Below, piece by piece: positions 1 through 64,000 of a stretch of DNA of 64,000 bases (within the stretch, counting starts at the first letter, position 1; each line of letters starts with the position of its first letter). This DNA is from an uncultured Planctomycetota bacterium (GTDB lineage: Bacteria; Planctomycetota; Planctomycetia; Gemmatales; Gemmataceae). The stretch spans positions 640,001 to 704,000 of the forward strand of contig CAWKHF010000012.1 of NCBI GenBank assembly GCA_963849325.1, given 5' to 3'. A program made the translations under genes and the position numbers. The notes under the pieces are model-generated. The model saw nothing but the letters and a program-made list of their open reading frames with translations, was not told where the DNA came from and searched no databases.

Positions 1-1
1 C

Positions 2-1018
2 ATGGTCATCTTCGACCATCTCAACAAGACCGTGGCCGCCGTCGCGCACGCCCACGTCGATCCGTCCAACCCGCGGGCCTGCTACGACGCCGCCTGCGGC
101 CGCGTCGATCGGCTCGTCGAACGGTTGCAGCAAGGTGTCGCCGACCTGCAACTGACCGATATCCAACCCCTGGGCGACGCCACGGCCCCTTTCCGGTCGA
201 ACTTCGAGCGCCGCGCCTTCGAGGCTGCCGTCGTGCGCTGCAAGGAGTACATCTACGCCGGCGACATCTTCCAGGTGGTCCTCAGCCAACGATTGCAAAC
301 GGAGACGCGGGCGCGGCCGTTCGACATTTACCGGACCCTGCGCGTCGTCAATCCCAGTCCGTTCCTGTTCTACCTGAAGTCGGGACCGTTGTGTCTGGTC
401 GGCTCGTCGCCGGAGATCATGGTCCGCGTCGAGGGCGACAAGGTGACGATCCGCCCGCTGGCCGGTACACGACGGCGAGGCCGCGACGACGAGGAGGACG
501 AGCGCCTGGCCGCCGAGCTGCTGGCCGATCCGAAGGAGCGCGCCGAGCACATCATGCTCGTGGACCTCGGCCGCAACGACGTCGGCCGCGTCGCTCGCTA
601 TGGCAGCGTCCACCTGAGCGACGTGCTGACCGTGGAGCGCTACAGCCACGTCATGCACCTGTGCAGCACCGTGACGGGCCGTCTGCAAGCAGGCAAGACC
701 GCCTTCGACGCCCTGCGCTCGTGCCTGCCCGCCGGCACGCTCAGCGGCGCTCCGAAGGTGCGCGCCATGGAGATCATCGACGAGCTGGAGCCGCATCGCC
801 GCGGCCCCTACGGCGGGGCGGTCGGCTACGTCGATTTCAGCGGCAACATGGACACCTGCATCGCCCTGCGGACGCTGGTGCTCAAGGGGCAGACGGCTTA
901 CTTGCAGGCCGGCGCCGGTATCGTCGCCGACAGCATTCCCGCCAGTGAATATGAGGAGACGTTGAACAAGGCGCGCGGCCTGCTACGAGCGCTGGAGATG
1001 GCCGAGAAGCAGTTGTGA
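2..1018 (+). CDS. trpE: Anthranilate synthase component I (5' partial)
   Basis: Chorismate-binding motifs [64 protein letters not shown]; runs off the window edge. Confidence 0.92.
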
Positions 1019-1031
1019 TCGACCTGGAGTC

Positions 1032-2099
1032 TCAGGGGATGAGCGTTGCCCGCCATTGCTCATCGAGTTCCTGGACCGTCTTGCCCGTCAGCGTCTGGAA
1101 CGCTTCCTCCTTGTACTTGCCCTCGCGCATCAACTGGTTAAGTTTGCGCACGAGTCCCTTGTCGTATTTCTCGGTGACGTAGGCCAGGAACGCCGCCGTT
1201 ACCCGATAGCTGCCGTTGTAGTGGGCTCGCTTCGGATTGATGGGTCCCAGCTTGCCTGGCTCGTACTTGAAGAAGCGGATGTAATCGGCGATGCCCTCCA
1301 CCAGCCAGCCTGGATTGCCCCGAGAACGATAATCCTGCACGATGTGGACCGTCTCATGGACCATCGCGCCAACGTCCTGGGGGCGGTCCTTGAACCACTT
1401 CACCGAACCCGTGATGCGACCGCCGCCGGCCGCCGCCACGCCTCGATAGTCCTTCCGCAGTGTCATCTTCACCACACGCCGCGGCCGGAAGCCGTCGCTC
1501 TTCAGTTCCTCGTTAATCATCGGATATTGGCGCTCGCAGATGCGCGCGGCCTTGTCGGCCCAGTCCTTCATCTCCGGCGCATCGCTCACGTCCACGACGA
1601 ACTCGACGGGATACTTGAAGATCGCCACCGCCGGATCGGACTCGATGGTGATCTCGCGGACGGCCAGCGGGTGCGGCAAGTCCGCGGCGGGTTTGATCCG
1701 AATGGCCTTGATCTGCCGGTCCGCGGGCCGAGCACGGGCAACTCCGTCCGCGAACTTCGCCACGGACTCGAACTTGTCGCCGTCCGCCGAAACCTCCAGT
1801 GTCCCCGCGTCGAGCTGGTCGCGTCCCTCGGGCCGGCCGGTGGTGACGACGAGGGACTTCACGGCCACCAGCTTGTCGAGCACCAGCGTGAAATGATCGC
1901 TCGCGCCGACGTTCTTCTCCGAAGCGAAAAACGTCGCGGGATCGCCGTCGAAGGCGAGCTGGCGGATGTGATCGGCATCCGTTGTCAGCGTCGTTTCGAT
2001 GGTCGCGGCCACCGGCGATTTCGCTGGCTTCGCGGTTGGTGTCTCCCGCGCCAGGCATGGCAGTGCGACGAGGAAGAGGAACGGAAGCAAACGTCGCAT
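1032..2099 (-). CDS. Secreted BSP-family (basic secretory protein) metallopeptidase-like protein with N-terminal discoidin-like domain
   Basis: Signal peptide MRRLLPFLFLVAL; HETVH zinc motif then PGWLVEGIADYIR and YRVTAAFL. Confidence 0.75.
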   Translation of the reverse strand: MRRLLPFLFLVALPCLARETPTAKPAKSPVAATIETTLTTDADHIRQLAFDGDPATFFASEKNVGASDHFTLVLDKLVAVKSLVVTTGRPEGRDQLDAGTLEVSADGDKFESVAKFADGVARARPADRQIKAIRIKPAADLPHPLAVREITIESDPAVAIFKYPVEFVVDVSDAPEMKDWADKAARICERQYPMINEELKSDGFRPRRVVKMTLRKDYRGVAAAGGGRITGSVKWFKDRPQDVGAMVHETVHIVQDYRSRGNPGWLVEGIADYIRFFKYEPGKLGPINPKRAHYNGSYRVTAAFLAYVTEKYDKGLVRKLNQLMREGKYKEEAFQTLTGKTVQELDEQWRATLIP

Positions 2100-2110
2100 G
2101 AAGGGCCTTC

Positions 2111-2623
2111 CTATTCTGGATCCCTGGAATGGCAACTACCCCCGGCAGGACTCGAACCTGCGGCCGTCGGTTTAGAAAACCGATGCTCTATCCTCTGAGC
2201 TACGGGGGCAAATAATCGATCTACTCCCAAGTAATCGCTCGCTGCCCACTTGGCATTGGGGTCGAAGCGAACCCAGATTTCGGCTGCCATAGTGGCCGGT
2301 ATTTCATCCGTCCTCAGATAGTAGACCTTATCGGTATCCGGGCAGTAGACCGCAAATCCATCGATTTTCGTTCGATCCAGAATACATGACGTACATCCTC
2401 CACTCCAGCTGTAGCAACTACGCAATCGTATACTGAACTTATTGTCTTTGCGTGTGGAATACCGAACTTGCACTCTCCTCAGTAGACAATCGGCATTCAC
2501 TAACACCAGGTCAAAAGGTAGGTGTTCTGTAATCGGTATACACGCCTTGACGCCCGCCTTGGCGGCTTCGGCAATAACCGCAGCCACCGCCACATCGCCC
2601 TTCTCTTTCGTATGGTGGCTCAT
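2111..2623 (-). CDS. PD-(D/E)XK endonuclease of the group I intron-associated (I-Ssp6803I-like, PDDEXK_5) family
   Basis: TKEKGDVA...PFDLV...RVQVR...IDGFAVYCPDTDKVY; SD GAGGAGGT before ATG at 2623; visibly lower GC; ORF reads through the tRNA. Confidence 0.8.
   Translation of the reverse strand: MSHHTKEKGDVAVAAVIAEAAKAGVKACIPITEHLPFDLVLVNADCLLRRVQVRYSTRKDNKFSIRLRSCYSWSGGCTSCILDRTKIDGFAVYCPDTDKVYYLRTDEIPATMAAEIWVRFDPNAKWAASDYLGVDRLFAPVAQRIEHRFSKPTAAGSSPAGGSCHSRDPE
2137..2209 (-). tRNA. tRNA-Arg(UCU), intact, no intron, CCA not encoded
   Basis: Minus strand GCCCCCG TA GCTC AGAGGATA GAGC A TCGGT TTTCTAA ACCGA CGGCC GCAGG TTCGAGT CCTGC CGGGGGT A folds as a full cloverleaf; anticodon TCT. Confidence 0.95.
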
Positions 2624-2627
2624 ATTA

Positions 2628-2671
2628 CCTCCTCGGGAGCGGCGGTGCATTGTCCCTTATGCTACGGGAGC
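2628..2671 (-). pseudogene. Degenerate tRNA 5' half (acceptor 5' strand, D arm, decayed anticodon arm)
   Basis: GCTCCCG TA GCAT AAGGGACA ATGC A CCGCC GCTCCCGA GGAGG aligns without gaps to the first 26 nt of the downstream tRNA-Arg; no T arm. Confidence 0.6.
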
Positions 2672-2757
2672 CTTCGCTCCCGGTCATTAGAGCAAACCCG
2701 AATAGGGACAGCAACCCATGCCGTGTCCTCCACCATCGGCGTGAGTGAACGCGACTG

Positions 2758-3513
2758 CTATCTCAGCACCTGGATGAGCTTGACGAGCACCACGTCGGCG
2801 ACGAGGACGAGGAAGATGGACACGACGACGCCGCGCGTGGCGGCCTGACCGACGCCCTCGGTGCCGCCGCGCGCGTTCATGCCGAACCAGCAACCGCTGA
2901 CGCCGATCAGGTAGCCGAACACCACCGTTTTCAGCACGGCCGGGATGGCGTCGCTCAAGGTGAGGACGCGCAGGCACTCCGTGCGATACTGCGTCCAGGA
3001 CAGGCTGCCGCCGAGCGCCTCGGCGACGAAGCCGGCGCCCAGCGCCAGATAGGCGATGAACAAGGTCAACAACGGCAGCGCCACCATGCAGGCGAGCAGA
3101 CGCGGCGCCACCAATTCCCGCAGCGGCGAGAGGCCGAGCACTTCCAGAGCGTCGATTTGTTCGGTCAGCCGCATCGATCCCAGTTCGGCCCCGAGACTGG
3201 CGCCGGAACGGCCGGCGACGAGAAGGCCGGCGGCCAGCGGCGCGAATTCGAGCACCACGGCCAGGGACAGCGCTTGCGGCAAATACTGCACGGCGCCCGG
3301 CCCGCCCACCGTCTGCAAGGAGCCGCGCAGGTGCAGCCAGACCACCGCGCCGATGGCGACCCCCGCTGCCACGCCCAGTGGCAGCGCCCCCAGCAGGATT
3401 TGATGGAGCTGGACGTGCAGAGAGGACAACCGGCGCAGGGCAAACGGCAACGCCAGCAGCGCTCGTCCGGCGAAGTAGATGGCGTGTCCCAGGCTTTCGA
3501 GGAAGGCGAGCAT
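2758..3513 (-). CDS. MlaE-family ABC transporter permease
   Basis: AGRSGASLGAELGSMRLTEQIDALEVLG and GGTEGVGQAATRGVV; start MLAFLESLG. Confidence 0.9.
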   Translation of the reverse strand: MLAFLESLGHAIYFAGRALLALPFALRRLSSLHVQLHQILLGALPLGVAAGVAIGAVVWLHLRGSLQTVGGPGAVQYLPQALSLAVVLEFAPLAAGLLVAGRSGASLGAELGSMRLTEQIDALEVLGLSPLRELVAPRLLACMVALPLLTLFIAYLALGAGFVAEALGGSLSWTQYRTECLRVLTLSDAIPAVLKTVVFGYLIGVSGCWFGMNARGGTEGVGQAATRGVVVSIFLVLVADVVLVKLIQVLR

Positions 3514-3522
3514 CCCAAACCC

Positions 3523-3588
3523 AGCGAGCGGGGTTGCGTCCGCGCCCCCAGGGTCTACCTCGGGGCGCGGATGCAACCCCGCTCGCCG
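3523..3588. repeat. REP-like palindrome, family B (GCGAGCGGGG...CCCCGCTCGC)
   Basis: GCGAGCGGGGTTGCGTCCGCGCCCC / GGGGCGCGGATGCAACCCCGCTCGC. Confidence 0.8.
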
Positions 3589-3602
3589 GGGAGCAATCCC
3601 TT

Positions 3603-4001
3603 CTATACCTCGACGAGGCTCTCTTGGGGCCGGACGCGAACCGCTGCGCTGCGCCGCCTCAGCTGCTCCTTGCGGAATAAATCCAGAAGGTCGAACCGCA
3701 GTTCCAGGTCGTGAACGCCGCGGCGGTCCCACTCGCGGAGGACGTGCGACGTGGCCGGGTTGAGTCCGGCGATGTGGTGCAGCCAGGTGATGCCCGCGTC
3801 CAGGGTCAGATGGCGGGTACGCGGATGGTGCCAGGCGGCGTGCGTCGCCAGGCAGCCCATCGGCACGGCGCGGGTGAAGCAGCCGTGGATAAGTAGCGGA
3901 CTACTCTTTTGCAGCAACTCCACGAGGCGGTCCAGGCCCGCGTCGGTGAGATGGGGCAGCCACGCCGACCGCAATTCACCCAGGCATTCGGGAGAAAGCA
4001 T
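3603..4001 (-). CDS. Hypothetical protein (His/Cys-rich)
   Basis: 132-aa ORF with SD AAAGGAG and a TATAAT at 4085-4090 (minus). Confidence 0.7.
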   Translation of the reverse strand: MLSPECLGELRSAWLPHLTDAGLDRLVELLQKSSPLLIHGCFTRAVPMGCLATHAAWHHPRTRHLTLDAGITWLHHIAGLNPATSHVLREWDRRGVHDLELRFDLLDLFRKEQLRRRSAAVRVRPQESLVEV

Positions 4002-4188
4002 AGCACGACTCCTTTGCGTTGGTTTCCATCCACAGCCGACGTCGCATCGGCCGTCACGGAGAATGCGCCTGTGAAGGCAGCGCTATTATACGGCGTTTCG
4101 TTCAGTCCAGGTGTCCCTGGAAGGCCTCGGCCGCCGACCGGAAGGGTAGATAGCGGTCGCTTGTCTCTGTGGGACGGTGCGTTAGGAG

Positions 4189-4227
4189 AAAAAACCCCGC
4201 CGTTCGCGGGTGCGAAGCGGCGGGGCC
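4189..4227 (-). terminator. Rho-independent terminator
   Basis: CCCCGCCG-C-TTCGC-ACCC-GCGAA-CGGCGGGG followed by TTTTTT on the minus strand. Confidence 0.8.
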
Positions 4228-4253
4228 GGAACAGAGAAGAGGCCGTTAAGTTA
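4189..4253 (-). ncRNA. Candidate small RNA (~65 nt)
   Basis: Lies between a sigma70-like promoter and an intrinsic terminator; no ORF inside. Confidence 0.55.
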
Positions 4254-4259
4254 GGGTAG

Positions 4260-4288
4260 AAAGTAACGCCTTCCTTCCGCTCTGTCAA
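4260..4288 (-). promoter_or_regulatory. Sigma70-type promoter
   Basis: TTGACA (4288-4283), 17 nt, TACTTT (4265-4260); A/T tracts upstream. Confidence 0.7.
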
Positions 4289-4565
4289 CCACTTTTCCCA
4301 AAAAAATCTCGATTGCTACTGTACATTATTGCACTATGCCAAGGAGCCCCCTCCCTTTGACTTCCGAAATCTTCCCTTCATTCGTGGAGGGGATTGCTCG
4401 GCACGGATGGACCGTTTACACTAACACAGCTTTTTCAAGAATCGGGTGAACCCGACCAACTCTCCAGGTTCCGATAACGAGCCGTGTCCTGGGAGCCTCC
4501 GTGTTTGACCTGGTGCCTTTCTCGTTGCGCCTTCGGACCATCCTTGAAGGAAGGGGTTTCGTCTC

Positions 4566-5363
4566 ATGTGGACAACGATTGCGCTACTGACTGTCCTGGG
4601 CGGGTCGCCGGGTCAATCCGAGTTGAACCTCACCCACGTGCGCTCCACCCACGGACTGCTCGGCCCGGAGCGCACGAACGAAACCCTTGCGCCGGGCGAC
4701 ATCCTTTTTCTGTGCTTCGACATCGAGGGCGTCCGGGTCGATGACGACGGCAAGGTGAAGTACAGCATGGGAATCGAGGTGAGCGACTCCGGCGGCAAAG
4801 TCCTGTTCAAGCAGGTCCCCCAGGACCTCGAAGTGAAAACGTCCCTCGGCGGCGTCGTCGTGCCGGGGTTCGCCAAACTCAACGTCGGCCTCGATACGCC
4901 GCCGGGCGACTACCAGTTCAAGCTCACCGTCAAGGATCTCGCCTCGGCCAAGGAACAGAGCCTGACGCGGAACGTCAAGGTCCTGCCCAGGGATTTCGCC
5001 CTCGTCCGTGCGAGCACGAGCGTCGATCCGGACGGCCAGTATCCCGCCGCCGTCTTCGCGGCCGGGCAGGGCGTTTGGGTCCACGGCCATGCGGTCGGCT
5101 TCGCCCGCAGCGGCGCCGGCGGTCAACCCAACGTCGTCTTCGAGATGCGCGTGCTCGACGAGAATGGCAGGCCGACGTTGTCCCGGCCGGTCACGAGCAC
5201 GATCAACAAGGGCATTCCCGCCAAGGAAGCCGCCTTGCCGATGGCGTTCCCCCTAACGCTCAACCGCGCGGGCAAATTCACAGTCGAATTGCTGGCCACC
5301 GATCAGGCCAGCGGCAAAAAGACCAAGACGTCGTTCCCCCTCATCGTCCGGGCCGGACAATAA
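4566..5363 (+). CDS. Hypothetical exported protein, two beta-rich domains
   Basis: 265-aa ORF, hydrophobic N-terminus. Confidence 0.75.
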   Translation: MWTTIALLTVLGGSPGQSELNLTHVRSTHGLLGPERTNETLAPGDILFLCFDIEGVRVDDDGKVKYSMGIEVSDSGGKVLFKQVPQDLEVKTSLGGVVVPGFAKLNVGLDTPPGDYQFKLTVKDLASAKEQSLTRNVKVLPRDFALVRASTSVDPDGQYPAAVFAAGQGVWVHGHAVGFARSGAGGQPNVVFEMRVLDENGRPTLSRPVTSTINKGIPAKEAALPMAFPLTLNRAGKFTVELLATDQASGKKTKTSFPLIVRAGQ

Positions 5364-5430
5364 TAACGAGCAAGCCGCTGGCGGCTTGGCGGAGGAGCGG
5401 CAAGCAGCTTTGGGATGGAGGGAAGTTCGT

Positions 5431-6720
5431 ATGAACAAGCGAATCCTCATGGCGACGGTCGCCCTTGGGATCATCGGGGGCAGTGTCCGCGCCGCGGAGC
5501 CGAAGGCGGCCGTGGGACATCTGCTGACTGCGGAAGGCACGTTGTTTCAGCGCGCCAGGGTCGGCCAGCCCTGGCGGACGGTGCCAGCGAAAGGGTCGGT
5601 ACAAGCGGGAGAGATGTTAGTCGGACTGCCCGGCGCCGCCATCGAAACCAACAAGGCAGCGGTGCGGCTGTCCCTCTTGACGGACATGGACAAGAACTCG
5701 CCGTATCCAGTCTTCGAGGCCGCCGTCATCCTGCACGCTAGTCCGGGCTACGACCTGGATTTCACGCTGGACCGCGGCCGCGTCGATGTCGCCAATACGA
5801 AGCCGAAGGGGGCGGCGCGCGTGCGCATCCGCTTCCACGACCAGACGTGGGAGGCGACGCTGAGCGAACCGGGTACGCGCATCGCCCTGGAACTGTATGG
5901 CCGCTGGCCCAAAGGGGCGCGTTTCAGTCCGAAGGCCGATCCGCAAAACGTGCCGGCCGCCGATCTGCTGTTCCTGGTCCGCAAAGGCCACGTCGATCTG
6001 AAGCACGGAGGCCGCCAGCACGCCCTGTCGGCGCCGCCCGGCCCTGCGCTGCTGCACTGGGACAACGGCGGCGAGCCGGAGGAAGGGCCGCAGAAACTCG
6101 ACAAAGTGCCCGACTGGGCCGGCACCGACGAATCCACCTCCGAACGCGCACAGCGGATCAAGAAAGTCCTTGATGAGTTTCGCCAGGAGGTGGTCGCCTC
6201 GTCGCTGCCGGCCGCCCTGGATTCGTTCGTGACGTCGGAAGACCCCAACCATCGGGCCACCGGCGTGATCCTCGTGGGTGCCACCGACGACCTCGAACGC
6301 CTCGGCACCGTCCTGACGGAAACCAAGTATCCCGATGCCTGGGATTGGGCCGTGGTGGTGGTGCGGAACTGGATCGGTCGCGGTCCCGGCCAGGACCAGA
6401 TCATCTACCAACGGATGCTCGCCAAGCGGAAGATGTCTCCCGCTCATGCCCAGACCATCATGCAGCTTCTGCACAGCTTCGGCGACACCGACCTGGCCCA
6501 GCCCGAGCTATACAAGATGCTGGTTAAATTCCTCGATCACGAGGTCATGGGCATCCGCGGGTTGGCCCACTGGCACCTGGTGCGCCTGGTGCCGGTCGGC
6601 AAGAAGTTCGACTTCAATCCGCTCGACCCCAAGGAGAAGCGCGACAAGGCCCGCGATCAGTGGAAGAAACTCATCGACGACATGCTGGCCGCGAAGCAGT
6701 TGCCGCCGCGTAGTTCGTGA
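5431..6720 (+). CDS. Hypothetical exported protein
   Basis: Signal peptide MNKRILMATVALGIIGGSVRA; SD GGAGG; beta-rich N-half, helical C-half. Confidence 0.75.
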   Translation: MNKRILMATVALGIIGGSVRAAEPKAAVGHLLTAEGTLFQRARVGQPWRTVPAKGSVQAGEMLVGLPGAAIETNKAAVRLSLLTDMDKNSPYPVFEAAVILHASPGYDLDFTLDRGRVDVANTKPKGAARVRIRFHDQTWEATLSEPGTRIALELYGRWPKGARFSPKADPQNVPAADLLFLVRKGHVDLKHGGRQHALSAPPGPALLHWDNGGEPEEGPQKLDKVPDWAGTDESTSERAQRIKKVLDEFRQEVVASSLPAALDSFVTSEDPNHRATGVILVGATDDLERLGTVLTETKYPDAWDWAVVVVRNWIGRGPGQDQIIYQRMLAKRKMSPAHAQTIMQLLHSFGDTDLAQPELYKMLVKFLDHEVMGIRGLAHWHLVRLVPVGKKFDFNPLDPKEKRDKARDQWKKLIDDMLAAKQLPPRSS

Positions 6721-6738
6721 AGCGTAGCGAACTCTTAT

Positions 6739-6791
6739 CCGAGCCTGAAGCGTCAGCGAAGAGATGCTCTTCGCTGACGCTTCAGGCTCCG
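6739..6791. repeat. REP-like palindrome, family A
   Basis: GAGCCTGAAGCGTCAGCGAAGAG / CTCTTCGCTGACGCTTCAGGCTC; six copies in the window. Confidence 0.85.
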
Positions 6792-6815
6792 AAAGATGGC
6801 TCTGGAGAAATCAAC

Positions 6816-7895
6816 GTGTTTTTCTCGCCATTCCGTCTAACCCCGCTGCTCGTCATCTTGATGGCCGGCTTTGTCGTCCTGCCTGCACGGGCGCAGTTTT
6901 CCGCCGTCGGGGGTGTCACCGCGCCTCGCATTCTGCCACCCCCCCGGCTCAACTACCGTCGCGGCTACGTCGTTCCCCGCTACGGCTACGGTTACGGCTA
7001 CGGCTGGAACAACTGGATGCAGAACCCCTACCAGGGCTATCTCAACGGCGCCGCTAACGTGACGAACGCCAACGCCCAGTATCAGTTGACCATCCAGCAG
7101 GCCAAGCAGGCCCGCGAGGAGGCCCGGCGTTCCGCCCTGCGGACGCGGCGGGAAACCATCGAAGAACGGCAGTACGAACAGTCGTTGATGCCCGATCCGG
7201 AGCAGATCCGCCAGGACCAGATGCGGCGCAGCCTCCAGCGCAGCCGCAACAATCCGCCGCTGACCGATATTTGGTCGGGCAAGGCCCTCAACGATTTGCT
7301 GCTGGCCATCCAGCAGGCGCAGACGCGCGGCGTCACCGGACCCTCGGTCCCGCTATCCTCCGAGGTCGTCCAGCACATTAACCTGACGACCGGCACGACG
7401 TATGGCGGGATCGGTCTGCTTAAAAACGGCGGCCAGCTGTCGTGGCCTTTCATCCTTCGCCAGTCCATATTTGACGACGAACGCAATCGGCTGAACGACC
7501 TGGTGCGGCAGGCGGTGAAACAGGCCCAAACGGGCGAGGTGGCGGTCGAACTGCTCAACGACATCGGCGCCGCGCTGAAGCAGCTGGGAAGCGCCATCGA
7601 CACCCGCGTCAACGCCCTGACACCGACGCAGTACGTCCAGGCCACGCGCTATGTGCGCGAGCTGAACGAGTCGTACAAGGTGCTCCAGCAGACCGACGTA
7701 GCCAGGTATTTCCGGCCCGGCGGAACGGCGCAAGGCTCGACGGTGGCCGAGTTGGTCAAGCAGATGACGCAACAGGGTCTGCGCTTCGCCCCGGCGGTGT
7801 CCGGCGACGAACCGTACTACACGTCGTTTCATCGCTCGCTGGTGGACTACGACATGGGCATGGCCCAGCTGACGGCGTCGGCGTCGCGGCCCTGA
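6816..7895 (+). CDS. Hypothetical exported protein with YG-rich segment
   Basis: Long ORF; likely GTG start after GGAG; signal-like N-terminus, YGYGYGYG run. Confidence 0.7.
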   Translation: MFFSPFRLTPLLVILMAGFVVLPARAQFSAVGGVTAPRILPPPRLNYRRGYVVPRYGYGYGYGWNNWMQNPYQGYLNGAANVTNANAQYQLTIQQAKQAREEARRSALRTRRETIEERQYEQSLMPDPEQIRQDQMRRSLQRSRNNPPLTDIWSGKALNDLLLAIQQAQTRGVTGPSVPLSSEVVQHINLTTGTTYGGIGLLKNGGQLSWPFILRQSIFDDERNRLNDLVRQAVKQAQTGEVAVELLNDIGAALKQLGSAIDTRVNALTPTQYVQATRYVRELNESYKVLQQTDVARYFRPGGTAQGSTVAELVKQMTQQGLRFAPAVSGDEPYYTSFHRSLVDYDMGMAQLTASASRP

Positions 7896-8080
7896 TGCGG
7901 TAAAATGCGAGGTCCGCCGCGTGACCGAGGGGATCGCCGAGGGAAAAGATATTCGAGAGACCGGCCCAGAACATGATTGCGTTGAATACTCCGGGCGGCT
8001 ATAGTCGTCTGCAACTCTAGAGGGAGTTCCCCCGACCGTTTGGGGGGCGAGACCGAAACCGCATATGGGGAGGTTTGCTG

Positions 8081-8395
8081 ATGAGGACAACCGTGAAGTT
8101 GGGTCTGAGCCTGGCCGTGGTCCTGGGCTTCCTGGTCCTGGCTCGGGCCGACGAAGGCAAGGAACAAACCCTGAAGGGCACGATCACCTGCGCCAAGTGC
8201 GATCTGAAATTGGTGAAGAAGTGCGCCACCGTCATCAAGGTCAAGGACACCGTCTACTGGTTCGATGCGGACAGCCACAAGAAGAACCACAAGGCGATTT
8301 GCACGACACCCAAGGAAGGCACCGTGAAGGGCACCGTCTCCGAAAAGGATGGCAAGAAGTGGGTGAAGGTGTCCGACATCAAATACAACGACTAG
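8081..8395 (+). CDS. Small exported Cys/His protein (DUF6370-like)
   Basis: Signal peptide, GTITCAKCDLK...C...H..IC; SD GGAGG. Confidence 0.7.
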   Translation: MRTTVKLGLSLAVVLGFLVLARADEGKEQTLKGTITCAKCDLKLVKKCATVIKVKDTVYWFDADSHKKNHKAICTTPKEGTVKGTVSEKDGKKWVKVSDIKYND

Positions 8396-8597
8396 CCTGT
8401 CGTTCGCCCCGCTCGCCAAGCTGATCCGCCAACGCCACCCAACCGGGTGGCGTTGCTGTTTTGCGGGCCGAACGGTTGTGGATTTCAGGTCCGAGCCGCG
8501 ACCGCGAGGGAGCGGGGACTGGGATCGAGGCCTGCGCACTCGCATGGCGAGAAAACGGCAGGGACGCTACGATACAGGCAACGAGGAGGAAGAAATC

Positions 8598-9527
8598 GTG
8601 CACATCATTCTCGCCAATCCGCGCGGCTTCTGTGCCGGCGTGAACATGGCCATCGAGAGCCTGGAACGCGCCCTTGAGGTCTACGGCACCCCGCTGTACG
8701 TCTATCACGAAATCGTTCACAACCGCCCGGTCGTCGAGCGCTTCCGCAAGCACGGCGTCGTCTTCGTGGACCACGTTCACGAGGTGCCGGCCGGGTCCAC
8801 CCTTCTGTACAGCGCCCACGGCGTCGCTCCGGCCATCCGCGCCGCCGCCGCCGAGCGGCGCCTGCGGGCCATCGACGCCACCTGTCCGTTGGTCACCAAG
8901 GTCCATCTCGAAGCCGTCCGCTTCGCCAGGGAGAATTACATCATCCTCCTCATCGGCCACGAGGGACACGATGAGGTGCTGGGGACCACCGGCGAGGCGC
9001 CGGAGCACATTCGCCTGGTGCAGAGCGTCGAGGAAGTCGAAGCGCTGGACCTGCCGGCCGGCGCCAAGGTGGCCTACCTGACGCAGACGACGCTGAGCGT
9101 GGACGATGCCGAGGTCATCATCGCCGCCCTCAAGCGGCGTTTCCCGCACATCGTCGGCCCGTCGCGCGACGACATCTGTTATGCCACGCAAAACCGGCAG
9201 GAGGCCGTCAAGGAGCTGGTGCCGCGGGCGGACGCCGTCATCGTACTCGGCAGCCAGAATAGCTCGAATAGTCTGCGCCTGGCCGAGCTGGCGCGGACGC
9301 ACGGCAAACCGGCCTACCTCATCGACAGCATCCGCGATCTGCCGGCGGATTGCTTGATCGGCACGGAGACGGTGCTCATCACCGCCGGCGCCAGCGCCCC
9401 GGAAGAGGTGGTCCAGGAATGCGTCGAGGTCCTGCGCGAACGCTTCGGCGCCCGCGTCGAGTCGAGGACCGTCCGCGAGGAACACGTCAGCTTCCCGTTG
9501 CCCCGCGAGCTGCGCGTGTTGACGTGA
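8598..9527 (+). CDS. ispH: 4-hydroxy-3-methylbut-2-enyl diphosphate reductase
   Basis: PRGFCAGV, IVHN, SAHG, DATCPLV, QTTLS, DICYATQNRQ, SSNS, TAGASAP; GTG start after AGGAGG. Confidence 0.97.
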   Translation: MHIILANPRGFCAGVNMAIESLERALEVYGTPLYVYHEIVHNRPVVERFRKHGVVFVDHVHEVPAGSTLLYSAHGVAPAIRAAAAERRLRAIDATCPLVTKVHLEAVRFARENYIILLIGHEGHDEVLGTTGEAPEHIRLVQSVEEVEALDLPAGAKVAYLTQTTLSVDDAEVIIAALKRRFPHIVGPSRDDICYATQNRQEAVKELVPRADAVIVLGSQNSSNSLRLAELARTHGKPAYLIDSIRDLPADCLIGTETVLITAGASAPEEVVQECVEVLRERFGARVESRTVREEHVSFPLPRELRVLT

Positions 9528-9553
9528 GGCGAAGGAAAGGAGCGGAGGGAGAC

Positions 9554-10159
9554 ATGGCGATCCTTGTGAAACTCGGTCCGGCGGATCACGGCCGACCGAT
9601 GACCCTGGAAGAGTTCCACGTGAGCGATTACCAGGAAGGTTACCAGTACGAACTTATTGACGGAAAGCTGTACGTGTCCCCTCAACCCAACGCCCCCCAG
9701 GGGCTGGCCGATCGCTGGATCTACCTCAAGCTTCAGCGCTACTCGGACGACCATCCGGAAGTCCTCAACTTCGTGTACGGCAAGTGTCGCGTCTTCGTTC
9801 CCGGCCGGCCCGGCGTGACCAATCCCGAGCCGGACGTGACGGCGTACAAGGATTTTCCGCTGGATCTTCCGGTTTCCGAAGTTCGCTGGCAGGACGTCAG
9901 TCCCGTCCTTGTCGTCGAGGTACTGTCCCTGGACGACCCCGACAAAGACCTGGTCCGCAACGTGGAGCTGTATGGCCTGGTTCCCTCGATCAAGGAATAC
10001 TGGGTGATCGACACGCGAGAAGACGTCGAACATCCGCGTATGCTGGTGCATCGCCGGGGTCGCGGTCGTAAGTGGCGCTCTCTGGACGTTGGACCCGACG
10101 AGCGTTACACCACGCCTCTGCTGCCCGACTTTGAGCTGATTCTCGATTTGCGACGCTGA
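9554..10159 (+). CDS. Uma2-family endonuclease
   Basis: [25 protein letters not shown]...Y...[15 protein letters not shown]. Confidence 0.88.
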
Positions 10160-10166
10160 GGCGCTT

Positions 10167-11300
10167 ATGGAACCGTCACTGGATTACCTGCCCCGGATGC
10201 CACGGCGCAAGGACTTCCGCATCGGCTGCGTCGGCGCCGGCTTCATCATGCGCGACTGTCATCTCGTTGCCTATCGCCAAGCCGGTTTCAACCCGACGGC
10301 CATCGCCTCCCGGACGCCGACCAAGGCTCGGAAGGTGGCGGAGCAGCACGGCATCCCCCGCTGTTACGACACCATCGAGCAGCTGCTGGACGATCCCGCG
10401 ATCGAAGTGCTCGACATCGCCGTTCCTCCGGACGTACAGCCGGATGTCCTGCGCGCGGCGTGCCTGCGTAACAAGCACCTTCGCGGCATCCTCGCCCAGA
10501 AGCCGCTGGCCCTCAGCGTCCGCGAGGCCCGGCAATGCGTCGAGCAATGCACCTCGGCCGGCATCACCCTGGCCGTCAACCAGAACATGCGTTATGACCA
10601 GTCCGTCCGCGCCCTCAAAGACCTTTTGCGGCGCGGTTGGCTTGGCGAGCCGGTGCTCGGCACCATCGACATGCGGGCCATCCCGCACTGGATGCCCTGG
10701 AGCGAAGGGTTGCCTTCGCTCTCGACGTTCGTTATGAGCATCCATCACCTCGACACGTTCCGTTACTGGTTCGGCACGCCCGACCGCGTGCTGGCCAGCA
10801 CCCGTCCCGATCCGCGCACGCGCTTCTGCCACGCCGACGGCATCAACCTGTACATCCTCGAATACGACAACGGTTGCCGAGCCAGTGCCTGGGACGACGT
10901 GTGGACGGGACCGGCGCGGGAGGGCTGCGCCGGCGACATCGGCATTCGCTGGCGCGTCGAAGGCACCGAGGGTTTGGCCCGCGGCACCATCGGCTGGCCG
11001 AGTTACCCGCAGCGCACGCCCAGCACGCTGGACTTCGCCACGCGCCGGCAGCCGGACGCCTGGCTCCAGCCACGCTGGTCCGAGGTGTGGTTCCCCGATG
11101 CCTTCATCGGCACGATGGCTCAACTGCTGTGTGCGCTGGAGGAGGGCCGCGAACCTGAGATCAGCGGCCGCGATAATCTGGAGACGATTGCGCTGTGCGA
11201 GGCGGTTTACGCCGCTGCCCGCGAGCACCGCGTCACCACCGTCCGCGAGTTCCTCGTGGCCCCAGAGAAAAACCACGAATCACACGAATCACACGAATAA
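10167..11300 (+). CDS. Gfo/Idh/MocA-family oxidoreductase
   Basis: IGCVGAGFI Rossmann motif, [19 protein letters not shown]. Confidence 0.9.
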
Positions 11301-11341
11301 AAGACATCTCAATTATTATTCATTCGTGTGATTCGTGGTTT
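11271..11341. repeat. REP-like palindrome, family E (ACCACGAAT-CACACGAAT)
   Basis: AACCACGAATCACACGAAT ... ATTCGTGTGATTCGTGGTT; supplies the last codons and stop of the oxidoreductase. Confidence 0.8.
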
Positions 11342-11348
11342 TCTCTTT

Positions 11349-12854
11349 TCAGTGCAGAGCCCGCAGCAATCCCTCGGCCTTGTGCAGCGTCTCCTCATAC
11401 TCCGCCTCCGGCGTGGAGTCGGCGACGATACCACCGCCGACGGGGAACTGCATCCAGCCTTTTCCGATCGTGAACGTGCGGATGAGGATGTTCGCGTCCA
11501 TGCTGCCGTCGAAACCGATGTAGCCGAGACTGCCGCAATACGGCCCGCGCGCCGCCGGCTCCAGTTCGGCGATGATCTCCATCGCGCGCACCTTCGGCGC
11601 TCCCGTCACGGAGCCGCCGGGAAACGCGGCCCGCAGCAAATCGATCGGCCCCAACCCCGGCCGCAATCGGCCAACCACCTCCGAGACGAGATGATGCACG
11701 GTGCGATAGCTCTCCAGCCGGCACACCGCCGGCACGCGCACGGAACCATAGGTACACACCCGGCCCAGGTCGTTGCGCAGCAGGTCGATAATCATGACGT
11801 TCTCGGCGCGGTCCTTCGCCGAGTGCAGCAAATCGTCGCGCTGGCGCTGGTCCTCGTCCGGCGTGGCCCCGCGCGGTCGGGTGCCCTTGATGGGACGAGT
11901 TTCGACATAGCCATCCTCAACGCGCAAGAAGCGCTCCGGCGAGGCACTGACGACGACGAAATCGCCGACATCGAAATAGCCGGCGAACGGCGCCGGATTG
12001 CGTTCGCGCAGCCGGCCGTACAGCTCCAGCGGCGCGAGGACGGCCGGGCACAGCAAGCGCTGCGACAGGTTGACCTGGAAGCAGTCGCCGGCGTGGATGT
12101 AGTCGATGGCGCGCCGTACCGCCGCGAGATAGCCTGGCCGATCGAAGTTGCTGAAGACACCCGACAGTCCCGGCAGCGGATGAAGATTATCGGGAGAGGT
12201 AGTGTCTCCACCGAATATGCCCGGAAGCGGCGACGAGTGGTGCGGATCGATCAGTCGGCGTTTCACCGCTTGCAGTCGGAGGAGCGCCCGCTGGCGGCGC
12301 CGTACCGCATCGGTCTCGGGCAGCCCGGTCGAAACGATCCAGGTCCGCCGCTGGACGTGATCGAAGGAGACAACCCAGTCGTACAACCCGATGGCCAGGT
12401 CCGGTGTTTGGAACTCGTCGCCGCGCGGCCGCGGCAGGCGCTCGATGTGATGGCAGAGGTCGTAGCCAAACAGTCCGGCCGCACCGCCCTGAAACGGCGG
12501 CAATCCGGCGATGGTCTCGACGCGCCACCGGCTCAGGCGGTCTCGAAGGGCCGCGAAAGGATCAACCTGTTGCTCCCCCTCGTCACCTTCCAGGATCTGC
12601 CCGCGCCGGACGCAGAGCCAATGAAAGGGGGCGGCGGTTACGAGAGAATAGCGGCCGAGTCCCGGCTGAAGAGCGGCGCTTTCCAGGAACAGCAGGTGGG
12701 GCAGAGAAGCCAATCGACGGCAAATGTCCCAGGGATCGAGCCAGGGCGTCAGCTCTTCGACGAGCGGAGTGATGGGATCGCATGGTGCGGAGCAAGGACC
12801 TGCTGGCGGCAGGCCGAGCCGTTGCGCGGTCATCCTCGGTTGGGTGTTCCCCAT
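11349..12854 (-). CDS. pabB: Aminodeoxychorismate synthase component I (start uncertain)
   Basis: [61 protein letters not shown]. Confidence 0.9.
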   Translation of the reverse strand: MGNTQPRMTAQRLGLPPAGPCSAPCDPITPLVEELTPWLDPWDICRRLASLPHLLFLESAALQPGLGRYSLVTAAPFHWLCVRRGQILEGDEGEQQVDPFAALRDRLSRWRVETIAGLPPFQGGAAGLFGYDLCHHIERLPRPRGDEFQTPDLAIGLYDWVVSFDHVQRRTWIVSTGLPETDAVRRRQRALLRLQAVKRRLIDPHHSSPLPGIFGGDTTSPDNLHPLPGLSGVFSNFDRPGYLAAVRRAIDYIHAGDCFQVNLSQRLLCPAVLAPLELYGRLRERNPAPFAGYFDVGDFVVVSASPERFLRVEDGYVETRPIKGTRPRGATPDEDQRQRDDLLHSAKDRAENVMIIDLLRNDLGRVCTYGSVRVPAVCRLESYRTVHHLVSEVVGRLRPGLGPIDLLRAAFPGGSVTGAPKVRAMEIIAELEPAARGPYCGSLGYIGFDGSMDANILIRTFTIGKGWMQFPVGGGIVADSTPEAEYEETLHKAEGLLRALH

Positions 12855-13109
12855 CTTCGTCTTTCTATCCTCGTGGCTCGGTTTCGGCCCGCAGTCATCC
12901 GGTTCTCGGCCGCCTGGTAGAGAGGAATCCGAAGAAAAAGGGAACGACGCCAAACGGCGAAGGAGCCGGGGCGACCGGCAGGGATTTTGCTTAACGGGCA
13001 AACGTCGTGAGCTTGAGGTAGCGGTGTTAGGACGCACCGGCACGCCCTAAGCCCCTGCGCTGGGCGCGCCGGCGCGCTTGAAGAACATAGTTCGGCGAAG
13101 AGGAGGTCG

Positions 13110-13138
13110 TTGACGGGTGATTTCGGACGGTGTACGCT
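13110..13138 (+). promoter_or_regulatory. Promoter for a probably leaderless TA transcript
   Basis: TTGACG, 17 nt, TACGCT, then 6 nt to the ATG at 13145 with no SD. Confidence 0.6.
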
Positions 13139-13144
13139 TGCGCT

Positions 13145-13360
13145 ATGGACTACACGCACCTTATCACGATTGAGCCGGGCAAGCGGAGCGGCCAGCCATG
13201 CATCCGTGGCATGCGGATCACCGTGCAGGACGTGCTGGAGTACCTTGCAGGAGGCATGACTGCTGAAGAGGTACTGGCCGACTTCCCCGAGTTGACCACG
13301 GAGGACTTGCGCGCGTGCCTGGCGTTCGCAGCCGAGCGTGAGCGGCGGTTGCGGGTATGA
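13145..13360 (+). CDS. DUF433 antitoxin
   Basis: GKRSGQPCIRGMRITVQDVLEYLAGGMTAEEVLADFPELT. Confidence 0.92.
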   Translation: MDYTHLITIEPGKRSGQPCIRGMRITVQDVLEYLAGGMTAEEVLADFPELTTEDLRACLAFAAERERRLRV

Positions 13361-13689
13361 GTCTCTTGTTCGACCAGAACTTGTCCCGCAAGTTGGTCGG
13401 GATGCTCGCGGCCGAATATCCCGGCTCCGAACACGTCGAGGGCGCGGGCCTATTGGGGGCCGACGATCTGACGGTGTGGCGTTACGCGGCGGGGCGGAGC
13501 CTGATAGTGGTATCAAAGGACTCGGACTTCCGTCACTTAGCGCTACTGCACGGCCCTCCGCCGAAGGTGATTTGGGTGCGGGCCGGGAACGGGCCGACGG
13601 CGGCGGTAGCGGCCCTGCTGCGTGCGCGGGTGACAGACGTGCAGGCATTCGCCGCGGACTCGGCCCTAGCATTGTTGGTCCTGCCGTAG
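13357..13689 (+). CDS. DUF5615 PIN-like toxin
   Basis: LLFDQNLS...ADDLTVW...VSKDSDF...PPKVIW; ATGA overlap with DUF433. Confidence 0.9.
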   Translation: MSLLFDQNLSRKLVGMLAAEYPGSEHVEGAGLLGADDLTVWRYAAGRSLIVVSKDSDFRHLALLHGPPPKVIWVRAGNGPTAAVAALLRARVTDVQAFAADSALALLVLP

Positions 13690-13750
13690 CTTCCCGGGTA
13701 CGAGTCGCTGATCGCCGAAACAGTAGTTCGACGAAGGAAAAGTAATTACG

Positions 13751-14899
13751 ATGTCCCGGTTCTTCACCTGCCACTGGCAGAACAAGTACTGGAACCCCGA
13801 CTGCAATAGCGAGGGCAAGCCCATCCGCAGTTCTGGTGGGAACCGCTACACGAGCCGGGGGATTGCCGGTGGGCGTGGCCACAAAGCTTACATCGTCAGC
13901 ATGCTTGACGGCCAACTCTACCTCGGTGGCCGAATGACCGTCTCACGGATCGTCTCTCGCGAGGAGGCAGTGCGAATTCGTGGCAATGACCGCCTGTATC
14001 CAGCTGACGAGTGGCTGATCGATGACACTCTTGAGGGCGGGACTTCGCTCCATCTCCGGCGGCGGCTGGCCCCGAAGGTCGCTCAGCAAATCCGGTGCAT
14101 CCTGGCCAGCGGCGAGGAGCGAGGATTGTTCTTTGTCTCGGACACGCATCTGGACGTGCAGGCGACTCGAGGCGTCCGAGAATTGACAGCCGAATCCGCA
14201 GAGTTTCTGGATCGGATAATCACGTTGACTGACGCGATGCCCCCTGACGAGAAATTAGTCACTGTCACTGATGAGATGCTTCTAGTGGCTCATCAGGCAG
14301 GCACGCCAAGCGCCTCCGAGCGCGGCGTTGCAGCAGATCGGAGATCCAAGCCTGTTGTTATTGACATCTATTCCGACGAGGTCGAATCTGGCGCGATATA
14401 CCGAGAGGGAGCAGTCGTCCAGAGATCGGTGAATGCCTATGAGCGGAACTCCGCCGCACGAGAAGCTTGCATCGCGTATCATGGTACGAACTGCTGTGTC
14501 TGCGACATTAACTTCGGGCAGATATATGGGCCAGAGGTGGACGGCCTCATTCATGTCCACCACCTGCGCTCGTTATCGGAGATCGGTGCTGAATACACTG
14601 TGGACTCTCTCGCCGACCTTCGCCCAGTTTGCCCGAATTGCCACGCAGTCTTGCACTCTCGCACCCCAGCGTACAGTATTGAGGAGGTCCGAGGTTTTTT
14701 GAGACGGCAGGAGAGCACGAACCAGTCTCTGCAGCAGGCCGGCCACGCGAATGAGGTTTGTCTGTGCTTCCTTTGTCATTGCATGTCGGCCGGCGCCGGT
14801 TACGATGTCAGAAGATCGGCGGATGCGAGGATCCTGAAGGCAAGGCGGAGTTACGACCATGTTGCAGTTGGAGAGCGAGAAGCGGCCCCAGAGCTGTGA
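13751..14899 (+). CDS. HNH endonuclease (McrA-like C-terminal domain) with uncharacterised N-terminal domain
   Basis: YERNSAAREAC...CCVC...IHVHH...DLRPVCPNCHAVLH; C-terminal tail runs through an attC-like relic and is probably spurious. Confidence 0.85.
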   Translation: MSRFFTCHWQNKYWNPDCNSEGKPIRSSGGNRYTSRGIAGGRGHKAYIVSMLDGQLYLGGRMTVSRIVSREEAVRIRGNDRLYPADEWLIDDTLEGGTSLHLRRRLAPKVAQQIRCILASGEERGLFFVSDTHLDVQATRGVRELTAESAEFLDRIITLTDAMPPDEKLVTVTDEMLLVAHQAGTPSASERGVAADRRSKPVVIDIYSDEVESGAIYREGAVVQRSVNAYERNSAAREACIAYHGTNCCVCDINFGQIYGPEVDGLIHVHHLRSLSEIGAEYTVDSLADLRPVCPNCHAVLHSRTPAYSIEEVRGFLRRQESTNQSLQQAGHANEVCLCFLCHCMSAGAGYDVRRSADARILKARRSYDHVAVGEREAAPEL

Positions 14900-16123
14900 C
14901 GGTCTGACGCGACGAGACTTCTTGCGCGTCGGCGCCCTCGGCGCTGGAGCGGTCGGCCTGTCGCTGGCGGACCTGCGCCGGCGATTCCCGGAAGGATGTC
15001 AACTGTATCCTCCTCTTCCTCGTCGGCGGTCCCAGTCAGCTCGACACCTGGGACCTGAAGCCAGACGCCCCCGAGACGATTCGCGGCCCGTTCCGGCCGA
15101 TTTCGACCAGCGTCCCCGGTATGCGGATCAGCGAACATTTCCCCCTCATGGCCCAGCGGGCACGGCACTACGCCATCGTTCGCTCGGTCCATCACGAGGA
15201 AGCGCCCATCCACGAGACCGGCCAGCAGCTGATGCAGACCGGGCACCTGTTCCGCGATGGCCACGAATATCCGCACTATGGCGCTGTGCTGTCGCAGCAG
15301 CGCGGACCGCGGGTCGAGGGGATGCCGCCCTTCGTCGTGCTGCCGGCGCCGATCGGCCACACCGGCGTCAGCGTCGCGCACGGCCAGGGCGCCGGCGCTC
15401 TCGGCGGCCGTCACGAGCCATTCGTCCTGCACGCCGACCCGGCCCGCTTGCCGCACGGCCGGGCGCTGCTCGACGCCGTGGACGCCGCCCACCGCGCCCT
15501 CGATGCCGACCCTTCGCGCGATCCGGCCTTCCACCAACTGTTCGCCTCCCGGGCCAAGAAAGCGTTCGACCTCGCCGGCGAGAACGAGGACGTGCGCGGC
15601 GCGCTATGGACGGAACACCTTCGGCCAGTCGTGCCTGCTGGCCCGGCGGTTGATCGAGCACGGTGTTCGGCTGGCGACGGTCAACATGTTCGACACGGTG
15701 TTCAACGAAATCACCTGGGACTGTCACGCCGACGGCGGGGCGCTGGGCACGACCCTGGACGATTACCGCGCAACGCTGTGCCCGATTTTTGACCAGGCGT
15801 ACTCGGCCCTGCTCGACGACCTGGACGCGCGCGGATTGTTAGAGAGTACGCTGGTGGTGGCGATGGGAGAGTTCGGCCGGACGCCGCGTCTGAACCCGCG
15901 CGGCGGCCGCGATCACTGGCCGGGTGTGTGGTCCATCCTGTTCGCTGGCGGCGGCGTGCATGGCGGCCAGGTCGTCGGTTCGTCCGACCATCTCGGCGCC
16001 GAGCCGCGCGATCGCCCGGTGACGCCGGCCGAAGTCGCGGCCACGATCTATCACCTGCTCGGCATCGACAGCCGAACGCTCTTGTCGGAAGCGACGCCCA
16101 TTGCGGAGCTACTTCGTGGCTGA
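14859..16123 (+). CDS. DUF1501 protein with Tat-like leader (two frameshifts, ~14990 and ~15600)
   Basis: TRRDFLRVG; GGPSQLDTWDLKP; FGQSCLLARRL; GEFGRTP; GRDHWP, spread over successive frames. Confidence 0.85.
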
Positions 16124-16136
16124 CGGCACGCCTCCA

Positions 16137-16230
16137 TTTTCACCACGGAATACACGGAAAACACGGAAATAAGACAAAAAGTCTATTCGCATTCTTTTTT
16201 GTCTTTTTTCCGTGTATTCCGTGGTGAAAA
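16137..16230. repeat. REP-like palindrome, family E variant
   Basis: TTTTCACCACGGAATACACGGAAAA / TTTTCCGTGTATTCCGTGGTGAAAA between convergent genes. Confidence 0.85.
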
Positions 16231-16240
16231 AGTGTCTTCT

Positions 16241-16531
16241 TCACGAACCGGCGTGGGCCATCTCGGCTTCGACCGTGCCCGACTCCAGACCGAGCCGTTC
16301 GCGGGCCTGACGCAGGACGCGCCAGGGCCCGAGGAACCAGACTAATTGCAACTCCGCATCCATCTCGGTCGGGTTGAGCACCGGCCCATCGCCGAGATCG
16401 CTCCCCTTCGGCTGGACGAGAATAAACCCGGTGAACATGTCGAGCAGAAGGACGTCGCTCGGGACGCTCCGCTTGCGGATGGCCTTGGCGCGTTCCTTGG
16501 ATACCCAACGAGCCTCGAATTCTGTCTGCAT
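16241..16531 (-). CDS. Hypothetical protein
   Basis: 96-aa ORF with SD GAGAGGT. Confidence 0.6.
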   Translation of the reverse strand: MQTEFEARWVSKERAKAIRKRSVPSDVLLLDMFTGFILVQPKGSDLGDGPVLNPTEMDAELQLVWFLGPWRVLRQARERLGLESGTVEAEMAHAGS

Positions 16532-16658
16532 GATGTGTTACCTCTCCGGGGCGACAACAACCGGATACGGTTTTTATGCAAATGCGATGCCCGGAACCGG
16601 CAAGTCTTCTGTCGTCTGGAAGGCGGAGAGGAGAAGGCGAGAATAGCTGGCCTGGCCC

Positions 16659-18166
16659 GAATGGCGTTCGGTTAAGCCGCATCTTCTTGTGGTGGTGACG
16701 TTTGATGCAACAATCTCTCGCGCAGCGCGGCTCGTGGTTGGTTCATCAAGTCGTAGGGTTTGGCCCGACGTTTCTTCACCCGCGGTTCCACGCGACCGGG
16801 ACGACACGGTACTACCTGCAGCCGCGGCAATTCTTCGCCATGCCGCGCTTCCCGCAACCAACGCCACGCATCCGCGAAGCTAATACGTTCTGGTTCCACC
16901 TCTTGCTGTCGCGCCGCCTCCACCATCACCCGACGCACCAGATTATACACCAGCACGAAGACCAACAGTTCCTTCCACACACCTTGCCACGTCTCACAAC
17001 GCAGCACGTCCATGCGCAAGGTCTGTTTCAGGTGACGCAGATTGACTTCCACGCCCCAACGCTTCTCGTACAGCCGAGCCAACACCTCCGGCGGATAACG
17101 CCGTCGATCCAACAGCGTTGTCACCAGGGTCAACTCCCGCACCCGGCAAGTCGGCGTCCGGATCGGCACACGCACCTCACGGACCACCAGCGACGACGGC
17201 AAGGATTCATACTCCTGGCTGTCCATCCAGGCCGGACACTCGGCTGGCTTAACGTACTCGACGAGTTGATCGTCGCGGCCCAGCCGACGCAGCCAGCGCG
17301 AGCGGGGCAAGCCCGCTTCTGCCTTGCGGGGCTGACGGTTCGGCGCGCTACGTGCTTCCGCCGCGGCTTGAAGGAGATGATAAGACGCTGATGGGCACGA
17401 AAGAGGCTGAAAACGCCTCGTTGGTGTCGCATCGCCAGGTGAGCATAGGAGCAGAAAGCGCGATCGCCGGCCACCACGTCGCCAGCCCGCAGTCCGCGGT
17501 GGGTCCAGGTCAGGTCGGCCAGGTCGTGCGTCCGTAACGGTCCCGGCATGACGTTGATCAGATAGCCGGTGTAGGCATGAAACTGCACCAGCAGGTGGGC
17601 CGTGGGGAAGCCGCAGCCTTGGGCCTGCTGGCCACTCTGACCGAAGGCGGCATGCAAGTCGGGCGTGTCCGGCATGGAGAAACTGGAACCATCGAGGAAA
17701 AAGACGCGATGACCATGCCACAAGGCGCGTGGGTCGTTGTCGCTGGAGCGGCAGCGGTCGAGGACGGCGACGCCCAGTCGTTGGAAGAAGGGCACGGGCA
17801 GGCGTTGTCGGGCCTCGCAGTAGGACGAGTCTGCGAAGGAAAGCTTGGCGAGGCGGCGGAGTTCGGAGACCGAGGTGTTCCCTTCGAGGATTTGGCGGAT
17901 GAACAAGTGGGTGGTGACCAGGGGAGTCAGCCGACGCTGACGTTCCGCCCAGACGGAGCGCTCGTGCGAGGGAATGGATGAGGGGGGCATCGATCCATTG
18001 GGCGGTAGCACCCTTGATGCGTTCGAGGGCTTGCGACATACTAAGCATGGCGGCCTCCTGAGATGATGAGGTCTGGACAACTCCATCATGGCAGGAGGCT
18101 GCCGCCTTTCCAAGATCGTCAGAAGTTCAAGCAGCGAAAGAGGCTACGCTTAACCGAACGCCATTC
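16659..18166 (-). mobile_element. IS4-family insertion sequence, 1508 bp
   Basis: Perfect 19-bp terminal IR GAATGGCGTTCGGTTAAGC; 11-bp direct repeat TGGCCTGGCCC at 16648-16658 and 18167-18177. Confidence 0.93.
16672..18048 (-). CDS. IS4-family DDE transposase (two compensating frameshifts)
   Basis: LDGSSFSMPDT, GDRAF, YEKRWGVEVNLRHLK (YREK); middle part is in the 17130..18113 frame. Confidence 0.9.
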   Translation of the reverse strand: MLSMSQALERIKGATAQWIDAPLIHSLARALRLGGTSASADSPGHHPLVHPPNPRREHLGLRTPPPRQAFLRRLVLLRGPTTPARALLPTTGRRRPRPLPLQRQRPTRLVAWSSRLFPRWFQFLHAGHARLACRLRSEWPAGPRLRLPHGPPAGAVSCLHRLSDQRHAGTVTDARPGRPDLDPPRTAGWRRGGRRSRFLLLCSPGDATPTRRFQPLSCPSASYHLLQAAAEARSAPNRQPRKAEAGLPRSRWLRRLGRDDQLVEYVKPAECPAWMDSQEYESLPSSLVVREVRVPIRTPTCRVRELTLVTTLLDRRRYPPEVLARLYEKRWGVEVNLRHLKQTLRMDVLRCETWQGVWKELLVFVLVYNLVRRVMVEAARQQEVEPERISFADAWRWLREARHGEELPRLQVVPCRPGRVEPRVKKRRAKPYDLMNQPRAALRERLLHQTSPPQEDAA

Positions 18167-18177
18167 TGGCCTGGCCC

Positions 18178-20130
18178 TTATTTCTCGGCCGGGAATATTT
18201 CCTCGAGCGGTACTTCCCACTGGCCGATGCCGACGCTCACCAGGGCAATGTTGCGCTTGAAGTCCACGCGAACGATGCGTCCGGGCTTGTCGAAGCGCGG
18301 CACGCGCACCACGTCGTTGGGTTGAAGGCGAAGGCGCGCCTCGCGGAGAGCGGCGGCCTCCTCCTTTTCGCGCTCCAGCCGTTCCGTCTTCTGGCGCAAT
18401 TCTTCCCGTTGTCGCTCCGCCTCATGCTGGGCAACGAGGGCATCCTCGCGCGCCTTCTCGGCCTCCTCGCGCAAGCGTTGCAGTTGGGCCATTTCGGGAG
18501 CGCGGCGCTGGCGGCGGCGCAGGTAGCGCTGCGCTCGCCGCAACAGCTCCCGTGGCAGTTTCAAGCGCCGCGCGATCCGCAGGGCGTTGCTCATGCCGAA
18601 CTGGCCGATGTGCAGCCGATACGTCGGCCGCAGCGTTTCGACGTCGAACTCGACCGCGCCGTTCTCGGCGCGGTCATTGTGAAAGGCGTAGGTCTTCAGG
18701 TCGCCCAGGTGCGTCGTCACCATTGCCCGGCAGCCGATGCGATCCAGTTCATCGAGGATGGCCCGGCCCAGGGCCGCCCCCTCCGTTGGGTCGGTGCCTG
18801 CTCCCAACTCGTCCAGCAGCACCAGGCTCTGCGAGTCCGCCTGGCGGAGGATGAAGGCGATGCGCGAGACGTGAGAGCTGAAGGTGCTCAGCGATTGTTC
18901 GAGGCTTTGCTCGTCGCCGATGTCGGCGAGGACGTGATGGAAGACCGGCACGTTGCTGCCCTCGCCGGCGGGAATGTGCATGCCCGACTGCGCCATCAGG
19001 CACAGGAGTCCGGCCGTCTTCAGGCAGACCGTTTTGCCGCCAGTGTTCGGCCCAGTGATGATGAGCAGGTTGAAGCCGAAGCCGAGGCGGATATCGATGG
19101 GGACGACAGTGCGCGGCGAACGGCCGGCGTCAGCCGGCTGGTGGGGGTCGGACCAGCCGGCTGACGCCGGCCGTTCGCCCACGTCGCGGAATAGATGCAA
19201 CAACAACGGGTGCCGCGCCTGTCGCAGCCAGAGCTGCCCCTCCGTGTTGATCTCCGGAGCGTACATGTCGTATTCGCGGCTGAAACGGGCCTTGGCCGTG
19301 ATCAGGTCGAGGCGGGCGAGGATGTCGATGGCGAAGGTGAGCGGCTTGGTCACGCGCGCGACCTCGCCGCTGAGGCGGCGCAGGATGCGGCCAATTTCCC
19401 GGTCCTCCTCACCCTTGAGCACCGCGCGCTCGGCGCTGAGACTGGCGAGGCCGGCCGGCTCGATGAATAAGGTCTCGCCGGTACTGCTCGTGCGATGGAC
19501 GACGCCTTGTAGCTTGTGCCGATGATTGACCGCGACCGGCAGGACGTAGTGATCGCCGCTGACAGTGGCGTTGGGATAGCGGAGGATCTTGCGCAGCTCG
19601 GGATCGCGCAGGAGTCGGCGGATCTGGTTCTGCACGCGCTCCTCGACATCGCCGAGCTTCTGGCGGACCTGGGCCAGTTCGCGGCTGGCCATGTCGAGAA
19701 CGTGGCCGCGACCGTCGATGCAGCCGCTGATGGTCTTGGCCACCGGACCCAGATCTTCGACGGGCGCCAGCAGGTCGGCCAGGCGCCGCTGCGGATCGCC
19801 CAGCCTCATGCGATAGCGGTAGACGTTGCCGGTGCAGGCCAGGGTATCGGCCACCTCCAGCAACTGCTCGATGGTCAGCTGGGCGCCGATGGCGGCTCGG
19901 CGGACGGTCAGGCGGATGTCGTGCAGCCCGCCGAAGGGCGGCGCCAGACCTTGCCCCAGAGCGTCGGTCATCTCGCCGACCAGGGCCAGTTCGGCACGGA
20001 TGCGTTCGGCGTCGCTGCCGGGTTCGAGTTGGCGCGCCAGTTCCTTGCCGAGCGAGCAGGCGGCGTGGCCGGCCAGCAGCTCGCGGATTTTGTTGAATTC
20101 CAGAAGCTCCAGCGTATGAACGTCGTGAAT
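18178..20130 (-). CDS. mutS2: MutS2-family ATPase lacking the Smr domain
   Basis: TLELLEFNKIRELL, ITGPNTGGKT, DIGDEQSLEQSLSTFSSH, LLDELGAGTDPTEG, TTH; ends in a KOW-like domain. Confidence 0.9.
   Translation of the reverse strand: MHDVHTLELLEFNKIRELLAGHAACSLGKELARQLEPGSDAERIRAELALVGEMTDALGQGLAPPFGGLHDIRLTVRRAAIGAQLTIEQLLEVADTLACTGNVYRYRMRLGDPQRRLADLLAPVEDLGPVAKTISGCIDGRGHVLDMASRELAQVRQKLGDVEERVQNQIRRLLRDPELRKILRYPNATVSGDHYVLPVAVNHRHKLQGVVHRTSSTGETLFIEPAGLASLSAERAVLKGEEDREIGRILRRLSGEVARVTKPLTFAIDILARLDLITAKARFSREYDMYAPEINTEGQLWLRQARHPLLLHLFRDVGERPASAGWSDPHQPADAGRSPRTVVPIDIRLGFGFNLLIITGPNTGGKTVCLKTAGLLCLMAQSGMHIPAGEGSNVPVFHHVLADIGDEQSLEQSLSTFSSHVSRIAFILRQADSQSLVLLDELGAGTDPTEGAALGRAILDELDRIGCRAMVTTHLGDLKTYAFHNDRAENGAVEFDVETLRPTYRLHIGQFGMSNALRIARRLKLPRELLRRAQRYLRRRQRRAPEMAQLQRLREEAEKAREDALVAQHEAERQREELRQKTERLEREKEEAAALREARLRLQPNDVVRVPRFDKPGRIVRVDFKRNIALVSVGIGQWEVPLEEIFPAEK
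19115..19179. repeat. Family-B palindrome inside the mutS2 reading frame
   Basis: Perfect 28-bp arms GGCGAACGGCCGGCGTCAGCCGGCTGGT with a 9-nt loop. Confidence 0.9.
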
Positions 20131-20161
20131 GGCTTGTGCCTCTCAGCGCTCCCATGTATTT

Positions 20162-20215
20162 TCCGAGCCGGAAGCGTAAGCGAAGGGCTTCCTTCGCTTA
20201 CGCTTCCGGCTCGGA
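20162..20215. repeat. REP-like palindrome, family A
   Basis: TCCGAGCCGGAAGCGTAAGCGAAGG / CCTTCGCTTACGCTTCCGGCTCGGA. Confidence 0.85.
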
Positions 20216-20426
20216 GGAATTCGCTCCGCTGGCTCTTAGACACGGCTTCGAGCGGGTGGTTCAGTCATCCAGGCCATTCATTCTCGGTTGATTTACCCTC
20301 GGCGAACAGGTTCGTCCAGTAGGGTTCCTTTGGCGAAAACATTCGAGAACAACCCTTCTGTCGGCCGGGCCGGCGCTTTACACTGAGATCGCTTCGATTC
20401 CGAAAGTGCTTGCGTGAGGGTGGACC

Positions 20427-22137
20427 ATGTTGAAATTGACGTTCCTTGTCCTGCTAACCGTGTGGTTGTGGGGTGGGTGCTCGGTGGTGGAGGCGGGTGA
20501 GCGGCTGACGCCGGCGGCGGGGCGGGCCGGGCGTTCGGTCGTCCTGGCTCCGCACGGCATGGTCGCCACCAGCCAGCCATTGGCTGTCCAGGTCGGCCTG
20601 GACGTGCTCAAAAACGGCGGCAACGCCGTCGATGCCGCCATCGCCACGAATGCCGCGCTGGGCCTGATGGAACCCATGAGCTGCGGCATCGGCGGCGACC
20701 TGTACGCTCTCGTCTGGGACGCCAAATCGCAAAAACTGTATGGACTCAACGCCAGCGGCCGCTCGCCCTACCGGGCCACCCGCGAGTTCTTCGCTTCGCA
20801 GGGACTCAACGAAATCCCCGAGACGGGACCGCTGAGCTGGTCGGTGCCCGGCTGCGTCGATGGCTGGGAGGAATTGCGCGGCGCTTCGGCACGCGGCACG
20901 TTGGCCCAGCTCCTGGAGCCGACCATCCGCTACGCCGAGGACGGCTTCCCCGTCAGCCCGGTGATCGCCGGTTCTTGGCGAGGCGCGGAGAGCAAGCTGC
21001 GGCGCCATCCCGACGCCGCTCGCACTTACCTGATCGACGGCCACACCCCGCGCCGGTGACGTGTTCAAGAACGCCAATCTGGCTCGTAGCTATCGCCTTC
21101 TCGCCGCCAAGGGCCGCGATGCCTTCTACAAGGGCGATCTCGCTCATGCCGTCGTCGCTTTTTCGGAGAAGAATGGTGGTCTGTTTTCGATGAAAGACTT
21201 CGCCGACCACACTTCCACCTGGGTCGAGCCGGCCAGCACGACGTACCGCGGCTACCAGGTCTGGGAGATTCCGCCGCCCGGCCAGGGCATCGCCGTCTTG
21301 CAAATGCTCAATCTGCTGGAAGACTACGACCTTAAGAAGTTGGGTGCCGAGTCGGCGGACTGGTGGCACCTGTTCCTCGAAGCGAAGAAGCTGGCATACG
21401 CCGACCGGGCGCGCTTTTACGCCGACCCCGACTTCGTGAAAGTGCCGGTACACGAACTCATCTCGAAGCCCTACGCCGCCGAGCGCCGCAAGCTCATCGA
21501 CCGGAACAAGGCGATGACGCGCGTGCCGGCGGGCGAGCCGAAACTGGAGCGCGGCGATACCGTATACTTGTGCGCGGTGGACAAGGACCGCAACTGCGTG
21601 TCGCTGATCCAGAGCAATTATTTCGGCTTCGGCTCCGGCCTGGTGCCGGGCGATCTCGGCTTCGCGCTGCAAAATCGCGGCACGCTCTTCGCCCTCGACG
21701 CGCGGCACGCCAACCGCCTGGAGCCGCACAAACGGCCATTCCACACCATCATCCCGTCGCTGGTGACGAAGGACGGCAAACCGTGGTTTGTCTTCGGCGT
21801 CATGGGCGGCGACATGCAGCCGCAAGGACAGGTGCAAGTGCTGGTCAACCGGATCGACTTCGGCATGAACGTGCAAGAAGCCGGCGAAGCGCCGCGATTG
21901 GAGCACGTCGGCTCGGCGACGCCGACCGGCTCATCCGGTAGCCGCAGCGGCGGCACCGTCCGCGCCGAGCGCGGCATCTCCGCCAAGGTCATCGAGGAGC
22001 TGACGCGCCGCGGTCATCGCGTAACCACGGTGCGGACCAACGGCGGTGGCTACCAGGGCATCCTCATCGACCCCAAGACGAACGTGCTGCACGGCGGCTC
22101 GGAAGCGCGCAAGGACGGCTGCGCCGCCGGATATTGA
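20427..22137 (+). CDS. ggt: Gamma-glutamyltransferase (frameshift ~21050)
   Basis: GGNAVDAAIA, GIGGD, SVPGCVDGW, GDTVYL (autocleavage Thr), KRPFHTIIP, GVMGGDMQPQG. Confidence 0.92.
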
Positions 22138-22152
22138 GGCAGGGCGACAACC

Positions 22153-22491
22153 ATGTATCCTTCCGGGACGTGGCGCGGTTACTGGGAACAGGAAGTATGG
22201 GGCCGCCAACCGATGGGCCCGCTGGTGCTGCGTTTCGCGGACGGTCGCATTGACGGCGAGGGCCGCGACATGGTCGGTCCCTTCACGTTCACGGGGGAGT
22301 ACGACGACCAGGGGGCGATCCGCATGGTGAAACAATATCTCGGCAGGCATCAGGTGATCTACCACGGCACCTACGATGGGGAAGGCACGATCTTCGGACG
22401 GTGGTCGATCCCGCCGTTGTGGTCTGGCCCATTCGCCCTGTCGCCGGTCGCTGGCAAACTGCCCCCGGACGCGCCCATTGAGGAGTTATGA
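22153..22491 (+). CDS. Hypothetical protein (small beta-rich)
   Basis: SGTWRGYWEQ...GEGRDMVGPFTFTG...KQYLGRH; follows ggt. Confidence 0.75.
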   Translation: MYPSGTWRGYWEQEVWGRQPMGPLVLRFADGRIDGEGRDMVGPFTFTGEYDDQGAIRMVKQYLGRHQVIYHGTYDGEGTIFGRWSIPPLWSGPFALSPVAGKLPPDAPIEEL

Positions 22492-22767
22492 CAGATGTTT
22501 GCTCGGCTGGAATGCGGGCCATGCGAATGCAGTCGGCAGACGGGGCGGGACTGGTTGCCACCCTGCCGCCGCCGAAAAAGGCTCGGCAAGGAAGACGGGT
22601 TCTCGAATCTGGTACAATAATCAGAGTGCTCTAAAAGAAAGAGGACTTTCTGATTGAAAACTCACCTACTCAAGCTTCTTTTTATGGTTTCGGGTGACGC
22701 ACAGCGTCATGACCACTCTGTATAAATCAATCCAATAATGGCGTCGGGAAGCCGGGAAGGAGGAGAC

Positions 22768-24051
22768 ATGCAGAAGGACGAATTGGTGCCGCTGACACAT
22801 AACAACTTGGAGCCTCTCTTCCAGCGGGCGATTTCTAACGTGCGCGACGAGATAATCGACAACCCCTACATCGCCGAGGCTCTACGGGTCTTGCCCGTAG
22901 GCGGCTTCCGGAGCGCGATCGGCTCCTTCTGGAACGCCGTCGTCGATGACCTGCGAAATAAGATCATCCATCGTAGCGTGAAGCTCTTCAACAAGGCGGT
23001 CAATGTCGGGCGGGAAGTCAAGACCTACGAAGACTTCCAGAACCACGTCACCGACGACAACCTCATTGACGGCGCCCACAAAATCGGCGTAATTGGCTGG
23101 GAGGCCGCCAAGATCCTCAAGCACGCCAAGGAGACGCGGCACATCTTTGACGGCCACCCGCGGAGCACCGATCCGTCGATCATCAAGGTGCTGGCCATGT
23201 TCGAGGACTGCACCAAGTACGTCCTCAACGAGCCCTACCCCCCGCAAGTAGTGGACATCGACGAATACCTCACGATGATGGCATCAACGGATTTCGACCG
23301 CAATGAGGTCGCCATCGCCAACGCGCTCACCGAACTGCCCGATGTGTACAAAACGGAACTGATCAACCGCCTTTTTACGGCCTACATCCACGAAAATGCG
23401 TCCTCCGATCTGCGCTCGAACATCGAACTCACCGCTCCGATCCTGTGGAACTTATTGCCGAAGGAGTTGAAAATTCAGGTGGTCCGCCGTGTTGATCAGG
23501 AAATCCCGAAGGGCAATGCGGCGAAGACAAAGGAAGCGTTTCGCTTCGTCCACCTGGTGAAGGCGACCGCGTATCTGACCATCACGTCCCGGAGCTACGT
23601 CATCAAGCCTTTGGTCGATAGGCTACAGGCCAGCCTGGATGATTTCGACACTGAGGATCTGTGCGTCCGCTCCCTGGCTCCGTATGCATCCAACATACCC
23701 CCCGAGTTCGTTGCCCCCTATGTGTCCGCGATTACCCACACTTATGTGGGACGCATAGGGTCCAGCGGCCGCTTTTCCCGCACGGACTGGTACGCGAATG
23801 GCGCGGCGACGCGTATCCCGAAGATGGTGGAGGCGTTCGACGACACCGCCTCATCGGCCTTCATCGATTGCATCCGCAAGAGTTCGACGTTGCGCCGGCG
23901 CATCCAGACGCCTGTCAAATTGAATCGGCTACGGTCGCTCGGGAACATTGTCCTCGGGCGTGTGTCGGCTGCGTTCCCGGAGAAGAAGTTCCTCGAAGCG
24001 ATGGTCGATCCGAATCGCGAGGAGGAGTTCCTGGAGATGCTGAAGGGCTGA
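22768..24051 (+). CDS. Hypothetical protein with HEPN-like N-terminal domain
   Basis: SD AGGAGGAG; EALRVLPVGGFRSAIGSFWNAV and RHIFDGHP (Rx5H); AT-rich upstream region. Confidence 0.7.
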   Translation: MQKDELVPLTHNNLEPLFQRAISNVRDEIIDNPYIAEALRVLPVGGFRSAIGSFWNAVVDDLRNKIIHRSVKLFNKAVNVGREVKTYEDFQNHVTDDNLIDGAHKIGVIGWEAAKILKHAKETRHIFDGHPRSTDPSIIKVLAMFEDCTKYVLNEPYPPQVVDIDEYLTMMASTDFDRNEVAIANALTELPDVYKTELINRLFTAYIHENASSDLRSNIELTAPILWNLLPKELKIQVVRRVDQEIPKGNAAKTKEAFRFVHLVKATAYLTITSRSYVIKPLVDRLQASLDDFDTEDLCVRSLAPYASNIPPEFVAPYVSAITHTYVGRIGSSGRFSRTDWYANGAATRIPKMVEAFDDTASSAFIDCIRKSSTLRRRIQTPVKLNRLRSLGNIVLGRVSAAFPEKKFLEAMVDPNREEEFLEMLKG

Positions 24052-24225
24052 GAAACAGGGAGAGGGTGTCAGGAATGAATGGCACTTCTCAAGATCGTCA
24101 AATCAGAGGAGGAGTGGGAACATCTCATACAAGGCATCACTCGCAAAGATCCGCCGGACGCATTTGCCGACGGGATGTTGCAGCCGGCATGGACGAGTTG
24201 CAGAGTGCCAGCGGTTTCAACCTCG

Positions 24226-24687
24226 TCAGGGACTGGGCAGTTGCGAAGCGAGCACCTGCTGCGGATCGAGGACGGTCAGGGTCTGGTAGCGCTGGAAGTC
24301 GGCGACGTTGAAGGTGAGGATTCGGCTGAGGCCGTGAACCATCATAGCCGCCGCGAGGCGGGCATCGTGGGCATTCTTTCCGCTCACCTGATATTGCGTG
24401 ACCAACTGCTCCCATTGGGGAAAGACGGCAGAGGTCTCGTCGAGGATCGTGAAAAGAGTCTTGAGGCGGGAAAGCTCTGCTTGCACCTCGGCCGGTGTAA
24501 GTCCCAGTCCATTCTGCGCCGCTGGCCGTGTGCAAACCACCCAGAATTCGTAGAGGTTTTGGGGCACAAGGCAGAGCGTTTCACCCTGCCGGCGCAGCTC
24601 GGTCACGGCATCCGCGGCGAGTTGGTGCATCGAGTGGCCCGGCTGAGCGGCGCGCGTCAGGATATTGGTGTCGAGGAGCGTGCTCAT
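24226..24687 (-). CDS. vapC: VapC PIN-domain toxin
   Basis: LLDTNIL, QNLYEFW, GKNAHDARL, ILTFNVADF. Confidence 0.9.
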   Translation of the reverse strand: MSTLLDTNILTRAAQPGHSMHQLAADAVTELRRQGETLCLVPQNLYEFWVVCTRPAAQNGLGLTPAEVQAELSRLKTLFTILDETSAVFPQWEQLVTQYQVSGKNAHDARLAAAMMVHGLSRILTFNVADFQRYQTLTVLDPQQVLASQLPSP

Positions 24688-24935
24688 TCGCCGCGTCCGG
24701 CATAGATGCTATCTCGATCATCTTCCGCCACCGAAGGAAGAGCCTTATGGCCAGCCACCCACGCACGCCAGGCCGCCTCCCAAGCTTCAAAAGAGACAGT
24801 CGTCCCCTCCCCGCTGGGAGCGACAGCTCGCTCCACCAACTGCTCGATATATTCCTCCAACGTCAGCCCATTCCTGGCGGCCTCTCCTCGAAGGCGGCGC
24901 TCAACCTCGGCGTCCAGGCATAATGAGATATTCAT
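24684..24935 (-). CDS. Putative antitoxin
   Basis: 83 aa, RHH-like N-terminus, ends DRDSIYAGRGE; ATGA overlap with vapC. Confidence 0.8.
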   Translation of the reverse strand: MNISLCLDAEVERRLRGEAARNGLTLEEYIEQLVERAVAPSGEGTTVSFEAWEAAWRAWVAGHKALPSVAEDDRDSIYAGRGE

Positions 24936-24954
24936 GGGATACCCTTTCCTTTTT

Positions 24955-25839
24955 CTACCGCGCCGCGTCGCCGAACGGGTGCGCCGTCACGGTCCCCACC
25001 GGCCAATTCAGCCATAACAGACGCTTGAAGTGGTAATCTCCGCCGACATTGTAACCGCGGATACCGTGCCAGGTACACTCTCTCTCACGGTGCGTGTGGC
25101 CGCAGATGGCGAAGGCGATGCGCTCGGCGTGGCGGGCCAACAGTTCCTCCATCGCCCGATTGCCGCCGAACGCCTCCCAGAGCAGATCGTCCAGGGTCAG
25201 CGGTGACTGTTTCTCCGGGAAGCTGATGCACCGCATCGGCGGATGGTGCGTCACGACAAGAACACGCTCGACCTGCCCCAGTGCCGCGCGCAGATGTTGT
25301 TCGAGCGTGCCCACCACCTGAGCCGTGAAGCCGGCATCTTCGAGGGGCCAGCGGATGAAGTTAGCGTCGTTGTGCCGGCCGCGCGTAAAGCGCTTGCTCT
25401 GCAAGCGTTCTTCCTCGAAGGGGTAATCGCGGCGAATCGCCTCCAGCGACCACGAATAATCGTACCAGTTGATCGAGCCGACCAGAGCCAGTCTCGACTC
25501 CGACAGCAACAGCGGCCCGCGGTCGAGGTAGTGGAAGCCGTGGGACGCGCAGATGGCGGGGAGGTCTTGCTGATAGAGCTGGAGCGAGTCGTGTCCATCC
25601 TCGGGCCGCACCCATAGGTCATGATTGCCGGGCACCAGCGCCTTGCGGCAGGGCAGATCGGCGAACAAGCGCAGACACTCGCCGAAGTACGAGCCGGTGC
25701 CGAGGTCGCCGGCGAGAACGAGCACATCGGGCGTCTTTTCATGCAGGAAGGAGGCGAGCAGGCGCGTGGCGTCCTCGCCGCGGCCGCCGTGGCCCCAGTG
25801 CAAGTCGGCAGTGATGGCGACTTGCAGTTCCCGGTCCAT
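24955..25839 (-). CDS. Calcineurin-like metallophosphoesterase
   Basis: ADLH, AGD, PGNHD, THHPP, GHTH. Confidence 0.92.
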   Translation of the reverse strand: MDRELQVAITADLHWGHGGRGEDATRLLASFLHEKTPDVLVLAGDLGTGSYFGECLRLFADLPCRKALVPGNHDLWVRPEDGHDSLQLYQQDLPAICASHGFHYLDRGPLLLSESRLALVGSINWYDYSWSLEAIRRDYPFEEERLQSKRFTRGRHNDANFIRWPLEDAGFTAQVVGTLEQHLRAALGQVERVLVVTHHPPMRCISFPEKQSPLTLDDLLWEAFGGNRAMEELLARHAERIAFAICGHTHRERECTWHGIRGYNVGGDYHFKRLLWLNWPVGTVTAHPFGDAAR

Positions 25840-25945
25840 GAAAAACCTCCGTCGCCTTCTTGAAACCCGACGCCCTCGCGGCGAGTATGCACTGCCGACT
25901 CATGATGTCTCTCGGCTCGTCGTATTGTACAGGAGTCTGCCTGCC

Positions 25946-27724
25946 ATGTGCCTGTTTCGCTTTATCGCGGGCGGCCTGATCGGCCTGACCTTTTGCGTCG
26001 CGGTTGCTCGCGCCGAGACGCCCGATACTCCGACCGTCGCCTCGGGGCGCTTACGCGACCCCGCTCGCCTGCTGCCCGAGCAAGCCGATGTGCTGATCCA
26101 GGTTCGCCAGCCGCGCCGCCTCGTGGAGACGCTGACCACGCTGGAGACCTTACAACAACTCCGGCAATTCGCCCCGGTGCGCGAGTTGTTCGATTCCACC
26201 AACGCGCGCCGCTTCCAGCAGCTTGTCGCCTACTTCGAGAAAGAGCTGGGCGCGCCCTGGTCGCAACTGCTCGATCGCCTGGCCGGCCGCGGCGCCGTCC
26301 TCGGCATCAAGCTCGGCGCCAACCCGGCCCCGACCCTGCTGGTTATCCAGGGCGAGGACGCGCCGCTGATGCGCCGGTTCTTCCGACTCAGCCTGGACGT
26401 TGTCAAGCAGGAACTGGCCCGCAAGGAGGCGAAGGAGAAGCCGGTCAAGGTTTCATATCAGGGCGTTGATACGGTTCGCATCGGCACGGACTTCCACGCG
26501 GCCGTCGCCGGTGGCGCCCTCTTTGTGAGCAACAACGAGAAGACGCTGCAAGCGGGCCTCGACCGCCACCTGGGTCGCAACAAAAAGAGCATGGCCGACG
26601 TGCCGAGCGTGGCCGAGGCCGCCAAGCTCTTACCGCCCGGGCCGCTCGTTTCCTTCTGGCTCAACATGGAGACGGTTCGCCAATCTCCCCAGGGCAAGGT
26701 CTTCTACAAGGCACCGCCGCGCGATGACCCCAACCAGACCGTCCTCCTCGGCCAATACATCGACCTGCTCGGCCGATCGCCGTTCGTCTGCGCCGGCGTG
26801 TATCCGGAAAAGAGCGGTTTCGTGGCCACCCTTCGCACGCCGCGCGGTCGGGACGGCATGGGACCGGACAGGCTAATGCACGTCCCGCCGTCCGGTATGC
26901 CCGGTTCGCGGCCGCTGCTGGAGCCGAAGGACGTCCTTTACAGCGAAAGCAGTTATCTCGATGTCGCGCGCATCTGGACGGATCGGGCCAAACTCTTCAA
27001 CGTCAAGCAGGTGAAGGGACTGGAGAAGTTCGACAGTCAATCCAGCCTGCCGTTGTTTTTGAGCGGCGTCAAGCTCAGCCGGCTTTTGCCGCAGATGGGA
27101 CCGTACTACCGCTTCGTCGCCGCCCACCAGAATGGAGGCTATAAGAAGAGTCCGAAAATCTCCATTCCGGCCTTCGCCCTCGTCTGGGAGTTGCGCGAGC
27201 CGGAAGCTTTCGTCAAGACGATGGACACCGTTCTCCGCGGCGCTGCCCTGCTGGCCGGCGCGAAGGCCAACCTCAAGCTCGTCGAGGAGGACTACAAGGA
27301 CGGCAAACTCGTCGGCTATCGCTTCCCCGAGGACCAACCGCTCCAGGGCGACGTCAACGACCTGCGTTTCAACTTCAGCCCATGCTTCACGCGCGTCGGC
27401 AACCAGTTCGTCGCGTCCTCGACCATCGAGCTGTGCCGCGAACTGGTAGATCTGCTCCACAAGGAGGGCATGTCGCCGACGCGCGGCGATGCCTCCACGG
27501 CACGCATGCGGCTGTACGGCTCCGGGGCCGCCGCCTACCTGCGGACCATCGAAGACTTGCTCGTCACGCAAACCACGCTCGACCAGGCGGTGTCGCCGAA
27601 GGAGGCGCGCGAGCAGATTCACCTGTTCCTCGACCTGGTCCGCCGGTTCGGCGCGCTGTCGCTCGGCCCGCGCTTTCACGACAAGACGTTTCAGTACGAC
27701 ATTCGGCTCCAGCCGGAGAAATAA
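25946..27724 (+). CDS. Hypothetical exported protein (DUF3352-like)
   Basis: Signal peptide MCLFRFIAGG...ARA; first gene of the DUF1800/DUF1501 operon. Confidence 0.7.
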   Translation: MCLFRFIAGGLIGLTFCVAVARAETPDTPTVASGRLRDPARLLPEQADVLIQVRQPRRLVETLTTLETLQQLRQFAPVRELFDSTNARRFQQLVAYFEKELGAPWSQLLDRLAGRGAVLGIKLGANPAPTLLVIQGEDAPLMRRFFRLSLDVVKQELARKEAKEKPVKVSYQGVDTVRIGTDFHAAVAGGALFVSNNEKTLQAGLDRHLGRNKKSMADVPSVAEAAKLLPPGPLVSFWLNMETVRQSPQGKVFYKAPPRDDPNQTVLLGQYIDLLGRSPFVCAGVYPEKSGFVATLRTPRGRDGMGPDRLMHVPPSGMPGSRPLLEPKDVLYSESSYLDVARIWTDRAKLFNVKQVKGLEKFDSQSSLPLFLSGVKLSRLLPQMGPYYRFVAAHQNGGYKKSPKISIPAFALVWELREPEAFVKTMDTVLRGAALLAGAKANLKLVEEDYKDGKLVGYRFPEDQPLQGDVNDLRFNFSPCFTRVGNQFVASSTIELCRELVDLLHKEGMSPTRGDASTARMRLYGSGAAAYLRTIEDLLVTQTTLDQAVSPKEAREQIHLFLDLVRRFGALSLGPRFHDKTFQYDIRLQPEK

Positions 27725-27762
27725 TCCCCCTCGTCGGGTGACGAATCGCCAGGAGGTACTTC

Positions 27763-29171
27763 ATGGCAGATGCTTCCGCGAAGACCCTTGATCCGCGCTG
27801 GGCGTGGCAGCCGTATCGACCCGGCAAGGAGTCGCCGTGGGACGTCCGGCGCGTGGGCCATCTCTATCGCCGTGCCGCCTTCGGAGCGACGAATGCCGAG
27901 CTGGAGGTGGGACTCAAGGCTGGACCCCAAGCCCTCATCGCTCGGCTCCTCCAGGGAGGTCCGGGGTTGAGCGCGTTCGACGCCGAGATGACGCCCCTGG
28001 CCCAGAACGTCGCGCGTTACAACGATGCGCCGCACCTGCGCGCCTGGTGGCTGACGCGCATGCTGTATAGTCCGCACCCGCTGCAAGAGAAAATCACCCT
28101 TTTCTGGCACAACCACTTCGCCACCAGCTACGCCAAGGTGCAGAGCGCCCGCTTCATGCTCGGCCAGTACGAGCTGATGCGCCGTCACGCCCTGGGCAAC
28201 TTCGCCGACCTGCTGCGCGAGATGTCCGCCGATCCGGCCATGCTGATCTGGCTGGACGGGCGCGACAGCAAGAAGGGCAACCCCAATGAGAATTACGCCC
28301 GCGAGCTGATGGAGCTGTTCAGCCTCGGCATCGGCCACTACACCGAGAAGGACATCCGCGAGGCCGCCCGCGCCTTCACCGGCTGGGAGATTCAAGGGAC
28401 GAAAGCCGTCTTCAGTTCCCGGCAGCACGATGACGGTCCAAAGACGGTCCTCGGCCAAACCGGCAACTGGAAAGGCGACGACATCGTTCGCATCTGCCTG
28501 GAGCAGAAAGCGGCGCCGTTGTTCCTTGTCGGCAAGCTGTACCGCTTCCTCGTCAGCGAGACGCTGACGCCGACGCCGGAACTGCTGGCGCCGCTGGCCG
28601 AACAATTCAAAACGAGTGGCTACGACTTCGGCGCGCTCGTCCGGACGATGCTGTCGTCGAACCTGTTCTTTTCGCCGATCGTCTACCGGACGCGCGTCAA
28701 ATCGCCGGTCGATTTCGTGCTGGGCATCGTCCGCGGCTTGGAGGGCAAGATGGGAACGACGGCACTGGCGCAGGCGCTGGAGCAGCTGGGCCAGAACCTC
28801 TTTTCGCCGCCGTCGGTCAAGGGCTGGGACGGCGGACGCACCTGGCTCAACGGCCAGACGCTGCTGTTCCGGCAGAACCTGGCGCTGGCGCTGACCTCGA
28901 CGGAGGACGCCCGCTTCGGCCGCCGCAGCGACCCCGCCGTTCTGGCGCGCAAGTACAACAAAAAATCAGACACCGAGCTGGTAGACTTCTTCCTGCGCCT
29001 GTTCTTGCAGGACGACGTGCCCGCTGAGACGCGGCGCGCCTGCTCGACTATCAGCGTCATGCCCACGAGCTGCCGGCGCCGGTATACTGGACGGTGGAAG
29101 ACGCCGCCGACCATCGCGTGCGAACCCTGTGTCATCTGGTGTTGTCGCTGCCGGAGTTTCAGCTGGATTAG
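27763..29171 (+). CDS. DUF1800 protein (frameshift ~29040)
   Basis: HLYRRAAFG, LQEKITLFWHNHFATS, PNENYARELMELFSLG, PPSVKGW; end LSLPEFQLD* in a shifted frame. Confidence 0.9.
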
Positions 29172-29221
29172 ATGCCGCAGACGGCTTAACGCTAAGCCGG
29201 ACGCGGCCGGAGGATCTGCAC

Positions 29222-30461
29222 ATGACCGCCAATCGTCGTGACTTCTTGAAAACGTCGCTGGCCGGCGCGGGCCTGGTCAGCTGGAGCCTCAGCGCGCCCG
29301 GCTTCCTCAGCCGAACCGCGGCGGCCGCCCCCGAGGCCGGCAAGCCTGGCGCCAAAGACACCATCCTCGTCGTCATCGAGCTGACCGGCGGCAACGACGG
29401 CCTGAACACGGTCATTCCCTTCAAAGATCCGGAATACGCCAAACTGCGGCCGACGCTGCGCCAACCGGAGGCGCAGATCAAGAAGATCAACGACCATCTC
29501 GGTCTGCATCCGTCGATGGGCGGCCTGGCTGATCTGCTGCAAGACAACGCCCTGTGCGTCGTCCAAGGCGTCGGCTACCCCAACCCCAACCAGTCGCACT
29601 TCCGTTCGATGGACATCTGGCAGACGGCCAGCGCGGCGGAGGACGTCCGCGAAGGCTGGCTCGGCAAGGCGCTCAAGGGTCTACCCGGCGCGCCGTCGTT
29701 CCACCTGAAGAACAACAACGAGCCGTCGCCCCTGGCCCTGGACGGCGCTCCGGCGCGGGTGCCGTCGATCAAGACGCTGGAGGAGTTTCAGCTCCAGGTG
29801 GCCGCCGCCAGCGGCGCCGACAAGAGAGAGCAGCGCACCGTCATCGAGGGGGCGGCCCAGGCCAGGGGCGGACCCGGCTTGCTCGATTTCGTGCAGCGTA
29901 CCGCGTCGAATACCTACGCCAGCAGCCGGCGCTTGCAGGAGATCGGCCGGAACTACAAGCCGAAGGTGACCTATCCGAATACGCCGTTGGCCGGCCGTCT
30001 CAAGCTGGCGGCCCAACTCATCGACGCCGGCCTAGGCGCTGCGTCTCTTCTATGTGGCCCACGGCAATTTCGATACGCACGCCGGGCAAGCGCCGGCCCA
30101 CATGAACCTGCTGGGGCAACTGTCTGCCGCCGTCACCGCCTTCTTCAAGGACGTGGCGGCGCGCGGCCACCGCGACCGCGTGCTGGTCATGACTTTCTCT
30201 GAGTTCGGGCGCCGTGCCAAGGAGAACGGCAGCAAGGGCACCGATCACGGCTCGGCCGCGCCGATGCTGCTGATCGGCGGCCGCGTCAAGGCCGGAACGG
30301 TCGGCGAACATCCGAGCCTGAGCAAGCTCGAACTGGGCAATCTGAAACATCACACCGACTTCCGCCAGGTGTACGCCGCCATCCTCGACAAGTGGCTCGG
30401 CACTCCCAGCAAGGACGTGCTCGGCGGCGAGTTCAAGCACGTGGACATTTTCAAGAGCTGA
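29222..30461 (+). CDS. DUF1501 protein (frameshift ~30040)
   Basis: NRRDFLK, GGNDGLNT, SHFRSMDIW, FDTH, FSEFGRR, GTDHG. Confidence 0.9.
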
Positions 30462-30479
30462 TCGCGCGCGAGATCCTGT

Positions 30480-30527
30480 CCGAGCCCGCAGCGTCAGCGA
30501 GGGACATCCCTCGCTGACGCTGCGGGC
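30480..30527. repeat. REP-like palindrome, family A
   Basis: GCCCGCAGCGTCAGCGAGGGA / TCCCTCGCTGACGCTGCGGGC. Confidence 0.8.
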
Positions 30528-30855
30528 GCCGAAAGATCGTCTACTCTTCTCTCCTCGGCCTCCACGTCAGCCCACCCTGCTTCCCTGAATATCTTGTCAT
30601 GGCAGCGTTTTTGCATGAAGGATGCCGAGCCTCGCCGCGACGGGGAAGGATCCACAGGTTCGGTCGTGGGCGGAGTCTGAGTGGTCCCACGGTCGGGCCG
30701 GAGTTTCCCGTTGCTCCGCGGCCCAAAAAGAGTATGCTGACAGCGCCGGCGAAGTGAATCGCCTCTTGAGGAAATGATGCCCGCCGCCTGGCCAACCGGC
30801 CGTGTCCCGCGCTGAAACAGCGGCCGAGGCGGTGCGCAGAACGTGAGGCATCCGG

Positions 30856-31554
30856 ATGCACATCTGGGTTGAGTGCGGAAACTTCTTCCGCGAGTGTCGG
30901 CGGCACTTCCATACCACGGGAGCGATCTTGCCCAGCAGTCGTTTTCTGGCCCGAGCCTTGGCTCGTCCCTTGCGCAGCTCGCGGACGCCGTGCCGCATCC
31001 TCGAAGTCGGTCCCGGCACCGGCTCGGTAACGTGCGAGATCGTCCGCCGTATGCTGCCGGGCGATCGACTCGACGCCGTGGAGGTCAACGGCCACTTCGT
31101 CGCCCTGCTGGAGCGCCGGCTGCGCCAGGAGCGTGTCTTCGCCCTCCACCGCGATCAGGTCGAGGTCATCCACGCGGCCGTGCAGGATCTGATCGGCAAC
31201 GCTGTCTACGACTTCATCGTTTCGGGCCTGCCGTTGAACAACTTCCCGGCCCACGAAGTGCGCGACATTTTCGCCACCTATAGCCGTCTGCTCAAACCGG
31301 GCGGCACGCTGACGTATTACGAGTACACGCTGGTGCGCCAGCTGAAGTCACCATTCGTCGATCGCCGCGAGCGCCGCCGCCTGTTCCGCGTCGGCCGCGT
31401 CATGCGCGGCTACATCCGGGATTACCAGGTCCGCCGCGAGCGGATCTTCATCAACCTGCCGCCCGCGACCGTGCGTCACCTGCGCTTCACGCCGGGGATG
31501 ACTCGGCCCGTGGCGGGAGTGATCGAACACCCTTCGAGCGTCCTGCACCGCTGA
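30856..31554 (+). CDS. SAM-dependent lipid N-methyltransferase (PmtA/OlsG-like)
   Basis: TGAILPSSRFLA, ILEVGPGTG, IVSGLP, NLPPA. Confidence 0.85.
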   Translation: MHIWVECGNFFRECRRHFHTTGAILPSSRFLARALARPLRSSRTPCRILEVGPGTGSVTCEIVRRMLPGDRLDAVEVNGHFVALLERRLRQERVFALHRDQVEVIHAAVQDLIGNAVYDFIVSGLPLNNFPAHEVRDIFATYSRLLKPGGTLTYYEYTLVRQLKSPFVDRRERRRLFRVGRVMRGYIRDYQVRRERIFINLPPATVRHLRFTPGMTRPVAGVIEHPSSVLHR

Positions 31555-31582
31555 TACATCGTTGTCTGCGAACCTTTCTCGT

Positions 31583-31640
31583 TTAGCCGCGGCGCGCAGC
31601 GGAGCGCGTCTCGCGCTCCGCTGCGCGTCGCGGCGAAACG
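31583..31640. repeat. REP-like palindrome, family C
   Basis: GCCGCGGCGCGCAGCGGAGCGCG / CGCGCTCCGCTGCGCGTCGCGGC; related copy at 61229-61293. Confidence 0.75.
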
Positions 31641-31713
31641 ACCGGAGCAGAAGCCCTGAGTCGGCCAATGGAGTCGGCCGGCGTCCTATCTCGTGGAACG
31701 GAGGGAGCCGTTG

Positions 31714-33681
31714 ATGAATCGTCGCTTGCTAAGCGCCTGCCTGGGCGCCGTGCTGATGGTTGTGCTGTCCATGCCAGCCCGCCTCGCCGCCAAGCCGCCC
31801 GACCTGCCCATGAACGAGACCAACACCGTGACGCCGCGCGTCGATGCGGAGGCCGAGGAACCGGCCGAACCGCCACTGTCCGGAGGCGCGATCGTCTCCG
31901 GATCGGCTCGGGAATCAGTAGCCCCGGATATTCTGAATTGGGTTCGGCAGCATTCGACAGCCACGCCGATGCGCGCGCACCCGTTGCTCTCCGATGTTCA
32001 GGTGGAGGTTTCGGAGGCGAATACAGGATCGCTGATCTTCGGTATTGGCGTGAACAGCAACTCGGGTCTGACCGGCAGCATTGTATGCAATGAACGCAAC
32101 TTCGCGTGTGAGCCGTCGAAGGTAGTGCAGCGCTTGGCGGAGGACGAGTTGCCCCCCGCCGCATCCATCTACGACGCCCTGCCCGCCGCGCTGCCGACGC
32201 CCAACCTGTATGAGTTGCGTCCGACCGCTCGCCGCACACTGGCCGGCTCGCTGCTGTTCGGATTCAACCCGCTGATGGCGCTGCTGCCGACCGACAAAGC
32301 CCTCGATGCCCCCGACGATCATCCACAGCGCGTGGCCGGCGACGATGTATTCCTCGACATGCCCGCCTTCCTCTCCAAAGAGTGTGAGAAAGATCTTCTA
32401 CATTCTTCATTCTTTATCCCTCAAGCTTGGGGTGATCGCCTTAACAGCACCGAGTGGTTCAAATGGCTCGTGGCCCGCTACGCCAAACAGCACGACGCCC
32501 CCGCCCCGGCGCAGAATGAAGGTTATCTCAACGTCGCCGTGGTCGCCGCCCTGACGTCGGCCGACACGCCCGCCGCCGAGATCGACGCGCCGCTCGTCCC
32601 CGCCGCCGAGGCGCTGCCGATGCCGCAGGAAGACAAGCCGCACAAGAAAAAACACAAGAAACATCAACGCAAGAGCGAACCGCTGGCCATGCCGAAGGAG
32701 GACGCTGCCGCCGGCGCATCGGCGGACGGCATCACCTGCCCCTACCTCCGCCAGCAGATGATCGATCGCCACGCCTGCCAGACCGCCGACCCGCAGCTCG
32801 GCTGCGACGTGCTCGACAATCTCGAACGGCTGAAGAAGGCGGATGATTTGCTGGAACTGGCCCGCGACTTCGCCCGCGCCGGCCACGCCGCCGAGGCGTT
32901 CGAGTGCTACGCTCTCGTTCGAGATCTCTGCCCCGGCAGTCCGTGTGCGAATCGCGCCGATGCCCTCGCTCTGGAACTGTATCTCGCCGAGGTCTGCGAC
33001 CGGCCGGCCGGCGCGGAAGACGCCGCCGAGCCGCGCGACGAGTCGTCCGACAAGCCGGCGGGCGTCGAGCAGCAGGTCAGCGGTCTGATGAAGGCGTGCC
33101 GTCTGCTCGTCAACGAGGGGCTGCACGAGCAGGCCGCCGAACTGGCCCGGCAGGCATACGCGCTGGACCCCGAGCGCGTCATGGCCGATCCGCTCGTCTA
33201 CAAGATGCACCTCCTCGCCACGACGCCACGACAGTCGTTCGGCTCCTCGAAGCCGGACGGCTCGACCGAATCGAGTGAGCCGGCCTCGTGTCCGTACTGT
33301 CCCCGCATCGGCCAACCGATCCGCGCGATCGTGCCGGACAAGAAGAAGCGTGCGTCCGGTCCCACGACGCTGCTCGTGCCGCCGATGCCGCCGGTCGATT
33401 ACGAAGTCGTGCCGGTACTCGATGGCGTGCTGACCGAGAAGGACCGGCCGGCGGGCGTGGAAGAGGCGAGCGAAGAGGAAACGCCGTCGAGCCTGGATGA
33501 GCTGGTCGAGTCCATCATGGGAGGCCACGGCGAAAGCCTGTTCGGCATCGGCATCAACGGAGATGGAAGTCTGCGCGTGAGCGGCGAGTGGTCGGGCGGC
33601 GGCAGCGTCTACCACGTCCTGTTCAACCGAGGCTGCCTGGCGATCTGGAAGACGCCGGACGCGGCGAAAGTGAAACCGTGA
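31714..33681 (+). CDS. Hypothetical exported protein with TPR-like helices and a BamA-like segment
   Basis: Signal peptide MNRRLLSAC...; CPY motifs; EANTGSLIFGIGVNSNSGLTGSIVCNERNF. Confidence 0.7.
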   Translation: MNRRLLSACLGAVLMVVLSMPARLAAKPPDLPMNETNTVTPRVDAEAEEPAEPPLSGGAIVSGSARESVAPDILNWVRQHSTATPMRAHPLLSDVQVEVSEANTGSLIFGIGVNSNSGLTGSIVCNERNFACEPSKVVQRLAEDELPPAASIYDALPAALPTPNLYELRPTARRTLAGSLLFGFNPLMALLPTDKALDAPDDHPQRVAGDDVFLDMPAFLSKECEKDLLHSSFFIPQAWGDRLNSTEWFKWLVARYAKQHDAPAPAQNEGYLNVAVVAALTSADTPAAEIDAPLVPAAEALPMPQEDKPHKKKHKKHQRKSEPLAMPKEDAAAGASADGITCPYLRQQMIDRHACQTADPQLGCDVLDNLERLKKADDLLELARDFARAGHAAEAFECYALVRDLCPGSPCANRADALALELYLAEVCDRPAGAEDAAEPRDESSDKPAGVEQQVSGLMKACRLLVNEGLHEQAAELARQAYALDPERVMADPLVYKMHLLATTPRQSFGSSKPDGSTESSEPASCPYCPRIGQPIRAIVPDKKKRASGPTTLLVPPMPPVDYEVVPVLDGVLTEKDRPAGVEEASEEETPSSLDELVESIMGGHGESLFGIGINGDGSLRVSGEWSGGGSVYHVLFNRGCLAIWKTPDAAKVKP

Positions 33682-33688
33682 CATTCCC

Positions 33689-33750
33689 GGCGAGCGGGGG
33701 GCGTCAGCCCCCTGTTGGAAGCAACAGGGGGCTGACGCCCCCCGCTCGCC
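33689..33750. repeat. REP-like palindrome, family B
   Basis: GGCGAGCGGGGGGCGTCAGCCCCCTGTTG / CAACAGGGGGCTGACGCCCCCCGCTCGCC. Confidence 0.85.
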
Positions 33751-33758
33751 GAATGTTC

Positions 33759-34019
33759 TCACACCGAGGAATGGGCCGTTTGCAGATAGTCAAGGACTTG
33801 ATGGATCGTCATTCGCTGGATGCCGGGGAAGAGGTTCATCTGCACGGCCAGGGCGGCGAGGATGTGTTCTTCGCTGACCAGCCCCATGGCGCGAGCCAAC
33901 TGGCCGAATTTCTGCCGCCGCTCCTGCCGCCGCATCGCTTCCAGCACGCGGTCGAGGTCGAAACGGCTGAGGACCCTCAAACGGACTAGGATCTCGCCCA
34001 GCTTCGGTTCCGTGCGCAT
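33759..34019 (-). CDS. Stand-alone MshEN-like protein
   Basis: KLGEILVRLRVLSRFDLDRVL and KFGQLARAMGLVSEEHILAALAVQ. Confidence 0.65.
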   Translation of the reverse strand: MRTEPKLGEILVRLRVLSRFDLDRVLEAMRRQERRQKFGQLARAMGLVSEEHILAALAVQMNLFPGIQRMTIHQVLDYLQTAHSSV

Positions 34020-34094
34020 CGGTTGTGCCCTGTCTCGCCGGCGGCGGAGCGATGCCGCCCCCGTTCAGCACAACTATAGCTCACGCAGGGTCCG

Positions 34095-35045
34095 TCAGTG
34101 TTTGGGGAAGTAGTTGTTGAGCGTCTGCAGGCGGGAGACGCTGAGGTCGAGATTGTCCTGGGCGGCGCACATGTGCTCCAGGGCCTCCTCGAAGCGCGAG
34201 ACGCAGGCGTCCAGTTCGCTGCGCGGCGCGTCGGTGTAGAGCAGACAGCTGGACAGCTCCTTGATGGCCTCCTCCAGTTCGTCGCCGAGGACTTGCTGGA
34301 AGCGTCGGCCGAACTCCTCCGACTCGCCGGCGGCGGCGTGCAGTGCGATCAGCAGGTTGCCGTGGAGGTTGGGGTCCACGGTTCGGTCCATCTCGACGGA
34401 CCCGGGGCGGGCGGCCTTCGACTGGGGAGCGGCCACCGTCGGGGTCGTCGCACTGCTGCCGGACGGCTCACCCTGGCCCAGCATCTCCCGGGCGTGTTCC
34501 CGCCCTTCAAGCGCCTTTTCCCAATCCGGCCGAAGCTTCAGTGCCTCGTCGTAGTTCTGGATGGCCGGGCGATATTGTTTTTTCTCGACATACAGGTTGC
34601 CCAGGTTGAGGTAGGCGTCGGCCATGCGCGGATTGAGGCGAATGGCCTCGCGGTACGCCTGGATCGACAGATCGAGCTGGCCCTTGCGGCGGTAGACCAG
34701 GCCCAGGTTGTAATAGCCCTCGACGCGCTGCGGATCGAGTTGAATGCCGCGGCGCAGGGCGGCGACGGCCTCGTCCAGGTCTTGCAGGAGATTGTGGACG
34801 GCGCCCAGGTTGATGTAGGCGCCGGCGCGGAGCGGATCGAGACGAGTAACTTCCTTGAAGTGGTGGGCGGCACTGGTCAGCTCGCGGAGCTGGAAATACA
34901 CGGTAGCCAGACCCATGTGGATGTCCGGCGAATCGGACTTGAGTCCCAGCGCCATCAAGTAGGCCTGCTTGGCCTTCTCCCAATCGCGGGCCTCGATGGC
35001 TTGCCGCGCCTTGAGACAGATTCGTTCGATTTTCCCCGGTATCAT
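34095..35045 (-). CDS. Tetratricopeptide repeat protein
   Basis: Five TPR-like units (AYINLG, GYYNLG, AYLNLG) plus helical C-terminus. Confidence 0.88.
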   Translation of the reverse strand: MIPGKIERICLKARQAIEARDWEKAKQAYLMALGLKSDSPDIHMGLATVYFQLRELTSAAHHFKEVTRLDPLRAGAYINLGAVHNLLQDLDEAVAALRRGIQLDPQRVEGYYNLGLVYRRKGQLDLSIQAYREAIRLNPRMADAYLNLGNLYVEKKQYRPAIQNYDEALKLRPDWEKALEGREHAREMLGQGEPSGSSATTPTVAAPQSKAARPGSVEMDRTVDPNLHGNLLIALHAAAGESEEFGRRFQQVLGDELEEAIKELSSCLLYTDAPRSELDACVSRFEEALEHMCAAQDNLDLSVSRLQTLNNYFPKH

Positions 35046-35183
35046 GGCTTCGCCCCTCCCCGGTGAGGCATTTCGCACAGTCCTGGACATAGAGGATTGG
35101 GATAGACAAACCAATTATAAACGGACATTCGCGCTGTCCACAACTGGATTCGGTCGGCGAACGTCGGCGTGACGGTTGCCTGG

Positions 35184-35355
35184 GCCGCAAGCGGCTTAGC
35201 GTCTGTCCCGTAATCTCCCCTCTCCCCCCCTTCGGGGGAGAGGGGTTGGGGGTGAGGGGGAGAGAAACCTCGGGAAAGCGCACCCCCTCACCCCACCCCT
35301 CTCCCCCGAAGCGGGGGAGAGGGGCTTACGGGACAGACGCTAAGCCGCCAGCGGC
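35184..35355. repeat. Composite ~170-bp palindrome (family D arms around a CCCCTCTCCC-type REP)
   Basis: GCGGCTTAGCGTCTGTCCCGTAA / TTACGGGACAGACGCTAAGCCGC around CCCCTCTCCCCC...GGGGGAGAGGGG units. Confidence 0.85.
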
Positions 35356-35454
35356 TTTTTCTGGTAGAATGTCGGATGAAACCTCGCCGGAACCTACCCG
35401 CCTCGGAGGTCCACCCTCGGACCTGCCCGTGCCGCTTCGCCGAAGGAGAGAACC

Positions 35455-38400
35455 GTGCGGACTGAATACCCGCTCGCCGTTGGTCTGATGGCCCTGTTGA
35501 GTTGCTGCGGTCTGTCCCGAGCGGCCGAGAAACCGCGTGTCGATTTCGCCCGCGACGTGCTGCCGATCTTCCAGCGCCGCTGCTTTTCCTGCCACGACGG
35601 CCGCAAGCATAAGGCGGGCCTGCGCCTGGACGTGCGTGCCAGCGCCCTGCGCGGCGGCGAGTCCGGCAAGCCGGCCCTCGTCCTCGGCGACGCTCCCAGG
35701 AGCGAGTTACTCCGCCGCGTCAGCATCGCGGACGACGACGAGGTCATGCCGCCCGAGGGGGAGCGGCTGTCCGCCGCCGAAGTGAAACGACTGCGCGACT
35801 GGATCGACGCGGGAGCGGTCTGGCCCGACGCCCTGGCCGGCGACGACGCCCCGTGGAAGCGTCACTGGGCCTTTCGCGCTCCGGTGCGCCCGTCGCTGCC
35901 GGCCGTCAAGAATACGGCGTGGGCGCGACACCCGCTGGATCGCTTCGTGCTGGCGCGGCTGGAAAAAGAGGGATCAGCGCCGTCGCCGCAAGCCGATCGC
36001 GTCACCCTGCTGCGCCGCCTCAGCCTCGACCTGATCGGACTGCCGCCGACCATCGCGGAGGTGGACGCCTTTCTCGCCGACAACAGTGAGCAGGCTTACG
36101 AGAAGGCCGTCGAGCGCTTGCTGGCCAGTCCGCACTACGGCGAACGCTGGGGCCGGCACTGGCTCGACGCCGCTCGCTACGCCGACTCGGACGGCTTCGA
36201 GAAGGACAAATCGCGCTCGGTGTGGTTTTACCGCGATTGGGTCATCGCCGCGCTCAACCGCGATCTGCCCTACGACCAGTTCATCATCGAGCAGCTGGCC
36301 GGCGACCTGCTGCCGGGGGCGACGCAAGATCAAATCGTGGCCACGGGGTTCCTGCGCAACTCGATGATTAACGAGGAGGGCGGCGTCGATCCCGAGCAGT
36401 TCCGCATGGAGGCGATGTTCGATCGCATGGAGGCCATCGGCAAGAGCGTCCTCGGCCTGACCATCCAGTGCGCCCAGTGCCACAACCACAAGTTCGACCC
36501 ACTGGCCCAGGTTGAATATTACAAGATGTTCGCTTTCCTCAACAACGACCACGAGGCGAACATCGCCGTGTACACGCCGGAAGAGCAGATGCGGCGGGCC
36601 GAGTTGTTGCGGCAAATCCACGCCATCGAGAACGAACTGCGGCACCGCCACCCCGATTGGCGGAAGCGCATGCACGCCTGGGAGGACACCGTTCGAGAGA
36701 ATCAGCCCGAATGGATCGTCTTGCGGCCGGCCGTTGAGGAGGAATCGACCGGCGGGCAGAAATACCTGCCGCTGACGGACGGCTCGTTCCTCGCCCAGGG
36801 CTACGCGCCGACCAAGCACACGGTACGAATGAAGGTAAAGACCGATGTGTCCAACATCACGGCGTTTCGTCTGGAGTTGCTCAACGATCCGAACCTGCCG
36901 CTGGGTGGGCCGGGGCGTTCTCTTCACGGCACGGGAGCGCTGACCGAGTTCAAGGTGCAGGTGGTGCCGGCGGACCATCGCGGTCAAAAACCGGAGTGGG
37001 TCAAGTTCGTCAAGGCGACGGCGGACGTCAATCCGCCGGAGAAGCCGCTCGATGCGGTCTATTACGACAAAAGCGATCGCAAGCGTATGACAGGTCCGGT
37101 AAACTTCGCCATCGACGGCAACAACGACACGGCCTGGGGCATCGACATCGGTCCGGGCCGCCGCAATCGGCCGCGCAAGGCCGTCTTTCTCGCCGACAAG
37201 CCGATCGCCAATCCCAAGGGGACCATCCTGACGTTCCATCTGACGCAGAACCATGGTGGCTGGAACAGCGACGACAATCAGAATCACAACCTCGGCCGCA
37301 TTCGCCTGTCCCTGACGACGTGGCCCGGCGCGGAGGCGGACCCACTGCCCCAGCACGTGCGGCAGATCCTCGCCGTCCCGCGCGAACGACGGACACCGGC
37401 GCAGGAGGGGGTCATCTTTAGCTACTGGCGGACCACCGTACCGGAGTGGAAGGACGCCAACGAACGGATTGAGGCGCTGTGGCAAAAACACCCGGAAGGC
37501 TCCTCGCAGTTGGTGCTGCAAGGGCGTCCGCGGCCGCGCGACACGCACGTCCTGAAGCGCGGCGATTTCCTCAAGCCGGCCCAGGCGGTGACGCCGGGCG
37601 TGCCATCGTTCTTGCATCCGCTGCCGCCCAACGCGGCGCCGAATCGCCTGACGTTCGCCCGCTGGCTGGTCGATCGCCGTTCGCCGACGACGGCACGGGC
37701 CATCGTCAACCGCGTTTGGCAGACGTATTTCGGCACCGGACTCGTCGCCACCAGCGAGGATCTCGGCACGCAGAGCGAAGCGCCGTCGCACCCGGAGCTG
37801 CTCGACTGGCTCGCTGTCGAGTTCATGGAAGGCGGCTGGAACCTCAAGAAGCTGCACCAGCTCATCGTCGGCTCGGCGACCTACCGGCAATCGTCGCGGG
37901 TGACGCCGGAGCTGCACGCGCGCGATCCGTACAACCGCCTGCTGGCGCGGGGAGCGCGCTTCCGCGTCGAGGGCGAGATCGTGCGGGACATCGCCTTGTC
38001 GGCGAGCGGCCTGCTGAACCCGGCCGTCGGCGGCCGCAGCGTGTTTCCGCCGTTGCCCGGCTTCCTGCTCGTGCCGCCGGCCAGCTACGGGCCGAAGATT
38101 TGGCCGGAAGACAAGGGGCCGAACCGCTATCGTCGCGGCCTGTACACGTTCCGCTATCGCTCGGTGCCGTACCCGATGCTGCAAACGTTCGATGCCCCCA
38201 ATGGCGACGCCTCGTGCGTGCGGCGGTCGCGCTCCAACACACCGCTGCAAGCGCTGATGACGCTCAACGAGCCGGTCTTTCTCGACTGCGCCCGCGCGCT
38301 GGCGCTGCGAACCCTGGCCGACGGCGGCGCGACGGACGCCGAGCGCATGGTCTACGCCTTCCGCCGCTGCGTCGCCCGGACGCCGACCAGCGCGGAGAAG

Positions 38401-38596
38401 GCCGAGCTGCTGAAACTGCTGGACAAGCAGCAAGAACGCTTCGCCCGGCCTGACGCCAAGCCGTGGGATCTGGCCGCGACGGAATCCGGCGCATCCGCCG
38501 TCATTGCCGAAAGGCGCGACGCCGGCGCAGGCGGCGGCGTGGACCGTCGTGTCGCGCGTGCTGCTGAACCTCGATGAGACGATCGCCAAGGAGTAG
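35455..38596 (+). CDS. Planctomycete cytochrome c / DUF1549 / DUF1553 protein (frameshift near the 3' end)
   Basis: CFSCH, HWAF, YGERWGRHWLD, CAQCHNHKFDP, PSHPELLDWLA, NTPLQAL; end LLNLDETIAKE* in a shifted frame. Confidence 0.92.
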
Positions 38597-38818
38597 GAGA
38601 TTTTGACGAGCAGCCTTTGAAGACGCCGATCGTCTTCCGCAAAACGACGTTGGGCGGCATGGAAGATAAAAGGAATGGACACCGATTTTCCCGATTTTCT
38701 GATACACTACACTATACCGCGATCGGTCGAAACGGCCTCCCCATGCCTCGGCGGTAACGCGACAAGGGCAGGCAAGCAAACAAAAAAGAACGGACATCCA
38801 TTTCCCGAAGGGCATCCC

Positions 38819-39103
38819 ATGACCGTGAAAAAGACCCCTCTCCTCCCCGCCGCCCCGCGTCGAGAAGGGGTGACGCGCACCGTGATCTCGCAAACGTTGC
38901 CCTGCACCCCGGAGGACTGGCGTCAACGCATCGAGGCGCTGGGCACCCGCATCGCCGGATACGTCCAGTTCATGTGCGAGCCGGGCGACCTGGGCGGCAC
39001 CTCGGCCGAGGCGAGGGAAAAAGCCATCGCCGTCTTCGGCGCGGCGATGGTGGTGGCGGAGCATCGGCTGGGCCGGATCCAGGAAGAGTTCCGGCTCGAA
39101 TAG
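38819..39103 (+). CDS. Hypothetical small helical protein
   Basis: GC-biased codon pattern; start uncertain (38675 or 38819). Confidence 0.55.
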   Translation: MTVKKTPLLPAAPRREGVTRTVISQTLPCTPEDWRQRIEALGTRIAGYVQFMCEPGDLGGTSAEAREKAIAVFGAAMVVAEHRLGRIQEEFRLE

Positions 39104-40176
39104 GCGACAGGGATACGGTGGAACGGCCGCGAAGTCGCCGGGACCGCCTCGGCCGACGGGATCGGGCAAACGATGTCGCCGGCTCGGTCAGGTCCGGCGC
39201 CCTTGCGCTGCGCCTGCTTGGACGGCAGCTTCACGTTCCAGGCGAGGCGGGCCAGGGCCAGGGCGCGGATGACGTAGTAACTGACATCGATCTGCCACCA
39301 GCGCAGGCCGTGGCGGGCCGAGGTCGGGAAGGCGTGGTGCGTGTTGTGGAAGCCTTCTCCCAGCGCCAGGACGCCGAAGACGAAGTTATCTCGGCTCTCG
39401 TCGCCGCTGCGGTAACGCCGGAAGCCCCACAGGTGGCAGACGGAATTGACGCTCCAGGTGACATGGTGGACCAGAAAGACCCGGATCAAACCTCCCCACG
39501 CCAGCCCGGTCCAAACCCCCATCCAGGTCAAGGTGATCACGCCGCCGAGGGCGGCGGGGAGCAGTAAGCCGAGGACCAACCAGGCCGGGAACAACGCGCT
39601 CACCACACGCAGGGGCCGGCTCTGGCTGAGGTCCTTGACGTAGCGGTCCAGGTCTGGAGGGTCGGCCTGGAACACCCAGCCCACATGGGCGTGCCAGAGG
39701 CCGCGCAGCACACCCCAGACGCCGCGCCCGTGCAGGTGCGGGGAGTGCGGGTCGCCGGGCCGGTCGCTGTGCTGGTGGTGCCGCCGGTGCAGGGCGACCC
39801 ACTTCAATAGGGAACCCTCCACGGCCATCGAGCCGAGGATGCCCAGCACCAGCTGCACGCCTCGATAGGTCTCGAACGAGCGGTGGGTGAAAAGCCGGTG
39901 GAAGCCGACGGTGATGCCCAGGGCCGTCAGGACGTACATGCCCAACATCAGCCCCAGGTCCGTCCAGCTAAAGCCCCAGCCCCAGAAGAAGACGACAGCG
40001 GCCCCCAGGCCGCACAGGGGCAAGGTGACCGCGAGGAGGTTCGCTATCCACAGTCCCAGCGGCAACCGCCCGGAGACCGCCACGGACGGCGGCAACTCGG
40101 CGGCAGGGTCGGCGACCGGCAGGACCGCAAGTTCTTCCGCGGGGTCTGTGGCGGTCTCCGGGGGCATCTCATCCAC
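38923..40176 (-). CDS. Delta-9-type acyl-lipid/CoA desaturase (true end probably near 39190)
   Basis: His boxes HRLFTH, HRRHH, HNTHH; NSVCH, GEGF. Confidence 0.9.
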   Translation of the reverse strand: MDEMPPETATDPAEELAVLPVADPAAELPPSVAVSGRLPLGLWIANLLAVTLPLCGLGAAVVFFWGWGFSWTDLGLMLGMYVLTALGITVGFHRLFTHRSFETYRGVQLVLGILGSMAVEGSLLKWVALHRRHHQHSDRPGDPHSPHLHGRGVWGVLRGLWHAHVGWVFQADPPDLDRYVKDLSQSRPLRVVSALFPAWLVLGLLLPAALGGVITLTWMGVWTGLAWGGLIRVFLVHHVTWSVNSVCHLWGFRRYRSGDESRDNFVFGVLALGEGFHNTHHAFPTSARHGLRWWQIDVSYYVIRALALARLAWNVKLPSKQAQRKGAGPDRAGDIVCPIPSAEAVPATSRPFHRIPVAYSSRNSSWIRPSRCSATTIAAPKTAMAFSLASAEVPPRSPGSHMNWTYPAMRVPSASMR

Positions 40177-40574
40177 GAAAAAGACTCCTCTCGCGGGCCT
40201 CGGCCTCCGTTGGGACGGCGCAGCCCGCGAGGCCTCGACGTCAGGGCTCGTTTTACCCTTGTATTATACCATCGCGGCGTGGACCGGGGGAGAGCGAACG
40301 GCCCCTGTTCGTCCGGGCGATGGCGGACGTCCATCCGTCGGAAAAACCGCCGCCACGCGCCCCATGCCTCGACACGAGCGCGACGAAGGTAGACACGCAA
40401 CCACGGAACGGATGCCGATTTACTTCCTCTTGCGTGACGGCGTGACGTCTTCGATGATGGAGAGGTGAAACGAGAGAGAGCAAAACGTCGGAAGGCAAGG
40501 TGCGTCCGCGGTACGCGGTCTCTCCGACGCAGGCGGCCCCGGATGTTCCCCCCAGAAAAACGAGACGCGACACC

Positions 40575-42011
40575 ATGAATGGTCCGACGCATCTTTGCCT
40601 TGTCCAGGATCCCAAGCTCATCACGCGCCGCTGGTTCTTCCGCGACTGCGGCGTCGGCCTGGGAGCCATCGCCCTGGGCGAATTGCTGCGTGAATCCGGC
40701 TTCGCCGCGCCGGCGCAGGGCGACCCGCTGGCCGTCAAGCGGCCGCACCACCCGGCGCGGGCCAAGCGCGTCGTCTTTCTGTTCATGGCCGGCGCGCCCA
40801 GCCATCTGGAGTTGTTCGACTACAAACCGCAGCTGGCGAAGTACGACGGCACGCTGCCGCCCAAACATCTCCTTGAGGGCTACCGCGCCGCCTTCATCAA
40901 CCCCAGCTCGAAGCTGCTGGGGCCGAAGTTCACTTTTTCGCGCCACGGCCAATGCGGCGCCGAGCTGTCCGAACTGCTGCCGCACCTGGCCACCGTGGTC
41001 GATGACATCGCCATCGTCAAATCGATGGTCACGGATGCCTTCAACCACGCGCCGGGCCAGATCTTCATGAACACGGGTTCGCAGCAGTTTGGCCGGCCGA
41101 GCTTCGGCGCCTGGGTGACGTATGGCCTGGGCAGCGAATCGCGCGACTTGCCGGCCTTCGTCGTACTCAACTCCGGCAAGAAGGGGCCCAGCGGCGGCAA
41201 CTCGAACTGGGGCAGCGGTTTCTTGCCCACCGTTTACGAGGGTGTGCCGTTCCGCGGCAGCGGCGATCCGGTGCTGTACCTGTCCAACCCGCCCGGCGTC
41301 GATGCCGCTATCCAGCGCGAATCGCTGGACACCATCGAGCACCTCAACCGCGCATCGCCTCGACGTGGTCGGCGATCCCGAGATCGCCACGCGCATCAAC
41401 TCCTTCGAGATGGCCTACCGCATGCAAGCCAGCGCCCGGAGCTGATGGACCTGTCACGGGAGCCGAAGCGCGTCTTGCAAATGTACGGGGCCGAGCCGGG
41501 CAAGCCGTCGTTCGCCAACAATTGTCTGCTGGCCCGGCGTCTGCTGGAGCGCGGCGTGCGTTTCGTGCAGCTGTTCCACGAAGCCTGGGACCAGCACGGC
41601 AATCTCAAAAAAGACCTGACGAAGAACTGCCAGGACACCGACCGAGCCTGCGCCGCCCTGGTGCGCGATCTGAAACAGCGTGGTCTGCTGGATGAGACGA
41701 TTGTGCTGTGGGGCGGCGAGTTCGGGCGGACGCCGATGGTGCAGGGCGGCGGCGACGACGGCCGCGATCACCATCCCAACGCCTTCTCCATGTGGATGGC
41801 CGGCGGCGGCATCAAGCCGGGGTTGGTGCTGGGCCAGACCGATGAGTTCGGCTTCAACGCCACCGACGACCGCGTTCACGTTCACGACCTGCACGCGACA
41901 CTGTTGCACCTGCTCGGTTTCGATCACACGAAGTTGACGTATCGCTTCCAGGGCCGCGATTTCCGTCTGACGGACGTGCATGGCCAACTCGTGCGTAAGC
42001 TACTGGCGTGA
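40575..42011 (+). CDS. DUF1501 protein (two compensating frameshifts ~41350-41435)
   Basis: [52 protein letters not shown]. Confidence 0.92.
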
Positions 42012-42039
42012 GACGGGGGTCTGGGAGGAGGGATCATTC

Positions 42040-42288
42040 ATGGCGACACTTGTTCTGGACAATGTCCCTGACGAGTTGCTTACCGAACTGGAACACCTGG
42101 CGGCGCGGGAGCATGTTCCCGTGGCGGAGAAGACCGTCCGTCTGCTCCAGCAAGCCGTCGGCCAGAGAGCACAGCCGAACGGTTGGCGTGTACAGGAAAT
42201 CCTCGATCGCCTGGTTCGCAACCGCTTCAACCCCGACCCCGGAGGCCCGGACGTGGTGGCGATGCTGCGTGAGGACCGCAATCGATGA
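42040..42288 (+). CDS. Putative antitoxin (FitA/VapB-like)
   Basis: MATLVLDNVPDEL...MLREDRNR; ATGA overlap with the PIN gene. Confidence 0.8.
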   Translation: MATLVLDNVPDELLTELEHLAAREHVPVAEKTVRLLQQAVGQRAQPNGWRVQEILDRLVRNRFNPDPGGPDVVAMLREDRNR

Positions 42289-42920
42289 CCGCTCCGCTTG
42301 TGTACGTGGTCGATGCGAGTGTGGCGGCCCAGGTGGTCTCGCCCGAACCGTTGACCGCTCAGGCGACGGCCCTTTTCGCCTTGCTGAACGGCAACCGGGC
42401 CACGTTTCACGTTCCCGAATTGTTTTACGTCGAATGCGCAAACATCTTCTGGAAGAAGAAACAGCGCGGCGTTTGCTCCGAGAGTCAGGCCGTGCAAGCC
42501 CTGGCTGATTTGCTCGCTTTGCCGCTGATTTCCGCAGCCAATTCGCTGCTGGCCGTCGAGGCGTTGAAACTGGCCGTCGCGCTAGACATCACGGCCTACG
42601 ACGCCTGCTATCTCGCCCTGGCCGAACGACTGGGCGTGCCCTTCATCACGGCGGACCAGAAATTGGAGCGGAAACTCGCCGGCAGCGGGCGAGCGGTCCT
42701 TTGGCTTGCGCCTGGACGCCTTGAAACACGCGAGCGCGGCCTGAAGGTGGACGAGTTCGGCTTCAACGTCAGCGAAGACCGCGTTCGCATCCACGACCTG
42801 CACGCAACGCTGTTGCACCTACTCGGCTTCGATCACACGAAATTGACGTATCGCTTCCAGGGCCGCGATTTCCGCCTGACCGACGTCCATGGCCAGCTCG
42901 TCCGCAAGCTGCTGGCATGA
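42285..42920 (+). CDS. vapC: VapC PIN toxin; ORF as sequenced continues into the duplicated DUF1501 tail
   Basis: VVDASVA, VECANIFWK, ITAYDACYLALA, ITADQKL; PIN domain ends ~42715. Confidence 0.88.
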   Translation: MTAPLVYVVDASVAAQVVSPEPLTAQATALFALLNGNRATFHVPELFYVECANIFWKKKQRGVCSESQAVQALADLLALPLISAANSLLAVEALKLAVALDITAYDACYLALAERLGVPFITADQKLERKLAGSGRAVLWLAPGRLETRERGLKVDEFGFNVSEDRVRIHDLHATLLHLLGFDHTKLTYRFQGRDFRLTDVHGQLVRKLLA

Positions 42921-43056
42921 GGGGAGCCGTTCGCGGATTGACGCCGGGAGAATCGTTGCATACGCGGAGGGAGCGGGTACAATCGACCCGTTCGCAGGAA
43001 GCGGACCCCGCGTCATTTCCCCGGAAGGAGCCTGTCCCGCTGTTGGGAGCGCTCCC

Positions 43057-44179
43057 ATGCGTCGCCTCTCATTGTTGCTGGTGATGGCGTGTTCCGTGTC
43101 GGCGGCCCGCGCGGCCGAACCGGCCGACAAGCACGAGGGCAAGCTTTTCGTGCTCGGCATCGCCCTCAACCAGTTTCCCGACAAGAAGAACAAGGAAACA
43201 ATTGCCTCGTTCAACTATTGCGCCGAGGAGTTCACCCGCCTCTTGCGGGAGGGTGGCGCGCCAGTCCATCGCCAGGTCGAGGCGCACGCTCCTGGGCCGT
43301 CAGGTGACGGGGTCGCGCTGCCAATCCGAGCTGGCGCGCCTGGTCCAGCGCGCGGCGCGGCAAGACGTGGTCGTTCTGGGCATCTTTGGCCACGGACTCA
43401 GCCACGCCAAGGAGGGCTGGGGCATCGAGACCGCCGATCGGCAGACGCTGTGGGGCCATCAAATCAAGGCCGTCCTCAGTCGGCTGCCCTGCTCCGCCCT
43501 GATCGTGATCGAAACCGGCACCTCGGCCGCGCTCGTCAAGGGACGAAGCAAGAGCGCCGCGCTGTCGCCCAACGTCACCGCCCTTTGTGCCTGCCGCGGC
43601 CGCCAGCAGAGCGACAACCACCTCAGCCTCGCCGTCGCCGAGGCGCTGGCGGGCAAGGCCGACTTCGACAAGGATGGCGTCGTCGAGATGGCGGAGCTAA
43701 TGAGCTACGTCCGACTGCGCCTCCAGGAGCTGGACCCCGACGGCCGAGCCGGCAAGGACGGCGAGGCGCCGCTGCTGGTCGAGGCGAAGGCGGGGCCGCC
43801 CAGGTTGCCGTTGACGGCGGTGACGGCCGACCTGGTGACGGTGGCCATCAAGGACGAGTGGTATCAGGCCCGGCTGCTGAAGAAGGGAGAAAACGGCCGT
43901 TTTCGGATCCATCCCCTTGGCTGGGACGCCAGGCCGGGTCCATACTTTTTGGCCGACGAGGTGGACCGCGAGCACATTTGTCTGCCCGGTGATCCGCCGC
44001 CGGTCAAGGTCGAGGTCAACGGCCGGATGCGTCTGGCCCGGCTGGTGAGCAAGGACGGCACGCAGTGGAAGGTGCGGTATCTCGGCGGCGCGGGGAAGGA
44101 AGAAACCGTTCCCGGAACCAAGGTCAAGCAACTGTTTGGGACCGAGACCCGCGTGCCGAAAAAACGCAAGAAGGCGTGA
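43057..44179 (+). CDS. Exported caspase-like (peptidase C14 fold) protein with Tudor-like tail (frameshift ~43285)
   Basis: Signal peptide; LFVLGIALNQF, FGHG, IVIETGTS, ADFDKDGVVEMAEL. Confidence 0.65.
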
Positions 44180-44301
44180 GAGGCGGCGGACGAGGAGGTC
44201 AGGGCGAATACGATGAAAGAAAACTCCCGCGCTTGCTGGAGGCTGATCGGCTGGGGCAGGAGGCGGCGGCTGACCTGACATCCCTCCTGCTCGCTCGATG
44301 G

Positions 44302-44900
44302 TTATGCGGCTTGCGCGGACACGCCTTGGATGGCCGCTAGCGCCAAGGCGGCATATCGAGGATTGAGGTCAATCCCCAGACAGCGCCGGCCGATTGACAC
44401 AGCGACGCGACAAGCTGTTCCCGATCCCGCGAAAGGATCGACCACTAGATCGCCGGGGTCGCTGCACGCTTCGATAATAGGACGAACCAGTTGCTCCGAG
44501 AAAGTGGCGTAGTGGCGCTCGGACGTGTTCGACGCCGGCAGGGACCATACGTCGGTAGGCAGGCAACCGCGCGGGTTTAGCTTGAACGTCTGTCCGTGCC
44601 GCATACAAGAATCTTTGGCATTTCGTCGTGTGCAGCTTTTGGAACCTCCGTAGGACTGACCAGCCCCCCAACGCCTCAGCGTCGCAGCTGCATAGGGAAC
44701 ACGCACCGCATCGGCGTTGAAGCGGTAGCCACTGGGGCGCTTGGTCAAGAAGAGGATGTGCTCGTGACCAGCACGCCAGCGATTCCGCGGACTTTCGGGT
44801 GCGGGGTCCGATTTGTTCCAGATGATGTCGTTGCGGACGGTCCATCCTATCGAGTCGGCCAACAATGCGATTCGGTGGGGAACCAGCAACGGCTTGCGTT
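44302..44900 (-). pseudogene. 5'-truncated beta-class N4/N6 DNA methyltransferase
   Basis: RNDIIWNK, HEHILFLTK, HYATFSEQL, VVDPFAGSGT present; N-terminal (S/D)PPY region absent. Confidence 0.75.
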
Positions 44901-44976
44901 TCGCTAGACGCGAGTAGACAATTCCTGCTATTGCGAGGTCAACAACCCTTGCTTTGCATAAACAGGAACCGAGGTC

Positions 44977-45744
44977 ATGACTCACGATCTGAACCACCGC
45001 CGCTTGGAAATAGAAGCAATCGTCCTCGGATACGCGATGAGTCGCCTTGATGAGAGGTATTTGCGTTCTCGCGGGGTTCGGACGTGGAAAAGAGCCTTCG
45101 AGGAAGCTGCCACGGCTTTAGCTATCCGCTCCTCGAGCATCAAGAACCTCCGTGACGAGTTCGATCCCGCCCACGGCAATGACCGGAGAGGATGGCATCA
45201 GCGACCTCTCCGTCCGAATCGCCAGAGGGTGCTGGATGATTTGAAGGATGTTAGCGATGATGCCTTGATGGCTCTCGTTGATCGAATCATTGCTCGCGAT
45301 CAGGAAGCGACCGCCGAGGCAGTGGATTCCATGGCCGCGATTCCTCGCACGGCCCATAATGTTGCAGAAAGATTGCTGACAGGACGGAGGGCCGAAGAGT
45401 ATTTCCTGGCGCACAGTCGATCCCTTGTAGGCATCGAGGCTGATGAGTTGGAGGATCGACGGCTATCGGCATGTGGATATGACTTCGGGGTGAGGCGACT
45501 CCCCGAGGTGGGCATCGAAATAAAGGGGTTGAAACACGTCACTGGAGAAGTGTTGTTCACGGATCGCGAGTGGAGTGAGGCGAATACTCGTCAGGAGCAT
45601 TACTGGCTCGTAGTAATCGGGAACCTGGAATCGAAACCTCGGGGCAAAGTGCTACGAAATCCTCACAGCAATCTGCCAGCAATCTGTTCCTATCAGATGA
45701 CTGTTGCCGCAGTTTGGCGATCTAAATTCAGTGTTGCATCCTAA
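44977..45744 (+). CDS. DUF3883 (NOV C-terminal, PD-(D/E)XK-like) domain protein
   Basis: GRRAEEYF...GYDF...IEIKG...TDREW...YWLVVI; lower GC. Confidence 0.8.
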   Translation: MTHDLNHRRLEIEAIVLGYAMSRLDERYLRSRGVRTWKRAFEEAATALAIRSSSIKNLRDEFDPAHGNDRRGWHQRPLRPNRQRVLDDLKDVSDDALMALVDRIIARDQEATAEAVDSMAAIPRTAHNVAERLLTGRRAEEYFLAHSRSLVGIEADELEDRRLSACGYDFGVRRLPEVGIEIKGLKHVTGEVLFTDREWSEANTRQEHYWLVVIGNLESKPRGKVLRNPHSNLPAICSYQMTVAAVWRSKFSVAS

Positions 45745-45806
45745 ACTTTCCGGAATGGCAGCCGCGAAGACAGAGCGAACCGGGATGCGGACTCCAATTG
45801 CGAGAA

Positions 45807-46786
45807 TCATCGGCGAGCGGGGCCGCGTAAGCGTCCCGAGAAGTGGCCTGGCATCGGGGCCATCGTCACATGAAATGTCGTGCTCTCGACGATGAAATCG
45901 CCAGGCTGGCCGGAAAGGTCGTCCGCCGCCGAGTTACTTGAAGGGATGATCAGTCCAGTCGGAACCCGTCCTGGGTCCAGTTCCATTACCTTCATGGCCC
46001 TGAGCAATTTCTCGACCGCATCCTCCCGATCGACTTCAAAATCGCTTTGATCTAGATAGTCGCTGGACGGTTGCTTCAGAGTGTCGTATGCCGCTTCCAA
46101 AGCTCGCAGGATGACATTCCGTTCGTTATCGTTCATTGCTCTCTCCTCTCGGTACAGGTTGACTTTCAGCTAGGTATTCGACCGTTTTGAATGTCCCGTT
46201 GGGTTAGATTTATTTCTCACCTTGACCTTGGGGAAGCGCAGCTGGAGTTTCGCGCCGACCAGATATTGGGCCACGGGGCCGCGCTTCCCCGTCTCCTCGG
46301 CCAAAGCGAGCAAATCGCAGATGAAATGTCGGGTGCTTTGAGTGGGGTCGTAAACGGGCTTCAAACGCTCCCGATTGTGAAATTCGCGGACTTTATCGAC
46401 TAGAAAACTCTGGAGTTCGTGAAGCACGGCCCGTCGCTCCTCCTCGCCCAGCGCTTGCAGGCCGGCGGACCCGATCGCTCCCAACAGCCCTTTCGCGTAG
46501 GCCGGAGATGCGCGGTTGGTTCGCCCGCCCTCGCCGACAAAGGCCCGAGTCTCGCCAAAGGCGGCGAGGATGTTCCTCACGGCGGCACCGGACGCCCCCT
46601 GAATCTGAGCGCCTCCCGGCGCGAGGTGGGAGGCGAGATCCAGGTCGAAGCTGGTCTTCAATCGCTCCAGCACCACCAAGCCCACGGCGAGCGCCCCCTT
46701 GGGGGGAGCGCTGCCGGAGGCTCTGGGCGCGAAAGCGCGTCGTACCACGCCCGCAACTCGGCCAGCGCTTTCCTATGGGAGGTCAT
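45807..46786 (-). pseudogene. DUF4928-like gene, interrupted by a 270-bp insert and 3'-truncated
   Basis: EGGRTNR, QYLVGAKLQLRFP, then AADDLSGQPGDFIVESTTFHVT resuming in the same frame. Confidence 0.7.
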
Positions 46787-47084
46787 GACGGCTTCTCGGC
46801 GGGAAGCTGAGCGAGAGGATGCGCAAGTGCGCAATCCGCAACACTCGCTATTTTGCGCAGGCTTGTTCAAGCCCGCAAGAGGCTGGCAAGAATTGTGGCT
46901 TCCAGTGCTAGGATTGAGAACGTCGCGCACGGTAAAGTCCGCAAGCTCGCTGGGCAGGGGTGTCCGCTGTCCCTTTTGCCTCGTGGCGCGGCCCCCTCCT
47001 CTGCGGAGCGACGGTCTTTCGGGTTCGCCATAGAATCTACCCGGAGACACGGCATTAAAGCGCCCCGCCAACGACAGGCCGATC

Positions 47085-48735
47085 ATGCAAGACACCACCA
47101 AGAAGATCCTCCGTTTGCTGCACCCGGACCAACAGGCGGACGTGCGCTGTGCCGCCGCCCTAGTACTCGGTGAGATCGGTGGCAAGGACGCCGAGTTGAC
47201 CCGCGCCCTGTGCGACGCCCTGAGCGACAGCGAGTCGCAGCTGCGCTTGCAGGTCATCCGCGCCGTGGGCAAGCTCAAGATCGAGGCGGCGCTGCCGCGA
47301 CTTGCTGGAACGCATCAAGGAGGGCGGCGAGGAGGCGGAGCAGGCGGCGCAGGCGGCGGCGAAGCTTGGGTCCAAGGGCAGCCGCGCCCTGCAAGAACTG
47401 ATGCCGAAGGTCGCGCCGGGGCTGCGGCGTTACATCGCCTCGGCGCTGGCGGCGGCCGGCACCGCCAGCGCCGAGACGGCGGCCGTCGCCGTGCTGCTCG
47501 ACCGAGACCCCGGCGTCGTCGAGGCGGCCGTGCGCTCGCTCAGCGCCCAGGTCCACACGCTGACGCCGGCCCATCGCAAGGCGCTCGCCGACCAACTGCT
47601 GGAACTGGCGAATAATAAGAGAGAGCCGCTGGCCCCGGCGTCCGAGTCGGCCGTGCTGCGTCTGCTGGCCGGGCTGGATGACCCGCGGATCGAGGCAGTG
47701 CTATGGGAGCGCATCGTCCCGCCGCATCCGCCGGAGGTGCGCGCCGCCGCCCTGCAAGCGCTGGGCAAGTGGGCGACTTCGCCCGGCAAGGAACAGCTCA
47801 AACGGCTGTTCGCCTGCGCCACCGAGACGGATTTTCGACTGGCCGCGCCGGCGCTGGTGCTGCTTGAAGAACCTGCCGGTCGGCGATCGCGCCGTGTCGG
47901 AGTGGCTGACGCTGTTGCAGGCGGCGGACGTGGCGGTGCGCAAGCTGGCGATGGAGAAGGTCGGCGACCGCGACAACGCCGAAGTGGCCGACGCCCTCTT
48001 GCGACAGCTCGACCACCCCGACCGCTCGCTGCGCGACGGCGCCCTGGCCCGGCTGGCGCGGCTGAAGAAGGGACAGCAGGCGTTGACGGACGCCCTGCTC
48101 GAAGCGGACTCGCCCGAACGGGCATGGGTGCTGGCGCGGCGCAGGCGCCATTCGCCCGCAAGTATCCGCCGGATTGGCGTGAAAAGGTGTTCGCGCAAGC
48201 ATGTGAATACCTGGAGGCGAACGACCGGCGGGCCGACGCGCTGTTGTTTCTGCTGCGCGAGGCCGACGCCGTCGAGCTACGCGATCGGCTCGAACAGCGC
48301 GCCATCCACTGGCGCAAGAAGAAGGCGTATGAGAAGGCCTTGCTGTATCTGCGGCTGCTGATCCGCGATCCGTCGAGCGGCTTTCCGATCCGCCTGGAGT
48401 TGGCGTGCTGCGGCCTGAAGGTGTCCAGCCACGACTTGTCGCCGGAGGCGCGGACGAATGATCCGTGTCTGCAACAGTTCGCCACGCTCTGCCAGGGCTA
48501 CGAGGCCGAGCTGTCGGCCGAGCTGAAGAAAATCAAGTGGCTGGAGGCGGAAGATCTGTATTACCTGGGTTTTCACTTCGCGGAACAGGTAGGACAGCAA
48601 AGACAATTCGGCGGCAAGGTGCTGCGATGGATGGTCAAGCGCTCGCCGCGGACGAAACTGGCGCAGTCGGCGAAGAGCAAGCTGCGCGGCGCGGGGCTGG
48701 AACAGGTCACCGTCGCGGTGAAAGGGAACTCCTGA
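47085..48735 (+). CDS. HEAT-repeat protein (three frameshifts)
   Basis: VRCAAALVLGEIG, LRLQVIRAVGKL, VRAAALQALG, VRKLAMEKVG over successive frames. Confidence 0.8.
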
Positions 48736-48809
48736 TATAAATGAAAGAACGGTGAAGTGGTCCGCGGGACCGCCTCTCTCCTCATCACGAGGCTCCAGAG
48801 GAGTCCTTC

Positions 48810-50189
48810 ATGTCGTGGCGTCCGCTCGTCGCCCTCACCCGCCGCGGACTGGCGCTGCTGTCCAACGCCGCCGTCCTGGTCATCCTGATTGGTCTTCTCT
48901 GGTGGGGGCGGGTGCAGAAATGGAAGGTGCCTTCCTTCGTCGCCCTCACGGGCGCCGCCGCCGAGGAGAAGGCCAAGGTGGCGGAGACCCTCAGCGGGAC
49001 CGGGACGAACATCGCGCCCATCTCGGCGGGCAACCCTAGCCTCCGGGACGAAGAGCCGCCCCTGTATCAGGTTCGCCTGCGCTCGGTGGAAACCGTCGGC
49101 AAGGCGGGCATCCAGGTCGCGGCGGTTGCGGAACGCGCCCTGGCCCAGTACGTGACCGCCAACGGCGTCCTCGACTTCGATCAGACGCAGTACGCCGAAC
49201 TGTCGCCGCGCACCTCGGGCACCGTCTGGCGCATGCTGAAAAAAGAGGGCGACCCGGTTCGCAAGGGCGAAGTGCTGGCCCTGGTGGCCGCTCCTGACGT
49301 GGCTCGCGCCAAGGCGGAGCTGCTGCAAGGACTGCTGCGCATCGAAGTGCGGACGCGCGTCCTCAAACGCCTGGAGTCGGCCCAGGACGTCATCGCCCTG
49401 CGGCAACTGCACGACGCCGAGGCTGCCCTGGCCGAAACGCAGCTCCGCCTCTTCGACAATCAGCAAAGCCTCATCAATCTCGGCCTGCCCGTCGAGGTCG
49501 AGGCGCTGCGCAGACTCTCCGAGTCGAAACGGACCCAGGTTCTGCGTGTCCTGGGCGTTCCCGAAGCCCTCCAGCGCGACAGCGCCGGCGCGACGCTGCC
49601 GACCAACCTCCTGCCGCTGATCGCTCCCTTCGACGGCGAGATCGTCAAGCGCGACATGGTGGAAGGCGAGGTGGTGACCAGTTCGCAGGTGCAACTGATC
49701 GTGGCCGATACGCGGCGGCTGTGGATCCGGCTGGACGTGCGCCTCGAAGACGCCAACGACGTGAAGATCGGTCAGGAAGTCCGCTTCGAGCCGGACGGGC
49801 CCGGCAAAGAACCGGCGTCCGGCCGCGTCACCTGGATACGTCCCGGTGTCGAGAAGAAGACACGCACCGTCCACGTGCGGGCGGAGGTCGCCAACGGCGG
49901 TGGTTGGCTGCGGCCGGACACGTTCGGCACCGGCCACATCCTCGTCCGCTCGTCGGAGCGCAGCGTCGCCGTGCCCACGTCGGCCATCCAGCGCGAGGGC
50001 AAGGTCTACTTCGTTTTCGTCCGCGCCGGCGATCGCGCCTTCGAGCAGCGCCGCATCGTGCCGGGCATTCACGCCGGCGACGTTACCGAGGTCCGCTCCG
50101 GCGTTCAGCCCGGCGAACTCGTGGTGACGGCCGGTAGTCACCTGCTCAAGTCGGCCATCGTCCGCAGTCGCCTCGCCGGGGAAAATTGA
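48810..50189 (+). CDS. RND efflux periplasmic adaptor (CzcB/CusB-like)
   Basis: N-terminal TM; GDPVRKGEVLA, APFDGEI, TRTVHVRAEV, VAVPTSAI. Confidence 0.9.
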   Translation: MSWRPLVALTRRGLALLSNAAVLVILIGLLWWGRVQKWKVPSFVALTGAAAEEKAKVAETLSGTGTNIAPISAGNPSLRDEEPPLYQVRLRSVETVGKAGIQVAAVAERALAQYVTANGVLDFDQTQYAELSPRTSGTVWRMLKKEGDPVRKGEVLALVAAPDVARAKAELLQGLLRIEVRTRVLKRLESAQDVIALRQLHDAEAALAETQLRLFDNQQSLINLGLPVEVEALRRLSESKRTQVLRVLGVPEALQRDSAGATLPTNLLPLIAPFDGEIVKRDMVEGEVVTSSQVQLIVADTRRLWIRLDVRLEDANDVKIGQEVRFEPDGPGKEPASGRVTWIRPGVEKKTRTVHVRAEVANGGGWLRPDTFGTGHILVRSSERSVAVPTSAIQREGKVYFVFVRAGDRAFEQRRIVPGIHAGDVTEVRSGVQPGELVVTAGSHLLKSAIVRSRLAGEN

Positions 50190-50200
50190 TACGAAATGGA

Positions 50201-50257
50201 TCCGAGCCTGAAGCATAAGCGAAGGATTGGCAACTTCGCTTACGCTTCAGGCTCGGA
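50201..50257. repeat. REP-like palindrome, family A
   Basis: TCCGAGCCTGAAGCATAAGCGAAG / CTTCGCTTACGCTTCAGGCTCGGA; overlaps the SD of the next gene. Confidence 0.85.
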
Positions 50258-50267
50258 GGAGATCTTC

Positions 50268-52838
<2,571 letters not shown>

Positions 52839-52849
<11 letters not shown>

Positions 52850-52892
52850 AGCGTGAGCGAAGAGCACTCTTCGCTGAGGCTTCAGGCTCGGA
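52839..52892. repeat. REP-like palindrome, family A; supplies the TGA of the RND gene
   Basis: TCCGAGCCTGAAGC / GCTTCAGGCTCGGA between convergent genes. Confidence 0.85.
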
Positions 52893-52908
52893 TTGGCGCC
52901 CAAACGTC

Positions 52909-54168
52909 TCAGCGGAACTTCTCCATCTGCAACAGTCCCGCCACCTGCACGGCGTTGGTCCACAGGTTTATCAGCGCATCCACATAATCGCTGTTGGCCT
53001 GCACCAAACTCCGCTGCACCTGCAGGAAGGTGGCGAAGTCGGTCAACCCCTTGGCGTAGCCTTCCTGGGCCAGCCGCAGCAGTTCGCGCGTGTTGGGCAG
53101 AATCTCCGCCTCGAACTTGCGCACGATCTCGCGGGCCGCCTGATACTGGCTGAGCAGGTTGTGAGCCTGGTTGAGCAGGTTGAACTGGATCGTCGCCAGG
53201 TTCTCCTCGGCGGCCCGCACGTTGCCTCGCGCAGCCCGGATGCCGCCCTGGTTGCGGTTGAGCACCGGGATGTCGAACTGAATGTTGAACCAGAATTGCT
53301 CGGCGCCCGGCAAGAGACCGTACTGGTACGCCGGACCCATGTACGGGTTGGGGAACGGCTCGACCTCGGCCCGGCGCAGCTGGAACTTGGTCTGCTCGAT
53401 GACCGCCTTGGCGATCAGGACCTGCGTGTTCTGCATCGTCACGAAGCGCTTGACCATCTCCTCGTCGAAGACGGGATAATCGCCGCTCAGTTCGCCGACC
53501 ACGTCGCCGCTAACCAGGCCGGGGATACCGACGAGGGCGCCGAGTTGCTTGCGGTCACCGTCGAGCAGGGCACGAGTGCTGAGCAGGTTGGCCTCGGCCC
53601 GCTGCAAGTCGAGGCGCAACAGCAGCACGTCGGCCTGGCTGGCCTCGCCGGCCTTGCGCTTCTTCTCGCCCGTCTCGTAGGAGCGGCGCAGTACCTCGAC
53701 CATCTCGTTCAGCACCTGGATGCGGCGCTGGTCGGCCAGCACCTGGTAAAACTGCTGGCGGATGTTGGTGAACAACACCAGGCGGTCCTGGGGCAGGGTG
53801 AACTCGGTCTGCCGGGCGTTCTCGTTGGCGGCGGCCTGGTCCAGCCGCTTCTTGCCCATCACGGGGATTTCCTGTTGGAAACCGGCGTTCAGCAGCGTGG
53901 TCCGGCCGTTGAAGACCTGCGGGTTGTTGGTGTCGAAGCGCGGATTGTTCCACAAGCCGGCCTGCGTGGCGGTGCCGCGGGCGGAATCGATCTGGGCGCG
54001 GTCGCGCGGCAGGATCGGGTTGTACTGATCGGCCAGTTCTTCCAGGCGTCGCAGGGTCAGCGACTCGCCGCCGTCGCGGAGGGCCGGCGGCAGCAGCGCC
54101 TGCGCCGGCAGCGCCGGCGTCAGCACCCCGAGCAGGCAACAGGCTGTCGCAAACCATCGACCCATCAC
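52909..54168 (-). CDS. TolC/CzcC-family outer membrane efflux protein
   Basis: Signal peptide; QAGLWNNP, IPVLNRNQGGI, YAKGLTDF. Confidence 0.9.
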   Translation of the reverse strand: MMGRWFATACCLLGVLTPALPAQALLPPALRDGGESLTLRRLEELADQYNPILPRDRAQIDSARGTATQAGLWNNPRFDTNNPQVFNGRTTLLNAGFQQEIPVMGKKRLDQAAANENARQTEFTLPQDRLVLFTNIRQQFYQVLADQRRIQVLNEMVEVLRRSYETGEKKRKAGEASQADVLLLRLDLQRAEANLLSTRALLDGDRKQLGALVGIPGLVSGDVVGELSGDYPVFDEEMVKRFVTMQNTQVLIAKAVIEQTKFQLRRAEVEPFPNPYMGPAYQYGLLPGAEQFWFNIQFDIPVLNRNQGGIRAARGNVRAAEENLATIQFNLLNQAHNLLSQYQAAREIVRKFEAEILPNTRELLRLAQEGYAKGLTDFATFLQVQRSLVQANSDYVDALINLWTNAVQVAGLLQMEKFR

Positions 54169-54216
54169 GTCATCCCTATCTTCCGTTCTGAGTCTTTCGC
54201 TCAGAATTCAGAACTT

Positions 54217-55380
54217 TCAGTACCGCCACTCGCCGCGCAGGAAGAAACCCTGGAGTGTCAGGGCGGCGTTGGAATCGCTGGTCGCCCCCACCCACCACCA
54301 GCGCTGCCATTGGTAGCCGAACGTGAAGCGCCACAGGCGGTCGTCCCATGGGACGTAACTGAATCCGCCCTCGGTGCCGAAGATGCCCACGCCGTTGCTC
54401 TGCCGCCGCAGGGCGACCGATTCGCTGACGGGTCCGCTGTCGCTGGCGACCGTCTCGCTGAAGTGCTGCCGCGTGAAGCCGATCAGGCCGGTCGCGTCTA
54501 CCTCGCCATACAGGCGGAAATGCGAACCGGCCAGCGGCTTGTGGAACTGGAAAGCGACCGTCGGGCCGACGCCGCCGAAATTGCTGCTGGCCGATTGTTC
54601 GAGGATTTCCTGGCCGCGCGCCCGCGAATCGAAGAAGACGTTGGCCGCACTCACGCCGAAGCGCGCGGCCCAGATGCGATTCAACTCCGGGGCGTTAGTC
54701 AGGTACTCGCTGGTACCGTAGGTGAAGCTGGCGTATTGCACGTTGAGGCGGCTTTGCAGCAGGCCGGTGCCGGAGGCGTCGAAATTCGGGATGGTGTCGT
54801 TGCCCTGGCTGGCCACCATGCGCCAGTCCAGCCGCACGTCGCCGGCGCCGTTGGCGAAGCGATAGCCCAGGCGCAGGAACGGACTGCCCGTCCAACTCAG
54901 TGGGGCAATCGGCAACGTGATGTGATCGCCGAACGGCGCGAGGACGTTGGCGTTGCTTCCCGGCGGAGCGCTGGTCTGCACCGAACCCGTCGGCGTGGAC
55001 GGGGTGAGGAAAGGCGCCTTGATGTTGGTGCCGCTGTTGAGGTGCGAATCGATGTGGGGATTGATCAGGGCGCCGTCGAAATTGACGTACCAGCCGTCCC
55101 ACTGCCCCGGCGGTCCCAGCACGCCGTTCTCCTGAGGCGGTCCTTCGGCGAGCGGGGCCGGTGGTAAGCCGGGAGAGACGGGCAGGGCCGGCAGGGGAGT
55201 GGACAGCGAGGGCGGCACGACGGACGGCGGCGTTTCCAAAGGGCGCGGCGGCGTCGGGATCGTCTCGGTTGCGGAGTCGGCCGGCGGCGTGGTCTGACCG
55301 AACGTCCCGGCCGGCCCAAGTAGGCCGACCAGAACGACAAGGATCAGTAGACCACGCGGCGAAAGAAACATTCGAGACAT
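54217..55380 (-). CDS. Outer-membrane beta-barrel protein (Lpg1974/BBP7-like) with Pro-rich linker
   Basis: Signal peptide, Pro-rich N-terminus, amphipathic strands, C-terminal GFFLRGEWRY. Confidence 0.75.
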   Translation of the reverse strand: MSRMFLSPRGLLILVVLVGLLGPAGTFGQTTPPADSATETIPTPPRPLETPPSVVPPSLSTPLPALPVSPGLPPAPLAEGPPQENGVLGPPGQWDGWYVNFDGALINPHIDSHLNSGTNIKAPFLTPSTPTGSVQTSAPPGSNANVLAPFGDHITLPIAPLSWTGSPFLRLGYRFANGAGDVRLDWRMVASQGNDTIPNFDASGTGLLQSRLNVQYASFTYGTSEYLTNAPELNRIWAARFGVSAANVFFDSRARGQEILEQSASSNFGGVGPTVAFQFHKPLAGSHFRLYGEVDATGLIGFTRQHFSETVASDSGPVSESVALRRQSNGVGIFGTEGGFSYVPWDDRLWRFTFGYQWQRWWWVGATSDSNAALTLQGFFLRGEWRY

Positions 55381-55625
55381 CCTCCGGGTATCCGTCTTCC
55401 GCAATTATCGAGCGAGGGCCGAAGCTCGCATCAGCATTTCCGGCATAAGCGGCACATTCGGCAAAGTCGGACGGAAGATGGGTCGCTTGCGGCCTGGCGA
55501 CAAGGTCGCCTAGCCGCAAGCGACCCTGGCAAATCCGCACAGACCCTTGCAAATTGCCCCGTCTCCCTCTACAGTGGCGCGAAACCTTCGCGGGGTGCCC
55601 CGCGTTCGATCGGAGGTTCTCTCCC

Positions 55626-56365
55626 GTGCTGATCCTGCCGGCCATCGATCTGCGAGGCGGCCAGTGTGTGCGGCTGCGGCAGGGCGATTACGCGCAGGAA
55701 ACCGTCTTCGGCGACGATCCGGCCGCCATGGCTCGTCGCTGGGTCGAACAGGGGGCCGAGTATCTGCACCTCGTCGATCTCGACGGCGCCCGCCAGGGCC
55801 ATCCGGTCAACGGCGACAGCGTGCGCCGCATCGTGCAGGCCGCCGGCGTGCCCTGCCAGCTCGGCGGCGGCCTGCGCAGCGAAGAACACATCACCGAGGC
55901 GCTCGGCTGGGGCGTCGAGCGCGTCATCCTCGGCACGCGCGCCTTGCTCGATCCGGCGTGGTGCGAGACCGTGTGCCGGCGTTTCCCCGGCCGCATCTGC
56001 CTGGGCATCGACGCACGCCAGGGCCGCGTCGCCGTCCAGGGCTGGGAGCGCGATTCCGAGCGCTCCGCCCTGGACCTCGCTCGCCACTGCGCCGCCTGGC
56101 CGCTGGCCGCCATCATCTACACCGACATCAGCCGCGACGGCATGCTCGAAGGGCCCAACGTCGAGGCCACCGCCGAGCTGGCCGCTGCCGTGTCCGTGCC
56201 GGTCATCGCCTCGGGCGGCGTGACCACGCTCGACGACGTCGCGCGCCTGGCCGGCCGGGGGTTGGCTGGCTGCATCATCGGCCGCGCCCTCTATGAGGGC
56301 CGCATCGACCTCACGGCCGCGATACACGCTGGCGCCAGGAAACGGAGAAACACACGCCGAACTAA
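55626..56365 (+). CDS. hisA: Phosphoribosylformimino-5-aminoimidazole carboxamide ribotide isomerase (stop position uncertain)
   Basis: ILPAIDLRGGQCVRLRQGDY, LHLVDLDGA, LGGGLR, YTDISRDG, IASGGV, GRALYEG. Confidence 0.95.
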
Positions 56366-56430
56366 TCGGGCCGCTGGCGGCTTCGCGCTAAGCCGCCAGC
56401 GGCCCAACCGCAACCGAATAGGAGATTCTC

Positions 56431-58565
56431 ATGAGGAAATATCAAGTGGCGGACATTCGGAACATCGCCCTGGCGGGACATCGGGCGTCGGGCAAGACCT
56501 CGCTTGCCGACGCCCTGCTGTTCCAGGCCAAGGCCGTCGATCGCCGCGGCAGCGTGGACGACGGCACCAGCGTCTCCGACTACGACGAGGAAGAACACAA
56601 GCGCCACTTCTCCATCGACACCAGCGTCCTGCACCTGGAGCACAAGGGCAAGCACGTCCACCTGCTCGACACGCCCGGCGATCCCGCTTTCGTCGGCGCC
56701 GCCCTGGGGGCGCTGGCCGCCGTCGAGAACGTGGTAGTGGTCGTGTCGGCGGCCAACGGCGTCGAGGTCAACACGCGCCGCATGTTCGACGAGGCCGGCA
56801 AGCGCGGCCTGGCCCGCATGCTGGTCATCAACAAGCTCGACGCCGACAACGTCAAGTTCGCCGACCTGCTCAAGACCCTCCGCGACACCTTCGGCAAGGG
56901 CTGCGTGCTGTTCAACGCGCCGATCAACCCCGGCCCGAAGTTCAGCGGCGTCGTCAGCGTCCTCAATCCGCCGGAAGCGGCGCCGGCCGGCTGCGCCGTC
57001 GATCTGACCGCCGCCCGCTCGCAGCTGGTCGATGCCGTCGTCGAGGCCGACGACGCCCTCATGGAGAAGTACCTGCTCGAAGGCGCGGTCAGCGCCGAGG
57101 AGTTGGCCGACCGCTCTGCCCAAGGCGCTGGCGGCCGGCACCGTCATCCCCGTCTTCTGCACGGCGGCCAAGAAAGACATCGGCATCGCCGAGCTGCTGG
57201 ACGGCCTGGCCGACTACGCCCTCTCGCCCGTGCAGGGCCAGCGCCGCAAGGCCAAGAAGGGCGACGGCGAGGTGACGCTGGAGCCGACGGCGTCCGGCGA
57301 GTTCGTCGGCCAGGTGTTCAAGGCCGTCACCGACAAGTTCGTCGGCAACCTGAGCTTCATCCGCGTCCTGTCGGGAACCTACAAGCCGGACCAGCCGCTG
57401 GTCAACGTCCGCACCGGCAAGTCGGCGCGGACGGCCGGCTTGCTGCTCATGCAGGGCAGCAAGCACACGAACATCCCGGAGGCCATTCCCGGCGACATCT
57501 TCGCCGTCACCAAGGTCGAGGATCTGCACATCGGCGACACGGTCGGCAACCACGCCGGTACGCCGACGCTGCCGACGCCGGCCTTCCCGACGCCGATGTT
57601 CGGCCTGGCCGTCGAGCCCAAGGCGCGCGGCGACGAGCAGAAGATCTCCGGCAGCTTGCAGAAGATCGCCAACGAGGACCCGACCTTCCACGTCACGCGC
57701 GACGCGCAGACGAAGGAGATGGTCATCACCGGCATGAGCCAGCTGCACCTGGACGTGCTCATCAATCGGCTCAAGCGCCGCTTCGACCTGGAGGTCGTCA
57801 CCAAGGAGCCGAAGATCCCCTACCGCGAGACGATCACGACGCACGCGGAGGGCCAGCATCGCCACAAGAAGCAGACCGGCGGCCGCGGCCAGTTCGGCGA
57901 GGTCCATCTGCGCGTCTATCCGCTGCCGCGCGAGATCGACAGCGAGGAGCAGCTGCTGCGAGAACTTCGCCAACAAGGACAAGTTCGAGAAGATGCGCTC
58001 CGCCCACTACGATGCGGAGCACAACTTCGCCTTCATCGACACCATCGTCGGCGGCACCATCCCCAACCAGTTCGTGCCGGCCGTCGAGAAGGGCTGCAAG
58101 GAGCTGCTGGAGCGCGGCGCGCTGGCCGGCTACCGCATCCAGGACGTGGCCGTGGAGGTCTACTTCGGCAAGGACCATCCGGTGGACAGCTCGGAAGCGG
58201 CGTTCAAGACGGCCGGCCGCATCGCCTTCAAGAACGCCTTCCTGGCCGCCCGTCCGGTGCTGCTGGAGCCGATCGTCGAGCTGGAGGTGACGGTGCCGAC
58301 GAAGTACACCGGCGCCATCCTCGGCGACCTGAACACCAAGCGGGCGCGCATCGAGAACCAGGACAGCCTGCCGGGCGACCTGGCGGTCATCACGGCGCAG
58401 GCGCCGCTGGCCGAGGTGACGCGCTACGCCGCGCAGCTGGGCAGCATCACGCAGGGGCAGGGCTCGTTCAGCATGGAGTTCAGCCACTACGACGTGGTGC
58501 CCGGCAACGTGCAGCAGCAGATCGTCAGCAAGGCCAAGCTGGGCGCGGACGAGGACGAAGGTTGA
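56431..58565 (+). CDS. fusA2: Elongation factor G paralog (EF-G2-like; frameshifts ~57110 and ~57960)
   Basis: IRNIALAGHRASGKTS, DTPG, NKLD, GMSQLHL, HKKQTGGRGQFG, HPVDSSEAAF, LLEPI. Confidence 0.9.
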
Positions 58566-58573
58566 TAAGCCCG

Positions 58574-58614
58574 CGGCGTCGGCGACGGATTTTCGCAGCT
58601 CGTCGCCGACGCCG
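58574..58614. terminator. Hairpin between convergent fusA2 and xisI
   Basis: CGGCGTCGGCGACG / CGTCGCCGACGCCG. Confidence 0.5.
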
Positions 58615-58619
58615 AAACC

Positions 58620-58955
58620 TCATCCCACGGCAAAGCCGGTGAACGGCCGCACGTCAGCGGGATGGAAGGCCAGCACGATGTCCTCTTGAGGAATCCCAGC
58701 TGCGATCAACTCATCCGCGACAGGACGGTTGGTCCCGTCATACTGGAGCCAGACCTTGTCGCCGATGATGTCGAGATGCACGACGGAGCCATGCACGCGG
58801 CGTTGACCGTCCCAACCGACGTGCATGACTTCATAATGGTCGTGTTCCCGATCGATAATGGCTTCCGTCTCGATTTGGCCGTGCGAAGGTTTGCCGCTGG
58901 CATAGTCCTCAATGACGCGACGGACGATCTCGCGGTAGCGTTCTAGTTTATCCAT
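58620..58955 (-). CDS. xisI: XisI-family protein
   Basis: DHYEVMHVGW...RVHG..VHLDI...KVWLQYDGT...GIPQEDIVLAFH. Confidence 0.92.
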   Translation of the reverse strand: MDKLERYREIVRRVIEDYASGKPSHGQIETEAIIDREHDHYEVMHVGWDGQRRVHGSVVHLDIIGDKVWLQYDGTNRPVADELIAAGIPQEDIVLAFHPADVRPFTGFAVG

Positions 58956-59362
58956 TGGACGACACGCTCCTTCTGGTGATCAAAAACCAGCACTCGCAGA
59001 TTCAAGCGACGGACAATAAGCTGCCCGAATCGCTCCGTCAACAATCCCTCGTAGATGCGAAGAGGGACCGCGAGGTACAGCAAACGATCCGACCCATTTT
59101 CGGCCAGGATAGCCCGGTAAATGTCATATTGGCCGACCGCCTCCTGGAGATCGCGTACCGGCGACGGGTTGAGAAAACTCTGGATCTCAACAGCAATTCG
59201 CTGCTCTCCCTTTTCCGCCCCAATCGTTGTCCGTTCCGCGCCGAGATCGACGTAGAGATCCCTGCTCCCGAAGGAGATTCTTAAGGGGTCATCCGTGATC
59301 GTCCAACCATCCGCCGTTAGGGCCTGAATGACGACGTCGTGATAGATGTTTTTCGCGGGCAC
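58943..59362 (-). CDS. xisH: XisH-family protein
   Basis: PAKNIYHD...DGWTITDDP...DLGAE...IAVEIQSF...AVGQY...LYLAVP. Confidence 0.92.
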   Translation of the reverse strand: MPAKNIYHDVVIQALTADGWTITDDPLRISFGSRDLYVDLGAERTTIGAEKGEQRIAVEIQSFLNPSPVRDLQEAVGQYDIYRAILAENGSDRLLYLAVPLRIYEGLLTERFGQLIVRRLNLRVLVFDHQKERVVQWIN

Positions 59363-59500
59363 GGACTATCCCCTCAGACACTTCCTTGTCTGACGCGGCG
59401 TTCTCCGCCATTGTGCCTCAACCAGCACAGAGCCGCAATCGCGAAGACGTGGGATACTCCCCTCGTCCATCCGGTTGCGGCTCTGTTTCTTGGATCGTGT

Positions 59501-60764
59501 TTACTGCCCTTTCATGCTCTCGATGAGAATGCGGGCCGTTGAGGGCCGCATGACGCGCGGGTCGGGCAGCTCGCCCTTGCGCAGCGTCTCGCGGAGGATG
59601 CGGCCGGCGATGGTCACTTGCTTGTAGCCCTTCGGCTCGTACTCCTCGACCAAGCCGACGCGGCCCAACTCCTCGTAGTACGCCGCGAAACCGATCTTCA
59701 CCGGCTTGATGAGCAGTTCGCCCTTCAGCTCGTCGAACTTGCGCTGCGCCGCCAGGCCGTCCCAGATGTCCTTGCCGTCCTCATACGGCGCGTCGGCGTG
59801 CTTGCGGCCGATGATGATGTCGGTGAAGCCGAAGTTCTGCCGATAGATGGCGTGCATGATCGCCTCCTTCGGCCCACCGTAAAACATCTTGATGTCCAGG
59901 CCCAAGAAGAATAATGCGATCCGTAATGTCGCAGCCGGTCTTCTTCCAGAGTTCTTCGTCCTTGTCGCCTTCGCCCAGCGCCTTGCTCTCGATCAGCGCC
60001 CGGTAGGTGCGCATGCGCGTGACGGCGTTGACGTCGTCGCCCTTGGTCTCGCCGACCAGCGGATTGAGCACGGCGCCGGCGAAATGGCCCTCGCGCACCA
60101 GTCGTTCCAGGCCGGCGACCAGGGCGTACTCGTGGGCGCGGTGCAGCGGATTGCGCGTCTGGAAGGCGACGACACGCTTCCAGCCCTTGTCGCGGAACAG
60201 TGCCCGCGTCTGGCGCGGCGACAGGATGAACTGCCCGTATTCGGGATGTTTCGGCTGCGGCAGAACGCGCACCGTGCCGCCGAGCAGATGCGTGCGCGGA
60301 TCGCGCTCTGACCATGCGGCCGCCCGGATGATCGAAACGCTCGGTGCCGTAGACGCTGCGGACGTAATGGGCCTTGTCCCACGCAAACACGTCGCTGATC
60401 GTCAAGCGAGCCGACCACTTCGTTCTGCGGATTGACCAGGGCGACGGTCTGTCCCGCCTTCAGCGTCTTCGCCTGCGCCTCGTCCACCGGGAACGACAGC
60501 GGAATGGTCCAGGCGTATTTCTTGCCGTCGTGGACGATCACTTCCTCGTCGAGGACGCGATTGAACGTCTCGCGGTCCATCGGGCCGGTTAGCGGACTGA
60601 GGCCGCCGTCGCCGAGACGGTACAGCGTCGAGAGGTCGGCGTCGCTGACGGACACGCGCGGCAGCGACGCCGTGCGGGCGCGGAAGTCCGCCGCTTCCTC
60701 GGCGGGGACGTTGACGATTGACGGGTTCGCTCAGCCCGCCGTGCGGCGGAATCAAATCGGACAT
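59501..60764 (-). CDS. sat: Sulfate adenylyltransferase (several frameshifts)
   Basis: [55 protein letters not shown]. Confidence 0.93.
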
Positions 60765-60776
60765 CGCAAATCTCCA

Positions 60777-61212
60777 CTAAATCTGATAGGACAGGGCGTG
60801 ATTCTCCTGAATGCGGCGAACGAGTTCCGCCAGGGTGATGCGCTGCAAGGCGCGTTGCTCCTCGGCTTGCATGTCCTGCCAGATGGCGAGCAGGACGCCG
60901 ACGGCGCGGCGAGCGGCGGGCCTCGCTCAAGGCCGAGCGCGGCGTCAAAGCCCGGTCGTCGATGGCGTTGATGACGGCGGCGAGCGTGATCTCCTCCGGC
61001 GGCCGGGCCAGCTGATAGCCGCCGGAGGCGCCGCGCACACTGACCACCAGGCCGGCCGTCTTCAACTGCAACAGGATCTGCACCAGGAAGCGCGGCGGAA
61101 TGCCCTGCGCCTCGGCGATGGCCTTGATGCGCAGCGGCTGCGGCTCGGCGAAGCTGGCGGCCAACTCCAGCATGGCCACACAGGCGTACTCGGCCTTGGC
61201 GGAGATGCGCAT
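60777..61212 (-). CDS. Rrf2-family regulator, CymR-like (no Cys triad; frameshift)
   Basis: SAKAEYA, LVQILLQLK, SVRGASGGYQLARPPEEITL; ends SYQI*. Confidence 0.88.
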
Positions 61213-61228
61213 GCTTCTCTCCTCTCGT

Positions 61229-61293
61229 TGAGCCGCGACTGCGCAGCAGGAGCGCGGGAGATTCCCGCGCTCTGCTCCGCATCGCGGCTAAAC
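61229..61293. repeat. REP-like palindrome, family C
   Basis: AGCCGCGA...AGCGCGGGA / TCCCGCGCT...TCGCGGCT. Confidence 0.7.
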
Positions 61294-62021
61294 TTAAATA
61301 CCGCCGCCGTCCTGGACCTCGATGACGTGCAGACCGCACTCCTTTTTGACGGTGCCGGCCCAGCGTCCGGCGCGCTCGTCCGCGCCGTCGCCGACCGCCG
61401 CCGTGCAGGGCCAGCAGCCGATGCTCGGATAACCCTGGTCGTGCAGCGGGTTGTAGGGAATATCGTGCTGGAGGATGAAGTTCCACACGTCCTTGCGCGT
61501 CCAGGCCAGAAGCGGATTGACCTTCACGAGGTTGAACTTGGCGTCCCACTGCACGACGCCGGCCGCGGCGCGATGCGAGGTTTGATCGCGGCGAATGGCG
61601 CTGATCCACGCCTCGTAGCCGACCACCGCCCGCCGCAGCGGCTGCAGCTTGCGATCGTGGCAGCACTGGTCCGGCCGAATGCGATACAGCGGACCGCCGT
61701 GCTCCGCCTCGTACTCCGCCACCGTCGTCTCCGGACGCACTATCTCGACTTCGATGCCGTACCGTTCCTTGATGCGCTCGCGCACTTCGCAGCGTCTCGG
61801 GGAATTGGTAGCCCGTGTCCAGGTTGAAAATGCGGACACTCGGATCGATCTCGGCCAGCAGATGGATCAGGCAGCAGCCCTCGGCCCCGAATGCCGTCGC
61901 CATCGTCAGCTTGTCGCCGAACGTCTCCACCGCCCAGCGCAAAATCGTTTCCGGCGTTGCCTCGGCCAGGCGCTCGATTGGCGGCGGCGATCTGCTCGGT
62001 GGTCATCGTCAGTGTGGCCAT
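61294..62021 (-). CDS. cysH: PAPS/APS reductase (two frameshifts)
   Basis: TAFGAEG, LDTGYQFPET, DQCCHDRK, YPSIGCWPCT, ERAGRW, KECGLH. Confidence 0.93.
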
Positions 62022-62160
62022 CAAACTCCTCTTGCGGACGGCAATCCCTGCCGGTCCCGGCTGGACGAGGCCGGGAACCGAACGAACTATCTTTATCAGT
62101 ATACTAATGATTTCGGCAAGAGCCGAGGGGAAATGAAGCGCCGTTTGGTCGAGCCTCTCT

Positions 62161-62217
62161 TTCCGAGCCTGAAGCGTAAGCGAAGGGACACTCTTCGCTT
62201 ACGCTTCAGGCTCGGAA
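62161..62217. repeat. REP-like palindrome, family A
   Basis: TTCCGAGCCTGAAGCGTAAGCGAAG / CTTCGCTTACGCTTCAGGCTCGGAA. Confidence 0.85.
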
Positions 62218-62238
62218 AGAGGGCATTGCCTCTTGCCG

Positions 62239-62994
62239 TTACTTCTTGTCTTTTTTCTCTTCCGAGACGGGTTCGAGGATAACCACAACCTTGGTTTCCA
62301 GCGGCGGGATGCGCTCGGTGAAGGCGAGGAAGGCCAAATCGGCGTTTTCCTTGGAGCTTTTGATCGGCAGGTCGAGCAGGGCGGTTTCAAAGTTGGAGAC
62401 GCAGATCAGATCGCCTTCGTTGGCGAGGTATTGTTTCTTGTCGGGTTCGAGCGGGTTGGACACGAGGTGACTGCCGGCGAACACCCAGTCGCTTTCCAGG
62501 GTCTTGCCGGTTTTCATGTTCTTGACCCACGACTGGCCCGGCACCGTCACGAGCTTGTCCTGGTCCTTGTACTGCACACTGACCTTGATCCGCGTGCCGC
62601 AAGCGGGGCGATAGCGCGGGGCGAACTGGACGGGCGATCCCTCGACGGCGCCGGCGGCGTTCAGGGCGGCGTGGAGCTTCTGCGCGTCCACGTCGGCCGT
62701 CAGGATGGCCTCGTGCTCCTTGGTCTGCTTGCGGCACATCAGCAGTTCGAGCTGCCCCTCGCGCAGGCAGACCTCGGCGGAGACCAGGACGCGGCGCTCT
62801 TTACCTCGGACCTCCAGGAAAATGTTGCGGGCGAGGAGGACTTTCTTGGACTCGGCCGGCTTTTCCTTGGCTGCGGCCTTTTCCCTCGACTTCGCTTCGT
62901 CGCGGTCGGCGGCCCCTTCGCAGCCCGCGGCCAAACCGATGCCCAGAAGGGCCAGGACGAACAGGAAAGGGGATCGTCGCGTGGGTGCGTTCAT
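62239..62994 (-). CDS. YdjY-like lipoprotein
   Basis: Lipobox LAAGC; KEHEAIL, LHAALNAAGA, WVFAGS, LICVSNF. Confidence 0.7.
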   Translation of the reverse strand: MNAPTRRSPFLFVLALLGIGLAAGCEGAADRDEAKSREKAAAKEKPAESKKVLLARNIFLEVRGKERRVLVSAEVCLREGQLELLMCRKQTKEHEAILTADVDAQKLHAALNAAGAVEGSPVQFAPRYRPACGTRIKVSVQYKDQDKLVTVPGQSWVKNMKTGKTLESDWVFAGSHLVSNPLEPDKKQYLANEGDLICVSNFETALLDLPIKSSKENADLAFLAFTERIPPLETKVVVILEPVSEEKKDKK

Positions 62995-63030
62995 GCCCTC
63001 AGTTTAGCAGAGGGGCGAAGGCTTGAGAAC

Positions 63031-63076
63031 AAAAAAGCCAACGGAGGCGAGCCTGGGCGGCCCTCCTCCGTTGGCT
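63031..63076 (-). terminator. Rho-independent terminator of the Cys-rich gene
   Basis: AGCCAACGGAGG / CCTCCGTTGGCT followed by a T tract on the minus strand. Confidence 0.8.
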
Positions 63077-63136
63077 GGGCGTTACTCCCCCGAGCAGCTC
63101 GCGGCGGTCATCCGGCCGCCGGGAGCTGGGAGGAGG

Positions 63137-64000
63137 TTAGTTGCAGCAACTCCCGCAAGAGGAGTTGCCGCAAGGATCGCAGCAGGTCGGCGTGCAGCAG
63201 CAGCGGCGGCTGAACAGCTTGCTCATCCAGCCGGACTTCTGGCAGCAGCAGGGCGAGCAGCAGCACGGCGTGCAGCAGGTGTTGCAGCAGCAGGCCGGCT
63301 GGCAGCACGTCGTCGGGCAGCACGTCGTCGGGCAGCAGGTCGTCGGGCAGCACGTCGTCGGGCAGCACGTCGTCGGGCAGCACGTCGTCGGGCAAGCCGG
63401 AGCATGGCAGGCCGGGGCCGGGCACGCGGGGGCCGGGCAGGGGTCGCAGGCCACCGGCACACGGCGGCAGCGCTGCACGCACACCTCGACCGGCACGCAC
63501 GTCTTGACGCGCTTGCAGACCGTGCAGGGCACGCACTCCGTGACCGTGTACGGCACCTTGCAGTGGACCGTGTACGGCACCTGCGTGCAGACCGTGTAGG
63601 GCACCTGCTTCATGACCGTGCACGGCACCATCTCGCAGACGGTGTAGGGCACCATCTTCTTGACCGTGTGCGGCACCATGCGGCAGACGGTATAGGGCAC
63701 CGTCTTGACGTGCTGCTCGGTCACCGTGCGCCAGACGGTATAGGGCACCTGCTTCTTGCACACCTCGGCCACCATGCGGCAGCTGGTCGTGGTGTAGCTC
63801 GTGGTGTAGGTCGCGCCGCACACGAACCTCCGGCCGGAGGGCGAAGCGGTGCCGGGAGCGGAGGCGGAACCGCAACCACCGGCGCCGGGGTCGCCATGAC
63901 CGACGCCCTGAGCGTCCACCCAGGCGCCCTTGCAGCAGCGCACGACCGTGTACGGCACCTGCTTCTTGCACACCTGGGTCTCGTAGCGCGTGACCGTGTA
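63137..64000 (-). CDS. Cys/Thr/Val/Pro-rich repeat protein (5' end outside the window)
   Basis: Periodic VPYTVC repeats, then (PTTCC)x6 and a poly-Cys tail. Confidence 0.8.
   Translation of the reverse strand, partial: YTVTRYETQVCKKQVPYTVVRCCKGAWVDAQGVGHGDPGAGGCGSASAPGTASPSGRRFVCGATYTTSYTTTSCRMVAEVCKKQVPYTVWRTVTEQHVKTVPYTVCRMVPHTVKKMVPYTVCEMVPCTVMKQVPYTVCTQVPYTVHCKVPYTVTECVPCTVCKRVKTCVPVEVCVQRCRRVPVACDPCPAPACPAPACHAPACPTTCCPTTCCPTTCCPTTCCPTTCCPTTCCQPACCCNTCCTPCCCSPCCCQKSGWMSKLFSRRCCCTPTCCDPCGNSSCGSCCN
63301..63394. repeat. 15-bp tandem repeat x6
   Basis: GGCAGCACGTCGTCG units, one variant. Confidence 0.92.

Follow-up and report, generated by a model that had tools for sequence, protein, structure and literature searches.

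A probable intron-less homing cassette carrying a replacement tRNA inside a tRNA-Arg(UCU) gene of an uncultured planctomycete

The PD-(D/E)XK homing endonuclease I-Ssp6803I is encoded by a group I intron in the tRNA-fMet gene of Synechocystis and cuts the anticodon region. In fungal mitochondria, free-standing endonuclease genes insert into the end of a protein-coding gene together with a foreign copy of that end, Allomyces atp6 being one example. Among phages, SegB of bacteriophage T4 is reported (PMC2330249) as a free-standing GIY-YIG homing endonuclease that resides in the phage tRNA cluster, recognizes a conserved motif of tRNA genes, and spreads together with the neighbouring tRNA genes, to the exclusion of the recipient markers. 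Integrative elements that target tRNA genes carry a copy of the 3' part of the tRNA in attP (Williams 2002, cited in PMC9897764). A paper on tRNA arrays mentions an HNH homing endonuclease gene beside such arrays; PMC9897764 attributes partial tRNA genes to integrating elements and CRISPR, not to nucleases.

The locus described here lies in a stretch of 64,000 nucleotides (the window) of contig CAWKHF010000012.1 from an uncultured bacterium of the family Gemmataceae (Planctomycetota); positions refer to the window, and all features of the locus are on the minus strand. The upstream neighbour of the tRNA locus is an MlaE gene (PF02405, by Pfam), which ends at 2758. Next come the promoter-like block of a native tRNA-Arg(UCU) gene at 2686..2714 (TTGCTG at 2714-2709, a 17-nt spacer, and TCTAAT at 2691-2686) and a remnant of that gene itself, GCTCCCGTAGCATAAGGGACAATGCACCGCC, at 2641..2671, which comprises the 5' strand of the acceptor stem, the D arm, and the 5' strand of the anticodon stem, that is, approximately nucleotides 1-31/32 of a tRNA of the type denoted A below. 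The cassette starts at this point, its left end being a leader of 17 nt, GCTCCCGAGGAGGTAAT, at 2624..2640, with the Shine-Dalgarno sequence GAGGAGG (2634-2628) located 4 nt before the ATG (2623) of a gene for a PD-(D/E)XK (PF11645) endonuclease of the homing type (2211..2623). This gene runs for 137 codons until it abuts a complete, cassette-borne tRNA-Arg(UCU) of type B (D stem GCTC/GAGC, anticodon stem TCGGT/ACCGA) at 2136..2210. The nuclease frame contains no stop codon ahead of the tRNA and stays open through the whole of it, continuing for 33 further codons (2111..2210) to a stop at 2113-2111.

The downstream tRNA is called as tRNA-Arg(tct) at 2136-2210 by ARAGORN and matches the Rfam tRNA model at 2137-2209 with 72.1 bits, so that its completeness, asserted by an earlier reading of the sequence alone, is upheld. 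The gene that follows encodes a BSP-type peptidase (by Pfam), and the neighbourhood of the cassette further includes a gene for a chorismate-binding enzyme and unassigned ORFs. The cassette has a GC content of 0.508, whereas the values are 0.686 in the MlaE gene, 0.633 in the gene for the peptidase, and 0.645 across the window. Downstream of the cassette tRNA, synteny is not kept across the genus; on the left, homology to native tRNAs ends at about 2641. The Pfam search of the flanking ORFs detected no integrase or transposase within about 4 kb of the cassette, and the Rfam search of positions 1900-3000 produced no Intron_gpI match at E<=10, in agreement with the sequence-only reading, which had noted the absence of an intron core, an integrase, and a transposase. 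Moreover, given that the leader is 17 nt long and the nuclease ORF abuts the tRNA, there is no space for an intron core. The folding of the leader yields a modest z-score of -2.37.

The assignment of this low-GC ORF to PF11645, for which the sequence-only reading had proposed an HMM search, is secure: the match scores 78 bits against a curated cut-off of 26.1 (E = 9.4e-22), with residues 3-122 aligned to profile positions 1-120 of 138. The AF2 model of the protein has a pLDDT of 91.2, and the best four Foldseek matches are chains A-D of 2OST, the structure of I-Ssp6803I (2OST_A, E = 9.9e-10, TM 0.80/0.75); the direct sequence match to I-Ssp6803I is weak (E = 0.0018). The protein retains the residues that are nearly invariant across the family; D38 is invariant and Q52 nearly so. 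The lysine of the VQ(V/C)K motif, which aligns with a lysine of I-Ssp6803I and is found in other family members, is R54 (VQVRY) in the window protein and across its close clade. D38, Q52, and R54 would occupy the presumed catalytic positions of a D ... (E/Q)xK motif; the clade-wide replacement of lysine by arginine may be tolerated. In the ORFs of two related sets, dN/dS ranges from 0.00 to 0.28, indicative of purifying selection. Relatives of this protein carry the NCBI name 'group I intron-associated'.

The fragment upstream of the nuclease gene had been perceived as a tRNA 5' half spanning 2671-2628 and colinear with the neighbouring tRNA. The likeness to this tRNA does not rise above chance, the local alignment score of the two being reached by 60 of 200 shuffles, and the low-threshold search with the Rfam tRNA model (E<=10, 1900-3000) finds no match on the half. 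Nevertheless, the half is real, and what establishes it is orthology to the native allele of relatives rather than a match to a tRNA model or to the adjacent tRNA. The first 27 nt of the tRNA-Arg(UCU) of a sister species match 2645-2671 with 2 mismatches, whereas none of 100 shuffles yields any match. In genome G009, from the same genus, the MlaE gene is followed by a matching upstream block and then by an intact type A tRNA-Arg(UCU), which is colinear with 2671-2641 and has the same D stem (GCAT/ATGC) and the same anticodon-stem strand as the window fragment. In the 10-way alignment of loci from the genus, homology extends from the promoter block to about nucleotide 31/32 of the tRNA and is then lost. 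Because the homology to relatives ends at about 2641, positions 2671-2641 represent a remnant of the native gene, and everything from 2640 onward, including the Shine-Dalgarno sequence, is foreign. Thus, the half is shorter than originally drawn, and 2640-2628 is not a decayed anticodon arm that came to serve as a ribosome-binding site; GAGGAGG belongs to the cassette's own leader.

The upstream block TTGCTG ... TTTGCTCTAATG shows little or no variation ahead of tRNA-Arg(UCU) in each of the 10 loci of the genus that were aligned. A simple sigma-70 scan of 1900-2900 called no promoter at its thresholds; from its conservation, we infer that the TTGCTG/TCTAAT block is probably the promoter of the native tRNA.

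Comparison within the genus reveals two allele types of tRNA-Arg(UCU), both standing behind the same upstream block. Type A, with the D stem GCAT/ATGC and the anticodon stem C(C/T)CGC, is found in seven genomes (G002, G004, G005, and G007-G010), and type B, with the stems given above for the cassette tRNA, in two (G001 and G003). The window combines the two: behind a type A half stands an entire type B tRNA, 97% identical to its counterpart in G003, so that the linked tRNA is a foreign allele, as in co-conversion. The difference in the D stem (GCAT/ATGC versus GCTC/GAGC) that had been interpreted as compensatory change is therefore genuine, yet it distinguishes two allele types of the genus and did not arise in place. 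Apart from the cassette tRNA, the assembly (84.7% complete) contains no credible tRNA-Arg(UCU). Three other ARAGORN calls of tRNA-Arg(tct) 'with introns' in this genome are not tRNA-like and were dismissed as artefacts of the intron mode. Among the 10 relatives from the genus, 9 have an ORF-free tRNA-Arg(UCU), the remaining one (G006) giving only a 77% match, and the protein search detected no nuclease ORF at the tRNA-Arg(UCU) locus in these genomes.

The same genome contains a second cassette (L003, on contig C10), in this case, in a tRNA-Ala(CGC) gene, with a PF11645 paralog as the nuclease (27% identical, E = 3.8e-28). The order of elements is TTGCTG, 18 nt, TATAAT; an exact duplicate of nucleotides 1-26 of tRNA-Ala(CGC); CAGCG; a Shine-Dalgarno sequence; the ORF with its stop codon; 18 nt; and an intact tRNA-Ala(CGC). 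As in the window cassette, the Shine-Dalgarno sequence comes directly after tRNA nucleotide 31. The uninterrupted tRNA-Ala(CGC) genes of G001, G002, G005, and G007 read ...GAGCG CAGCG TTCGCAA TGCTG..., and that of G010 has TGGCG/TGCCA; given that the CAGCG strand matches 4 of the 5 sequenced empty alleles, the upstream copy in L003 represents native nucleotides 1-31. The linked tRNA has the anticodon stem TCGCG/TGCGA and differs from the empty alleles in the variable loop and the T stem as well, again in the manner of co-conversion. Since the terminator after the linked tRNA has its homolog in the empty alleles, the right junction falls among the final nucleotides of the tRNA. The tRNA-Ala(CGC) locus is empty in all 10 relatives, as judged by examination of the sequence in 5 and by the spacing of BLAST pieces and the protein search in the other 5.

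A third paralog, present in 5 of the 11 genomes of the genus, converges on tRNA-Ala(GGC), with the 3' end of the ORF overlapping the 3' end of the tRNA; in the other genomes, the same tRNA locus lacks the ORF. Altogether, all 6 paralog loci in the genus adjoin a tRNA. A scan of the window's own genome for duplicates of 26-nt tRNA ends (<=5 mismatches, within 2.5 kb of 91 tRNAs) recovered, besides the tRNA-Ala(CGC) cassette, a single unrelated match. The same genome also has an intervening sequence in tRNA-Arg(CCU), probably a group I intron, the counterpart of which in G007 scores 24.5 bits on RF00028, below the threshold.

Cassettes of the same design are found in phages. Among the viral loci that encode relatives of the window protein (32-46% identical over the best segment), 28 of 30 have a tRNA within 700 nt of the start of the match. 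Five phage contigs (L169, L170, L174, L175, and L176; L177 is the same as L176 in the compared parts) share one conserved cassette within unrelated flanks. It consists of a leader, an ORF, and a tRNA-Arg(UCU), and the stop codon of the ORF is the TAG of tRNA nucleotides 8-10; like the ORFs of the paralog cassettes, the phage ORFs match PF11645. Each phage cassette is preceded by a tRNA-Arg 5' half, of which the acceptor stem varies by contig and the end, at the same position in every contig, reads ...GAGCA ACACA (ACTGC in L170). In L169 and L175, the matching native 3' part is retained after the cassette (TCTAA TGTGT, the variable loop, the T arm, and the acceptor strand). A scan with this native 3' part identified 14 viral contigs, 13 of them with an uninterrupted tRNA-Arg(UCU) (...ACACA CTTCTAA TGTGT...) and the last one being the occupied contig of L175. 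The two native halves and the uninterrupted alleles together place the phage insertion after nucleotide 31 and before nucleotide 34 of the target, which is also the site of both Gemmataceae events. Hence, the presence and absence of the cassette follow the pattern of a free-standing homing gene, with empty alleles of tRNA-Arg(UCU) in 9 of 10 relatives and of tRNA-Ala(CGC) in 10 of 10, as the sequence-only reading would predict, and with the 13 uninterrupted alleles in phages.

The linkage of PF11645 genes to tRNAs extends far beyond this genus. In species genomes, 76 of the 78 loci, which come from Solirubrobacterales, Gaiellaceae, Blastocatellia, Eremiobacterota, and other groups, lie beside a tRNA (Ala-GGC, Thr-UGU, or Thr-GGU), and the 2 exceptions end at a contig edge. 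Among 39 metagenome loci, which encode proteins 29-42% identical to the window protein, the nearest tRNA is at most 200 nt away in 16 (in 13 of these, it is a tRNA-Arg(UCU) immediately upstream) and more distant in 12; the examined stretch contains no tRNA in the other 11. In 252 genomes of the taxonomic family, any match at E<=1e-5 was found in only 7, none of them close to the window ORF.

The half-tRNA scar is much rarer than this linkage. A blastn-short search over 100 tRNA-adjacent loci yielded short matches in 11, none of which is placed as a flank of the ORF, and a sensitive alignment of 53 other loci in which the ORF precedes the tRNA gave a single case at 0 of 60 shuffles, which is not a 5' half and looks like chance. 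The expectation that the order of tRNA half, ORF, and tRNA would recur with other tRNAs is thus borne out for L003 and the five phage contigs and, in the form of simple tRNA linkage, for 76 of the 78 species-genome loci; no half was recognizable in the 53 other loci. Given that most loci show no such scar, most copies of the family may spread or persist otherwise.

The overlap of the nuclease frame with the tRNA is a common trait of the family. Where the ORF is directly followed by a same-strand tRNA (56 loci), the frame enters the tRNA without a stop codon in 51; in 17 of these, the frame stops inside the tRNA, and in 34, it is open throughout. The closest homologs of the window protein, P0001-P0005 and P0007, are 59-79% identical to it (79% for the metagenome proteins P0001 and P0002), 150-155 aa long, and end with APVAQxDRAxxF. 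When back-translated, this tail reads as the 5' half of a tRNA-Arg: the frame would run 12 codons into the tRNA and terminate at a TAA supplied by its UCU anticodon loop; P0006 (133 aa) ends short of the tail. The longer read-through in the window results from a D loop that is one base shorter and shifts the frame. The 33-residue tail of the window ORF is absent from the closest homologs, and two more distant homologs read through likewise.

We consider it likely that the window harbours a homing cassette without an intron, about 0.5 kb in length, consisting of a leader with a Shine-Dalgarno sequence, a PF11645 gene, and a tRNA of a foreign allele, inserted in the native tRNA-Arg(UCU) gene after nucleotide 31/32. 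This interpretation is grounded in the anatomy and the insertion site, the empty and occupied alleles, the recurrence of the arrangement at other tRNAs and in phages, and the purifying selection on relatives. The notion of a minimal selfish element (of about 0.45 kb, in the sequence-only reading) that enters a tRNA near the anticodon is supported by the empty alleles, L003, the phage cassettes, and the tRNA linkage; the accompanying idea that it restores a full tRNA has to be amended, because it brings along a whole foreign allele.

By analogy with I-Ssp6803I, the predicted nuclease would cut a cassette-free tRNA allele in the anticodon stem-loop. The cassette tRNA would escape cutting on account of its different anticodon stem, with compensating partners in the window; of the five positions in this stem, the linked tRNA and the target differ at 3 in the window, at 2 in L003, and at 4 in the phage set. 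An occupied allele would then serve as the template for repair of the break, so that the nuclease gene and the resistant tRNA are copied together, and splicing would not be needed because a working tRNA travels with the cassette. In the window, the native promoter block and the 5' half persist upstream of the cassette; the native 3' half, which is missing, could have been removed later, either by co-conversion or when the two tRNA 3' ends recombined. As for expression, the anatomy suggests that the native tRNA promoter transcribes the leader, the ORF, and the tRNA as a single RNA, from which the tRNA would be cut out. Speculatively, release of the tRNA by RNase P would leave a nuclease mRNA devoid of a stop codon, limiting the enzyme to a low, non-toxic level. 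It is quite possible, as a tentative generalization, that such tRNA-replacement homing cassettes, each with a stop-less nuclease gene and a resistant tRNA, constitute an undescribed, widespread class of elements that enter tRNA genes at the anticodon loop and drive the horizontal turnover of tRNA alleles in bacteria and phages.

The main alternative is that the gene pair was moved passively, by illegitimate or phage-mediated recombination, and that the nuclease has a role for the host or the phage, for example, in defence or in a tRNA-related function, and does not spread itself by cutting tRNA genes. Most loci of the family are indeed free of an insertion scar, the pair of ORF and tRNA looks stable in Solirubrobacterales and related groups, the purifying selection is compatible with any function, and the motif lysine is an arginine in the window clade. 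Passive movement, however, does not readily account for a breakpoint position (nt 31-33) shared by three unrelated pairs of tRNA and ORF, for a linked tRNA that always differs in the anticodon stem, or for one conserved cassette in five unrelated contexts; furthermore, the prototype I-Ssp6803I is a proven homing enzyme, as stated in the title of its PDB entry, with a target in a tRNA gene. On balance, we regard this alternative as unlikely.

Less probable still is descent from a tRNA-borne group I intron: the ribozyme would have been lost and the endonuclease kept, with tRNA function rescued by a duplication. Such an origin would fit the intron-encoded prototype and the NCBI label of the relatives, and a probable group I intron does reside in the tRNA-Arg(CCU) of the same genome. 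Yet, apart from the lack of both an Intron_gpI match (E<=10, 1900-3000) and room for a core, the ORF is followed not by a 3' exon but by a whole tRNA of another allele type, and in the phages, the insert consists of an ORF and a tRNA between both native halves. The least plausible scenario, in our judgement, is an island borne by an integrase or transposase, or a local tandem duplication, with the mobility gene lost. Transfer RNA genes are common integration sites at which partial tRNA copies are left (PMC9897764); here, the insert is only about 0.5 kb long, no integrase or transposase gene lies within about 4 kb, and the repeat is the 5' half, unlike a recombinase-borne island, the hallmarks of which are an integrase gene and a directly repeated 3' part of the tRNA. 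That the half and the full tRNA are different alleles rules out a local duplication.

If the homing cassette operates in the proposed way, a homing endonuclease can colonize an essential and very short RNA gene without an intron, by bringing a substitute. This would provide a concrete, testable route for the horizontal replacement of tRNA alleles, from species to species and from phage to phage, would account for some of the orphan tRNA halves in annotations, and would mean that much of PF11645 is mislabelled as 'group I intron-associated'. It would also offer compact natural nucleases the likely targets of which, the anticodon stem-loops of tRNAs, could be read from paired empty and occupied alleles, and the frame that ends in or after the tRNA bears on the limits to expression of the enzyme. 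Should the broader class be real, it would explain the two types of tRNA-Arg(UCU) alleles in the genus and would imply that an essential tRNA depends on transcription through a selfish gene. A search of open-access papers and preprints found no description of a nuclease combined with a replacement tRNA in this arrangement. The cassette is new as a form of free-standing, that is, intron-less, homing, and a reading frame that terminates within the tRNA or past it is likewise new.

Among the known systems, I-Ssp6803I (2OST) belongs to the same Pfam family and shares with the window protein the fold over the whole length (TM 0.80), a tRNA as the host gene, and a site in the anticodon region. It is, however, encoded by an intron, resides in tRNA-fMet, and has the motif lysine, whereas the window protein has an arginine, and its gene lies outside any intron and overlaps a replacement tRNA-Arg(UCU). 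The mitochondrial elements of the Allomyces atp6 type resemble the cassette in that a nuclease gene brings a substitute segment and the original is left as a pseudogene; these involve a protein-coding gene, GIY-YIG or LAGLIDADG enzymes, and organelles, in contrast to a tRNA gene, a PD-(D/E)XK enzyme, and bacteria and phages.

Integrative elements likewise carry along the displaced part of a tRNA, so that an intact tRNA is kept and a partial copy stands at the other end. They nevertheless employ a recombinase, extend over kilobases, and duplicate the 3' part, whereas the window cassette has no recombinase, spans about 0.5 kb, and is flanked by a 5' half (by both halves in phages). Of the systems that have been studied, SegB of T4 comes closest, its free-standing nuclease gene likewise being located amid tRNA genes. 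It has another fold and lies between phage genes, and it is not reported to split a tRNA gene or to be fused to a replacement tRNA; the window cassette and its relatives, in contrast, occupy chromosomal as well as phage sites and leave a broken native half behind.

The same genome contains a second cassette. At L003 (contig C10, 444226-444817 in contig coordinates), nucleotides 1-31 of the native tRNA-Ala(CGC) are followed by a Shine-Dalgarno site, a paralog of the PF11645 nuclease, and an intact tRNA-Ala(CGC) that represents another allele. All 10 genus relatives carry empty alleles at this site, five of them read directly and five inferred from the spacing of the BLAST pieces. A third paralog, L002 (contig C6, 18346-18836), is convergent with tRNA-Ala(GGC): its frame enters the 3' half of the tRNA in the antisense orientation and reaches its stop within the anticodon stem. 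At this tRNA-Ala(GGC) locus, the ORF is present in 5 of the 11 genomes of the genus and missing from the rest, and no half-tRNA scar was seen.

The same contig C6 contains an interrupted tRNA-Arg(CCU) (L161, 90865-91306), in which an intervening sequence of ~369 nt, without a long ORF, splits the anticodon loop; this sequence is probably a group I intron. Its counterpart in the genus relative G007 is about 270 nt long and scores 24.5 bits, below threshold, with the Rfam group I intron model RF00028. Downstream (3') of tRNA-Arg(CCU) in G007 (L164, 800-1000) lie tandem copies of a unit of roughly 55 nt, each containing a long palindrome, for which the Rfam search produced only microRNA-type matches that we judged spurious.

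A different geometry is found in another Gemmataceae genus, where the tRNA comes first (L159, 1423-2023): an intact tRNA-Arg(UCU) is separated by 5 nt from an ORF with 38% identity, the TAA stop codon of which lies within a decayed tRNA-like stretch, and the T-arm/acceptor part is present in two copies 3' of the ORF. Among the metagenome and viral loci (L120-L150 and L182-L197), the ORF of a large subgroup is located 50-70 nt downstream of tRNA-Arg(UCU), often within phage-type tRNA arrays; a second subgroup has tRNA-His(GUG) 200-370 nt 3' of the ORF.

Around the tRNA half in the window, there are two copies of GCTCCCG: one opens the half, and the other opens the cassette leader. In the predicted minus-strand fold of 2635-2682, CGGGAGCG, 5' of the half, pairs with CGCTCCCG, directly 3' of it, enclosing the tRNA remnant (z-score -2.37, a modest value). 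In the cassette shared by five phage contigs (L169, L170, L174, L175, and L176), the leader, comprising about 50 nt directly 5' of the ORF (alignment A4, columns 88-140), is almost invariant, with identity across all five loci in columns 88-138, while the ORF shows synonymous divergence, with dS up to 0.72. The phage leader seems to be under a constraint of its own; it may be a promoter or an RNA element, or contain a nuclease site.
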